A DNA stretch of 59,164 bases, the filler included, from Asterionella formosa (lineage: Eukaryota), in assembly GCA_002256025.1 (NCBI GenBank). It is 4 parts of 4 records of this genome, joined end to end, with 100 filler letters (N's around TTAATTAATTAA, not from the genome) between each part and the next. Parts side by side here need not be neighbours in the genome. Positions count along the whole stretch, not along the records: positions 1 to 14,726 come from NKIB01005805.1; 3 more parts are not named here. One strand, written 5' to 3'. Position 1 is the stretch's first letter, and every line of letters starts with the position of its first letter. A program made the translations under genes and the position numbers. This document shows, piece after piece, positions 1 through 59,164 of this stretch. The notes under the pieces were generated by a model. That model was not told the origin of the DNA and did no database searches. It was given only the letters and a program-made list of their open reading frames with translations.

Positions 1-1
1 G

Positions 2-172
2 AAGTTGAATGGTGATAGGGTTGGTGGTAGGTCGTTTGTTGATGACAGGTAAATCAACAGTGGCGTAATTGCCAGAACTACCAGAATCAGCAATGAGTGT
101 GACGGGGGGACAAGTGATGGGAGATAACTTTGTGTTAATAGTATTATCGGCAGCAACTTGCTCCCCTCCACA
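2..172 (-). CDS. pol: Copia pol N-terminus (aspartic protease), in frame with gag after a single TGA; partial
   Basis: Manual translation after the gag TGA: CGGEQVAADNTINTKLSPITCPPVTLIADSGSSGNYATVDLPVINKRPTTNPITIQL. Contains the DSG protease motif, with no stop up to the window edge. Confidence 0.8.
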
Positions 173-1261
173 TCAAGCAAGTGGTGAAGGTGGCGGTGAA
201 ACACGGGGTGGCCGGGTAGGACGGGGACCATCACTGAACAGACGGACGCTGCCACCCAGACGTCGATCAAGGGTGGCATTGAGTTGATGGCCAGAAGCTG
301 GATGATTGCAAGTTGCACTGGTATGGTCAGGGTTTTTGGTAAGACCATGAGTCCAACAATAGCCTAATTGGACATTGTTGTAAGTGTATCCAGAAGGGAC
401 AGCACGAGCAGCGGCAGCAATAGCTGGCAATGGGGGAGGGCCACTGGTTTGAATGGCAGCATGGGCACCATGATAACCGGCAGTGGTGGCGGTGGCAAGG
501 CGCAATCGTTCCTTATCAGCATGCATGAAATGTGGGCAAAAATTAACCCATGTACGGTCCAGCTCAGCGCGATCACGCCAAGTTTGAATGCTATGCGAAT
601 ATACACCAGCCTGTTCTAAAGCAGAAAGAGTCAATCGCATGACAGTACTGTCAGAGAAAGGTTCTCCACCAGCATCAGCAATGGCACGAAGATGTTTGAT
701 GCGGATCCATAAATGCTCAATAGGTTCCTCTGGTGTCCAAGCATCGGCCAAGCGCATGCGATTGAGTTCCAAATCATCCGCACTCAATGTTGCATATGTA
801 GATTCTAAGTGAGCAAGTAAGGTCAGAACAGTGATGTCTGCATATCCAAATGTAGCATCTTCCAGAACGTTGTAGTAGGTGGGGTCAATGGCTGTTAGAA
901 TTTGTTGTCGGAGAATTTCACGGATTTGGGAGTAACGGCGGAATGCGTCAAGGGAGGTGTCAAAGAGACGGTTGGCAGCAGTGATTTGGGACTGTGTTGC
1001 AGTAGCACTGTGTGTCGGCTGGATGCCGGGATGTTCGGGCGGTACAAAGGGTTCACCGGCACGTAAGAGATAAGGAGCAGCAGCCATGACAATACCAAGG
1101 AAACCATTGGCACCACCACCACTGGTACAGTGGACAGAGCGAGCGTTGGCAAAGAGTTCCTTGCGAAGGCGGGTTACAGTGAAGGCTGTAGGTTTGCCCT
1201 CGATCGGCGTCAAGAGCGGATGAGGGAAGGGGAAAACAGCCGAAACGATTGGAGTCGTCAT
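173..1261 (-). CDS. gag: Copia gag polyprotein
   Basis: 362-aa intact ORF with GGGxNGxLG motif, WxPxEPIExLW motif and C-terminal YCWTHG..H...C zinc knuckle, typical of diatom Copia gag. Confidence 0.88.
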   Translation of the reverse strand: MTTPIVSAVFPFPHPLLTPIEGKPTAFTVTRLRKELFANARSVHCTSGGGANGFLGIVMAAAPYLLRAGEPFVPPEHPGIQPTHSATATQSQITAANRLFDTSLDAFRRYSQIREILRQQILTAIDPTYYNVLEDATFGYADITVLTLLAHLESTYATLSADDLELNRMRLADAWTPEEPIEHLWIRIKHLRAIADAGGEPFSDSTVMRLTLSALEQAGVYSHSIQTWRDRAELDRTWVNFCPHFMHADKERLRLATATTAGYHGAHAAIQTSGPPPLPAIAAAARAVPSGYTYNNVQLGYCWTHGLTKNPDHTSATCNHPASGHQLNATLDRRLGGSVRLFSDGPRPTRPPRVSPPPSPLA

Positions 1262-1428
1262 GGTGGAAGAAGGCCTGAGAGACAGGGACAGCGAACGGGC
1301 AAGCGGTGCTGGACGGTTGATTGTTGAGACCAGTGCTGGTTTGCACTGTCGACAAGACCCGCAACTTCGCAGGTGCGGATAAGAGAGAAAGAACAGATAT
1401 TGTAGTTCTGTTGAGGGGAACCTTATCG

Positions 1429-1575
1429 TGAATAAAGGTGAACTACAATATTATGACTATTCTATTGCTGTTCCAAGTACATCGTTGTCAGCACTCACGC
1501 ATGTACCTAATCTGGTGGCTGCGCCGGTATGGTTCGTACGGCGCATGTATGGAGCATCATATGCAGATATTAACA
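1429..1575 (-). repeat. Probable 5' LTR (147 bp) of the Copia element
   Basis: Minus strand begins TGTTAATATC and ends TTTATTCA. Satellite sequence (ATCTTCCCTTCTGG...) resumes directly at 1576. The second LTR is outside the window. Confidence 0.6.
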
Positions 1576-2556
1576 ATCTTCCCTTCTGGTTTAACGTTGT
1601 CGATTTCGTAAGAGGTCGCGAGGTATTATATGTACGTTGAGTACTCAACCCTACAGAATTTCTATTTAATACCGGGTAAATAATGTCAAACATGTGTGCA
1701 CATCTTTTTTTTTTTATGTTGTCAATTTCCTAAGAGGTCGCTAGCTTGACTTGTATGTATGTTGAGAACTCCTCTACCAGGGTACCTGGTACCGGTACCC
1801 ATTTGAATTTCTATTTGTCATGTTAACTGGTATTCCTACTCCGTACATAGGTGCACATATTCCTTTTTGGTTTAACATTATCGATTTGCTAAGAGGTCGC
1901 GAGGTACTGTTGAACGTTGAGGACTAAAGCCTATTATTTACTGATTTTAACCATGTTTTATATGCCGGTATGAAGGTGCAGATCTTCCTCGTTGAACCTT
2001 GTTACCGGCAATGTTGTCGATTTCCTAAGAGGTCGCTAGTTGACTTGTATGAACGTTGAGCACTCTACCCTTCAGAATGTTCCTGCTCCGTAAATAGGTG
2101 CACATCTTCCCTTCTGGTTTTACGTTGTCGATTTCCTAAGAGGTCGCGAGGTACTGTATGTACGTTGAGGACTCTACCCTACAGAATTTCTATGAAACAA
2201 TGTTAACAATGTTTTACATACCGGTATGAAGGTGCACATCTTCCTCTTTGAACCTTGTTGATGTTGTCGATTTCCTAAGAGGTCGCTAGTTTGACTTGTA
2301 AATATCAACGTTGAGCACTCTACCCTTCAGAATTTCTATTTGGTCACGTTAACTCGATTTCCTAAGAGGTCGCGAGCTTGACTTGTATGTATGTTGAGAA
2401 CTCCTCTACCGGTAACAGGGTACCGGTACCAATTAGAATTTCTATTTGCCATGTTAACTGGTATTCCTACTCCGTACAAAGGTGCACATCTTCCTGTTTG
2501 GTTTAACGGTACCCTACTGTATGCACATTGAGGAGTATAGGCTACAGAATTTCTAT
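1576..2556. repeat. Degenerate tandem repeat (satellite-like), 87-159-bp units with alternating subtypes; resumes at 4321-4392
   Basis: Core TCGATTTCCTAAGAGGTCGC (with variants) at ~1600, 1722, 1881, 2017, 2128, 2267, 2354. Shared sub-motifs GGTGCACATCTT and CAGAATTTCTAT lie between cores. Confidence 0.9.
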
Positions 2557-4320
2557 CGGATTCTTTCCGGCTAGACTGATTTCAGTCTAATAGACTGGAT
2601 TCAGTCTGGGTTTTCAATCCCTTGCCCCTACCAGTAGCTCAATTCAGCAGATATTTCATTTCTGAAAAGTTAATCTAAATGTACAGAACTGTATGTTTCT
2701 GGAGGTATGAATGGCAACAAGCTTATGTAGGTTTTTTAAAAATTCAGATACATGAGAAGTCTGCCTGCCAAAAACTCTCAAAAATATCTGTGTGGGATGG
2801 CGCGAAAACAAAATTTGACAATGGACAAAGGTGCCGTCATTTCATGCCTTTCCAAATACATTCACCCATATCTGTGGGTCCAAAATCATCATGTGAACAT
2901 CGCAAAAGACCATCGACTTGAAAGAATGACATTTAGGCAGAGGGAGCTCAAGAAAATCAGAGGTAAGGATGCAATGGCTGTTGTGGTCACTGCTCCCGGG
3001 ACTTTAGATGATGTTGATATGACTGAGCTGTATGCCCTTGAAAATCGCTTCTAGATCATTTCCAATGGTGATCCAGACACCTTTTACTATGATGAAGGGG
3101 ATTATTTACTTGAGGAGCGAGGCAGCAGAAGGTGAAGCGATGCCTTCAAAGCTTCTCAAACTGCTTGTGAAGTGTACTGGTGCAGTTCTAGTCCCTGAAG
3201 ATGGTGCCATCCCAGCTGGATTTGTTGATATTGGTGTTGACAATGCCCCAGCATCTGATAAAGGTTTTTTCATAATGAAATTGCAAAACATTTGTTTGAC
3301 AATGAGTGGGATAAGTCAGGAATTCGCGACAGGAGCCAGTTGAATGGATCAAAGAGCAATCCAATATTTTCATCATTTCCAATTCATTTGAAGTTCACTA
3401 CCTTCCAGTTCTTTGATCAATCTTCTTTCCTTCAGAGCTCTGGAATGATTCGATTTTTTTATCATTGATCAAAAGGTTGAGGGCAAACCTGTAACCACTC
3501 AGATGGATTGAAAAAATGGTGGAATGAGAATGGTGAAGGGGAAAGTGTGCGTATATCATGAATAACAGAAAAGGATGACATTTACATTGGTTTTCTACAA
3601 CCACCAAAAAATTGGGATGCTGTTGATGATCAAGATGCAACAAGGCCTTCCCCAACAAGTTTGGAGTGGGAATGGGCGACAAAATTGTGGCCAAATAGAG
3701 TATTTGCATTCCTCGTTTTGGTCACAGAAGTAAATGCCAAGCTGGCATATTAACAACACTTCTGCAAAGAGGAGGTCAAAAGCATGCTCGGTTTTCGCAA
3801 GCTTTTTGCAGAGCCATTGGTATGTTATCATCATTATAACAAAGAAGACAAAGAATCGCCTAGAAGCTCGTCAAGATTGACTAAAAATGCTGAGCACATA
3901 GTTCTCCAGATACCCGGAGGCAAGAAATTTTTCGGGACAGAGGTTGTGGTTCTGACAGTTCCCACCTCCAAAGTACATGTGTAGACTGGAAAATGATCAC
4001 TAGGACAGGTTGTGTATGGTCCATGGGTATGCTTCGATGTGTTGATTGTTGTTTACATCATTCCATTGAAGCAGCATTGAGTCCTTCCAGTCCAGACTGA
4101 TCTGTGTCTGCAGAGTTTTTCTGGTTGTGACTGACACACGACTAAACTTTAGTGGTTCAAATTCCAATTCTTTGTCTTTAACACCATGTATAGCCCTTTT
4201 CATCAGGATAAAAAGCACTATCCAACAATGTATCTAAAGTTAGCGTAAAGTAACATCAAGGTTTTCAAATTGAGCCTCAAAGAGAGACTGAAATCAGCCT
4301 AATGAGCCAGAAAGAACCCG
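2557..4320 (+). mobile_element. Internally deleted piggyBac-like DNA transposon with TIRs and a 4-bp CTAT TSD
   Basis: TIRs CGGATTCTTTCCGGCT..GACTGATTTCAGTCT and reverse-complemented CGGGTTCTTTCTGGCT..GGCTGATTTCAGTCT. CTAT at 2553-2556 and 4321-4324. Frameshifted remnants include AVDDQDATRPSPTSLEWEWATKLWPNRVFAFLVLVTEVNAKLA and a C-terminal Cys cluster. Confidence 0.8.
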
Positions 4321-4770
4321 CTATTAAATAATGTTAACCATTTTTTTACATACCGGTATGTAGGTGCACATCTTCCTTTTTGAACCTTGTTAGCAGAGCA
4401 TCGCCACTGCATCGACCAATACCCAAAGCCAATTGCAGTTGAAAATATCAATACACGTCACTTCTTTGAGAAATTTTTTATCAATAGTACCAAATCCTAT
4501 ATTAGTCAATCTCGTGCCTACATTTTTAGCCAATAGAAATAAAAGGTAGACTGTAGTTTCATGTGTGTATCGCTTTTTAATTCATGAAGTAGCCGTATAC
4601 ATACCTTATTCTTAAACAGCTGGCAATACGCTTATCTGGTACTGACTAGTAAAGGAAAGTAGAAACATGATACACGATATATACAGTTGCAGTGCAAATC
4701 ACAACGATTCCAATCATTTCCGGACACAGAGAAAAACGTTTACCAAATGATAATTCTATGTATTAATCAT

Positions 4771-4890
4771 TTTTATAGCGCATTATTACTGATCTATTTC
4801 TAGGTTCGTCTTCATTGCGCTCCATGGCCCATGAAAGGTGGGGCGGTGGAGATGCATGGGTAGTCACTCCCTCGTGTGCTGGAAGTCTGC
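4771..4890 (-). mobile_element. 5'-truncated non-LTR retrotransposon 3' tail inserted in the Harbinger element
   Basis: Homologous to 6605-6730, sharing minus-strand GGGAGTGACTACC...GGGCCATGGAGCGCAATGAA...TGCGCTATAAAAA. Confidence 0.7.
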
Positions 4891-5238
4891 AAAATAAAAA
4901 AATTGATCTTACCAAATGTTGATTCTACTGGTGTGTGCTGCATAATTAATTTCATACCCTGTTGGTTTCACTGTTGGCTGGTACCAGGTAGCTGTTGGCT
5001 GTCCGGTATAAATCCATAGGTTGTTCAACATACATATGTATTGGTCATACATATTTCCACCATACTGTACCTGTTCACTATCATTGAATGATTTTGCTTA
5101 ACTGGGGTACATATTATATTTCTCTGCTACTACTGACCATCAAAAAAACTACAACTATGTACTAGAATATTGTTCGTAGAAAATTGTGGTGGCTTCTTTA
5201 TTACCAATAAATATGACTTTTATTTATACACAGCGAAA

Positions 5239-6537
5239 ATGAGCAATGATAGCAACTAGTCAGATGACGATCGCTTCTTCCACTTCCGCAATATGCGGAA
5301 GCAAAGCAAGAAGGCCAAGCAAGAAAGAAACAATGGAGGATGATCAAAGGTGGGAAAGGCATGATCCAATCTCAATCATTTTCGGACAGACTATGACAAG
5401 CTTTTGAAAAAGGATTATTTCGGCGAAAATCCGATTTACTCGTCAGCAAAGTTCAGAAGGCGCTTCTGGATGAGACGGTCATTGTTTGAGAAGATTCTTG
5501 ATGATTTGATTGCTTCGGATTCTTACTCTTCTCAGAAGAAGGATACTTTGGGTTTACTGGGATTTTCGCCACAGCAAAAACTTATCTCGGCGCTTCGCAT
5601 GTTAGGCTATGGAATGTCGGCTGATAAGTTGGACAATTTAACAAGGATGTCAGAGTCAACAACACTCAACAATCTGCAACACTTCTGTAACACAATAATA
5701 ACAGGTATGGGAAAGATTATCTTAGAGCTCCGACCAAAGAGGACCTTGAGATGATTCTATGTTTGCATGAAGGAAAGGGTTGGCTGTGGCTTTTTGGTTC
5801 ATTGGACATCATGCATTGTTGGGAGTGGAAAAACTGTCCCAAAGCACACAGAGGAGCATATCAAGAAGGAAAAGAAGGAGTGGCGGCTATTGCTTTGTAA
5901 GCTGCGGTTGATTGTAGACTTTGGTTCTGGCATGCATGGTTTGGAATGCCCAGGGCAAACAATGATCTTAATATTTTGGATCGTTCACCGTTTTTCCATA
6001 GTTTGTCAGCTGGAAGGATTCCAAGAGTACAGTTTGCCATCAACAACCAACAACACAATCTGGGGTATTATTTGGTTGATGGAATCTACCCAAATTGTTG
6101 GCATATATTTGTCAAAACTATTTCAGAGCCACAAGGTCCAAAGTGGAGTTATTTCTTGATGCGTCAGGAGGCACAGTGCAAGGACGTCGAGCAAGCATTT
6201 GGAGTTCTACTACAGGCCAGGTGGAGGATCCTTGCACTTCCATGTAAACTTTGGTCAGTGGGTGCTATGAATAGTGTAATTATTGCATGCATCATTTTGC
6301 ACAACATGATGATAAAAGACAAGTGGGAAACTGAAAATACAAATGAATATCTTTGACAATATTCAGGATGGATTTTTGGTTGATAACGTGAATCATGACA
6401 ATGTAAATACATTTCTTGATTTCAAGAATATTAGAATGAACTACATGAGTGAAGGTGAGCTCTTTCAATTGCGTAACAATTTGATTGAGCACTTGTGGAT
6501 TCAAAACGAGAAAAAATCTAACTTGATTCTAGAGTAA
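5239..6537 (+). pseudogene. Harbinger/PIF DDE transposase pseudogene (frameshifted)
   Basis: Motifs across shifted frames: KFRRRFWMRRSLF, QKLISALRMLGYG, WKNCPKA, ANNDLNILDRS, YYLVDGIYP, KDVEQAFGVL.ARW, ACIILHNM, LRNNLIEHLW. Confidence 0.9.
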
Positions 6538-6604
6538 TATTTTTAAGTCTGTAAAATACAAGTTCTAGATTGGCGATAATGATATGAATAAAAAGTAAAA
6601 ATAA

Positions 6605-8190
6605 TTTTTATAGCGCACTAGTACTACTAGCCTTGTTACAGGATCGTATTCATTGCGCTCCATGGCCCTGAAAAGTTTGGGTGGTGGAGGTTGGGTGTTG
6701 GTAGTCACTCCCTTGGCTGTGTAGGAGTTTGGTACAAACAATTTGGGTCAACCATGATCAGTTTCTGGTGTGGAGATACCGCCGTTTGCAAAAATGGGTC
6801 TGTAACCTTGTTGGTGTTGTCTGTTGTTGGTCATTAAACCCAGTCTAAGATGCCTGAGGAGCCTGTCTTTTCCCAAGCTGGAAAAGTGAAGATGTTCCAG
6901 AATTCTTATGTGATATGCCGGAAGGGCCTTGATTGTAGCTTGGTAGGTCCCTGATGTTATATTGAGATGTTTCTCCATGTCTTTCTTCTGCCTATATTGA
7001 ATGCGTCCCGTCAAGAGAAGATTGCAAGGATTGCTCTCTATTGGTGCTGGTCGCATCTTTGTTGTATGTCCCGCTGTACTTGTGTCGAATTTCAATCTTG
7101 TAAGTTGACAAGAGATATTTCTCTGCGTGGACCAGATGCCCTCTACTCTGGAGTATATCCAAAGTCTTTTTGTTTGTATATGAATCCTGGTATCCCACTC
7201 CATAGAGGAGTCCTTTTTCCAGCGCCCCAGACTTTGTTTCAGTTGCAGCAGTTTTTTAAATCCTTGCGTAAGAAAATGTTTGCTAGTAAGAGCCTCCTGC
7301 CAATCTTGTTTTTGCATTGCTGTTGGTTCCGGTTGTCGTGGCTATTCCCATCTTGAGTGACAATGAGCAATCCTTCTGCGATCCATATTTTCATGCCTGA
7401 TACCAGTGCCATCTGCTGTCAAGATATCCGAAATTGTTGCAACCTGGAGATACATCCTGCACGCATTGATGTGGTATTGCTTGTATTTGCTTACTCCTTT
7501 GCTAATAAGGCGGCCCTTCATTATCATTTCGTCATGCTGACAAGATGGTGTTACTGTCCACTGGTTGCTGGTTTCTATTTGTAGTTTGTGTTTGCCCATG
7601 AAAGTTCTCTTATTCGTGATCCATGATTTGGTAATGTATGGAATTTGAATTTCTGGATGAAGTAATAAATGTTCTTCAAACCCAGATTGCAACTGGGAAA
7701 TCCTCAGGGAAATGTCCATCAATTTTTGGCCACCTCATCGTCCGCGTATTTATGGTACAAAAATCCCTTCCACCGCTCTAATGCCTTTCTCAATTGTTGA
7801 ATCCACCATACTGAGTGCCCCCCTTTCGTTTAGTCCATACACTGATGCTTTTGGGAAGTTTTGATTGAATCCTATTTTTGCGAGACTCTTGCGTGGCAGG
7901 CCTTTTTCTAAATATTGATGAATATGTCATTTGAGGTGCCCAGATAGTTTTATGAGCTTGAATCGGGTCATACCTCCTGTTAAGACTGTGGGACATTGTG
8001 AGGACTGCATGCTTGTTACTTTTTGTTTTCATTCTTTCTTCCTCATCCTGCCACTGCCCAGAGGGACTTGTCAAAACTCCTAGTGCTTTATTACTGCAAG
8101 TTGGTGCTCTGTGTTTGATTTTTGTTGTGGTGTTGTCTCTTCCTGACCTTAATTCAAGTGCTTTATAGATTCCCAGATTGGTCTTGTATA
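6605..8190 (-). mobile_element. Non-LTR retrotransposon (LINE) 3' remnant: post-RT region, C-terminus and 3' UTR
   Basis: Fragments KALGVLTSPSGQW, IWAPQMTYS, HINACRMYLQVATISDILTADG, typical of stramenopile LINE ORF2 downstream of RT. Homologous to 22791-23288. Cut on the right by the pogo left end. Confidence 0.8.
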
Positions 8191-9880
8191 CCGTAAAACC
8201 TGGTGTCTCGTACCCCTCAATGTACACAGCCACGACTGATTTTACTTAGAGGGGGTACAAGACATTGGAACTTTTTTGATTGTCAAATTTTATGAAAAAC
8301 CAACTTCACCACCGTTTTCTCCATAGTCTAAAACATAAATAGCAACATTAAAAGATATATTGTTTTAGGTTCAATCGGCTTATAGGATCAATTGAATTTC
8401 TATTTTTGGAGCACTGGTGCGCCCAAATTTCGTCATGACCAACAGAAATTTCTAGAGTGTATACAATTTGTACCTGATTCTACGATGTAATAAATTGTGT
8501 AGGTTCTACAAACCTAATCGTGATAGAAATTGAGGTTAGCCAACCAAATCATTTTCTATGGAATCATCAGCATGACAACGAAAAAATATCTTTGCGTCAG
8601 GCAAAAGAAAAATATTGTTGCGGAAGCATACAGCAAGCCCAACAATATCAAGGCAACCGCCAGAGCATATTTGGTTCAGCCAAAGCAGATCCGGAGCTGG
8701 AAGTCCATGCTGGATGGTACAATGGTTGTGGTTCTGGCGGAGGTGGCGGAGATTCCTCTGTAGGAAGAACAAGGTTTGATTCAGAGGCAGGTGTTGATGA
8801 AAAAAATCGCTCACCCGGGCCGCTCTCCAAAAAGTGCTGCTGATTTTGAAGGATTGAAGGCTCTTTTCGACCAGTTGCGGCTTCAAGATAGGGCCTGCAC
8901 CACCAGGATGCTCAGTGTTGAGCTTAAGAGGCCTTGGAACGAAAAATTTTCGCTGAAGGCACTTGAAAAACGGATCAAGCGCTGGCTTGCCCGTAAGGAC
9001 ATTGTCATTAGGCATGTGACTTGTGTCGCCCAAAATACAAGGCTGGACCAGGAGACAATTCAAGATTTTTTTCCTACGTCAACAATCAAATTGCTGCGTT
9101 CGAATTTCCTGCTGGATCATTGTCAATATTGATGAGACAATCATCAATTTTGACATGTTTGGATCAAAGACTTTGGCAACCCGAGGCGAAAGGACCATTG
9201 GGCTTCGAACAACAGGAAATTCGAGCCGTTGCACTGTGTTGTTAGTGGTGACAATGAGTGTGAGAAGTTGCCACAATTCATTGTATTTACAGGAACAAGG
9301 GATGGACGTATTGCCAGGCAATTGGGATTACTAGACAACAATCAACAATTTTTTCCGGTTGGTATTAAATACGCTTGTCAACCCAAAAGCTTGGGTTGAT
9401 ACAGACATACTTTTACAATGGATCGAAAAAGTTTGGCAACCATTTGTGTTGGGGAAAAGGCGGTGAGCCTACTCACCTTCTTATGGATGATTTTACTGTC
9501 CACAGGTAGGACGTTGTGTTGATGCAATTAAAAATTGCGGCACTGGGTGCTGAGGTTGATTTCATCCTCCCAGGCTACACATCTAGACTTCAAGTGTTGG
9601 ATGTAGGAGTTAATAAGCCCTTCAAGGACTACATGAGAGGATATTGGGAAGACTACATGGTTGCCAATGTGGATAATGCCAAGGTGCAAAGGCACCACAT
9701 TGCACAATGGGTAGAGATGGCATGGGCTAGAGTCTCAATTCAAACAATCACCAATACCTGGAAGAGCATCATTGGATTTGAGGGCATTGCTGCTGATAAC
9801 TAGTCAATTAGGATTGGATTATTTGATAATCTATTTTAACATTTAGTTTTAGTGAAACAATCATTATCGTCAATTAGATT
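8191..9880 (+). mobile_element. pogo-like (Tc1/mariner) DNA transposon remnant; transposase pseudogene ~8572-9803
   Basis: TA followed by CCGTAAAACC at 8189-8200. HTH (NNIKATARAYLVQPKQIRSW), CENP-B-like HTH, and DDE_1 motifs IVNIDET, LLMDDFTVH, PGYTSRLQVLDVGVNKPFK. Several frameshifts; right TIR not found. Confidence 0.88.
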
Positions 9881-9919
9881 CAGGACGGCAAACCCTAATA
9901 GGCAAATAAATTAAGCTGA

Positions 9920-11216
9920 TGACTACAAAAAACCCAAAACGAAGTGATTCTAATGCTGAAAATGCTAATCTCTAATAGCTTTTCGCAAGGCTGCTGTCAA
10001 GAAGATTTGGCCAAATGCCGAATTTACATTGCTTTGGTATGTGCTCTTATCATGCCTGGAATGCATGGGTAAAGAAGCATATTGGAAAGTTCAAGAAATA
10101 CGACAAAAACAAGAAGAGAATGGGTGAAGACTTCGAGGCATATAAAAGAAGTCCCTGGATACAGCTAGTTCCAATCCTCCGCGATTTGATGATTTTCAAG
10201 TGGATCAACACACATACAAGGAAAAGAAAGTTGCAACTGCATGGTTGAAACAATGGGGTCCCACCATTCACACCAGAATTGAACTGAACAGTTCCAATCT
10301 ACTTTGTAGTGGTTTGCCTGCACACAAGAACAACAATTCAGAGGGCATCAACAATGGTGATAAATCATTCTTTGACCACAGGAAGCCTTTAATGGCTAAC
10401 TTCATTCATAACATGTCTTACATATTAGAGGATCGTTCCAAAGGGGATCTATCATTTTGCTCCACTTTACACTCATCGGTACACTCGATCAATTTCTACA
10501 AGTCTATTTATAAGCTTCTTGAGAAAAGCCAAAATGGAGAAGCTACATTTCTCACAGTGACATTTGATTTCAAGTGTGATGCAATTAGAATCGGAGAGGG
10601 TTCATTGTTGATTGCGACATCGTCATTTGTGGACCTACTAAATATTATGTCCTCTATGCAAACAATGCAGTCCCAGAATACTGCAACTGCATTGTCACAG
10701 CACACTCAACTATCCCAATCTCGAAAGAGATATCTTTATATTGGTAATACAGAATCAGTTACTGCACTAACTGTTATGCAATTGATAAAGAAGAACAAAA
10801 TGCATGATGAGTACAAGCGCCGTCTCCAAAATCCAGAACAGTATTCTGCTAACCACACATTTGATGATGTCCTTTCCCTCACTCGCAGGTTTCACCTTAT
10901 TGAACCTATTGTGTCCAAGAGTGAAAACAATGATGTTGCTCTAACTAACTTTTTAGGAATTTTGGGAGCGTGTGGATTGGGACCCATTACGAGTAATAGC
11001 TTGAAAGCAATGGGAAATGCAGGCCTGCTCATATCTTGCCATTGTCACACGTATTTAGCAAACGCGTGGTGTAAACATGCATATGATTTTGCATTTGACC
11101 GTGGAATTATTTCAACCTTTCCAAAGACAATGCATCCAAAGCCTAGTATTAAGAATAAAGGTTCTGGACGAATCAAAAATGCGAAACGTGGAGGGAACTT
11201 AGATATTAAAGGATGA
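9920..11216 (+). pseudogene. MULE transposase C-terminal half (second acidic region, CxxH, catalytic Glu, SWIM zinc finger)
   Basis: AFRKAAVKKIWPNA..MCSYHAW (CxxH), GLPAHKNNNSEGINN (NNxxExxN) and CHCHTYLANAWCKHAY (SWIM). Frameshifted near 10015 and 10200. Confidence 0.8.
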
Positions 11217-11261
11217 CTATAGTTAGAAAAGAACTAGTAGTGATTATAATAGTTGTCATTA

Positions 11262-12458
11262 CTAGATAGGAATATTATTAGTTTTCCTATGTCTAACAAG
11301 CTCTTCCAGGGCAGACTTAATCGATGCAAATATGAATCTTTGCGCTTTGTGGTGTTCATGGCTTATCACTCCATATGCAATCGTTTTCGTTTGTTGAGCC
11401 AAGTTGGTTGTAATCACTGGAAAAACGCCGTTTCCTTCTTGTGTCAGTCTGTAAGATGATTCAGCAGCGAAGAAGATTGGATTGCCCCAGATTCTTGGTT
11501 GTTAGTACAGCTACCAAAGAGTCGTCATCTGGTTGACAGTCTATGCCAAGTAGGTACATTGAATGTTGCGTGAAATTAAATATATTTTCCTTCTTATCCG
11601 ATTCAAGGACAGCAGCGATTCCTCCCCAGTTATTGCCTTGACCATTAATTAGCCCAACCGATTTATTGCGTAAGCGAGTGAGTTGTCGTTTCATACACTT
11701 TTTCAAATTTTCATCAACAGGAATTCCTTTTGCCCTAGCCTCAGCAATGTAACGTGCTGGTTTCATGTTCAATTTATTCGGGGAAGTAATTAACACAGAC
11801 TGATAGTATTTGTGAATACGTTTTCTTATGCCATCCTTGACATCATTATGTTGTGTGTGTTTTAAATCACCAATCTCAATTGTGGTCAAATTCGTTTTGG
11901 TATGGAATAATTCACAAATTACAAAGGGACATTTACAGGAATGAAAAAATGTGCATCTTTTCTTGTTTGTAACTCGAATGCCATCAGGTCTAAAGTACGG
12001 ACGATCTTTTGCTAAACACATGAGACTCCCGCCACCTCCAAAATTCCGTTGTCCCAAATCGCAAAGGATACCTTCAACCACCCCAGTCTTGACATCCGTA
12101 GCAAAATAATTATTCACCCACACCTCGACTGTTGTTTCATTTGGTGGATTGACGAGAACACCATCATTGAGTGCTAAAAGAACCTCGCTTTCCAAAAAAC
12201 CCACCAGGCTCTTCTGTGACAGTACCCATTCCACCTTCGATTTCTTCGATATCAGAGCTGTTTGAAGTCATCCTCGTTACCCTCTTCAAATTCAGGCTGT
12301 TTTTCGATACCAGAACTGTCAGTACTATCACTGTCGCTATGACTGTGACTGTGACTGTCATCTTCATCAGCCACTTCTTCGCTTTTATCTGAGATATCTT
12401 CCATCCCAGTGGTTTTCAAACCACCGGGACAGTATGTAAACAAGTTTCGTCTCAACAT
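11262..12458 (-). pseudogene. MULE transposase N-terminal half (acidic N-terminus, WRKY/FLYWCH-like zinc finger, first RNase H strands)
   Basis: CTFFHSCKCPF...HTQH finger and VAVLTTKNL. A frameshift near 11490 leads to WGNPIFFAAESSYRLTQEGNGVFPVITTNLAQQTKTIAYGVISHE...KSALEELVRHRKTNNIPI, ending in TAG TAA TGA. Confidence 0.75.
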
Positions 12459-12522
12459 GGAGGAGGGTCGTTAATTTAAGTAAATAAGGCCACTACTAAT
12501 GGTGGACCAAAACGCCAAGAAC

Positions 12523-12905
12523 CAATACCCGGTAGGAACATGACGTGGCTACTGTGAAACTGTACCTATTACTACGCTGGTACTGTGAAACTGTAGGTTT
12601 GCCCTACCAGCATTCCCTTCTTCCCCTTGTTTCAATACCCGGTAGGAACATGACTTGCTACTGTATAACTGTACCTATTACTACGCTAGTACTGTGAAAC
12701 TGTAGGTTGCCCTACCAGCATTCCCTTCTTCCCCTTGTTTCAATACCCGGTAGGAACATGACGTGGCTAATGTGAAACTGTACCTATTTCTACGCTATTA
12801 CTGTGAAACTGTAGGTTTGCCCTACCAGCATTCCCTTCTTCCCCTTGTGTCAATCCCCGGTAGGAACATGACATGGCTACTATGAAACTGTACCTATTTC
12901 TACGC
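12523..12905. repeat. Tandem repeat, ~110-bp unit x3.5
   Basis: Units begin CAATACCCGGTAGGAACATGAC at 12523, 12633, 12741 and 12851. Confidence 0.95.
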
Positions 12906-13108
12906 CGGTAGATAAATTATTGCATTACGTACCATGTAAACATGATGTCGCATTTATGACTATATTTAACCCCCTACTCAAGATTCCATAGAACTATGAA
13001 CCATGACAAATAGTGCTTAAATGAAAGTCACTACAAAATTGACGTAGAGGAATTTGTTGCATCTTGAAATGTTGTATGTTAATCTCTTCATACATAAATA
13101 TACAGGTA

Positions 13109-14726
13109 TGTTGATCAGACCGATCGAAATTCTGACGTGGTCACCTCGACAGAATTCTTCTTCCCGATTTTCCTCGGAACTAAATATTGCATGGTTTATA
13201 ACACTTTATAATCTTAGTTTGTGTTTTCTCCTTCTTTGATCGTCGCTTCATACTCTTTGTATACCTCATGAGCCTCGTCAATCGTTAGCGTGTTTGTTGA
13301 GATCAGAACAGTTTATCAGACCCATAGCACTCGAAAGAGGGAAGAGAAGGTTTGAGAAGAATCGGACGATAGCAACTGCGATTGCGCCATTGTGAGCAAC
13401 AAGTGCCGGAAGTTGCGTCGGTGACAAGCACAACAAACAGTCACAGTATCTCACTGTCTAAACAGCAGATCATCCAACTTTGGAGTGACAGGTCAAAGGG
13501 ACCGTAAGACACAGGGTGTCATCGTTCACACATTTTGTCATTGTGACATAAAATCCCACCGGAAGAGGGATTGTGTGCTGTTGTTGTTGGATAGATTCCA
13601 CTCATCAAAGAACATATATAAAGTCGGCATGGCCGAACAGAACGACGATCGCCCAGGCGAAAGAGAACATTTTAAAAATGCACTGATCCACGTGGTGCAA
13701 TTAAATGAAGCACAAGCAGATCGTTTGATCATGCAAGACATTTCAATGTCATCCGAGCTCTCATATGTTGATGACGAGACTCTTATGTTATGTTTCCAAG
13801 CTAATAATCGTCCTACAGCTGGAAAGAAAATGCGACTGATGGCATTTAAGATGTGGATCAGAGAACAACAGGCAAATGAAGGTTTCGGAAATGTATCTTC
13901 AAACTATTTTACAAATGAAGAACTAACAAAAATGCTTGAACAGGTTGGAAATGGCCAAAAACGCACCATTGACGCATCACAAAGAAACTATGTCCGTGAT
14001 ATTAAAGAACCTGAACCATGGCTTGGCAAACCACAAGATTGGCGTAAGCGAAAGCGAGAGCTCATTGCTTATATGGCTAAATGCCGCAATCGCAACAATG
14101 TCCCTTTTCTTTACCTCATAAGAGAAGAACAAGGATATATTGAAACTGATGACAATGACATGAGTGTGATCATCAGGGATACCCCACATCACGGAAGTGT
14201 CTATCAAGCAGACAACTATGATTTCTTCCAAGTGTTAATTAGCTGGACAAGTGGTGGCACGATGGAAGCACTTGTTGACCGTTACCGTTCCACCAAGGAT
14301 GGGAGATCAGCATGGCAGATGATTATAACGATGATGGACGGTCAAGATTCATGCAATGCAAGGATTAAGGATGCAGATGCGAGAATTGATAATGCATTCT
14401 ACAGAGAAGACAGATCTCAATTCACATTCGAACAATATTGCGCAGTTCATATAACTTCCAACATTGAAATGGAAGAATTAAATGTCCAACGTGATGGTTT
14501 TACACAAGTTCGTAAATTTCTGGATGGTATCAAACACCAGAGCATGCAAGGCCTTAAATTCCTAATTATGGACAACGAGAAAACAAAAGCAGACCTCCAA
14601 GCTGCAGTAATCAAAATGAAGGACCTCTGGAACCAGTCAAAGCCTGCTGCTGCCTCATCCTCAAACACACGTAATCGTGACGAACAAAATATAGGCAACG
14701 CGAACTTCCGCGCATTCAGGGGTGGC
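13109..14726 (+). mobile_element. Second Copia (CoDi-like) LTR retrotransposon, 5' part; runs into an assembly gap
   Basis: Candidate LTR TGTTGATC...CCTCA at 13109-13268 (boundaries uncertain), followed by a leader and an intact gag ORF. Confidence 0.75.
13629..14726 (+). CDS. gag: Copia gag protein (partial, truncated by gap)
   Basis: Motifs VPFLYLIRE, GSVYQADN, DGRSAW, FTFEQY and QVRKFLDGIK, characteristic of diatom Copia gag. ATG at 13629. Confidence 0.82.
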
Positions 14727-14826
14727 NNNNNNNNNNNNNNNNNNNNNNNNNNNNNNNNNNNNNNNNNNNNTTAATTAATTAANNNNNNNNNNNNNNNNNN
14801 NNNNNNNNNNNNNNNNNNNNNNNNNN
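14727..14826. other. Assembly spacer (Ns around TTAATTAATTAA); same at 29551-29650 and 44358-44457; plain N gaps at 33932-34126 and 38352-38753
   Basis: Identical 100-bp N/TTAATTAATTAA/N cassette three times. Confidence 0.97.
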
Positions 14827-15139
14827 ACATGGCCGAAATCTAAAAGCGATGACGATCGATTTATTGAGGAGGTTGATTGATATGTAACGATATGCATATG
14901 TATATGCATACCTATTTTGGCAAGAGCAAGCCATTTTGAGTATGAGCAAGCAAGTCTTGAAATATTCCGGGAAATTCTTTATAGTCATTCATGTCTAAAC
15001 ATCTTTTTATATAATGCACTGTTATTTATAACTGTAAAAAATTTGTGTTTGTGTTGACCAAATTTTGGGGTTATGGGTACAACGATTTGTGTTATAATAC
15101 ACATGATATAATAATTTTTTATTATCAGAGCGCGCCCAT

Positions 15140-16240
15140 TAGAGAAAGAAGTTACTCTACATACTGCCTTTGATTCAAATAGTAAAATTACTATGACTGG
15201 TATAGGAGATGAATTAAATTCAAGGAAAAGGACAAGTGAACAAGAACAAGAAGAAGGGAAAGAAGCAACTAGTAGACTATTATTGCTAGGGGGGAGTGAT
15301 GAATCATCAGAACATCATTTGTTAGAGAGTTCGAATATGGGGCAAACTCAGAAGGCTACTGGTCCTATCAGCACATGGTATTGCAGCTCAAAGATTGCGT
15401 TGATGTTCTCAAAGTACTCTACCCTCAATTCGATTTCTTGTTTCTTTTTGATCACTCCTGTAGGCACAACTGTTAGAAAGAATATGGCTTAAATGTTGAA
15501 TGAATGACTACGTCCTATGGAGGTGCCCAAAACGGTTGAGAAATATGGCGAACACATGGTTACCAGGGAACTCACTTACCTAAGCTGGAACCAGGGCAAA
15601 CGCAATCAATGTTATTCAGAATAGATGACACCGGACCATTCTGGATGACTCAAGTTGAACGAGATCAAAAGCGCCATGACTTGGTACTGGAAGGACAAAC
15701 AATCACAAGACAACTAAGGCAAAGAGGAATGTTAGCAAAGGGTAAGAAGCAAGCAATACAGTCCTCTAAGGCACAAGAACACAACTTACCAATTGAAGAG
15801 ACTAAAGCAAAAGTTATCGAAGGATGGGAAAATAAACCAAAGGGTCAGTTGCAGGTACTTTGGGAGCATGGATTTATTGATGAATTGAGATTGGAGACCT
15901 ACACGTTGAATGGAAAGCAGGATGCATTTGGATTTGTGCAGAAAGACTTTTCTTTGAAGTTGCTGAAGGAAAACTGTCTTGAGGAGGTACATTTGCAGTC
16001 AATGGGAGTACTTGTTGACCGAACGCCGAAATGTCACTGTGAATTTGCAGGAGAGGGAATCGAGTATTCTTGGAGTTGAGCCAAGAATTTTTACTGTCGG
16101 GTTTCTCTGAAGAGGAAAAAGGGTAAAGAGGACTTCAGGTCTGTGGTGCGAGAGAGCCTGTCAAAAGACAAAGAGTCAACAACAAAAAGGATAAGACATT
16201 TTTCGAGGCGAGCAAGACAATATATATTTGAGCACAAGAC
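15140..16240 (+). mobile_element. Decayed IS630/Tc1/mariner-like transposase, copy 1 (C-terminal part)
   Basis: VDVLKVLYPQFDFLFLFDHSC, GWENKPKGQLQVLWEHG and RTPKCHCEFAGEGIEYSW; stops and frameshifts. Confidence 0.75.
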
Positions 16241-16979
16241 TAACATTCCAATGATGACGTATCAGCGATTAGTGATTCTGATTCCGATATTTTGGAGATC
16301 GTAGAAAAGGCCGATTTTGTCGAATTTTTGGACGACAGTAGCATAACGTCGGCTGGGTCTGAAGGCGATTTCAATTCTCTATAGGTTTAAGGAATATCAC
16401 GCCAATTTGTTCGCTTCGATCACCTCACCATGTTGCTCAATATCGCTGCTGTTACTTGCGCAAAAGTGATTCCCCAAAGGCTTTTAGATGCGTTCTTCTA
16501 GTCATAAGTGGATCGCTTTTGGGGAATCACTTTTCACATGGCTGATATTCAAAAAGTTGTAGCAATATCAGTCATGGCTGCTATCAGCGACCCTGCCATT
16601 CATGGTGTAGGGTTGCTGGTCAATCAATTCATGGAATATTGTCATGAAAGTAATCTCTTGGCAATAATATAAACTTTAATATTAAGAGATTGATAAGTTA
16701 TCTCAATAAGGTGTTACCAAATCTTTTTTTGGAAGCAAATGAGGTCGAGATTTCAACAGGCAAGAAGGTGATGATATTTCGACATAAGCATCAAAAAAAG
16801 GAAAAAAGTAGGCAATGAATTGTTTATATTACAGGATCAGCGGTATCTAAGCGTCCTAAATATGTATATTATCTGATTGGGAAGGTAAATTGTTTTCCAT
16901 TGAAGAGGCTGCTAAGAAGTGAAAATCGGGGTCATGATGGTCGAAAATTTTGTGATTGTCATGTGATATCATCTAGTGG

Positions 16980-18160
16980 TAGTAGTAATTCACCTCGACT
17001 ATTGGAGAAAGAAGTTTCTCTATGAACTAGTTTTGATTCCAATAGTAAAGCTAATATGACTAGTCTAGCAGGAGAAAAATTGAATTCAAGACAGAGGAGA
17101 AGGGAAGAAGCAATTACTACTAGTACTAGCAATTACTGAGAAACGACATCCAGCTACACTCATCCTTTGAGTCATCATCGTCCCTGCAGTTGTCTGCTCC
17201 TAGGTGTGAAAAGAACGACATTCAGAAACAAACAACCACAACATATTGGGACTCCCATGAAGCCAAGAAACTTTTCAACCTGCTGTCAAAAGATTAACCA
17301 ACCAAGGACTCACACTTGCCACACATGCAAGGATCTGCCACCCTTCCTTCATGCTAACCCCAACATCTGCATGAACATTGCTTCAACAATATGGCAAAGA
17401 AAACTTGGATAACCTTTCCATCGAATGATTTCGGAATATATACATGACAAGGTCCTACCAGCACTGTTCCATTTGACATTCAACGAACCTGTTGAGGAAG
17501 ATGAGGAGCAGAGTGTTAGTGTTGCACTTGACTTGGACTCTGAGGAGGTCAATTCAAAGTTGAAACAAATTCTAATCACACATGGACTTACCTTCATTAG
17601 CCCACCCTCTACCGTCTATCGCTGGATGACTCGTCTGGGATTCCGATATGCAACAAGGAAGAAAGGATTATATGTTGATGGACATGAAAAACCTGCAATA
17701 ATTCAATACCAATGGGATTTCTGCAAATGATCATATCTGGGCTATGAACAAAGGAAGCAGCTTTCATGGAACAGAAGGGTGAGGTAACAAGGGGTTCAAG
17801 TTGCAGGAGAGGGAATCGAGTATTCTTGGGGTTGTGCCAAGAATTTTTACCATCGGGTTTCTCTGACAAAGAGGAAAAAGGTTAAAGAGAACTTCAGGTC
17901 TGTGGTGCAAGAGAGCATGTCAACAGACAAAGTGTTAACATCAAAAAATACAAGACACTTTTCAAGGCGAGCAAGACAGCCAATATATATGTGCATACTT
18001 CAAGATTTGGAACAATCTGGATAAAAAAAACATGACAGGATGGATGCCAAAGTTGACACAACAACACATGAAGCGGATCCATCAGCGTTGGAAAGCTTGT
18101 CAAACAATTCAAAACACACTGCTGTGCCCTCAATTTCGACACAAAAAACCTATGTCAACG
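16980..18160 (+). mobile_element. Decayed IS630/Tc1/mariner-like transposase, copy 2 (N-terminal part, central deletion, C-terminus)
   Basis: STVYRWMTRLGFRYATRKKGLYVDGHE. 17801-17980 is near-identical to 16046-16220, and 17004-17095 is homologous to 15143-15230. Confidence 0.75.
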
Positions 18161-18389
18161 ATCTAACATAGCGAACAACAGAGCAACGAAGCAAACAAGA
18201 AGCAAGCAGCAAAATCAAATTCATGAACGACGACAACAGATCTATGTTACATACCTTTTGAGGGGAAATGAGAGGAGGGTAATGTAAATTTATCAAAGAA
18301 TTTGCATCAATTTTTGTATGCGTCACAACTTTTTACTCTTAATTATTAAATACAAAAGAAAATCTATACTAAGGCCTACGTATCCTACT

Positions 18390-18950
18390 ATATTGATCTT
18401 CAGATTGCAACCAGCCATATGTCCTGACGATGTACTCTGATTCCGTGGTTGGGGACTCACCAACACTACCGGTAGCAAAACTAGGGAAGCATAAGTCTTG
18501 TTGGCAGATAGTAGCACAATGAATACTTGCCTTGAAATAGGGGAGGAGTTCAAATGGGCTATACAGGAATCAAACTTACCACCTAGGAAGGCATGCTAGC
18601 CAACTAAGCAAGCATTCCCCAAAATCACTTATTTGTAATGCACATACCTGCTCACAGATAACATTGTGGCTGAACACAAGAACAAAAATCCCTAGACATG
18701 AACAAATACATTCTTAACCAATCAACGGTTTTTGCCAAAACAGACATAATTCTCTACACACTTACTATGCACAATCTATACTTCCATCAAAAGACTACAG
18801 ACAATCAAGAAATTCTGAGTTAACAGGCCACCTCAATCTCAAACCAAAATACAAGTTATTTTAATAACATCTCTCTCCAGGGACAACCAATATCCACTGC
18901 CACACCTTATATGGGCCATGGAGCACAATGTCAACAAACATAAAAATTTG
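18390..18950 (+). mobile_element. Short non-autonomous retroposon remnant (structured body plus LINE-type 3' tail)
   Basis: 18400-18562 is homologous to minus-strand 58890-58733. GGGCCATGGAGCACAATG at 18913 matches the LINE tail at 6651-6668. Confidence 0.6.
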
Positions 18951-19017
18951 AAGAGTAATATGGAGGTTTAAATATAATTACCAATATCAGTAAGGCAGGG
19001 CACTACTGACATTCCCA

Positions 19018-21009
19018 TTAACCCCAAAAACTAGTAGACAAGCCATTGTGACCCTTGCCACCCTTACTGCGAGAAGAGCCTTGATCCCCAGGAGTGCTGC
19101 TAGAGGAACCCTTGCCACCCTTACCGCTAGAGGGATCTTGATCCCAAGGAGTGCTGCTGGGGGAACTCTTGCCATTATTACTACCAGAGGGAACTTGATC
19201 CCCAGGAGTGCTGCTAGGGTAACCATTGGAGCCCTTACTGCCAGAGGGGCCTTGATCCCCAGGAGTGCTACTAGAGGAACCCTTGCCACCATTACTGCTA
19301 GAGGGACCTTCATCACCAGGAGTGCTGCTAGGGGAACCCTTGCCACCTTTACTGCCAGAGGGACCTTGATCCCCAGGAGTGCTGCTTGGGGAACCATTGG
19401 AGCCCTTGCCACCTTTGCCGCCCTTGCCACCTTTGCCGCCCTTACCACCTTTGCCCCCTTTACTACCTTTGCCAGTAGAGGTATCTGAATCATTGGGAGT
19501 AGCTACTGGCGAGGAATCCGGTGAAGGAGTTGATATTCCAGGTGGAGCAGCCAGAAACGGTGTTGGCGTGAACACAACAGGGATCGGCGCTGGGGTTGGA
19601 ATAACAACAGGAACAGGCACTGGCGCTGGAATAACAAGAGGAACTGGTGCCGGAGTAGAACTATCAACAGGGTTCGTAGCTGGACTGTCGACGGGAATTG
19701 GCGGAGGAGTCGATATTCCTGGAGGTGCAAGCAGAAACGGTGCCGGCGTGGACTCAACAAGGATCGGCGCTGGGGTTGGAATAACAACAGGAACAAAAAT
19801 TGGCACTGGCGCTGGGGTTGGAATAACAACAGGAACTGGTGCCGGAGTAGAACTATAAACAGGGTTCATAGCTGGACTGGCGCCAGCAATTGGTGGAGGA
19901 GTCGATATTCCTGGAGGTGCGACCAGAAACGGTGCCGGCGTGGACTCAACAGAGACTGGTACTGGGGTTGGAACAATGATAGGGCTTGGGGATGGGTTGC
20001 CAGGTGTGATGCTAGTAGGGGAACCCTTGCTTCCCTTGCTGCCAGAGGGAGCTTGATCCCCAGGAGTGCTGCTAGGGAAACCATTAGAGCCCATGCCACC
20101 TTTGCCACCCATACCACCTTTTCCAACCATGCCACCTTTTCCACCCATGCCACCTTTGCCGCCCTTACCACCCATGCCACCTTTGCTGCCCTTACCACCT
20201 TTGCCCCCTTTACTACCTTTGCCAGTAGAGGTATCTGAATCATTGGGAGTAGCTACTGGCGAGGAATCCGGTGAAGGAGTTGATATTCCAGGTGGAGCAG
20301 CCAGAAACGGTGCCGGCGTGGACACAACAGCGATCGGCGCTGGGGTTGGAATAACAACAGGAACAAAAACTGGCACTGGCGCTGGGGTTGGAATAACAAC
20401 AGGAACTGGTGCCGGAGTAGAACTATAAACAGGGTTCATAGCTGGACTGGCGCCAGCAATTGGTGGAGGAGTCGATATTCCTGGAGGTGCGACCAGAAAT
20501 GGTGCCGGTGTGGACACAACAGCGATCGGCACTGGGGTTGGAATAAAAACAGGAACTGGGGCTGGAGTTGGAATAGCAAGAGGAACTGGCGCAGGGGTTG
20601 GAATAACAACAGGAGCTGGCGCAGCGGTTGGAATAACAACAGGGACTGGCGCAGGGGTAGGAATAACAACAGGAACTGGGCTTGGGGTTGGAATAACAAC
20701 AGGAGCTGGGGCTGGGGTTGGAATAGCAACAGGAACTGGCGCAGGGGTTGGAATAATAACAGGAGCTGGGGTTGGAATAACAACAGGAACTGGCGCTGGG
20801 GTTGGAATAACAACAGGAACTGGTGCCGGGGTAGAACTATAAACAGGGCTCATAGCCGGACTGTCGACAGGAATTGGTGCAGGAGTCACAGGCACAACGG
20901 GAGCAGAAGTTGTCACAACAACGGGAATCGGCCAAGGACTAGCCTGTGCCAGGGCACCGCTGGTGAGAAGGCAGAGGCCCATGGCGAGTTCAGTGATGCA
21001 AAACTTCAT
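19018..21009 (-). CDS. Secreted Pro/Thr/Val-rich repeat protein with Gly/Lys (KxxK) clusters; silaffin-like or cell-wall/adhesion protein
   Basis: Signal peptide MKFCITELAMGLCLLTSGALA, (PTPAPVPVVI)n blocks, GKGSKGGKGGKG blocks and 20-aa C-terminal repeats; uninterrupted ORF. Confidence 0.8.
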   Translation of the reverse strand: MKFCITELAMGLCLLTSGALAQASPWPIPVVVTTSAPVVPVTPAPIPVDSPAMSPVYSSTPAPVPVVIPTPAPVPVVIPTPAPVIIPTPAPVPVAIPTPAPAPVVIPTPSPVPVVIPTPAPVPVVIPTAAPAPVVIPTPAPVPLAIPTPAPVPVFIPTPVPIAVVSTPAPFLVAPPGISTPPPIAGASPAMNPVYSSTPAPVPVVIPTPAPVPVFVPVVIPTPAPIAVVSTPAPFLAAPPGISTPSPDSSPVATPNDSDTSTGKGSKGGKGGKGSKGGMGGKGGKGGMGGKGGMVGKGGMGGKGGMGSNGFPSSTPGDQAPSGSKGSKGSPTSITPGNPSPSPIIVPTPVPVSVESTPAPFLVAPPGISTPPPIAGASPAMNPVYSSTPAPVPVVIPTPAPVPIFVPVVIPTPAPILVESTPAPFLLAPPGISTPPPIPVDSPATNPVDSSTPAPVPLVIPAPVPVPVVIPTPAPIPVVFTPTPFLAAPPGISTPSPDSSPVATPNDSDTSTGKGSKGGKGGKGGKGGKGGKGGKGSNGSPSSTPGDQGPSGSKGGKGSPSSTPGDEGPSSSNGGKGSSSSTPGDQGPSGSKGSNGYPSSTPGDQVPSGSNNGKSSPSSTPWDQDPSSGKGGKGSSSSTPGDQGSSRSKGGKGHNGLSTSFWG

Positions 21010-21939
21010 CTTCACTTGCAAGTTTTGTCGACCCTTCGAAATTTTGTCGAACCTTCGAAATTTTGTTCACTATTCGTCGACTCTCGAAATGTTGTCAACT
21101 CTTGTGGGAGCAAGAAGTAAATTGCTATCAACAAATCAATCCACCCTTGCTGGTTGATCTGTTTTATGAATAATAAGGAAAGATGCAACAAATAGCTGCA
21201 CTGCGCAGGTACCTGTATTGATTCGTTTTGTCCCTTTTTCCTGACATCTGACAATCATCCATCTTTCTTAACAAACCCAGAGAAAGCCCAAGGTGTTTTC
21301 ATTTGAATCCAAGCAAAAGGTGGGGAACCTTCGTGAATGCACAGGGTTCAAATCTATTCCAATAGTATACTACAGAGGAGTGGAAATATATTTTTTTATG
21401 TAATAACTATATACATGTGTATTTATTCCTCCTTTTGTTATATATCCCTACAAAAATAAATATGTCTTTTCTGGCGACGATTATATCGGAAAGATTACAG
21501 ACATGTCAATCGTAACTGTCATAAGAATGGATTACCTCGACAAAATTTGATTAAGCATGAAGGCGGCCCTGAGTTCAAAAAATATTAAAGCCCTTCCCCG
21601 GAGGTCGCCAGCATGATATTAACTACCAGGGTAACGTTTACCAAGTACTCTACCAGGGTACCAGCAACTTGCGGTCATTTTGATTAATTAAATAAGCATT
21701 TTTAACTTGGATAAAAGCAGCTAAACTTTTAAGTTTATGAAAATGACCGCTACTCGCAGGTACATCAAATCAGAAGATTACTGAACTCTGTTTTATTAAA
21801 GCCCTTTCTCATGACGAAACTTGGTGATTTCATTCAAAAATACATTTTATATTTAGTATCTCAATTGTAAACAGTTCTGCAAAAATGTTATTATAGCCCT
21901 CTCCTTTCTCCCTAAATGATCGAACTGCTATAGAATATA

Positions 21940-23845
21940 TAAAACGCGATCACTATGTGCACCATTGCCAGCATCGCAATACTATATAGTGCCTTCCAGA
22001 TGGTTTCTTTGTCGCTTCCACATGATCACCTACTGACAATATCTTTTACATGTACTTGTACATGTATCAAACAAGTGGTAAATAAAATGAGTCACACATG
22101 CAACAAAGCCATTATCGGCAACCAGTTAGGACTGCCTGCTTGAGACCATTAGGAATTGCTTGAGGTTGCTGCCCCGCAGTTACAAATTGCGAGGTCCATT
22201 TTTTCCCAAATATGTCCATCAATCCACACATCACGTGCAAGTAAATATATAATAGTTAAAGGTTAAATTAGCTTTCACCAATACATGATTAGATAATGTC
22301 ATGTAGGCTGCCCTCGCTAAGAACCTTGTCTTCTTGTTCAGCCTCAAAGTCAGCATTATTTTTATGTCTGTTGTGAAAAAGTGGGAGTCCCTGGTACATG
22401 TCTCTCCCCTCTGGACATACACCCTGGTAATTTTTTTGGCATTTATTTCTGAGTGTGCAATGATAGTATGATTCTTGCCTTGTGCAAACTCTCATTTCGC
22501 TCTCCCCACACTCTAATAACAAGAGACCATATTTGTTGGTTGGTGGCCAGTTTTGACAATTGCCAACATTCTTCTGGAGTTGGGGAGGATGGTTCATCCC
22601 CGTAGCTGTGGACAGCACTGGTGACCCAGTGTTTGTTTAGGTACCCTCTCAGCGTTAGCTTGACTCCTAACTTGTCTTGAAGCCTGATTGCCCTCCTGAG
22701 AATGGATTTAGTCCTTTCCGTAGTGCAGGGGGCACAGCAGAGCTGAAATGCTTGTCCCAATTTATTGATGATATGGGACAGGTAGCTAGTCTAGCCAAAT
22801 TTGAGAGATATCCTTCCCCACTTTGGATGTCGGGCCTTTTTCTGAATCTTTTCAAGCTGTTTATAAGAGAGGCTGGTGACTGGAAGAGAATATGTCATGC
22901 ATCTTTGCCGCCCAAATGGCTCTGTGTGCTTTGTTTGCATCGCCCCATCTAGGCAGTGGGACATTGTCTTTACTGTGTGTTCATTGCTTTTCTGGAGTAA
23001 TTTCTCGGCCTTGGCCTCCCATTTTCCCATTGGATTAGAAAGAAGACCAAGGGACTTTGAGCTTTCCCATGCTGGTTTATGTTTTATTCTTGTAGGAATT
23101 GTATCTCTGCCAGAAAATAATGGTAACTCCACATGTGCTTCTTCAGATAATTTGTAGGTCCCCGAGGGATAGGAGTCACCTGCTGGTAGAAGAGGCGTCA
23201 TTCTTGGGTATCCTAATTCATCCCATTGCCAGTGAATTATATGATAATAACACTTTGATAGTTCTAATGCTCCTTCAGACGAAAACAATAGTTGTTACCA
23301 CAATTGAGCGCAGTTTGCCAATGTTATAACCATGCTGCTCTGTATTGTGGTTGAGTTCTCTGCTGTATTGAACCCTATGGTCATGTCATCTACAAAAGCA
23401 TCCCTAACTCTTAATGACTCTATAGTGTTGGTAAGGTCCTGAAACTCCATACCTTTTGGTGAATGGTTGCCATATGCTATAAAGAGCACATTACACAAGG
23501 AATCCCACACAGAAGGTGACGCTCCAATGCCCTGTCCGATGTCTGCCAGTGGTTTTTCATCGGTCCCAAAGTACTTGCCCTCTGAAATCCCATACACTGT
23601 CTATACCGTGTATTTCATTTGTCGAAGTCGTGTCTCTGCATGGTTGTGCCAGAATTGCTGCAGTCTTCGAGCGCACACCATTGCTTGCCAGATTCACTAG
23701 GATGCGATCATAACAGCTTGCGGCATCATTATCGAAGACTGCCAGTGTTAATCGTTGCTGCCTCGATATGTCATAACATACATTATAATTTTTTTGAATA
23801 GTACATCCATGGTGCTGCGATTTTTATGGGAGCCCTGCATCATGA
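21940..23845 (-). mobile_element. Non-LTR retrotransposon remnant with a reverse transcriptase domain
   Basis: FDNDAASCYDRI, IGQGIGASPSVW, DAFVDDMT (RT catalytic motif) and GALELSKCYYHIIHWQW; stops, frameshifts and internal deletions. Confidence 0.88.
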
Positions 23846-23909
23846 CAATAACAATATGTCATATATATATACAGAGTACCAGTAGCAGGTAGTAAGTGAT
23901 ATACTGGGG

Positions 23910-24135
23910 GTAGTCGGAGTAGTAAACTAGCAACAGAACACCATATGTTCATGACTGTTGCTACTGTAGTGGGACAGTAAATCATCATAGTTTCAGGATT
24001 TTATGATAGTAAAATTGAAAGAGAGTAGTCGGAGTAGTAAGCGAGCAACAGAACACCATATGTTCATGACTACTGCTACTGCAGCGGGACAGTAAATCAT
24101 CATATTTTTAGGATCGTATAATTGTATAATTGAAA
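23910..24135. repeat. Tandem duplication of ~115 bp
   Basis: GTAGTCGGAGTAGTAA...GCAACAGAACACCATATGTTCATGACT...AATTGAAA occurs at ~23910 and ~24025. Confidence 0.9.
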
Positions 24136-24339
24136 ACAAGATATGCTACAACTCAAACTCGGTTCTTTTTTTGTATATGATAATGTAAATAGCACTGTTG
24201 GTTTTATGGTATCATATCTAGACAGCGTAAAATACTATATGTAGTGGCTGATGATTCATTTCACTGTAGCTAGCAACACCTTATTTAAAGATCATCGCAC
24301 TTTAAGGAAGACAACGACAACAGTTATCTAGTAGTACTA

Positions 24340-26156
24340 TGTCTTCAAAAAAAAAAGAGGTTCATGGAAGCAAACAAGCGACATGTGGCAAATACTGCCG
24401 GTATGGAACAAAGAAGCAAGTACCAAAATGAGTTAACAGAGAAAACGCGAATAGGCGATTATCCAAAGGAACCCAATTGGCGACAACAGGGAGTTAGTGG
24501 GGGTACTATCAGCTACTAGTACAGAGGATCCCGTAATAGATACTGAAATCAATGATGACGTTTCTTGTTCAGTTGTTGAACAAGAAAAATGGCTCCTGTT
24601 GATGATACCATTAATAACTCCCGGATGCAGATGGACGACATGGTATCATATCATAAATTTTCCAATTGTGCGGACCAACAAGCAAGTACATGACAAACTG
24701 AGGGAAAAAAATTTTGCACTTGCCAAAGGATATTATCAATTGGTCAATGAACTCAATCAGCAGCCTTATCAGAACGTTGTTCCCGCTTAGCTAAAATTGA
24801 ACCAAACCATTAATTGTAACAAAGGGTGTGAGTTTTATTTTAAAGACCAAGAAGTTTTCCTGTGAACATGTAAGTTTGAGGTTATAGTTCGTGAATTGCA
24901 GGTACTGTAAAACAGAATATCAATATAATTTTCTTTTTTTCTGCTCCCAAAAGAGAATCAAACATCCCGCCCTATCTGGTCCAAGTAGTATGAAAGGCAT
25001 TTCCAATCACAAACAGGATTGGTTTGCCGAATGTTGCCTAACTCGGCTATTCAGAGTGAAACCGGAGTTAGGCAAAGAAGTGGAGAGTGACCCAGAGCTT
25101 GCCGATTTCACATGGAATGGTTCGGATGCACTGCTTCCGATGAATCAGACCATTGAACGTACCAACAAGGCATGTTTAGATTACATCAAATCAACATTTG
25201 GTGTTATGTGCATTAAAAGGTTGAGCTAGAGAATGTCAGAATGTGCGTATTGAATAATCAATTTAATGGAATCTTAAGTAAGTTCTTGCAGGGCGGGAGA
25301 TGCTCTGAAAGCATGATGTTTTGAGTCGGTGATTATATTCTTATCAAATATTTTTGAATTTAAAAATGCTAACATAATTCATGACAGACCAGCTGGTCTA
25401 ACAGAATATAAGTTCTAGACTATGGATATTGATGACTTTATTAGGTGGGCGTTGACGCTTTATCGTTTTGCGCAGTCAAAGGACATTGACAGGGGAAGCC
25501 AAGGATACGAAGTCTGGCGTGATGTTCTTGCTCCAGTGTATTTTATAGGCAGGACAAGCCGTGGAGAACCATTTTTAACAGGAGACAAATCTGGTGTGAC
25601 CAAATTTCAGCTCAGTTTCCGGGCTCAGTGTGAATTGCAATCACGTTTTGTTGGTTCGCTGATCAATGCCAGTGCAGAAGCCTTTTGCTTCTTGGTGCTG
25701 AAAGGAAAATTCCGATTGCAACAAAAATATTTGGGTTTCAATCCAGATACACATGAAATTTCAGAGAACGATAAACATTCGTCATTCTACTGATTTTGTC
25801 GACATTGGTGGGAAACCACTTATCAAAAAAGTGTGAGGGAAGAAAGTCCAGTTTCAAATGGACTCACTGATCAATGGACGGATGATGTTTTTTTACTCGT
25901 TTATTATAAGGAAATCTACACTGGACTTTCACAAAAGAATCGATCTGAATATGGAAGGAATCCTAGTGGAATTGCTACTTCCACAACAAATATCATCTAC
26001 CAACACTCATACTTCTCAATTTCAAACATAAGTGAAGAGGATATGCATCAATATGTTGAACCACTTCAACCAAATGTTCCTGAGAAGAATATTGATTACA
26101 ATGAACGCATTAATCAATGGGACATTGATGACGACGTTGATTTTGAATGGATCTAA
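24340..26156 (+). pseudogene. Fragmented ORF of unknown function, probably an accessory gene of the adjacent Plavaka/CMC-like element
   Basis: Chain of plus-strand ORF fragments (24497-24790, 24891-25229, 25422-25793, 25833-26156) with protein-like composition; no motif recognised. Confidence 0.4.
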
Positions 26157-26429
26157 TAGAATCCAATGCATGCTTAGTGGTTACATAATAAATATAGTAA
26201 GTGTGAGACTTCTACAATGCACAAACCATATCATAGATGTTAGGTAAACATTGATGCTGCTCTATACTACTAGTAGTGGTGCCTGTAATTTATGTAGCGG
26301 TATACCTTCATATTTGCTACTATGGTGGAGTGACTCTGTGCATATTGTCCAGCACAGCATGATCAGAGAGATGCTAAATTTATTATTAATAATTCATTTT
26401 CATTCTATCCTTTTCATATCCTGACTTTG

Positions 26430-28860
26430 TCATCATTTGAAATCTGCAATGTCTTTGCGGACATTGCAATGGTTCGGAAGAACAAATCCCCATCTCAGTC
26501 TCGCAATCGAAATTGTAGCAACCGTGATTTCTATGCATATGGTCACTGTCGACATTACATGCAAGAACATTGATTTCCTGGAATACATAATGAAACTATG
26601 TACTATTGCGGTAGTGCATCGAATCATTCAAGGAAAGAAGTTAATGGCATTGCGACTGCTGCAGCATCATTTAGGCAGGGAGAGTAGACAACAAGAAGAG
26701 ATTATGTGTCCTTTCCTTGAATGAAGTGGCCACAATCATCCATTTCATGACGACAGCGATGATTCAGTTTATGACAATATTCAGTTACACCAAGACGAAA
26801 AATTTAGACTAAAAACTCTACAAGGATTGAATGCAGAAAAACCATGCAATATTCAGATTTTCAAGATCACACCGGCTCTCTCCCTGAAAATGCAATGGAA
26901 ATGCCTCTTCCTCCTCAATTTCAACTTCCAAGTAACATTCTCTAAACATGCGCGCATCCAATCGATTTAGAACTCATGTTATTACTTAAAGAGAATTACC
27001 TTCCACCAGTTTACTTTGATCATCTAATGAAATGGCTATTCAAGGCAAAAGCAATGAAATATTTTGATGGAAGTTATCAAGCTCCATCCTACCAGACTTT
27101 GTAAAACACATTGATGTGCATTTCAATTCCACCAACATTAGCTGGTGGTCAACTGTTGACCAAACAAATACAGATTGATAACAATTCAAACATGATCATC
27201 CCACGAACACTCCATTATTTCGAACCAACAATGCAACTCATGGCAGCTTTGCTACCTGATTCCGATATCATGCAACATATTGTATGTCACCCAAAAGTGA
27301 AACTAAAAAACTTGTGGAGAACGCATATATGACAAAGTAATTTCCGCAACTTGGTTTGAAAATGCGTTCAACAATTTTCCTGCATCAGAAAATGGAGTGT
27401 TGAAGACAGGGTGTATATTTTGTTGCCCTAGCAGTTTTCAGTGATGATTCACCTATTGATGAAATAAATGAAACATTCCGAGCATCCGTTTTTGTTGACA
27501 ATGTTAAACTTAACGTTAGAAGGAAGGAAAAAAGTTGATTTATGGCAATTGCTATCTCTTTGGCCAGACATTGAAGTCAGTGATCTGGAGAAAGAAATGA
27601 ATAATAAGTTATCTGGTGATGACTTGTCCTTATGTCGACTCAAATTATACCATTATGTTGCAGGATTTCTATTGTCGCCTTTCGAAGAGCGATCCAAACA
27701 AGTGAAGAGTGATCCAAACAAGTGAAGGGCGATCCAAACAAGTCATACGATATTTGGGTTCATGGTCTTGGCCTTGGCCTTGGCCTTGGTATGACAAATG
27801 TTTATTTCCAGATTGGAATGATCATTGGTGATACAGAAGAGCACAACAAATTTGTGGTTTCAGGGGTGGTAATTGATTATATCGACGATATGTTTGTCGT
27901 GATTGCCTGGTTTCAACTGAAGATGCTGATAATCCCGATATTGGATGTGAACCTCATAAAGTGTCAGATGTTAAAAAGGTTTTAAAGAAATTTCTTGACG
28001 AAAATGCATATCCCGATGGAAAATTACCATGTATCCCACCTGAGTATTGTGTCTCCTAATCTAATGGCAAATACGAAACAGCAAATGAGTGGTGCCGTGT
28101 TATAGCTATTGCATAATCCTATTATGTCTGCACTAATAAATGATTTTTTCGGTGGTGACTTTTTAGAAGGATTATTTGGTGCAACTCCATTTGAGGTTCT
28201 TCATCAATTACTACTTTGAATAGTTAAGTTGGCACATTTTGGAATCATTGTACAATTTTTGGACTATCCCTGAAGAATGGACATGGTTTTTAAAACAAAG
28301 AAAATAGTCAGATATTCCAGAGAACATCTCTGATCAGAAACGTAGCACTGAAACAACAGACATTGCTTTTCTTGATCAAGAACAGCAAGAACCATTCACC
28401 ATCCCTTTCTGTTAAAGTTCAATTCTCTGCTTCATCATCAAATGGTCTATGGATTATTGCAGGTTTTCCTAAAACGATTAGGCATGTATCACGGAGTGAG
28501 GATTAACCCTTGTCTCAACTGTTGGTTCATCCTGATTTACCGAAAGGGGCCAACTATGTAAAGAGCATTGCGAATTCAGCAATAGAAATAGCAAGAATTG
28601 ATAGTCTTGAAGATGGGGTTGCGCCTGTTTCCCTTGTAAGGATTGGCTTTTATTATCATGTTTAAATTGAAAGTATCATTCCCAGCCAAACTACTACTAT
28701 TTTCAGATGCCATCCGAAATGGAATAATGATTCAAATGCAAGAATATCTGGTCGTGAATGGTTTGAATGGCTGGGTCGAAGTGAACTGGGAGAAAGGAGA
28801 TGGATCAAGTTCCTACACAGTTCCAGCAAAACTGAAGCAACAACCATTCTGTTAGCGTGT
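26430..28860 (+). pseudogene. Plavaka-type / CMC-related DDE transposase pseudogene
   Basis: Motifs across broken frames: LLLKENYLPPVYFDHLMKW, HPFLLTMLNLTLEGR...WQLL, IIGDTEEHNK.CG, CRDCLVSTEDADNP, GLFGATPFEVLHQLLL, FRCHPKW...W.EW. Confidence 0.65.
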
Positions 28861-29039
28861 ATTTGTTCCTTTAAAAGTTCAACTGAAATGAAAAATTCAT
28901 AAACGTATGTTTTTGGCAAGAGGAGACACCTTATGAAATGATACAACTGAATTGAGCGTTGTTGAATTTCATAACATACTTTCGGCAGCATTTTTTGTTC
29001 CTGCTTTGAAACCGCATGAACCAAGGAAGTCTCTGAATT

Positions 29040-29550
29040 CGCAAGATCTTATGGAACAGATACAAAAAATATAATTTTGGATCTCTTCTCTTGGGATGCA
29101 CTCCTCATGTCATTTGGAGAATTGTTTATGTAATGTGTGTTGCGTATATAATCTACCTTTTTTCGCACTTCCTGTTGTTTTTGTTGTTGTGTTTTGTGCT
29201 GTTTTGGTTGAAAATACTCCTGAAATGATTGTTGTCCTGTTTCTGCTCCTCCCTTGGAAATGAACATCTCTCCTGAATATTTCCCCTCTTCTGCTATAGT
29301 CCCTCCTAATTTTTTCATCATGCTCCGATTGGGAAATCGTATTTTTTTTCATTATGAAGCACCTCTTTTCTATCTTTCCACGCTCCAATGATTACTTTCC
29401 AAAATTGAGCCCGATGTATTGGCTGCCGCTGTAGCCCAACTGTTGCACTGCACTTATTTTGGTTGCATATCTTCTTCCTCTGAACGGTAAGCTGCACTTT
29501 TCCGTACCTTGCCAAGATACCCCCTCATCGTCAAAATTATGCCCAGTTGG
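29040..29550 (-). mobile_element. Third LINE fragment (ORF2 C-terminus)
   Basis: QLGIILTMRGYL and WKVIIGAWKDRKEVLH parallel DKLGVKLTLRGYL and WSLVIRVWGERNESLH in the element at 22443-22760. Confidence 0.65.
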
Positions 29551-29651
29551 NNNNNNNNNNNNNNNNNNNNNNNNNNNNNNNNNNNNNNNNNNNNTTAATT
29601 AATTAANNNNNNNNNNNNNNNNNNNNNNNNNNNNNNNNNNNNNNNNNNNNG

Positions 29652-30224
29652 GCTCGATATCCACTAGAATTCAACCTTAATCCAACTCGAGTTAATGATG
29701 TTACAATTGTCGAAAGTACTCAATACTATCGGAATGGAGTCATGATATTCATCTCTGGATTCCCTACCCCCTATATACCTTGGGTTGAGAAATCCCTTTA
29801 TGAAATTCTGATTGAAGCCAATATTCGACGAGGTGGTGATCTCTCCACCTTCATTTCAATCGTGAATAATACAGTTGATTTTAAAAAGGAGTTGCAGGCA
29901 GATGGAACTGGAGCAACAACTTTATTCGCTCCTACCAATGAGAATTTATCCACATCCATGGGTAACCTCACCACCTTTCTTAACAATCACATTGCTGTTG
30001 GTAATGTTGCAACACGAGCTTGGAAGACAATCCCCACTGGTATTATTTTGAATGACACGCACTTGAGTTTGGAAACGTTTGGTGGAACTACTTTAGTGCT
30101 GGCCATGACGCAACCGAATATCACCATCAATAACGATGCAACAATCATTGAATCTGACCTATTTTCTGAATTTGGTATAGTGCATATTATTGACAAGCCT
30201 ATTATAGCTGCTGCTCAAAAATGA
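29652..30224 (+). CDS. Fasciclin (FAS1) domain protein, 3' part; 5' end lies in the gap
   Basis: Open frame from the gap edge with FAS1 motifs NGVMIFI, TTLFAPTNE and GIVHIIDKPI. Confidence 0.85.
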   Translation, partial: ARYPLEFNLNPTRVNDVTIVESTQYYRNGVMIFISGFPTPYIPWVEKSLYEILIEANIRRGGDLSTFISIVNNTVDFKKELQADGTGATTLFAPTNENLSTSMGNLTTFLNNHIAVGNVATRAWKTIPTGIILNDTHLSLETFGGTTLVLAMTQPNITINNDATIIESDLFSEFGIVHIIDKPIIAAAQK

Positions 30225-30283
30225 AGCAATGTACCGGTATGCACAACGAAGCACCGACTGCGATCTATAAAGCACTATGAAAA

Positions 30284-31420
30284 TTAATTGGTTGGTGGGT
30301 GCTTATAGTAAAATGTTTCCATCAATTCACTATTCAAAAATTCCTTGGCGGCTTCATAATCTTCCTTTGAAAATCCCGCCCTAATCCCTAGCGGCTTCCC
30401 ATACTTAATCCACGCCGCTACCATTCCCGTTCTCACTGACCCATGTCCAGGTCCATCCTTTGCGGATTCAACAATGTATTGAAAGGGTCGGTCGGTTCTG
30501 ACTTTTCCACCGGCACACTCACATATTTGATGTGTTAAATTTTTTGCATGAAAGATTAAATCTTCAAACCGTACTATAATGCGTGGATACAATGTCGTGT
30601 CATAATAATATCTGTACCAATCATTCCAAAGATGTGCTAGAGACGAGTGGTGGTCAACTCGATCGTCCGCATACTTGACGCTTAACTCCATCGTCTCTTG
30701 ACGCTTGTTCACTAAATGCGGACAAATCTTATCAGGATGTTCCCATTTGGCAGAGTATGGGTGTCGGCACATGGTTGCCATCCAGTGATATGGATGCCTC
30801 ACTGTAATGACAGGAAGCACTGTCTCCTTCCGTATACTCCTTGCTTTTTCCGTCGAATGTTCTTCTCGGTACTTGGCATGCGTATGCTTTCCCCATGGCA
30901 CTTGCCATCTTATGCCATGTGCCTCGCGGGTGGCATGGATCCCGTACCGTTCGACTCGTTCGGGTATTTGACAATTTTGTTTCAATAGTTGTGTTACTAA
31001 ATTTGTACCCGAATTGAACATTCCAGAACATCCTAAATTGCGTTCTACGGCAGGTATTGTGGATCGGAAGCGGGCACAAGTGTCCAATCCGTAAATGGTG
31101 GGTGCATCTCCAATGTGGTCCCTTATTTGTGCCCAGGTGGGCAATTCTGCCATGGACTCCTGGTCGAGAGTTATTCCAGCGGCTTTGAATATCGTTAAAA
31201 TGTGTTGTTCGTCACTGTCATTTACTGTGATTGATGGGCCGAGAGGGATTGGTACAAGTGGCGATTTTCTTGAACGGCGTTGCCAAATGACGTAATAAAC
31301 GTTGCCAGCCAGCATGGATAATATTCCAACAAAGGAAACTGAAACGAGAATGAAGTTGCCAGATAGTTTACAAACGCCTCCTCGCCGGCTTGAGTTGTTC
31401 CGTAAGCTGGGGATTGTCAT
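30284..31420 (-). CDS. Type II membrane sulfotransferase-like protein
   Basis: N-terminal TM helix; GMFNSGTNL (PAPS-loop-like), WQVPWGKH, VRHPYHWMATMCRHPY and IVRFEDL. Confidence 0.8.
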   Translation of the reverse strand: MTIPSLRNNSSRRGGVCKLSGNFILVSVSFVGILSMLAGNVYYVIWQRRSRKSPLVPIPLGPSITVNDSDEQHILTIFKAAGITLDQESMAELPTWAQIRDHIGDAPTIYGLDTCARFRSTIPAVERNLGCSGMFNSGTNLVTQLLKQNCQIPERVERYGIHATREAHGIRWQVPWGKHTHAKYREEHSTEKARSIRKETVLPVITVRHPYHWMATMCRHPYSAKWEHPDKICPHLVNKRQETMELSVKYADDRVDHHSSLAHLWNDWYRYYYDTTLYPRIIVRFEDLIFHAKNLTHQICECAGGKVRTDRPFQYIVESAKDGPGHGSVRTGMVAAWIKYGKPLGIRAGFSKEDYEAAKEFLNSELMETFYYKHPPTN

Positions 31421-32134
31421 TGGTCCCTTTTGAAAGGGATGAATGCAAACAACTGAAAGTAGCACTACCGGTTTGTTTTATACAGGATGATGGATGTAGG
31501 TGAAGCAATGATTTCAAGTTTGCGTTTCTTTGGAAAATGGAACCGGTAACTCAATGACAATTAATAATCCATCCATGTTATTACCATTATTTTATCTGAA
31601 ATTCGGACCGTACCGGTATTTGCTTTCCATAATATATGATGTAAAAACAAGTCTACCGGTAGTATTATGCCTCGTACCAGGAACCGGTACCAGGTGCTAT
31701 GTGCGGTGTGGGATGAATACAAAAGGGACCGGTATGCATCATGCATTCTCCATACGTACATATACAATGCATTCACCCATTAACCGTTGAATAACGCACT
31801 TATTTGAATTTTACACTGTCGATGACAGTCATGTGACTATCGGTACCAGCTGTACGACGACCAGGACGAAATTATCTAGTCCATTATAGAAAAATATGCA
31901 AAGCTATGTGATTCATGCTTTATGTATATTTGTGTGCCGGTATTATATGTACTACCGGTTTGCATTGTTTTTACATATGTGTACCACTCTGCCAGATACT
32001 TCTTTGGCAAGGTGGTGTCCACTTGCCTAATGTCCACTTTGCTAAATAACGACAACCAAAGCAACCCAGGCAGCCCACCATCAATTACTGTATAGCTTCA
32101 GCTTACCAGAGAAGCAGCGGGTAACAAAATCATT

Positions 32135-33535
32135 ATGGCTGGTGGTGGTGGTGGTGGCAAGAAACGAGATCCAACAGAAGCTTCCTCCTTTGGTGGTGTT
32201 TTATGGACAATTCTATTGTTGGGTTTGTGCTTTTGTCTGGTCGATATGTTCTACCTCTTTTATGCTCATCACCTCACTCAAATCGAGAACGGCACTGCGT
32301 TCGGATCAAATCTCCCTTTTGGTAGTGTATTGGCTGAACAACAAACGGAAAACAACAACAACAACAACAGCAACAACAACAACCAGCAACGACAACAACA
32401 ACAAGATACTACCAATAAGAATCATAAAGAGAGAATATTTGTAGCAGATCGGAAGCGTTCGTTCAACAACAAGAACAGCAAACATTTCAAATTTTCACCA
32501 GCGCTTGCTGTAGGAAAAGAAGAAATCATTGCCATATTACAAGACGCCGTTGGAGTTGATGAACTCGATGATGCTACTGTTCGTCGCTTGCCAACATGGC
32601 AATCCATTGTTGCTCGCTATGGAACGAAACCAAAGATTTTTGGTCTCGATACTTGCCACACGTTCCAAACGACCATTCCACCAGAAGAATCATTTGTTGC
32701 ACCCGCCGGGGCATTCAATTCTGGGACCAACTTGTTGGCTGAATTGCTCATTGCCAATTGTCACCTACCAGCACGACAAAAAAAATATGGTAGCGGCTCT
32801 AGGGGGGTGCGATGGCAAGTCAATTGGGGCAAGCACCAGCCACCTAAATGGAGACTAGAACATGATGTAACATCAGACAACAAAGTACCGAATCAGAATA
32901 TACTACCAGTTGTTACTATTAGAGACCCATACCTATGGATGCAGAGCATGTGTCGACATCGATATGCCGCGCATTGGTTTCATCGACCCAGACACTGCCC
33001 TAATTTAGTGGCCAATTGGATGGATTTAGACTTTTTGGAATATGCGAGGAGCGGAGAGTACAAGGAAATGAGTAATTATCATCACAACGACCCATGGTTG
33101 ATTGACAACGTGATGAACACTGCCAACTTCACTGCTGACCAAGTCATTATTCCCCTTTATGTCAAGTACAAAAGTGAAACAACCAATCACAAATCACTTG
33201 CTCATCTTTGGAATGATTGGTATAATGAATATATCCAAGGGGACTTTCCGAGGTTAATTGTTAGATTTGAAGACTTGTTGTTTTTTGGAAAGGAAGTGAC
33301 GGAGCAAGCCTGCAAGTGTGCTGGAGGAGAGCTGTATCCAAACTTTAAGCATATCGGCGTATCAGCAAAGCAGGGGGATATCCATGGCAATAAAAAGACG
33401 TCCTTGGTGGAAGCGTTAATACGATACGGACATCGACAGAATGTGACAATGGGCATGTCGAAGGAGGACATTTTGTATGCCAAAAAGGCTTTTGATGGAG
33501 AGTTGATGAAGATTTTTTCTTACAGTCATCCATAA
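32135..33535 (+). CDS. Type II membrane sulfotransferase-like protein (paralog, divergently transcribed)
   Basis: TM helix and N/Q-rich stem; GAFNSGTNL, WQVNWGKH, IRDPYLWMQSMCRH and IVRFEDL. Confidence 0.82.
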   Translation: MAGGGGGGKKRDPTEASSFGGVLWTILLLGLCFCLVDMFYLFYAHHLTQIENGTAFGSNLPFGSVLAEQQTENNNNNNSNNNNQQRQQQQDTTNKNHKERIFVADRKRSFNNKNSKHFKFSPALAVGKEEIIAILQDAVGVDELDDATVRRLPTWQSIVARYGTKPKIFGLDTCHTFQTTIPPEESFVAPAGAFNSGTNLLAELLIANCHLPARQKKYGSGSRGVRWQVNWGKHQPPKWRLEHDVTSDNKVPNQNILPVVTIRDPYLWMQSMCRHRYAAHWFHRPRHCPNLVANWMDLDFLEYARSGEYKEMSNYHHNDPWLIDNVMNTANFTADQVIIPLYVKYKSETTNHKSLAHLWNDWYNEYIQGDFPRLIVRFEDLLFFGKEVTEQACKCAGGELYPNFKHIGVSAKQGDIHGNKKTSLVEALIRYGHRQNVTMGMSKEDILYAKKAFDGELMKIFSYSHP

Positions 33536-34369
33536 TCTAGATGGGGTTGTGAGTATAGAGATACCATTTTTTGTATCCACTCGTGATCTCGACAGTTGGA
33601 TTCTGTCCCATGAGGTGAATGGTGGCGAACAAAATTCGAGCAACTCTCGAGGGAGAAACAACTCTGTTCACCCAATGCCAGCCAAAAAGAACCAGATTGT
33701 GAGAATCATTTCGATTTGAATTAAATCTCAGTAATGACAATGCTTAACAAATTTCCACAGAAAGGAGCTCTTTTCTGATTGCTGTACCAGGTACCCAGTT
33801 CCCGATACATTTTGCATCACTTGATAGGAATGATTTGCTGTTCGTAGTTATTTTTTGTCGTACAGGTATCCGTTTGTGCCTGCACTTTGGTGAAAGAGTA
33901 CCAGTACGAGTCAGGTACCCTGGTAACTCCGNNNNNNNNNNNNNNNNNNNNNNNNNNNNNNNNNNNNNNNNNNNNNNNNNNNNNNNNNNNNNNNNNNNNN
34001 NNNNNNNNNNNNNNNNNNNNNNNNNNNNNNNNNNNNNNNNNNNNNNNNNNNNNNNNNNNNNNNNNNNNNNNNNNNNNNNNNNNNNNNNNNNNNNNNNNNN
34101 NNNNNNNNNNNNNNNNNNNNNNNNNNTCGAATACTGGTACTGGTACCTGGAGACGACAACACTTTCTCGGTCGCCTTTTGCTGAACCAGTACCGGTATAC
34201 CGGTACACTCGATGATACGACCACGACCAATTTTAACGACCAGTGTACCAAATTGTATCTAGTGGCCAAAAGCAGCTTTATAGCGATATCATGTACTAAG
34301 TAGGTTCAAGGCATTTTATGTGCAGGTCTAAATACTGATGTCTAGTTCGAGATCGCAGTCGTTATTGCC

Positions 34370-35398
34370 TCACTTTCCCTGCAATAAGCGATCCATGTGC
34401 ACCACCACATCCTTGGAGTCGGATCCTTCCCATAGCTTTTCATTCGTATCTGATAAAAATGAGGTATGCTGCCCCGGTAACGAGGAAGATCGAGGAAACC
34501 GTATGAAATCATCGGGCCTTGGAACAAAGACAATGTCTTTTAGAACATCAATGAGGTTATTTTGTGGTGCTTGAGGTTGTATTGCGGGAAACTCAATCCT
34601 GGAATGGAATTGAGACTTTACGTAGCGATCACATTCCTCGAGAGATATTGGCTCCTCATGTTTTAAAGAACCCGAATTCTTAAAAGGGAGCATTCTCTCG
34701 AGAGCGAATGTTGGAAATGCATCCCCTTTACGATTCTTGACAAGGGTATCAAAGTCACGCGATTCTTGGCTTTTTAGGTCCAATGGAGGTGGAGGAATGT
34801 TCCCATGAAAGTAAGCATAATCAATACCGGATTTAGACGGACAAGATGTTCTTGCCTCATGAACCACTTTATTTTCTGGAATTCCACCCATACTTTTGCG
34901 ACGACGGCCCTTCAACTGTGACAAGCTGCCGCTAGTCTTGATTGTTCCACTGGCCTTGAGGCTCGCTTTGTCCTCGTGACGCTTGCTGGTGGTGGTGGTG
35001 CTCCTGCCACTGGTTTTAGAATTCTTCTTCTTCTTACTACTACTTCTCTTGCTATCATGGGAACCCGCTGTAATTGATGAATGCTTGCTGCTGCCGCCAG
35101 ACTCTTGTGTTTCATGGCAGGGAAACAAGATATGATCTTCCTCCGTTTCGTTGGTACTCATGGTTGCTTCTGACATCATGCGCACCATCTTGGCCTTACC
35201 CCAATCGAAGTGTTGCATAGCCGTTTCAAGAGACGGGGATGGAAGGTCATCGTCTTGAAAGTCACCAAAGCCGGATTGCATAAAGTCCTCCGATTCGCAT
35301 CGAACCAGCGCCTGACGAGCAGGGGCCAAGTCATGATCATTACTGTTGGGCTGTATGAAGCGGTTACGGGGCTGAGTGGCTGACGCCATTTGATTCAT
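34370..35398 (-). CDS. Hypothetical protein (Ser/Lys-rich, likely disordered)
   Basis: 342-aa ATG-initiated ORF in a gene-dense region; no recognised domain. Confidence 0.65.
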   Translation of the reverse strand: MNQMASATQPRNRFIQPNSNDHDLAPARQALVRCESEDFMQSGFGDFQDDDLPSPSLETAMQHFDWGKAKMVRMMSEATMSTNETEEDHILFPCHETQESGGSSKHSSITAGSHDSKRSSSKKKKNSKTSGRSTTTTSKRHEDKASLKASGTIKTSGSLSQLKGRRRKSMGGIPENKVVHEARTSCPSKSGIDYAYFHGNIPPPPLDLKSQESRDFDTLVKNRKGDAFPTFALERMLPFKNSGSLKHEEPISLEECDRYVKSQFHSRIEFPAIQPQAPQNNLIDVLKDIVFVPRPDDFIRFPRSSSLPGQHTSFLSDTNEKLWEGSDSKDVVVHMDRLLQGK

Positions 35399-37339
35399 TA
35401 ATATGGGTTAGGCTCGTATAGGACCTGCCTTTGATCAAGATTAGCACTTGGTAGAAATTTTTGCAGTAAATTCGTGTCGGAATAAAGAACAAGAATACCG
35501 GTAGTATGGAATCTTCAGATCAATTGACAATGTTGTGAGGTAGATTCTAATAGTAAAAGCAAACACTCAATCAAAATAACGTCGTAAAGATAAATCACGT
35601 CGTTTGATCCACGTCTTTCCTTATTTGTGGTACTATGCGGCCGATGGCTTGTTGGAGACAAGATGAGAATATTTAAAAATGGAAGGAAACAACGAAGCAA
35701 CAAATGTACTGTTCTATACTACTAGTTTGAAATGTGTGTCATCTTGACAGTGCGGGATACTTTGAATGTGTGATACAATAGAAAGAATTGTACGTATGGA
35801 AACGACAACGACAGGCACTCATTTTATGATCTACCGTTTGTTTATGATATATCTTCCTATATATTTATGCTCAACGCGGCATAGGTTAAACCTTTCGATA
35901 TGATGTTCACTACATATACCCGGTAGGCCTTCACAAACACAGTTATACGTTTGGTGTATAAATGAAGCAAGCATTCATCCAAATACTTTAACAAGAGTCA
36001 TACCAGTATTATTTTCGATTTACGCTCCCATTGACATTATACTACCAGGTACCGGTAAATACATATGATACAGTACCTGGTAGTAATAATACGGGACCGA
36101 CGACTGCAAAAAAGATAATAAAAGAAAACAGGGAGTCGTAGAAGCAAGTCACAGATTGTTTGCGAAGAAGGTATAACGCGTGTGATCGCATATGTGTTGG
36201 AGAATGACCACTATCCCACCAACCACATACGTACCGGTATTTGCAATGACCCCATGTTCAAAACAACCTACATACCGGTGGCTACATCAGGAAGGTCCGG
36301 TAAAATGCGTTTTTTACTTAAGAAAAATAAAGCTAAATATCTCGATTGCCGGACCTTTAACGATTTGTAAAAAGTGGAGTTCAAAATGAGAGCTGCATCG
36401 GTTTTGCTTTATTTTCGACGAACTACCAGGGTAACTGGTTCCTGGTACAGTGCGGGGATACCTGGGTACCGTCGCAATGATCAATAGATACTATCGAGGG
36501 CTTCGTAAACAGAAAAGAATCTGACCAACTCTTGATAATGTCCCCAGAATAACACAGCTCATGCTGACTGCGTCTGTAATGACTGTCGATGTCGTATAAC
36601 GGTATTCGGAAAGGACGCGGGGGAATGGCTTCTTCTCTGTTGAAAAAGGGCGGTTCTTACCGGCTAGATGGTTTGAATGTACTACATGGTTGAGTACCAG
36701 TGTATCCGGTAGATGAAACCTGGTATCGGTACCTGGTACCCTGGTACCTGGTACTGTAAGATAAGAAACCTTCACTGGTACCAGGAACAGGCAGCAGGTA
36801 GTCTACTGTCATTAAAATGAATTACTATATGTTCTCCCATTGCGTTCCGGTATACCGCTATACCAGTACTTCCAACCAAACCTTACGCAATACGGCTTGG
36901 CGGATCATGAATACCGGTAGTCGGAATCTGTGTCTCATGTGACGTAATGTAAAAAGGAAATGTTGGCAGAAGAGTCGGAAAGCAAGGCGAACTTACAGTA
37001 GTACCTTGTACCAGGTACTCAGTAATCGTTGATAGATACATAGATGGTGCTTGGTGTTAAATACTGTCCAGCTTCCAGCATTTAAATCGCTCAGGATGAG
37101 TACACATACGACATCCTCATATGGAAAGCAAGGGCACGAGCGTTTCCCACTCAAAAATTTCAACGACTTGCGGACAATGCTTTGTGTTTGCTCCATCAGG
37201 CGATGGCATTTCGTGAGTACCGGTATGGATATAATATTCCTTCCTAATAAGCAGCATTCAACAATTGCTCATTAATTAACAAAACAGCGGGCAATACTTT
37301 CAACATAGCATACATTTTGAAATAACACGAAGGCAAAAT

Positions 37340-38209
37340 ATGACAATTGACAGTCTGACGCCACCTGAACTTGCGGCACCGGACGGAGAGAATAACTGGA
37401 AATTTCAGCGTCCCATGATGCGAAGGTGGTCACAAGGGTCTGGTCAAGGGAGTTTTAGCACCAGAGCGCCTTCGAAGCGAAGAGTCCAGTTTAGTACCGA
37501 CGACGAAGTCAGGGTTGAGAGTAGCTATGTGTACTTGGCCCAAGAGGAGATCAAGGCGATTTGGTATCGAGTAAGTTTGTTGTTTCAACATTTGTTTCAG
37601 TATAATGAATCAGATTGGCTGCTAATTGCAAACCACTCTCTGAATCTCGCTATTCTCCAGTCCAAAGACTACAGACATTTCGACAAGGATAAGAAAGATA
37701 CCATTAATAAACTGAAGGTGAATGGAGGGGACGTTACTACCTTAGACCCAGAGCGATATTGCCTTCGGGGAATAGAGGAGTACCAGAGTGTCCAAATATA
37801 TCGTGAGAAGCGAAACAATCGTTTGGCGTATACACGGGCTATCCTTGAGGAACAGGAGCGCCAGCGACTGTTCCAAGTTGTTGACTCAAGTGGATATTTT
37901 CAAGTCGGACGTAACTACAATGAATGGGCCACTCAGTTGGCACTACAAGCAGGGGAGCGCGACGAACGTCATGCCAGACTACCGGGAGAAGTGGGTCGTC
38001 AACGAATGCAAAGGCGCGATAGTCAGCGATGGGTGCCAGTGGATTCAGCGGGTGCTACCGAGGAGGATATTCCTAGGGGCGGTGGTAGACGCGATTCTCT
38101 AAATTTGACGAAGCTGAAATCGTCCATCGCAGCATTTAAGTGCCTTATGGAGAAAGATCCCGAATTGTGTACTGCTCTTAGCAGCGATGACGGTTCTATC
38201 GGTGATTGA
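37340..38209 (+). CDS. Diatom-type hypothetical protein; intron 37571-37660
   Basis: RRVQF...WY...CLRGIE...ILEEQERQ pattern seen in a large diatom family. 90-nt GTAAGT...GCTAAT...CCAG intron is in frame. Confidence 0.75.
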   Translation: MTIDSLTPPELAAPDGENNWKFQRPMMRRWSQGSGQGSFSTRAPSKRRVQFSTDDEVRVESSYVYLAQEEIKAIWYRVSLLFQHLFQYNESDWLLIANHSLNLAILQSKDYRHFDKDKKDTINKLKVNGGDVTTLDPERYCLRGIEEYQSVQIYREKRNNRLAYTRAILEEQERQRLFQVVDSSGYFQVGRNYNEWATQLALQAGERDERHARLPGEVGRQRMQRRDSQRWVPVDSAGATEEDIPRGGGRRDSLNLTKLKSSIAAFKCLMEKDPELCTALSSDDGSIGD

Positions 38210-38794
38210 TAATGCTTTCATCATCATGGCTACTCACTCTCATTTCTCATTTAGCTGTTGATGAAGTAATTAAGCAATGCTTCATAGTATTTGACAATGG
38301 TGCATTCCCTAGTATTCCGGTATACCACAATCACTGACTATGACGTTGTACNNNNNNNNNNNNNNNNNNNNNNNNNNNNNNNNNNNNNNNNNNNNNNNNN
38401 NNNNNNNNNNNNNNNNNNNNNNNNNNNNNNNNNNNNNNNNNNNNNNNNNNNNNNNNNNNNNNNNNNNNNNNNNNNNNNNNNNNNNNNNNNNNNNNNNNNN
38501 NNNNNNNNNNNNNNNNNNNNNNNNNNNNNNNNNNNNNNNNNNNNNNNNNNNNNNNNNNNNNNNNNNNNNNNNNNNNNNNNNNNNNNNNNNNNNNNNNNNN
38601 NNNNNNNNNNNNNNNNNNNNNNNNNNNNNNNNNNNNNNNNNNNNNNNNNNNNNNNNNNNNNNNNNNNNNNNNNNNNNNNNNNNNNNNNNNNNNNNNNNNN
38701 NNNNNNNNNNNNNNNNNNNNNNNNNNNNNNNNNNNNNNNNNNNNNNNNNNNNNAATAGGTGCGTGATACTCAGTATAACTCTGTTCTGTACTCT

Positions 38795-39640
38795 TTAGCT
38801 CTCCCTTGTCATGTAAAACACCATTTCATCGTCTCTCTTGCCAGTTCTTCCTGCCCGGACAATTCGAGTATCATGATCAACATAAGTTGTCCTCCAAACT
38901 CGTTGTACGTTATCAAACTTTTGTTTCATAATGGAAACACCAAAAAGGCAAATTTCTATCGTTTCAAAGGTGACAAGCCAACACGTGGCACCATAATCAG
39001 GTTTCATTGGCATTTTGAAAAAGAATGAATCCATCCATGTTGGTTTTGGTTCACTTCTTGTTACTCCTTCTTCATCTCCAACACCATCTCCTTTCCATTT
39101 TCCATCATTTTTGGAATCTACCAGTACAACTCCATCCCATTCTTCCCACTTGGCCATCAATTCTGCTGTAATCCAATCCTTTCCAACTGACAATAGGTTG
39201 CAATATTTGTTCGTATCCAATTCCACGCGTTGTCTGGCAACTCCTTGAAATATTCCCAAAACTCCATTGGATGGCGGTGGCGCCGTCGTATATTGTACTT
39301 TCCACGTGCCTTGTACCAATTTCGATCTAGCAGGTGAGTTATCACTGGATGTGGCTTCCAACATTTGTAAAGTTTGTTGTAAATCTTGTCGCTGTTGTTT
39401 TGTATACGATTGCTTTTTTGTTTGGATTTGTTTGGCAAGTATTGATTTGAGAAATGCGGACGTTGTTGTTTTTTCTTCTGCTTCTGCCAGTGGTTGGACT
39501 ACAACTGAAGAAGTTGCAGAGAGGGGGAAGGAACACGTTGGACGAGCAGGAGGGGCGATTGTCAACCATGCATCGGCGCATGATAAAACAACTCCTACTA
39601 GAACAAGAGGCAGTGATAGCAATGGCTGAATCATCATCAT
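38795..39640 (-). CDS. Plastid lipid-associated protein / fibrillin domain protein
   Basis: Signal peptide ending CADA-W followed by a transit peptide; GTWKVQYTT and WRTTYVDHDTRIVRAG. Confidence 0.85.
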   Translation of the reverse strand: MMMIQPLLSLPLVLVGVVLSCADAWLTIAPPARPTCSFPLSATSSVVVQPLAEAEEKTTTSAFLKSILAKQIQTKKQSYTKQQRQDLQQTLQMLEATSSDNSPARSKLVQGTWKVQYTTAPPPSNGVLGIFQGVARQRVELDTNKYCNLLSVGKDWITAELMAKWEEWDGVVLVDSKNDGKWKGDGVGDEEGVTRSEPKPTWMDSFFFKMPMKPDYGATCWLVTFETIEICLFGVSIMKQKFDNVQRVWRTTYVDHDTRIVRAGRTGKRDDEMVFYMTRES

Positions 39641-40231
39641 GAGGAGAGTCGAGTGTGCGAAGTATTTAATAATATAAATAATAATCCAGAATAAAGCACG
39701 CAAAGTAGAAAAGCCAACAAAGCGATGTAACAGATGTGGTGCACGTGTCGCGGGGTATAAAAAACAACGTGCGTTTTATCCGGCAACAAAGGTGTTAGCA
39801 GATGAGGCGGAGGAGTCGGTTTCGCTTTGCCACGTTTTGGCGCGCTTGTTGCCATTTGTTTTGCATGGTGGGGCCATCTTCGTATTTGGTAGACCGGTAT
39901 ACCAGTACTACCAGGTACCAGGTAGGTAGGAGTACCTGGTATCATTGCAGGTAAACTGAATACATGTATCGGTATCTTGTTATGTACGGAGGTGGAAGGA
40001 GTATGTTGGTACACCACCAGCACTCTTTATTTGTATGTAGATACCGGTACTTTGAATAACTAATAGACACTGGAGTACCGGTACCGCTGCCTTCAGTTTC
40101 ATTCTATGTATGGTTGTACGGGTATCTCGTATGTAGTATCACTATCGGTATCTATTTTACTTGATGCCTCGTACTGTGTCCCTCCCTCCTTCGCTGGCTC
40201 GTTCCATATATTCATCCATCACCGTCAGACC

Positions 40232-42814
40232 ATGACAGCAGTAGCAAGAGCAACAGCGCAAGCAGCAACAGCAAGCAACAGCGCCGACAATGACATTTCC
40301 TTGTCAGCCCTCCTCCAAGCCCTCGCAGTGGGCGTTCGCAGCGTGGCAGCACTGGGCAGTGAGGACTACGACTATCTGCATTCCTTTCCCGAGGTCGCTC
40401 ATGCCATTGAATTGGCGCAGGAGGAGCTCACGCGTGTCATGCAGGATATTTTGATGAAGGACGACTTGACGGACTTGGACGAGTGGGAGCACGCAGCGGA
40501 CCTCTGCGATACTTTGGTGGAACAGGCCGAGGCGTACTTGTCGCAGACCCAGGTCGCGCACATTGGAAACGTCAGTAAGACGCTGCAGCAGAAATATACA
40601 TCTGCGTACGGGCGGTTGATGGAAGGGTTGGTGGACATGACCAAGCCGCAGCTGGCTCTGCAGATTCCTACCGTGGATACTACTCGAGAGGCACTCTTTG
40701 TACCAAAGATTACGATCAAGTACCATGCGATGACACCTCTAGACCTAACACCCCGCGACGGAAGGCCCATGGATACCAAATATTCGGGCAATGTAGAGGA
40801 GTACATGGACATGACGAATGTTATCGGACCATTGCAGCATGTACCTCACCCATATCGAACGGAAATTTTAGCGTTGGAATATTCGGACGCGCGATGGAAT
40901 CCTCCCACGGATAGGCCCAAGGTTCATGTCGTGGAAGATCTGAAGGGGACTTGGATTGATGCAGAAGAGCAACTGCAATCACTGGTCGGCACCATTGTGG
41001 CAAACAGCATTACAACCATTGCCGTGGATTTGGAAGCACACAATTACCGAAGCTTTGCGGGAATGGTGTGTCTGATGCAATTGTCCTTTAAAAATCAACA
41101 AGGCACCATTTGTGATTATTTAATTGACACCCTTAAGCTTTGGAATTGCCTTTCCAAACACCTATCACCTATCTTTGCGAATCCAGATATTTGCAAGGTC
41201 ATGCACGGCGCCGATTCGGATGTTGGATGGTTGCAGCGAGACTTTGGTATCTACGTCGTAAATCTATGGGATACTGGCCGGGCGGCACGAGTTTTAAAAT
41301 TGCCAAGTGCTGGATATGCTCATCTATTGGACTCGTTTGCAGGCATCCAGGCCGATAAGACACATCAGTTAAGTGATTGGAGGCAGCGCCCACTTCCGGA
41401 TGCAATGCATCAGTATGCTGTCATGGACACGCACTACTTGTTGGATATAGCAGAAATGCTGAAATATGATGTGGAACACCATTCATCTCCAGAAGTTACT
41501 ATGGAAAGAGTATGGGAAGCATCCAAGTTGGTATGTTTGATTCGATATGACAAGGAACTCTTTCGTCCAAATGGATACAAGTCACTCATAAGCAATAACA
41601 AAAAGACACAGTCCAATCTAACGGAGCACCAAGAATTGGTTTTGAAAGAATTGTACGACTGGAGAGATGCAACAGCCCGGGAATGTGACGAGAGCGCCCA
41701 ATATGTATGTTCCAACCAAGCTTTGCTACGATTGGCCCTGTCGTGCCCAAAGAATGTTGCATCCCTTCAAACCATGTTCCATCCAATGCCACCTCTCCTA
41801 CTTCAGTTTGCGCAAGACGTCTTGGATATCATCCAACAAGCAGCACAGATCATGTCAGCACCTAGATCGGCATTTTTTAAACCAGCAGAACGAAGTGCTG
41901 GGATTCTCTCACCCGTCTTGGGAACGGAAGCCCTGTACAAGCAAGCTGGTTGGATGACTCCATCTCACATAATGGGGGCGGCAACCTCCACAGATGACGA
42001 CGAAGAAGATAGCGAGTCTCGCAAATTGCTCCTTGTTGATCCGGCGAATAAGGAGTACCAGTCCGGAACGGGTACGTCACATTCGTTGGAACTCAAGGAC
42101 GTCCCCAAAGGAGACCCTACGGCTTCTACCAAGGCACAAATGATTCGTTCTACCTTGACACAGCAAGACATGTTTGGGTTGATATCGCCCGCAAATACTG
42201 AAATGGAAAATGATGACGAGGACGATGTCGACTCTGAACCTGATGATGAGGAATTCGAAATTCCAAAGTCCATGCGTGAAATTTACAAAATTTCAAACCG
42301 CAATCGACGCAACAAGAATGCACCATCACCGACCAACATCGATCGAGTTGTGGGCGATACCCTGCCAGTGGATACTTTGGAGGGAGCAGAAGCGGCGCTA
42401 GGAAATTACTTTACCAATAAACGGCAACGTGCAAAAGACGATGACCAAAATGATGCATCATTTATGCAGGAAATCGGGTGGTTAGAATCCAAGGAAGAAA
42501 TGGACACTTTATTGTTGGAACAGGTGCAGGACGAGCCTGCCGATTCTGAGCGTGGAACGCCAACTTCCGATAAACCCTTTGACTATTCAACTAGTGGTAC
42601 CTTGGGAGTTTATCATTCTACGGCTCCTGCAAATCCGTTCTTTTCTGGAGCAGCAGTGAGTGGACCTGTTTCGCAGGTCCGTGGTGGACGAGGAGCGAAT
42701 GACAAGCGACGTGTGTCCGGAGGCCGTGGTGGGCGAGGGGGGCGAGGGCGTCAAGGAGAACGACCTGAAAAGACAGGTGGGGGCAAGTCTCATGTTTACA
42801 AACAGAGAAAGTAA
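40232..42814 (+). CDS. RRP6: Exosome component 10 / Rrp6 3'-5' exoribonuclease
   Basis: HPYRTEI, AVDLEAHNYRSFAG, HGADSDVGWLQRDFG, DWRQRPLP..M.QYAVMDTHYLL and HRDC domain (WRDATARECDES). Confidence 0.95.
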   Translation: MTAVARATAQAATASNSADNDISLSALLQALAVGVRSVAALGSEDYDYLHSFPEVAHAIELAQEELTRVMQDILMKDDLTDLDEWEHAADLCDTLVEQAEAYLSQTQVAHIGNVSKTLQQKYTSAYGRLMEGLVDMTKPQLALQIPTVDTTREALFVPKITIKYHAMTPLDLTPRDGRPMDTKYSGNVEEYMDMTNVIGPLQHVPHPYRTEILALEYSDARWNPPTDRPKVHVVEDLKGTWIDAEEQLQSLVGTIVANSITTIAVDLEAHNYRSFAGMVCLMQLSFKNQQGTICDYLIDTLKLWNCLSKHLSPIFANPDICKVMHGADSDVGWLQRDFGIYVVNLWDTGRAARVLKLPSAGYAHLLDSFAGIQADKTHQLSDWRQRPLPDAMHQYAVMDTHYLLDIAEMLKYDVEHHSSPEVTMERVWEASKLVCLIRYDKELFRPNGYKSLISNNKKTQSNLTEHQELVLKELYDWRDATARECDESAQYVCSNQALLRLALSCPKNVASLQTMFHPMPPLLLQFAQDVLDIIQQAAQIMSAPRSAFFKPAERSAGILSPVLGTEALYKQAGWMTPSHIMGAATSTDDDEEDSESRKLLLVDPANKEYQSGTGTSHSLELKDVPKGDPTASTKAQMIRSTLTQQDMFGLISPANTEMENDDEDDVDSEPDDEEFEIPKSMREIYKISNRNRRNKNAPSPTNIDRVVGDTLPVDTLEGAEAALGNYFTNKRQRAKDDDQNDASFMQEIGWLESKEEMDTLLLEQVQDEPADSERGTPTSDKPFDYSTSGTLGVYHSTAPANPFFSGAAVSGPVSQVRGGRGANDKRRVSGGRGGRGGRGRQGERPEKTGGGKSHVYKQRK

Positions 42815-43099
42815 GGTCATGACGTTATGGGGCATTTTGATTACAACTCTTCTCTCTCTCTCTGGCAGGTTGGTTGGACCAACTTTTTGCAAATAGGGCG
42901 ATTTATGCTGTCACTGGACATAAAGTTTAATGACGATCATTCGAAAACGATTGGGGAATCAAGTTGTTACTTACAACAAGCGTTCCACGTATGGTGGAAA
43001 GGGAGACTTACCAGAATTAAGGGAATTATAATAATGACAGACTGTGTCATAGCTGAGAATCACAATGGTTGTTTTGATGGTGCAAACAAATCTTTATAT

Positions 43100-44122
43100 T
43101 TATAGATGTATCCTAGATATATTTTTGTGGCACTGCCGGTATTTAATTTCCAAATCCGACAAGGCAAGCCGCAGCAATGGATCACAATCAATACAGTGCT
43201 TTTCCACAAGTTGTCCAAGTGCCATATTAAATCCACCCCCATCACTCGTCCACAAGTGACCAAAGGGTGGCGGACTCCAAATGGTGACACTTTCTTCGTG
43301 GTCCAGATCTACATGCAGTCCTGTTGCATGAAGGTAGGTCCGAGTATTGCCATGAGTGATAACAGTAGTAGCAGTACCCTCTCCATCACTGTAGATGGGA
43401 TCACCTTGAAGAGGCAAGCCAAGACTCTTGGCGGCCACTCGTAGTTGGTGCGTCCTCCCAGTCAAGGGTCGAAAGAGTATCAATGTCTTTGGTAGTAAAT
43501 GAGAAGATTCATCTATTAATGAATTGTTGTTGTTGTTGTTGCCATTAGGTGTCAACCCAGCCAGGCCAGCTGTAAAGTAGCGAGTGACTGCATAATTATT
43601 CTTGTCAGTTTGCGTTTGCCGTGTCAAATACCAAGACTTCCGTCTTCCTCGCACCATACTTCCCTTCACCCATCCCTGCTTCTTGTTGGCGGGTCTTTTT
43701 TTGGCCGACATGCCAGTGTAATATTTAGTAACATTGCCATTTTGAAACGCCTTGGCCAGGATAGATGCCATTTCCTTGTCCTTAGCCAGTAGAAGAATAC
43801 CGGATGTAACTCGGTCTAGTCGGTGGACGCCATAAAGTCTCCCTGAATATTCAATCGCACCGTTGGATTGCTGTTGCCGAATGACGGACAAGATTCCTGG
43901 TTCATTGTTGTCGTTGTTGCTGTTGTTTTCGTCGTGGTGAGGAATGCCAGTAGGTTTGTTGATTGCCAAAATGCGAGCACTTTCATAGAGAATGGGAATG
44001 GGAATACTGCTTTCTATTCTGGAGCTATGCTGTTGCGGCACACAAAAGGAAGATGAAGGAGGAAGAAGCAGCAGCAGTAGCGGTGCTATGCTTAGCAGCT
44101 TTCTTGGAAGAACGACTCTCAT
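43100..44122 (-). CDS. RluA-family RNA pseudouridine synthase, probably plastid-targeted
   Basis: INKPTG, VHRLDRVTSG, TGRTHQLRV and GDPIY; signal peptide ending SSS-F. Confidence 0.92.
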   Translation of the reverse strand: MRVVLPRKLLSIAPLLLLLLPPSSSFCVPQQHSSRIESSIPIPILYESARILAINKPTGIPHHDENNSNNDNNEPGILSVIRQQQSNGAIEYSGRLYGVHRLDRVTSGILLLAKDKEMASILAKAFQNGNVTKYYTGMSAKKRPANKKQGWVKGSMVRGRRKSWYLTRQTQTDKNNYAVTRYFTAGLAGLTPNGNNNNNNSLIDESSHLLPKTLILFRPLTGRTHQLRVAAKSLGLPLQGDPIYSDGEGTATTVITHGNTRTYLHATGLHVDLDHEESVTIWSPPPFGHLWTSDGGGFNMALGQLVEKHCIDCDPLLRLALSDLEIKYRQCHKNISRIHL

Positions 44123-44627
44123 GCTCAACTAATGATTTTTTCTGTCACGCTATAGCTGAACAGGAGCTGATTAGAGAGTTTTGTATCGTGTTGATGTCGT
44201 AGTAATTGTGAGGATGGTTTCGATAACCGGTATACCGGTTTGCAGGACTACCGGTATCCATGGTACCTGGTACCTGGTACTGGGCGGTTGTATTCATGAT
44301 CGTATGATATTTTGGTGGTTGGTGTCTAACTGCCCCCCTGATGATAGTACGCTGCTTNNNNNNNNNNNNNNNNNNNNNNNNNNNNNNNNNNNNNNNNNNN
44401 NTTAATTAATTAANNNNNNNNNNNNNNNNNNNNNNNNNNNNNNNNNNNNNNNNNNNNTTGGTAATGATCACTAGGGCTGATACTATCATGGTACCTATAC
44501 TGTCTTTTTTTAAACCTCCTACCTGTCCTACATTCAATGACTGCACCAAAATTATGGTCCACCTCATGACAACCAATATTCACCAACCCACACACAAAGT
44601 GTGTATGTGTGTGTGTCATCATAATCA

Positions 44628-44942
44628 TTAATTAACACCAGCAAATGTTCCTTCACCTCGATCTTCATCCCACTTGTCCGTCCAAATGGTTGGACAGATC
44701 GAAATGGCCGCTTGTCTCAATTGAGCACATTCTCCTTCTCCAACATTCTTCACACACAGCACCCATTCATTGTACCGATTGAAGCAATGTCCTGCTTGAT
44801 TGGTGGATGGGAATCTCAAATCACGAGGCGTCGTACGAATTTGTTTGACTTGCTTCAACAAAGCCTGTTGTTCCTTGGACAAGTGATCCGGGAGTTCTTC
44901 CGAAAAGATCTTGTTGAGTTTGGGTGGAGCATCGGCCGTCAT
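44628..44942 (-). CDS. COX6B: Cytochrome c oxidase subunit 6B
   Basis: DLRFPSTNQAGHCFNRYNEWVLC...C...ICP..W.DKWDE.R.EGTF, the CX9C/CX10C pattern. Confidence 0.92.
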   Translation of the reverse strand: MTADAPPKLNKIFSEELPDHLSKEQQALLKQVKQIRTTPRDLRFPSTNQAGHCFNRYNEWVLCVKNVGEGECAQLRQAAISICPTIWTDKWDEDRGEGTFAGVN

Positions 44943-45870
44943 GATTTATTTGGAATGAGTGGTATAAATGTGTGTATGTATAAATATTCTGTAACACAAA
45001 GAATGAATGAAAGAAACCAAAAACGACAGTTTGTTAGCGCAAGCATTTCGAAGTTGATGATTGGAGAAATAATATAAAAAATGTTACAGCAGATCCTACA
45101 ACGCTGTGCGCCAGTACTGTATAAACGTATTAAGGCAGATCCTCTGACGGAATCTGGAATTCTGAAAATCAAGCACGAAGTATCGTCACAACGCAACTAC
45201 GGGAAACAATCATGTTGTCGTTTTCACTTTCTCTCGCCGCTGTGGTTTCATTTCTGTTGTCGTTCGAAAATCAATAACTGCCGTCAAGACAACCAACCGG
45301 CAATAGCAAAGGAACAATAGAAAAGGAACAAGCTCTGAAACAAACAGACCTTGTGTGAAAGAATTGCAGATTCAATAGAATATACTGCAACAAATATATA
45401 GATTGCGAAGCAATCCACTCCCACTGTTTGGCTGTGATTGGGAACAAATCCTCTCGCCGACACAGCCACGTTGTGTTCTGATTCGACGTCACCATGTCAC
45501 GACTACTTCGACCAACGTCATTTGGAAGGATATGATAATGGTATTATACCCGGTACCTGGTACTACGCTTCATTCTGTGGAAGTTGCTGTAAATGATAAG
45601 TTTAGCTTTGTTTGCTTGATAGTAAAAACCGTCTTTTGCCGCAACCCCCTTCTTCTGTACATAGAGGAGTGCCGGTACATACATAGGAATATTTACAGCG
45701 TCTTCGGCTCCAGATATGTATCGTACGGTAATATAATAAAAACCGGTACATAGCATACATCAAATCATATACCGGTACCGGTACCTACTGGTATGTGTAA
45801 TCGTCACGAATCTGTTGACACATCCATCAGCCTATTATCCACACATTAACAACAAGCAATTGCCTTCACC

Positions 45871-47407
45871 ATGACCGCAACAAACATGGTGATGAGCTCC
45901 ATCATGGTTTTTCTTCTGGCATGGCTTGGCGAATCTGCATTTGTGCAGCAATCATCCAGAACGAAGATGTTATTTCACAAGCCATTGTATGATACAACTC
46001 AACAGCAGCAGATCGACCCAACGTACTATTCATCCTTACCAGAGTATCATTCTTCGTCTCCTTCCATCCTTTCTACTACTACTACTACTACTTATACTAC
46101 TACTAGTAGTAGTAATAATAAGCCTGGAGAAGTAATCGCACCATTGACACTGACTAGATATTTAGATACCGTGGCCAAGTGCAATGAAGAGGTACGTGGA
46201 GTGGTGGTTGGACTGTCGAAATACTTTGGCAGTTACCAGTACTCTCATTTGAGGGAACGACACTTGACAGTAACACATCCATCGATGCTTACTGGACTGC
46301 AGCACACATACCATGTATGAATATTTAACTGACTGACTGACTCTCTCCTTTCACCTATTGTACCACATTCAACTTCAGCTCCGTCCTCTTACTGAAATGA
46401 TCCTTTCCATTCAACTTTCTTGTAAAACCATTTCACATTTAGTTAATCGAGCTGGATTAGTGTATGGCCCTTCTTCTCGCAATGCCTTGAATGACAAATA
46501 CACCATGAACGATCAAACACATACCACCGATGGTCGCTTTTATTCCATGACACGATTGGACCAATTGTCCACACAAGTGTTGAAAAATGCATTACGGTTT
46601 ACTGGCAAAGTTGCCATGGTCAAGGCAGAACCAGTATCCGAAGAACGACCAGCGGAACATCAACCAGGTGTATTGATTGCCAAGGCACTAGATGATAGTG
46701 AATATATTGCTGTACTGGACCCCCTGGATGGGAGTGGGAATGCGGATGCTGCAATTTGTTCTGGAACTGTCTTTGGGGTCGTTCGGGCAATGCCACCACC
46801 ACCAAAAACAACCATGGAAGAGGAACGAACGGTCCAACAAGAAATGGTTCAAAGTGTACTGCAACCTGCCAGTCAAATGAAGGCAGCAGGATATTGCTTG
46901 TATTCATCTGCAACAGTTTTTGTATTTACTCTAGGAGAGGAAGTGAATGGATTTACGTTGGATCCACAACAAAATGAATTTATTTTAACCCATTCGAATT
47001 TTACGATTCCAGAACGAGGGAATGTCTACTCATGCAATGAAGGCAACTCAGAGGGATGGACAGATGATTTCAAAGAGTACTTGAAAGGATTAAAGACTGG
47101 AAACAACCAATCAGGACAACGATATGCTCATCGATATGTGGGTAGCATGGTCGGTGACATTCATCGAACATTGTCCTATGGGGGGATCTTTTGTTATCCA
47201 GCAGATAATGGTCAACACCCCAAAGGCAATTTGCAACTCCTGTACAAGTCAGCCCCCATGGCCTTTGTTGTTTCCAAGGCTGGTGGACGAGCGATAGATG
47301 GCCAAAGTGGAGATTTGTTAAATGTCGTACCAGGTCATGTCCATCAAAAGTCTCCCTGCTTTATGGGATCACGCTTGGATATTGACGAATTGGAAACATT
47401 TTTGTGA
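45871..47407 (+). CDS. Class I fructose-1,6-bisphosphatase homolog, plastid-targeted, with a degenerate active site; intron 46192-46378
   Basis: Signal peptide ESA-F; phase-0 GTACGT...TTCAG intron; DPLDGSGN, YSCNEGN and RYVGSMVGDIHRTL.YGG; GNLQLLYK in place of GKLRLLYE. Confidence 0.9.
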
Positions 47408-48288
47408 CGCCATGCCTAGTCGCCTGTTGCGGCAAGTGACTAGATAACATATATTGAAACTTTTTATATATTATACATATATATATATTGTAATAATTTA
47501 CAGTACACAAAAAAGAGCAAGACTGAGTATGGCAGTGCACTGGAACAGTTTGACACTGTATTGATACTATAAGAATTAGTTCAATTCATGCATCATTCAA
47601 ACAACTGGCTTGGTGTTTTAGGCTAAGGAATATTGAGCAAAAGGTATACTGTATCCTTCATTATGTATAAATTTTATATGTTGCACCAATCTCATTTAAA
47701 TTGTGTACCATTATTTATCAGCAAAACAACAATAAAAGGTAGTTCATCTACAGTTCTAAAGGGATCTGGTTTAATAATAGATTATGGTGAAACTGATGGT
47801 AACCCTTTTACCAGTATGAATTCATATAATGTTGTGCTGTGATTCTGATGAATGCGCCAAGGAAACTTTTTAGGATTTGCACATTACATGAATGTATTTT
47901 GCTGGCATGTAGCAATACAGTATTTAGTCAGTCATTGAAGGGGTGCTAAGAGGTTCATGCACGCCTTTGTGCGTAGGAGAAAACTGGTATACCGGTTATC
48001 CTCATTCATACCACATACCTTTTTAGTACCGTACATCGATTGTACTGGTATTCCCTTGCTATTTTCGGGTGCTGCTTGCTAGCAACATCATTCAGTATCA
48101 CATGTTCCAGTATACGTCGTAGCTTGTTGTACAACGTGCGTGCCTGATGATCGGACGCCGCCCAGTCGCAAATCATCTCCACGTGGTGGTGATGTTTTAT
48201 TTAATTTATTTTCCTCCGCCTTGGCCGATCGTTTCAATCCTTTTGGTTTCTCAATCATTGTTGAAGGACAATAAATGACTCCGTCACC

Positions 48289-49353
48289 ATGAGACAACAA
48301 CGCAACATTCGAATCCTCCTTGTACTGCAACAGCTGCTGCTACTGGTGGTGGTGGTGGTGGTAGCAGCTACCAATACTCTTGGTTCGAGAAGTAGTATTA
48401 TTGCGAGTCGATATAGTCCTTTGGTCCATTCTCATTTTCATTCTCATCGCTCCGTATCATTATCCGCCTCCTCCTCCAGTATGACTACATGCTTGTCGAT
48501 TCCTCGAGGTGGTGCTAAAGTTGCCAAAAACAACAACAAAAACAGCAGCACCACCACCACCAACAACAACGCTATTACCAAGATGATTCAATCCATGTTG
48601 AAACGTACCAAGAAAGTGTCACCTGCCTTGTACAATATTCTATATAGCTTTTTTACTTCAATCGAACAATTGACAGGTGTTACATTACTGTTGCCAAAAC
48701 AAAAGAGGAAGAAAAATCATGATGATGGTAACAAGAACAAGAAAAAGAGAAACAAAACGACGACAACAGAAGATGCAGTGGAAACAGAAACAGTTGTCAA
48801 AAGGAAAGCAAAGTCATCCACAAAAAAGTCGTCCAAGAAACAACCACGACAACAAAAACAAGTTTTAGAATCCAAAAACCCAACTTTGGCACATTTATCC
48901 TCCAAACTTCAATCCAACAATCCCAATTATCGCATTCAACGTGAACTTAAAGAATTCCTTCGCGACCCACCTGCCAATCTTTCTGTCAAGGTTGGGTCGA
49001 ACATTCGAATATGGATCATTACCATGGTGGGGGCTGTTAACACTGTCTATGAAGGAGAAACATACAAATTGCGTGTCATGTTCCCTCCTGGATATCCCAC
49101 AGTACCACCATCTGTGTACTTTCTACCACCACCACCTCTTCATGAACATGTGTACACCAATGGGGATATTTGTTTGTCTTTGTTGGGCAAGGATTGGAAA
49201 CCCACCATGACAGCTCAAAGTATTGCCTTGTCCATATTGAGTATCTTATCAAGCGCATCGACCAAATCATTGCCCATGGACAATTCACGTCATAGTCAAA
49301 ACAAACCAGGACAGTATCAAAAGGATTGGGTCTATCATGATGATAACTGCTAA
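48289..49353 (+). CDS. UBE2W-like ubiquitin-conjugating enzyme E2 with an N-terminal signal peptide and transit-like extension
   Basis: RIQRELKEF, YPTVPPSVYF, HEHVYTNGDICLSLL (catalytic Cys) and C-terminal WVYHDDNC. Confidence 0.88.
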   Translation: MRQQRNIRILLVLQQLLLLVVVVVVAATNTLGSRSSIIASRYSPLVHSHFHSHRSVSLSASSSSMTTCLSIPRGGAKVAKNNNKNSSTTTTNNNAITKMIQSMLKRTKKVSPALYNILYSFFTSIEQLTGVTLLLPKQKRKKNHDDGNKNKKKRNKTTTTEDAVETETVVKRKAKSSTKKSSKKQPRQQKQVLESKNPTLAHLSSKLQSNNPNYRIQRELKEFLRDPPANLSVKVGSNIRIWIITMVGAVNTVYEGETYKLRVMFPPGYPTVPPSVYFLPPPPLHEHVYTNGDICLSLLGKDWKPTMTAQSIALSILSILSSASTKSLPMDNSRHSQNKPGQYQKDWVYHDDNC

Positions 49354-49534
49354 GAATAGACTTTATAAATGGCAGAGGGTTAACCATACTATCACCACAA
49401 ATATGGTTTCTGCTACTAGCTACATGGAGTGGGAATCGACAATAGATACAAAAAGACGAGCTATAATAATAGTACTAGTACTAGTGCTACTAGCACCATG
49501 ACAACAAGAAAGTACTATTTATAGAAGATCTTCA

Positions 49535-49922
49535 AATTGCTCACACAATGTACGCATTGTCTGTAAAACGTCCATTCATTTTTATGTTGCCTTCAACGGA
49601 GCAAGAATGATTGTTACTAGTACATTGTCTCAAGCATGTGGGCTTGTTGTTACATAGGCAGCATTGGGTTGTAATTCGCCAAAATACTGGAGCACCTAGT
49701 AGACATGACAAACGGCAATTTGGCCTTTTTCCAATTGCTCACACAATATATGCATTGTCTATAAAAAGTCCATTCAGTTTTATGATGCCTTCAAGGGAGC
49801 AAGAGTGATTGTTACTAGTACATGGTCTCATGCATGTGGGCTTGTCGTTATAGGTACCGTTGGGTTGTAATTCGCCAAAATACTGGAGCACCTGGTAGAC
49901 ATGACAAATGGCAATTTGGGCT
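49535..49922. repeat. Tandem duplication, ~198-bp period
   Basis: AATTGCTCACACAAT...GGCAATTTGG occurs at 49535 and 49733. Confidence 0.92.
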
Positions 49923-50609
49923 TGTCGCCCATCACCAGAAGGGACATGTTATGGTCGGGGCTTAAGTACCGGTAAATCGCATCGATGATGGAACTCATTG
50001 ACGAACGTTTCAAATCATTGGATATACCAGAAAATTCGATTCACGTACGTAGTTTCGACCTTTTATATCCTCCTGTTCATTTGCATGGACCTTGACATTT
50101 TAATCCGCGATATATATGGTGCACAAATAAATTACATTCTGTTTACACCCAAGCAAGGTATTCGATCTACAAACCGTCTTTTTAAACGTTGGCGAGCATT
50201 GTTCAATGTTCTGAACCTATTCGAGTTTCGATTCAACATCCCATCGTCCCCTTCGCAACCCATTCGTCTATGTGTATGAATGTAAAAGATATCTATTCCA
50301 CAAATATACAATATAAATACGTAATACGGAGAACTATTTTATCATTCATGGATTATTTGTCGGTCGCACACAAAATGCAACGGTAACAATAATATTATAA
50401 CATATATTACGTAGTAGATTTTATCCTGTTCACACAATATTACTAATACACAAGAATCGCCGACACAACAGAAAGGTCCAACAAAATATGAACAAATCGC
50501 CTCCAACAAAATATTAATAATACGGCAATAATGCGCAAGCCATCGTGACTTCCGGCGGTAATGCAGGCATATAAAATAACGCAGTCAGAGCGAAACGAAC
50601 TTGTCTATC

Positions 50610-52332
50610 ATGGAGAAAGCGATGGACAAATGCTCTCTAGGCAACGAAAAGTCGTTTGACAATGTTCATACTACTCCTAATGACTCAAAGAGTCCTGCAC
50701 TCGGTGTCCATTTTGCAACCTCCGGCAGGAAGAACATACAAGCAGCTGACAAACGCGATGATCAGGACAGTGGGACTATCAAGACGGTGAGTTATGCAGT
50801 TGTACTTAAACCATCATGGCGTAGGCGCTTGTTGGCTTTGCTTACTTGACCGGCGTGTGTCTCTCTGACACCATTTCCAATTTTCCTCTACTATTTAACG
50901 ATCCCATTCTATTGCTGTATAATAAATACATTTTTCCTGATTGATACCACAGGTTGATTCAGACACCACGGCATGTCGAATGCTGCAGAAAATGCTTAAT
51001 TTGAATCCATCTCTGATGAATGAATCGAACTACTACGATGACGATGCAGTAAGGGGTCTCTTGCATGTTCATGCCAAAAAGGTAGTATGCGTCAAACATC
51101 CATTTTTCGGATTAAACGACAAAGTCGCGTATCCATTGTACAAATTGGCATGTTTGCGACCGTCTGTTAGTGTTATTCGCCTTTGTCACCAAGCGTTTCC
51201 CAATGCTATTGAAGTTACTGCAGAGTCGTATCAGCGATTGCCTCTCCATGCTGCATGTGTTCACGGTGCGCGCTTGGAAACTGTACAATACTTGGTGAAA
51301 CAGTACCCCGCCGCGCTTGATATTGGAGATTACCAAGGCCATCTTCCCGTTCAGCTGGCTATTATTCACCAAAAGGAGAGCAAGGTGCAAAGATACTTAC
51401 TACAGCAAGTCAGCAAAGATCGAGTGCGTTTCCTTTCGGAACTATTTCTACTTTGCCTGGAACACAAGTCGTCTAAATCAGTTATCAAGACATTGTTGAA
51501 AATCAAAGACAATAATGGGGCTTTTCCTGTACTCGAGGCCCTCCAGGACGATGAAGGAACAGCCTTACACAAGGCAATCCGCTTGGGTACTAATGTGGAC
51601 ATTATCATGTTGATGCTCAAACTATCACCAGAACTAGTTTCCATAGCTGACGAGGAAGGATGGTTGCCCCTCCATGACAGTGTTGGTTCAAATCATAAGC
51701 AAGTATCCGTGGTGAGTGTTTTGGTACAAACATACCCAGCAGCACTCACCATGACGACCAACCTTGGTTGCTGTCCTTTGCATCTGGCAATCCGATACAA
51801 TGCTCCCTTTGAAATTGTGCAACTACTCTGCAACGAGGAGACCGCCCAGCTGTATGATTGTGATGCTCATTACCCACTTCATTTTGCCTGTAGGGCACAA
51901 AGTGAAATTCGTGTCATTTGCTTGCTATTAAAAAGGTTTGGTGCCGCAACCGCGATGGAGGACAATCGGGGTATGACACCACTACACTTAAGCTGCAAGT
52001 ATCATAAGACGGAAATTGATAAGGTAGAATGCGATCCACAACTTAAAATCAAAGTGATTACGCTGTTGGTCAAGGCAGATCCTGACGTGTTGATGTGTCG
52101 AGATGATGACGGGTACACTCCCTTGGATTTGGCCTGTTTATTGGAAGATGGCGCTATCCCATTCAAGGCTAAGCACTATATGGCTTTACAAAATGGAAAA
52201 ATAGCTAAAAAGAGGCAATTTTACAATATGATACAAGGTAATGATGATGATCATTACAGGGGAGGGTCTCCTATGAACATTATGTTTTCACAAGAACGTC
52301 GTGATGGTGAATCATCTGGTGAGACAAGGTAA
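50610..52332 (+). CDS. Ankyrin-repeat protein; intron 50787-50952
   Basis: Multiple ankyrin motifs (LPLHAAC, TALHKA, CPLHLA, YPLHFAC, TPLHLSC, TPLDLAC); phase-0 GTGAGT...ACAG intron. Confidence 0.88.
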
Positions 52333-52415
52333 GATGATGATCATTGCAGGGGAGGGTCTCCTATAAACATTATGTTTTCACAACAACGTCGTGATGATGA
52401 ATCGTCTGGTGAGAC
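52234..52415 (+). repeat. 91-bp tandem duplication spanning the ankyrin gene stop codon
   Basis: CAAGGTAA(T)GATGATGATCATT...CTGGTGAGAC occurs at 52234 and 52325. Confidence 0.9.
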
Positions 52416-55078
52416 TGGTGACTCGTATATTGGAAAGGATTAGCATCCTGAGCTAGTGCCACGAATTCATCTGTAAGCAAGTGACATGAAGAGAATCCAT
52501 GGGCCAATAAGGGGTTGGCTCTGTGGTTATGTGTATTGGAATAGGATGATACAAGGGAGGTGAGATACAATCATTTTTATCTCTGCCTCTAGAGATTTCT
52601 CTTGTGGTCGATTGTGGGGTTGACAAGCAAGATAGATAGACTTGAATCACCAATTAACAGTAGGTCTACATATTTATGGTACAGGCAAGTCAATAACTCA
52701 AAGTAGGGGTTGCGTAGATTGGCAAAGTCTAGTGCTATGCATGGTAGGCAGACCTATACTATGCTGCAAGCTGTGTGATACAACCAGGGTACCAGGTATC
52801 CTCATGCACTAGAATAGCTTGTTTTGATCACTTTGGAATTTATAGCAATTTCCTGAGATTTGCACCTTTAGGAATTTCCTGAACAAAGTCATAGTCATAG
52901 GTGGCTGTTCTCTCGTTTTTGACACCACTGGAAGAATCTATGTATTTATTTCGCTTTATCCTTCAATGAATTGAAGATGTTCTTTACTTAAGAAGAATTA
53001 AGCACCTTTCCGGCGACATGCTGTCAGTTTCAGGGAAGTGACCACAACTTGCTGGGCAGTCCATGCATATTGGTAGTAAGCTCTACATATTAATTGCCGG
53101 GAAGCAGGTATATCATGATGGTGTACCGGGTATCACGTGCAGGCAACCATCTGTTTGGAGGGAATCTTACTATGCATATGACCTACTGCATAATATTTAG
53201 TGCTTTAGACGAGGGAAACAGGGGGATGTGCAAGGAGTGTGCATTGAAACCAAGGGAACAACAAACCAACTAGGAGCAAGCGAAATTTGAGGTGGAGGCC
53301 AAGTTAGCCATGACGGGAGCTAATTCTGTCTAGCCAAAAATGAAGATAAGGTTTGATGGCTAGTGAATGACAGTAAACCACGCAAGAGAAAATCATGGAA
53401 GAGTCAATCAGCCCATGAACACCAACATGTAAGGGTTTCAAGGCGGAATTAAAGGAGACAGAAAGCTCACAACTCTTCGAATCAACTTTCAGCAAAAAGC
53501 AACATCGTTGAATCCAAGCTGTGCAAAAATTTATTGTCAATAGATAAAATTCACCCTCCTTCCTACGTCCCACCCACGGCTAAAGTGCAAACTCGACTGC
53601 ACCTACGGAGACCCGGAGGTGGAAGTGAATCATACCATGTAAAACCAAAATCGCAAGCGTCCCAAGATTAACCATCGAGGAGAAGCGAGAGAATTATTAG
53701 CAAGAAAAGGTAGTCGAACAAGTCGGTAATTGAGTCGAAGTACCGGCACACAAGCGTGGACAACCTACAGTATTACCGGTCCTCCATTTCGTCATAATAT
53801 ATACAGGTAGGCTACCGTAACATTGTATACAACACATAGCTAGCATGGCTGCATGCAATTTTTGGGGCCACTGGGTAGACCTCTGTAGGCCTGGTATTAG
53901 CATAAACCCTAAACCTAAGGTATATAATATTTTGCGCCTTGATTGGCATGTAGTAGGTAGTAATCACATCCACCACCCATGCTGTCTTTATTTTGTTGCT
54001 TTACTCAACAATAGAACATTTTCCCATGACGCTTTATATTGCCTTATTGCCGCCATTACTAGCGCTGATAGTAGACACAGGAAGTAGCATGGGACGACAC
54101 AATTTGGTTTATATATGAATTATTTTGTCAAATAGCTTAATATAACTTGTAGCACGAAACTGCAGAAAGGAACTTCAGTCATTTAACTATGCCAAATAAA
54201 GTGATTTCACCCGAAATTTCTAGTCTTACAGCATAGTTTACAAAATAAAGATCCTTTCTGCAGTTTCTCGCCAGATCCTATAATAATAATGTTGTTATAT
54301 AGAGTTGACCTATACCCCTACATTGATCAATAACTGTATCTTAGCATATGGAAAGGGTGTGAATTGGTGAAAGCTCCGTTTAGAGACATACATTTACATT
54401 TTACTTGTAAGTAGTGTGTGGTTGAATACTCTGACTCAATATTATTATGCTAACAATGTATTTCTTAATGAAATCGTAGATGTAACTATCATTATGCCTT
54501 GTGTTGGTTCTTGGCAGTGAGATTTTTTTCCGGTATCATTGTCACTTCTGTGCTTGCATGTTTGTTTGTTGTTGCTTGTTGTGCTTGTTGCTTGTTTTGG
54601 GCGCTTGTTGTCACTTGTGTGTACTGAAAATAGTTCTCTTGTTCTTGATTTTGTCGATGTCTTTCATTCCTGTTGTGGCGCTTGTGATAGAATTTGATGC
54701 TTGGGTGGGTTACATTTCCATTTCAACACTTGTCACTTGTTGGATGAAGATGGCGCTTGCTTGCATCAACCTGTTGATTGTTGTTTCCACTAGCTGCTTT
54801 TCGATTTATTTCTGTAAAATGGTAACACTCATGATGGCACAGCAATGTTAGTGTACTTCGAGGTCAACAGCACTGTGGAAAAGCGGAACAAAACATCCCA
54901 GTTGTTAGCAGTAGACATTATTTCTTGAATCAAGCTCATCATTGTGACAATCCTTTGTAAATAGTATGAGATTCTGTTTTGTTTAGCTTCATCATGATGA
55001 AACAACTTCTACATGACATGTCTACATCGAAACATACCAGCATTAAAACTCCGAAAAAATTAATTATTGTTACTTTGC

Positions 55079-55204
55079 GATTTTCCTTTTCTTCATCTTT
55101 CAGCCAATCTTGTTGGCCACATTGTTTCAGACTTAAGCTTGCCATATATGTATTAGTTTAAGTCTAAAATGTGGCCAAGATTGGCTGACAGATGAAAGAA
55201 ATCA
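55079..55204. repeat. Imperfect inverted repeat (hairpin with ~45-bp arms)
   Basis: TTCATCTTTCAGCCAATCTTGTTGGCCACATTGTTTCAGACTTAA pairs with TTAAGTCTAAAATGTGGCCAAGATTGGCTGACAGATGAA. Confidence 0.85.
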
Positions 55205-55628
55205 TTTTCGATTGACCCCTCAATTCCTTGCTCTTGATTGCAGCAACAAAACGAAATTAATTTAGCAATAAACAATGCAAAGAAGTTTGAATTCTGTTTA
55301 CCACCAAAATTAATACCCTTTTACCCCTTGGTTGCAACTAATTTGAAGCACGCACCTCAACAGGTTGCATGTGCAGTATGTAGGGAGGAGTACAACAATG
55401 TACTAGGGTACCGGTACTACTTACCGTACTAACCTGGTATAGTACCTGGTACGCACGCACGCACCTTGTACAAACTACCAGAGTTCTACATACCGTGTGA
55501 GTCTATGTGGTACTAGTACAGTACCGTAGGACCTGGTAGCAACGCACAGGTGCCTGGTATTTTGTTTGTTTCCTCGTCGTCCATCCCCGATCACAAAAGT
55601 CTTCACACCATGAATAACAACGCACCAC

Positions 55629-55675
55629 ATATAAATATATATATATATATATATATATTTTATATATATATATAT
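55629..55675. repeat. (TA)n microsatellite
   Basis: Interrupted ATATAT run. Confidence 0.9.
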
Positions 55676-56664
55676 GTTGCAGCACTGCCTGGTTCCTGGT
55701 GGTTTCGTTTTTCTACATCATAAATATCGTAAGGTATGTACTGTAGCAGGAGTAGCTTGTTGAGAATGGCTACCTGGTACCAAGTACCAGGTACCAGGGC
55801 ACCAGTATGCATAACGACATGTACATACATGTCATTATATATCTATGTACCCGTTATTCACAATTATTGTACCAGTGCTTGTGTCTTGTGTATGTGTAAC
55901 TCTGGTCCTGGTAGCTTACCAGGTACTCTTAGTCTTGTAACTGACCTGTCATCCTTGTTTTGGTGCCACTGCGGTCCGGATATAATATATTCAAAAACGA
56001 ATATATTTAGTTGTATGAATAGGTTTTTGACAGTTTCTTCTACACCACCTCCTCCTCCTCGCACATAATGGCGAAGCAAGGATTTCGGCCAGGACCAACA
56101 ATGATGTTACCAGTCGTATGGTACCCTGGTACCGCACGTAGAGAGGATAAGTGAGAAAATGCAAGTCCCAACATACATTCTACGCACCTCTGCGCAAGGT
56201 TCCGCGCATGGTGAAAAACCGTTTATACTCATCTTCATAGCACAATACACAGCGAACACTCACGTAGAATGAGTAGCAGTGTACAATTACCAAAGCTGTT
56301 GCGTTGCTTGCTTGCTCGAAGTTGTACATACACCCCAGGTAGTAAGTAGATGAGTACATGGGATAAAGAAAAGAAATATTCTGCACTACATACAAATATT
56401 TTGGTAATAAAAAACTATTCGCATCAGCTTTGGTGTGATCGATTGTTTTGTTTCTTTGATAAGTAGTAGTGGTTCTTTGGATTGATTTTCTTTCCCTTTG
56501 TCATTTGATTCCCACAGCAGTGCAGGACGGTGACACTAACGAGACCACCGCTCGGGCTCACAAAGAGCAATAAGACTTCGAAGCGCAATCGAACGAGTTT
56601 TCGAAAAGCAGAATAATTCAGAGATTAAGCGAAAAGCCGAACTGAAACAAAACCTGTCAGCACA

Positions 56665-57849
56665 ATGAGTTCTCCCAATGCCAGCTCCCCACCGCCGACG
56701 CCCTTGCGCAACAACTACGCCGCTCCGAACACACCCATTACATCGATCAAGCGCCCTCGCCAGAGCATCGAACCTAAATCCGTGCCTTCCACGCCATGCA
56801 CAACAAAGCCGGAACGCGTGGAGCAAATGTCTCCCATGCATCCCCCCAAGCCAGTGGAGAACGCAGAGGAAGAAACGACCAGCTGGGTGGGGCGCAAGGT
56901 GGACGCCCTCTTTAGTCCGGTGCTGCACATGTTTAGTCATGGAGGCACTGCGGAGGAGCACGTCGTTACGGATGAAGACGTGGCCATGGAGGACAAGGCA
57001 GCCGCTGAGCCCTATTTGGACCCTTCGCCGGCGGCGCAGGAAGACACGGGAGCCGTGGTCGTGACCAAATCAACGCTGTCGTGTGAGGAGGAGGCAGAGC
57101 TGGAGGAAGACCCCAGCTCCGATGACGAAGATGACTTTAACCCGTACCTCTTTATCAAGTCGCTTCCACGCTACGCAGCTGTGAAACACATGCGCCCTGG
57201 CATTGCCCTTCCGCCCAAGGACCCCAACGCGCCACCGGTCACCCTGGTTCTGGACCTGGATGAAACACTGGTGCATTGCACTGTCGAGTCGTGTACTGAC
57301 GCGGACTTGACCTTCCCAGTGGTCTTTCACGGCATTTCCTACCAAGTGCATGTCCGGCTGCGACCGTACCTATTTGAATTTCTGGAATCGATCCATGACA
57401 AGTTTGAAGTTGTTGTTTTTACCGCATCGCAAAGAGTTTACGCGGACGAATTGTTGGACCGCATTGATCCGAGTAAGTGATTCTTTGTTGCATTGCACGC
57501 CATGGCCAGTTGTTTCCACTGGGTCTCACTTTTTTATTCTACGACAGCCGGCAAGTTTATTCAGCACCGCATGTTTCGAGAGTCATGTCTTGCTGTGGAG
57601 GGAAACTTTTTGAAGGACCTTACTGTCCTAGGCCGGGACTTGTCGAAGGCTGTTTTGGTGGACAACTCACCACATGCATTTGGATACCAGGTGGACAATG
57701 GCATTCCCATTGAATCGTGGTTCGATGATCGGAAGGATACGGAATTGTTGAAGCTTGAAACATTTTGCAGAGAATTGCAAAATGTTCCGGATGTCAGAGA
57801 AGTGGTGAGAAACAAGTTTTTGACCTACCAACGAGTGCTGGATAGTTAG
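56665..57849 (+). CDS. CTDSPL2: CTD small phosphatase-like protein 2 (FCP1/SCP HAD family); intron 57473-57547
   Basis: FNPYLFIKSLP, LVLDLDETLVH, VFTASQRVYAD and LVDNSP..FGYQVDNGIPIESW; a phase-1 GTAAGT...ACAG intron joins the two ORFs. Confidence 0.92.
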
Positions 57850-58986
57850 GTAATCAGATTGGAGGTAGGTAGGTGTTAGGGGAAAATAATGTCAAATACA
57901 CACAAAAATGTGTCACTTGTCGTCGGGGGGCTAATACTCAAATTATAAAACATTGAAACAAGACAAACAGCTATCATGTTCTTAAATGTGGTGATGAATG
58001 ATACTGGAGTACGTAAGATGAATCAATTGGCAACTTGCAATATCAGTACTACCTGGTATTCTAGTGTGTGCAACTCGTTATTATTGCTTATTAATAGTAA
58101 ATTCTGGCACCCTTTGGTTGAAAATAGTTGTGTTCCGTCGATTTGCAGATGCTGAGCAGCTAAGTTTTAGGACGGATTATGTAGCAAACATATCATCTTT
58201 CTACATGAGGATCGAAAAAATGCATATTGATTACATATAAATAGACGTGAGGGTACACTTTCAATGGCTCATTAAATTATTAGCATCTAAATAAATTACC
58301 ATAATTGAAACCAAGCGTACACACTGTCATTTTCCCTTCCCAGCATTGACACTTTCGTCTCATCAATGTATCTCTATTCCTCTCATTAAAAAGATCCACA
58401 CTGGTTGCTTGCTTTGATGCATTCCAATGCCTGCCTTGGTCTCTTCATACTCCTAGTAGCCTCATGCATCTGCTTGCTCACTACAGCTTTTGAGTTTGTG
58501 TTTTTCAAACATAGGTAAAATGTGAGCTGCTGAGTTTGTTCCATGATTCTTTTTTTTGTGTGCATGTTCTAACTGCGAAATTTATAATGGTAGCAGGAGA
58601 AATACCAAGCTCCTCCTTTTCTCTCAATATTATACAGCCAGGTAAGTGTATTTCTCTTCACTTGCTTGTTATTCTCCTCCTCCTTTTTCTTTTTCCTCTT
58701 CTCTCACCCTCATAAAAAGTTAGTATGTTTTATAGCCCATTCGCACTACCCTCTTTCAAGGCAAGTATTTCATTGTGCTAGTACCTGCTGACAAGACCTG
58801 CTGTGCTTCCCTAGCTAGTCTTGTTAGCATTGGTGCTGAGTCCCCAACAAAATCGCCTTTTGCGAAAGGTGATTGTTGGGGAAATCTCTGACCGCCTACT
58901 AGGAAGGCGACACAAGCTGCTTGTAGGGGGGCAACCCACTAATTTTTTGCACACCAGCCAGCAGACAAGACCATGCAGCAGGACGG

Positions 58987-59114
58987 TAAGGGAGTGTGGG
59001 AGTCGAACCCAACAATTGCTTCTCAAAAAAATTGCGGGAATCGAACCTTGTCACAAGCAACCTCACCAGATCAAAGGCAATGTGCACCATGCTAAACCAC
59101 AAAGCCATTCCCTT
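58987..59114 (-). other. tRNA-like (tRNA-Leu-resembling) element with box A and two box B motifs; probably a retroposon head or tRNA pseudogene
   Basis: Acceptor-like stem AAGGGAA/CTCCCTT, TGGCTTTGTGGTTTAGC (box A / D-arm), T-arm TGGGTTCGACTCCCA and an extra GGTTCGATTCC. No clean anticodon arm. Confidence 0.65.
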
Positions 59115-59164
59115 GCTTTCTCTCACCCTCCTATACTATTCTGCTGCCAAATTGGAAATACATT

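Follow-up and report, generated by a model that had tools for sequence, protein, structure and literature searches.

To our knowledge, DDE transposases and integrases are single catalytic domains, and in the heteromeric systems Tn7 TnsA/B and RAG1/2 each active site lies within one chain. The DDE site lies entirely in RAG1L; its partner RAG2L has an unrelated, accessory fold. Mutator/MULE elements have TSDs of 8–11 bp, and in the same source the 'MULE-Diatoms' group 37 is listed with one ORF, second ORFs being treated as extras (PMC6446971). A Phaeodactylum tricornutum MULE likewise has its MULE and SWIM domains in one ORF (10.1101/2023.01.02.522487). In IS256-family ISCth4 (PDB 6xg8), a bacterial transposase whose one polypeptide homodimerizes and has neither a split nor SWIM, the corresponding residues are D175, D241, C262/H265 and E348, and the N-terminal domains bind the subterminal TIR (PMC7780238).

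Here we describe a transposon family of Asterionella formosa that is best read as encoding a naturally split, two-chain Mutator-type transposase of presumed activity. Like Mutator/MULE elements, the family has TSDs of 9–10 bp, TIRs, a candidate N-terminal finger, a DDE domain with CxxH and a helical insertion, a candidate C-terminal SWIM-type finger and cargo ORFs. It differs from them in matching PF10551 only below the cut-off and in its short (~60 bp), imperfect TIRs, which are mismatched at their tips. Whereas canonical MULEs (MuDR, MULE-Diatoms) have a single-ORF transposase, here the triad is divided, with D1 in one gene and D2 and E in the other; and whereas the second ORF of MuDR is not part of the transposase, here both genes are. 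The order D, D, CxxH, helical insertion, E is that of ISCth4. The catalytic domain itself is divided, in contrast to the complete DDE site and unrelated subunit of RAGL/ProtoRAG. What is shared with that system is the plan of a TIR transposon with two convergent genes whose products cooperate (PMC7204232), here by prediction. With KolobokP the family has in common long direct repeats close to its two ends and a wealth of solo-like derivatives (PMC9587614), but KolobokP belongs to another superfamily, the repeats of the split family lie inside unique TIR-bearing ends and we saw no homing endonuclease in the split family.

In the openly available literature that we searched, outside Repbase and the PMC6446971 supplements, no split MULE or DDE transposase is described. 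If the triad is naturally divided, and has stayed so throughout a deep lineage, the transposase architecture would be new. Such a split would offer an AND-gate on transposition, through two promoters, stoichiometry and possible interference of convergent transcripts, and a tolerated split site could be used to engineer conditional transposases. The family has been missed by Pfam and by single-ORF annotation because neither half reaches the MULE cut-off and each resembles a hypothetical protein or a pseudogene.

The two facing genes of the window copy

The window, a stretch of 59,164 nucleotides, contains a copy of the family. Positions 1–14726 are a single contig of a fragmented 68-Mb eukaryotic assembly and the only part contiguous with the split-transposase locus; the rest consists of unrelated contigs, separated by artificial spacers (N-runs around TTAATTAATTAA, at 14727–14826, 29551–29650 and 44358–44457). 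Six-frame translation recovered the minus-strand gene of the preliminary description, with its acidic N-terminus, finger and first RNase H strands (FFAAESSY lies within beta1–beta3) and a C-terminus of IPI followed by TAG TAA TGA. The spacing between the facing stops is exactly that described (Table 1).

Table 1 Features of the window copy and its surroundings (window positions)
Feature	Position	Strand	Details
Truncated pogo/DDE_1-type repeat, outside the element	8189–9977	+	PF03184, E = 2.4e-08; fused by deletion to the C-half
C-half transposase gene remnant	9976–11216	+	From about codon 92 of 498; ends in TGA at 11216
C-half CxxH	10042–10053	+	C at 10042, H at 10051
C-half catalytic E	10341–10343	+	Within NNNSEG
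C-half SWIM-type finger	11037–11078	+	C-x-C...C-x-H pattern
Gap between facing stops	11217–11261	none	45 bp
N-half transposase gene	11262–12458	−	407 aa in family majority; acidic leader, C2H2 finger, helical region, RNase H beta1–beta3, then helix
N-half D1 codon	11462–11460	−	E in window copy
N-half finger	11955–11857	−	C-x-C...H-x-H pattern; C at 11955, H at 11859
Upstream region of N-half gene, then subfamily-specific segment	12459–12910	none	Common to L050, L113 and L102
109-bp tandem repeat	12523–12910		~3.5 copies; stands where long copies have cargo genes
Start of the element's right-hand segment	12911–13076	+	Includes first 100 bp of ~520-bp direct repeat (12978–13076)
Interruption of the right-hand segment by another element	about 13070–13076		Right TIR absent from contig

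The plus-strand gene had been placed from ~9920, but family similarity begins at 9976 and the sequence before it belongs to a separate pogo-type repeat. A deletion took ~1.15 kb of the left end, and with it the start codon, the Ser/Asp/Glu-rich leader and the second catalytic Asp (D2) of the C-half, all of which are present in other copies. Of the parts said to be supplied by this gene, CxxH, the glutamate and the SWIM-type finger are in place. The glutamate noted at D1 is there, as damage of the window copy: where aligned copies retain the codon, it reads D in 13 of 14. The description of the copy as decayed holds, with frameshifts in both genes (three in the N-half, near 12261, 12198 and 11490). 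With D2 and the left end deleted, both frames shifted and the right end gone, the window copy is dead.

The triple stop is likewise real in the window copy but is not a family feature. It ends the N-half in 6 of the 19 copies that retain this end, a seventh having it one codon later; four diverged copies end in a single TAA, and the diverged subfamily lacks it altogether. The position of the stop is conserved among copies and the triple-stop sequence is not, and we reject the idea of a designed feature.

The N-half of the window matched PF10551 weakly, over profile positions 8–65 of 99 only (E = 0.013, 16.3 bits), below the cut-off of 27.6 bits, which was not reached by P0011 (14.2), the unsplit protein P0148 (16.5) or the best relative (27.1) either; each half holds only part of this profile. 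P0215 exceeded the cut-off of the related PF21056 (28.3 versus 27.2). No Pfam matches to PF04434 or PF04500 were obtained in the family or the relatives scanned. The Cys/His patterns of the finger and the SWIM-type finger are present and conserved, and language-model look-alikes fell in FLYWCH, MULE and SWIM clusters (0.83–0.90), which we treat as leads only. By its conserved motifs, and by the modelled fold of an unsplit relative, the protein has the RNase H-fold DDE domain of Mutator/MULE transposases, in which CxxH follows D2 and a helical insertion precedes E.

Genomic copies, element ends and transcripts

Searches of the genome returned 106 and 79 pieces matching the two halves. We examined the layout in 41 stretches, comprising 40 fetched around matches and the window. 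One half was found in 16 of them, and the 25 with both halves comprised 24 convergent pairs, no colinear N-to-C arrangement and a single same-strand C-to-N locus. In this last locus the halves, 3.1 kb apart, have 85% and 41–42% protein identity, and we read it as two insertions of different age. The convergent layout extends to copies at 72–81% nucleotide identity. The proposed check of this layout in other copies comes out in its favour at 24 of the 25 loci with both halves.

Although each of 18 aligned copies is decayed, their majority sequence reads through two uninterrupted frames, of 498 aa (plus) and 407 aa (minus). Where present, the catalytic codons are kept: D1 in 13/14 copies, D2 in 15/17, C in 17/18, H in 18/18 and E in 13/15. 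The C-half majority opens with a Met of its own, followed by a leader in which Ser, Asp and Glu make up 52% of 60 residues. This start is shared by an independent database protein, P0002. No intact single copy was found in the genome, all aligned copies lying 3–7% from the majority.

Comparison of the main subfamily with the majority of six diverged copies gave dN/dS of 0.137 for the C-half (485 codons, dS 0.81) and 0.111 for the N-half (273 codons, dS 0.87), against 1.7–1.9 in wrong-frame controls. Because both subfamilies share the split layout, values near 0.1 for both halves indicate that each was selected as a protein after the split; to judge from these substitutions, purifying selection has acted on both.

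Complete copies are bounded by imperfect TIRs of ~60 bp, 80–89% identical and mismatched in their first seven bases, and are flanked by TSDs of 9–10 bp, within the 8–11 bp of Mutator/MULE elements. TSD matches were 9/9 (L038), 10/10 (L108), 8/9 (L109), 8/10 (L110) and 7/10 (C3878); the window copy has lost both ends. For L038, the empty site was found in two other loci. TSDs and copy number are evidence of past mobility, and the split transposase is the presumed agent. Genome searches with P0148, P0033 and P0207 matched only the split family. Separately, the genome holds a canonical unsplit MULE family (L091–L100), with ten PF10551 matches above the cut-off.

RNA libraries holding the element are algal and freshwater metatranscriptomes. 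Contigs from four of the seven listed runs were placed on a full core copy, and both genes were covered in all four; contig depth is unusable for ranking expression. One X7 contig carries an untemplated A-run ~20 nt past the N-half stop (the RNA status of this run is presumed), and transfer from the copy carrying the RNA contig puts polyadenylation of the N-half transcript near window position 11242 (−). An X2 contig that bridges the two genes across their gap is either DNA or read-through. Among the short contigs listed for the four runs, from which rare forms had been dropped, there was no strand-changing, trans-spliced joint. These data weakly favour separate mRNAs for the halves, and with the poly(A) tail after the N-half stop they speak against the trans-splicing that had been offered as an alternative.

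Distant relatives, the break point and predicted assembly

A profile search with the C-half identified 237 representatives at 50% clustering, of which 150 were listed. Among these 150, in the columns covered, D2 is kept in 97/98, C in 99/102, H in 102/104 and E in 105/108. Only 2 of the 29 listed proteins with at least 90 residues before D2 match the N-half there, P0148 (782 aa) and P0091 (859 aa), and the leaders of the other 27 are unrelated to it. Leader length varies, and 59 of the 67 listed C-halves with at least 45 residues before D2 begin with Met. Both halves tile P0148 and P0091 colinearly, without overlap and with almost no gap. The halves of the window copy likewise align to separate, complementary stretches of one unsplit relative. 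The preliminary description had noted no overlap in domain content, which agrees with this complementarity, and we reject an origin of the halves from different MULE families, since each aligns to the complementary part of the same unsplit proteins.

The N-half search yielded 38 proteins within a size limit of 104–615 aa, which places fused forms outside its range. N-half-only proteins down to 26% identity retain D1 in 32/33. Twenty-four of 31, including some near-copies from the Asterionella formosa family, stop 35–38 residues past the beta3 marker, that is, within four residues of one point; the other seven end 6, 23, 27, 40, 47, 48 and 56 residues past it. In unsplit forms D2 lies 66–67 residues past this marker. 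The same break thus recurs in proteins at 26–60% identity, as the proposed comparison of break points in relatives had sought. Among half-only proteins, in which mean column identity is 15–26%, D1, D2, E and CxxH hardly vary. The database proteins are automatic gene calls. An intron artefact would scatter the N-half ends rather than fix them, and is inapplicable to convergent genes.

Linkage of the two halves was seen in the Asterionella formosa family. A 45% identical relative (L086) has a stand-alone C-half, apparently with an intron, that lies tail-to-tail with an unrelated 1,429-aa DUF6824 gene (L086:1695–5984, −) at a distance of 39 bp. Its 6.2-kb contig has no N-half and stops a little upstream of where the C-half begins. 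Convergent pairing of the halves is therefore not universal, and the tight tail-to-tail spacing, which had been taken as a sign of an evolved layout, is a weak one. The DUF6824 gene may be further cargo or a neighbour in the host genome. A metagenome scan with P0004 gave no loci, and a scan with A4 gave five, four of them too short to reveal a neighbour; viral and prokaryote-genome scans with either half gave no matches. P0020 (C-half) and P0207 (N-half) each come from a JGI contig of 3,710 bp, which hints at one shared contig.

In quick C-half trees, the two unsplit proteins are nested among split ones, but constraining them with the canonical MULE outgroup was not rejected (p-AU 0.216). The N-half tree places them near the root with weak support (76); short fragments (61, 39, 23 and 20 rows) are omitted from these trees. 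The unsplit relatives may be ancestral or re-fused, both being compatible with the trees.

In the AlphaFold2 model of P0199, an unsplit relative (pLDDT 88, pTM 0.89), the break falls in a long loop (residues 139–168, pLDDT ~60 at its centre) between the post-beta3 helix and the D2 strand. The best structural match of this model was ISCth4 (Foldseek E = 2.3e-04; Z = 12.5, rmsd 4.5, 239 aligned), followed by integrases and Hermes. We co-folded P0002 residues 45–300 with the C-terminal 141 residues of one N-half copy, using no alignments. The pair scored 0.71, against 0.00 for the best of three controls, and reached the mark, as did 51 of 78 solved complexes but only 2 of 108 mismatched pairs; for the halves of a split domain, likeness to solved folds may suffice to do so. 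Contact agreement between runs was at least 64% and partner pLDDT at least 73, with a C-chain pLDDT of only ~52. The predicted interface of the putative heterodimer includes C-chain residues 86–89 (D2) and N-chain residues 123–125 (D1). The proposed co-folding check thus comes out in favour at the level of prediction, where it indicates compatibility of the halves rather than binding.

We propose that one Mutator-type (MULE/IS256-like) DDE transposase has been cut in the loop between its first and second catalytic Asp, and that the halves, likely translated from separate mRNAs, would assemble into one RNase H domain. The N-chain would contribute the finger, the helical region, beta1–beta3 with D1 and the next helix, and likely binds the terminal repeats, its finger reading the TIR by analogy with the N-terminal domains of ISCth4. 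The C-chain, with a new Met and acidic leader, would supply beta4 with D2, CxxH, the helical insertion, E and the SWIM-type finger, and so complete the active site. Catalysis by this reconstituted enzyme, with such a division of labour, would cut and paste the element. That a DDE triad is drawn from two polypeptides, as the preliminary description had ventured, gains support from the 25 loci, the selection, the conserved break and the co-fold. We hold it very probable that the two chains are made separately and together form one RNase H domain (D1 from one, D2, CxxH and E from the other). It is likely, with somewhat greater reserve, that this is a large, old and widespread eukaryotic Mutator-type lineage with an obligate two-chain transposase split at one conserved loop, in which splitting is the norm (two of the 150 listed C-half relatives are unsplit) and the rare single-chain members may be re-fusions.

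An alternative that we consider very improbable is that the halves are no nuclease but are kept for DNA binding, anti-silencing or a host use, while a canonical MULE moves the element in trans. The canonical unsplit family in this genome could in principle do so, the abundant 1-kb non-autonomous derivatives attest that mobilization in trans happens, and L086 has a C-half without a paired N-half. Against this, D1, D2, E and CxxH are all but constant at so low a column identity, the low dN/dS of both halves occurs within TIR-bounded, TSD-flanked repeats, and the halves co-fold. Joining of the halves at a later stage, by RNA trans-splicing or intein-like protein splicing, would yield an ordinary transposase and would suit their almost gapless tiling of an unsplit protein; short contigs from which rare forms were dropped might also miss the joint. 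We regard this as very improbable, given the fixed N-half stop (24/31), the open, Met-initiated C-half leader of variable length, the poly(A) tail, the four runs free of strand-changing joints and the lack of any intein family in Pfam scans.

Unsplit colinear relatives exist and every copy seen is decayed, as would be expected had a one-off inversion killed a colinear MULE whose dead layout was then copied passively. To this we assign almost no probability and reject it: it is contradicted by dN/dS after the split and by the conserved N-half end, and the C-half has a dedicated start and leader. Since none of the 25 loci is colinear and both halves bear the mark of purifying selection, the earlier preference for an evolved layout over a random inversion stands. 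A two-chain transposase is the reading that we retain.

Cargo, derivatives and neighbouring repeats

Besides both halves, long copies (7.15 kb in C3878) carry a remnant resembling leucine-rich repeats, additional ORFs and a second ~520-bp segment. This segment is a direct repeat found inside both element ends, one copy lying within the left end. In L059/L071, L044 and L077 the cargo occupies ~4 kb right of the N-half gene and includes a degenerate ORF resembling leucine-rich repeats, an ORF on the minus strand whose HxD...H motifs are 2-oxoglutarate/Fe(II) oxygenase-like, and an ORF of ~196 aa. None of the cargo ORFs had a Pfam match above the cut-off, and the cargo is kept into the diverged subfamily at ~70% nucleotide identity. 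The subfamily of the window copy has the 109-bp tandem repeat where the cargo would be; on its own, this repeat is widespread in the genome (401 candidates, 40 scored).

Derivatives of 0.94–1.01 kb consist of the left end, one ~520-bp segment and the right end, and have their own TSDs (L108:3080–4093, L109:1556–2569 and L110:3149–4087). They are abundant, with 238 candidates for the right end, of which 40 were scored, and would be the expected product of recombination between the direct repeats.

The truncated pogo/DDE_1-type repeat beside the window copy has many copies at 92–96% identity (315 candidates, 40 scored) and contains a short G+C hairpin near 8204–8263. On the other side, the element at 13070–14726 begins with TGTTG, encodes an ORF of ~430 aa without a Pfam match and has a 96–100% identical stretch elsewhere in the genome; it resembles LTR and gag sequence from a young retrotransposon. 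Further afield, window positions 1576–2556 and 18991–20899 hold repeat families of 42–90 bp, interleaved with one another, and G+C-rich arrays in which units of 30 and 57 bp are repeated in tandem.
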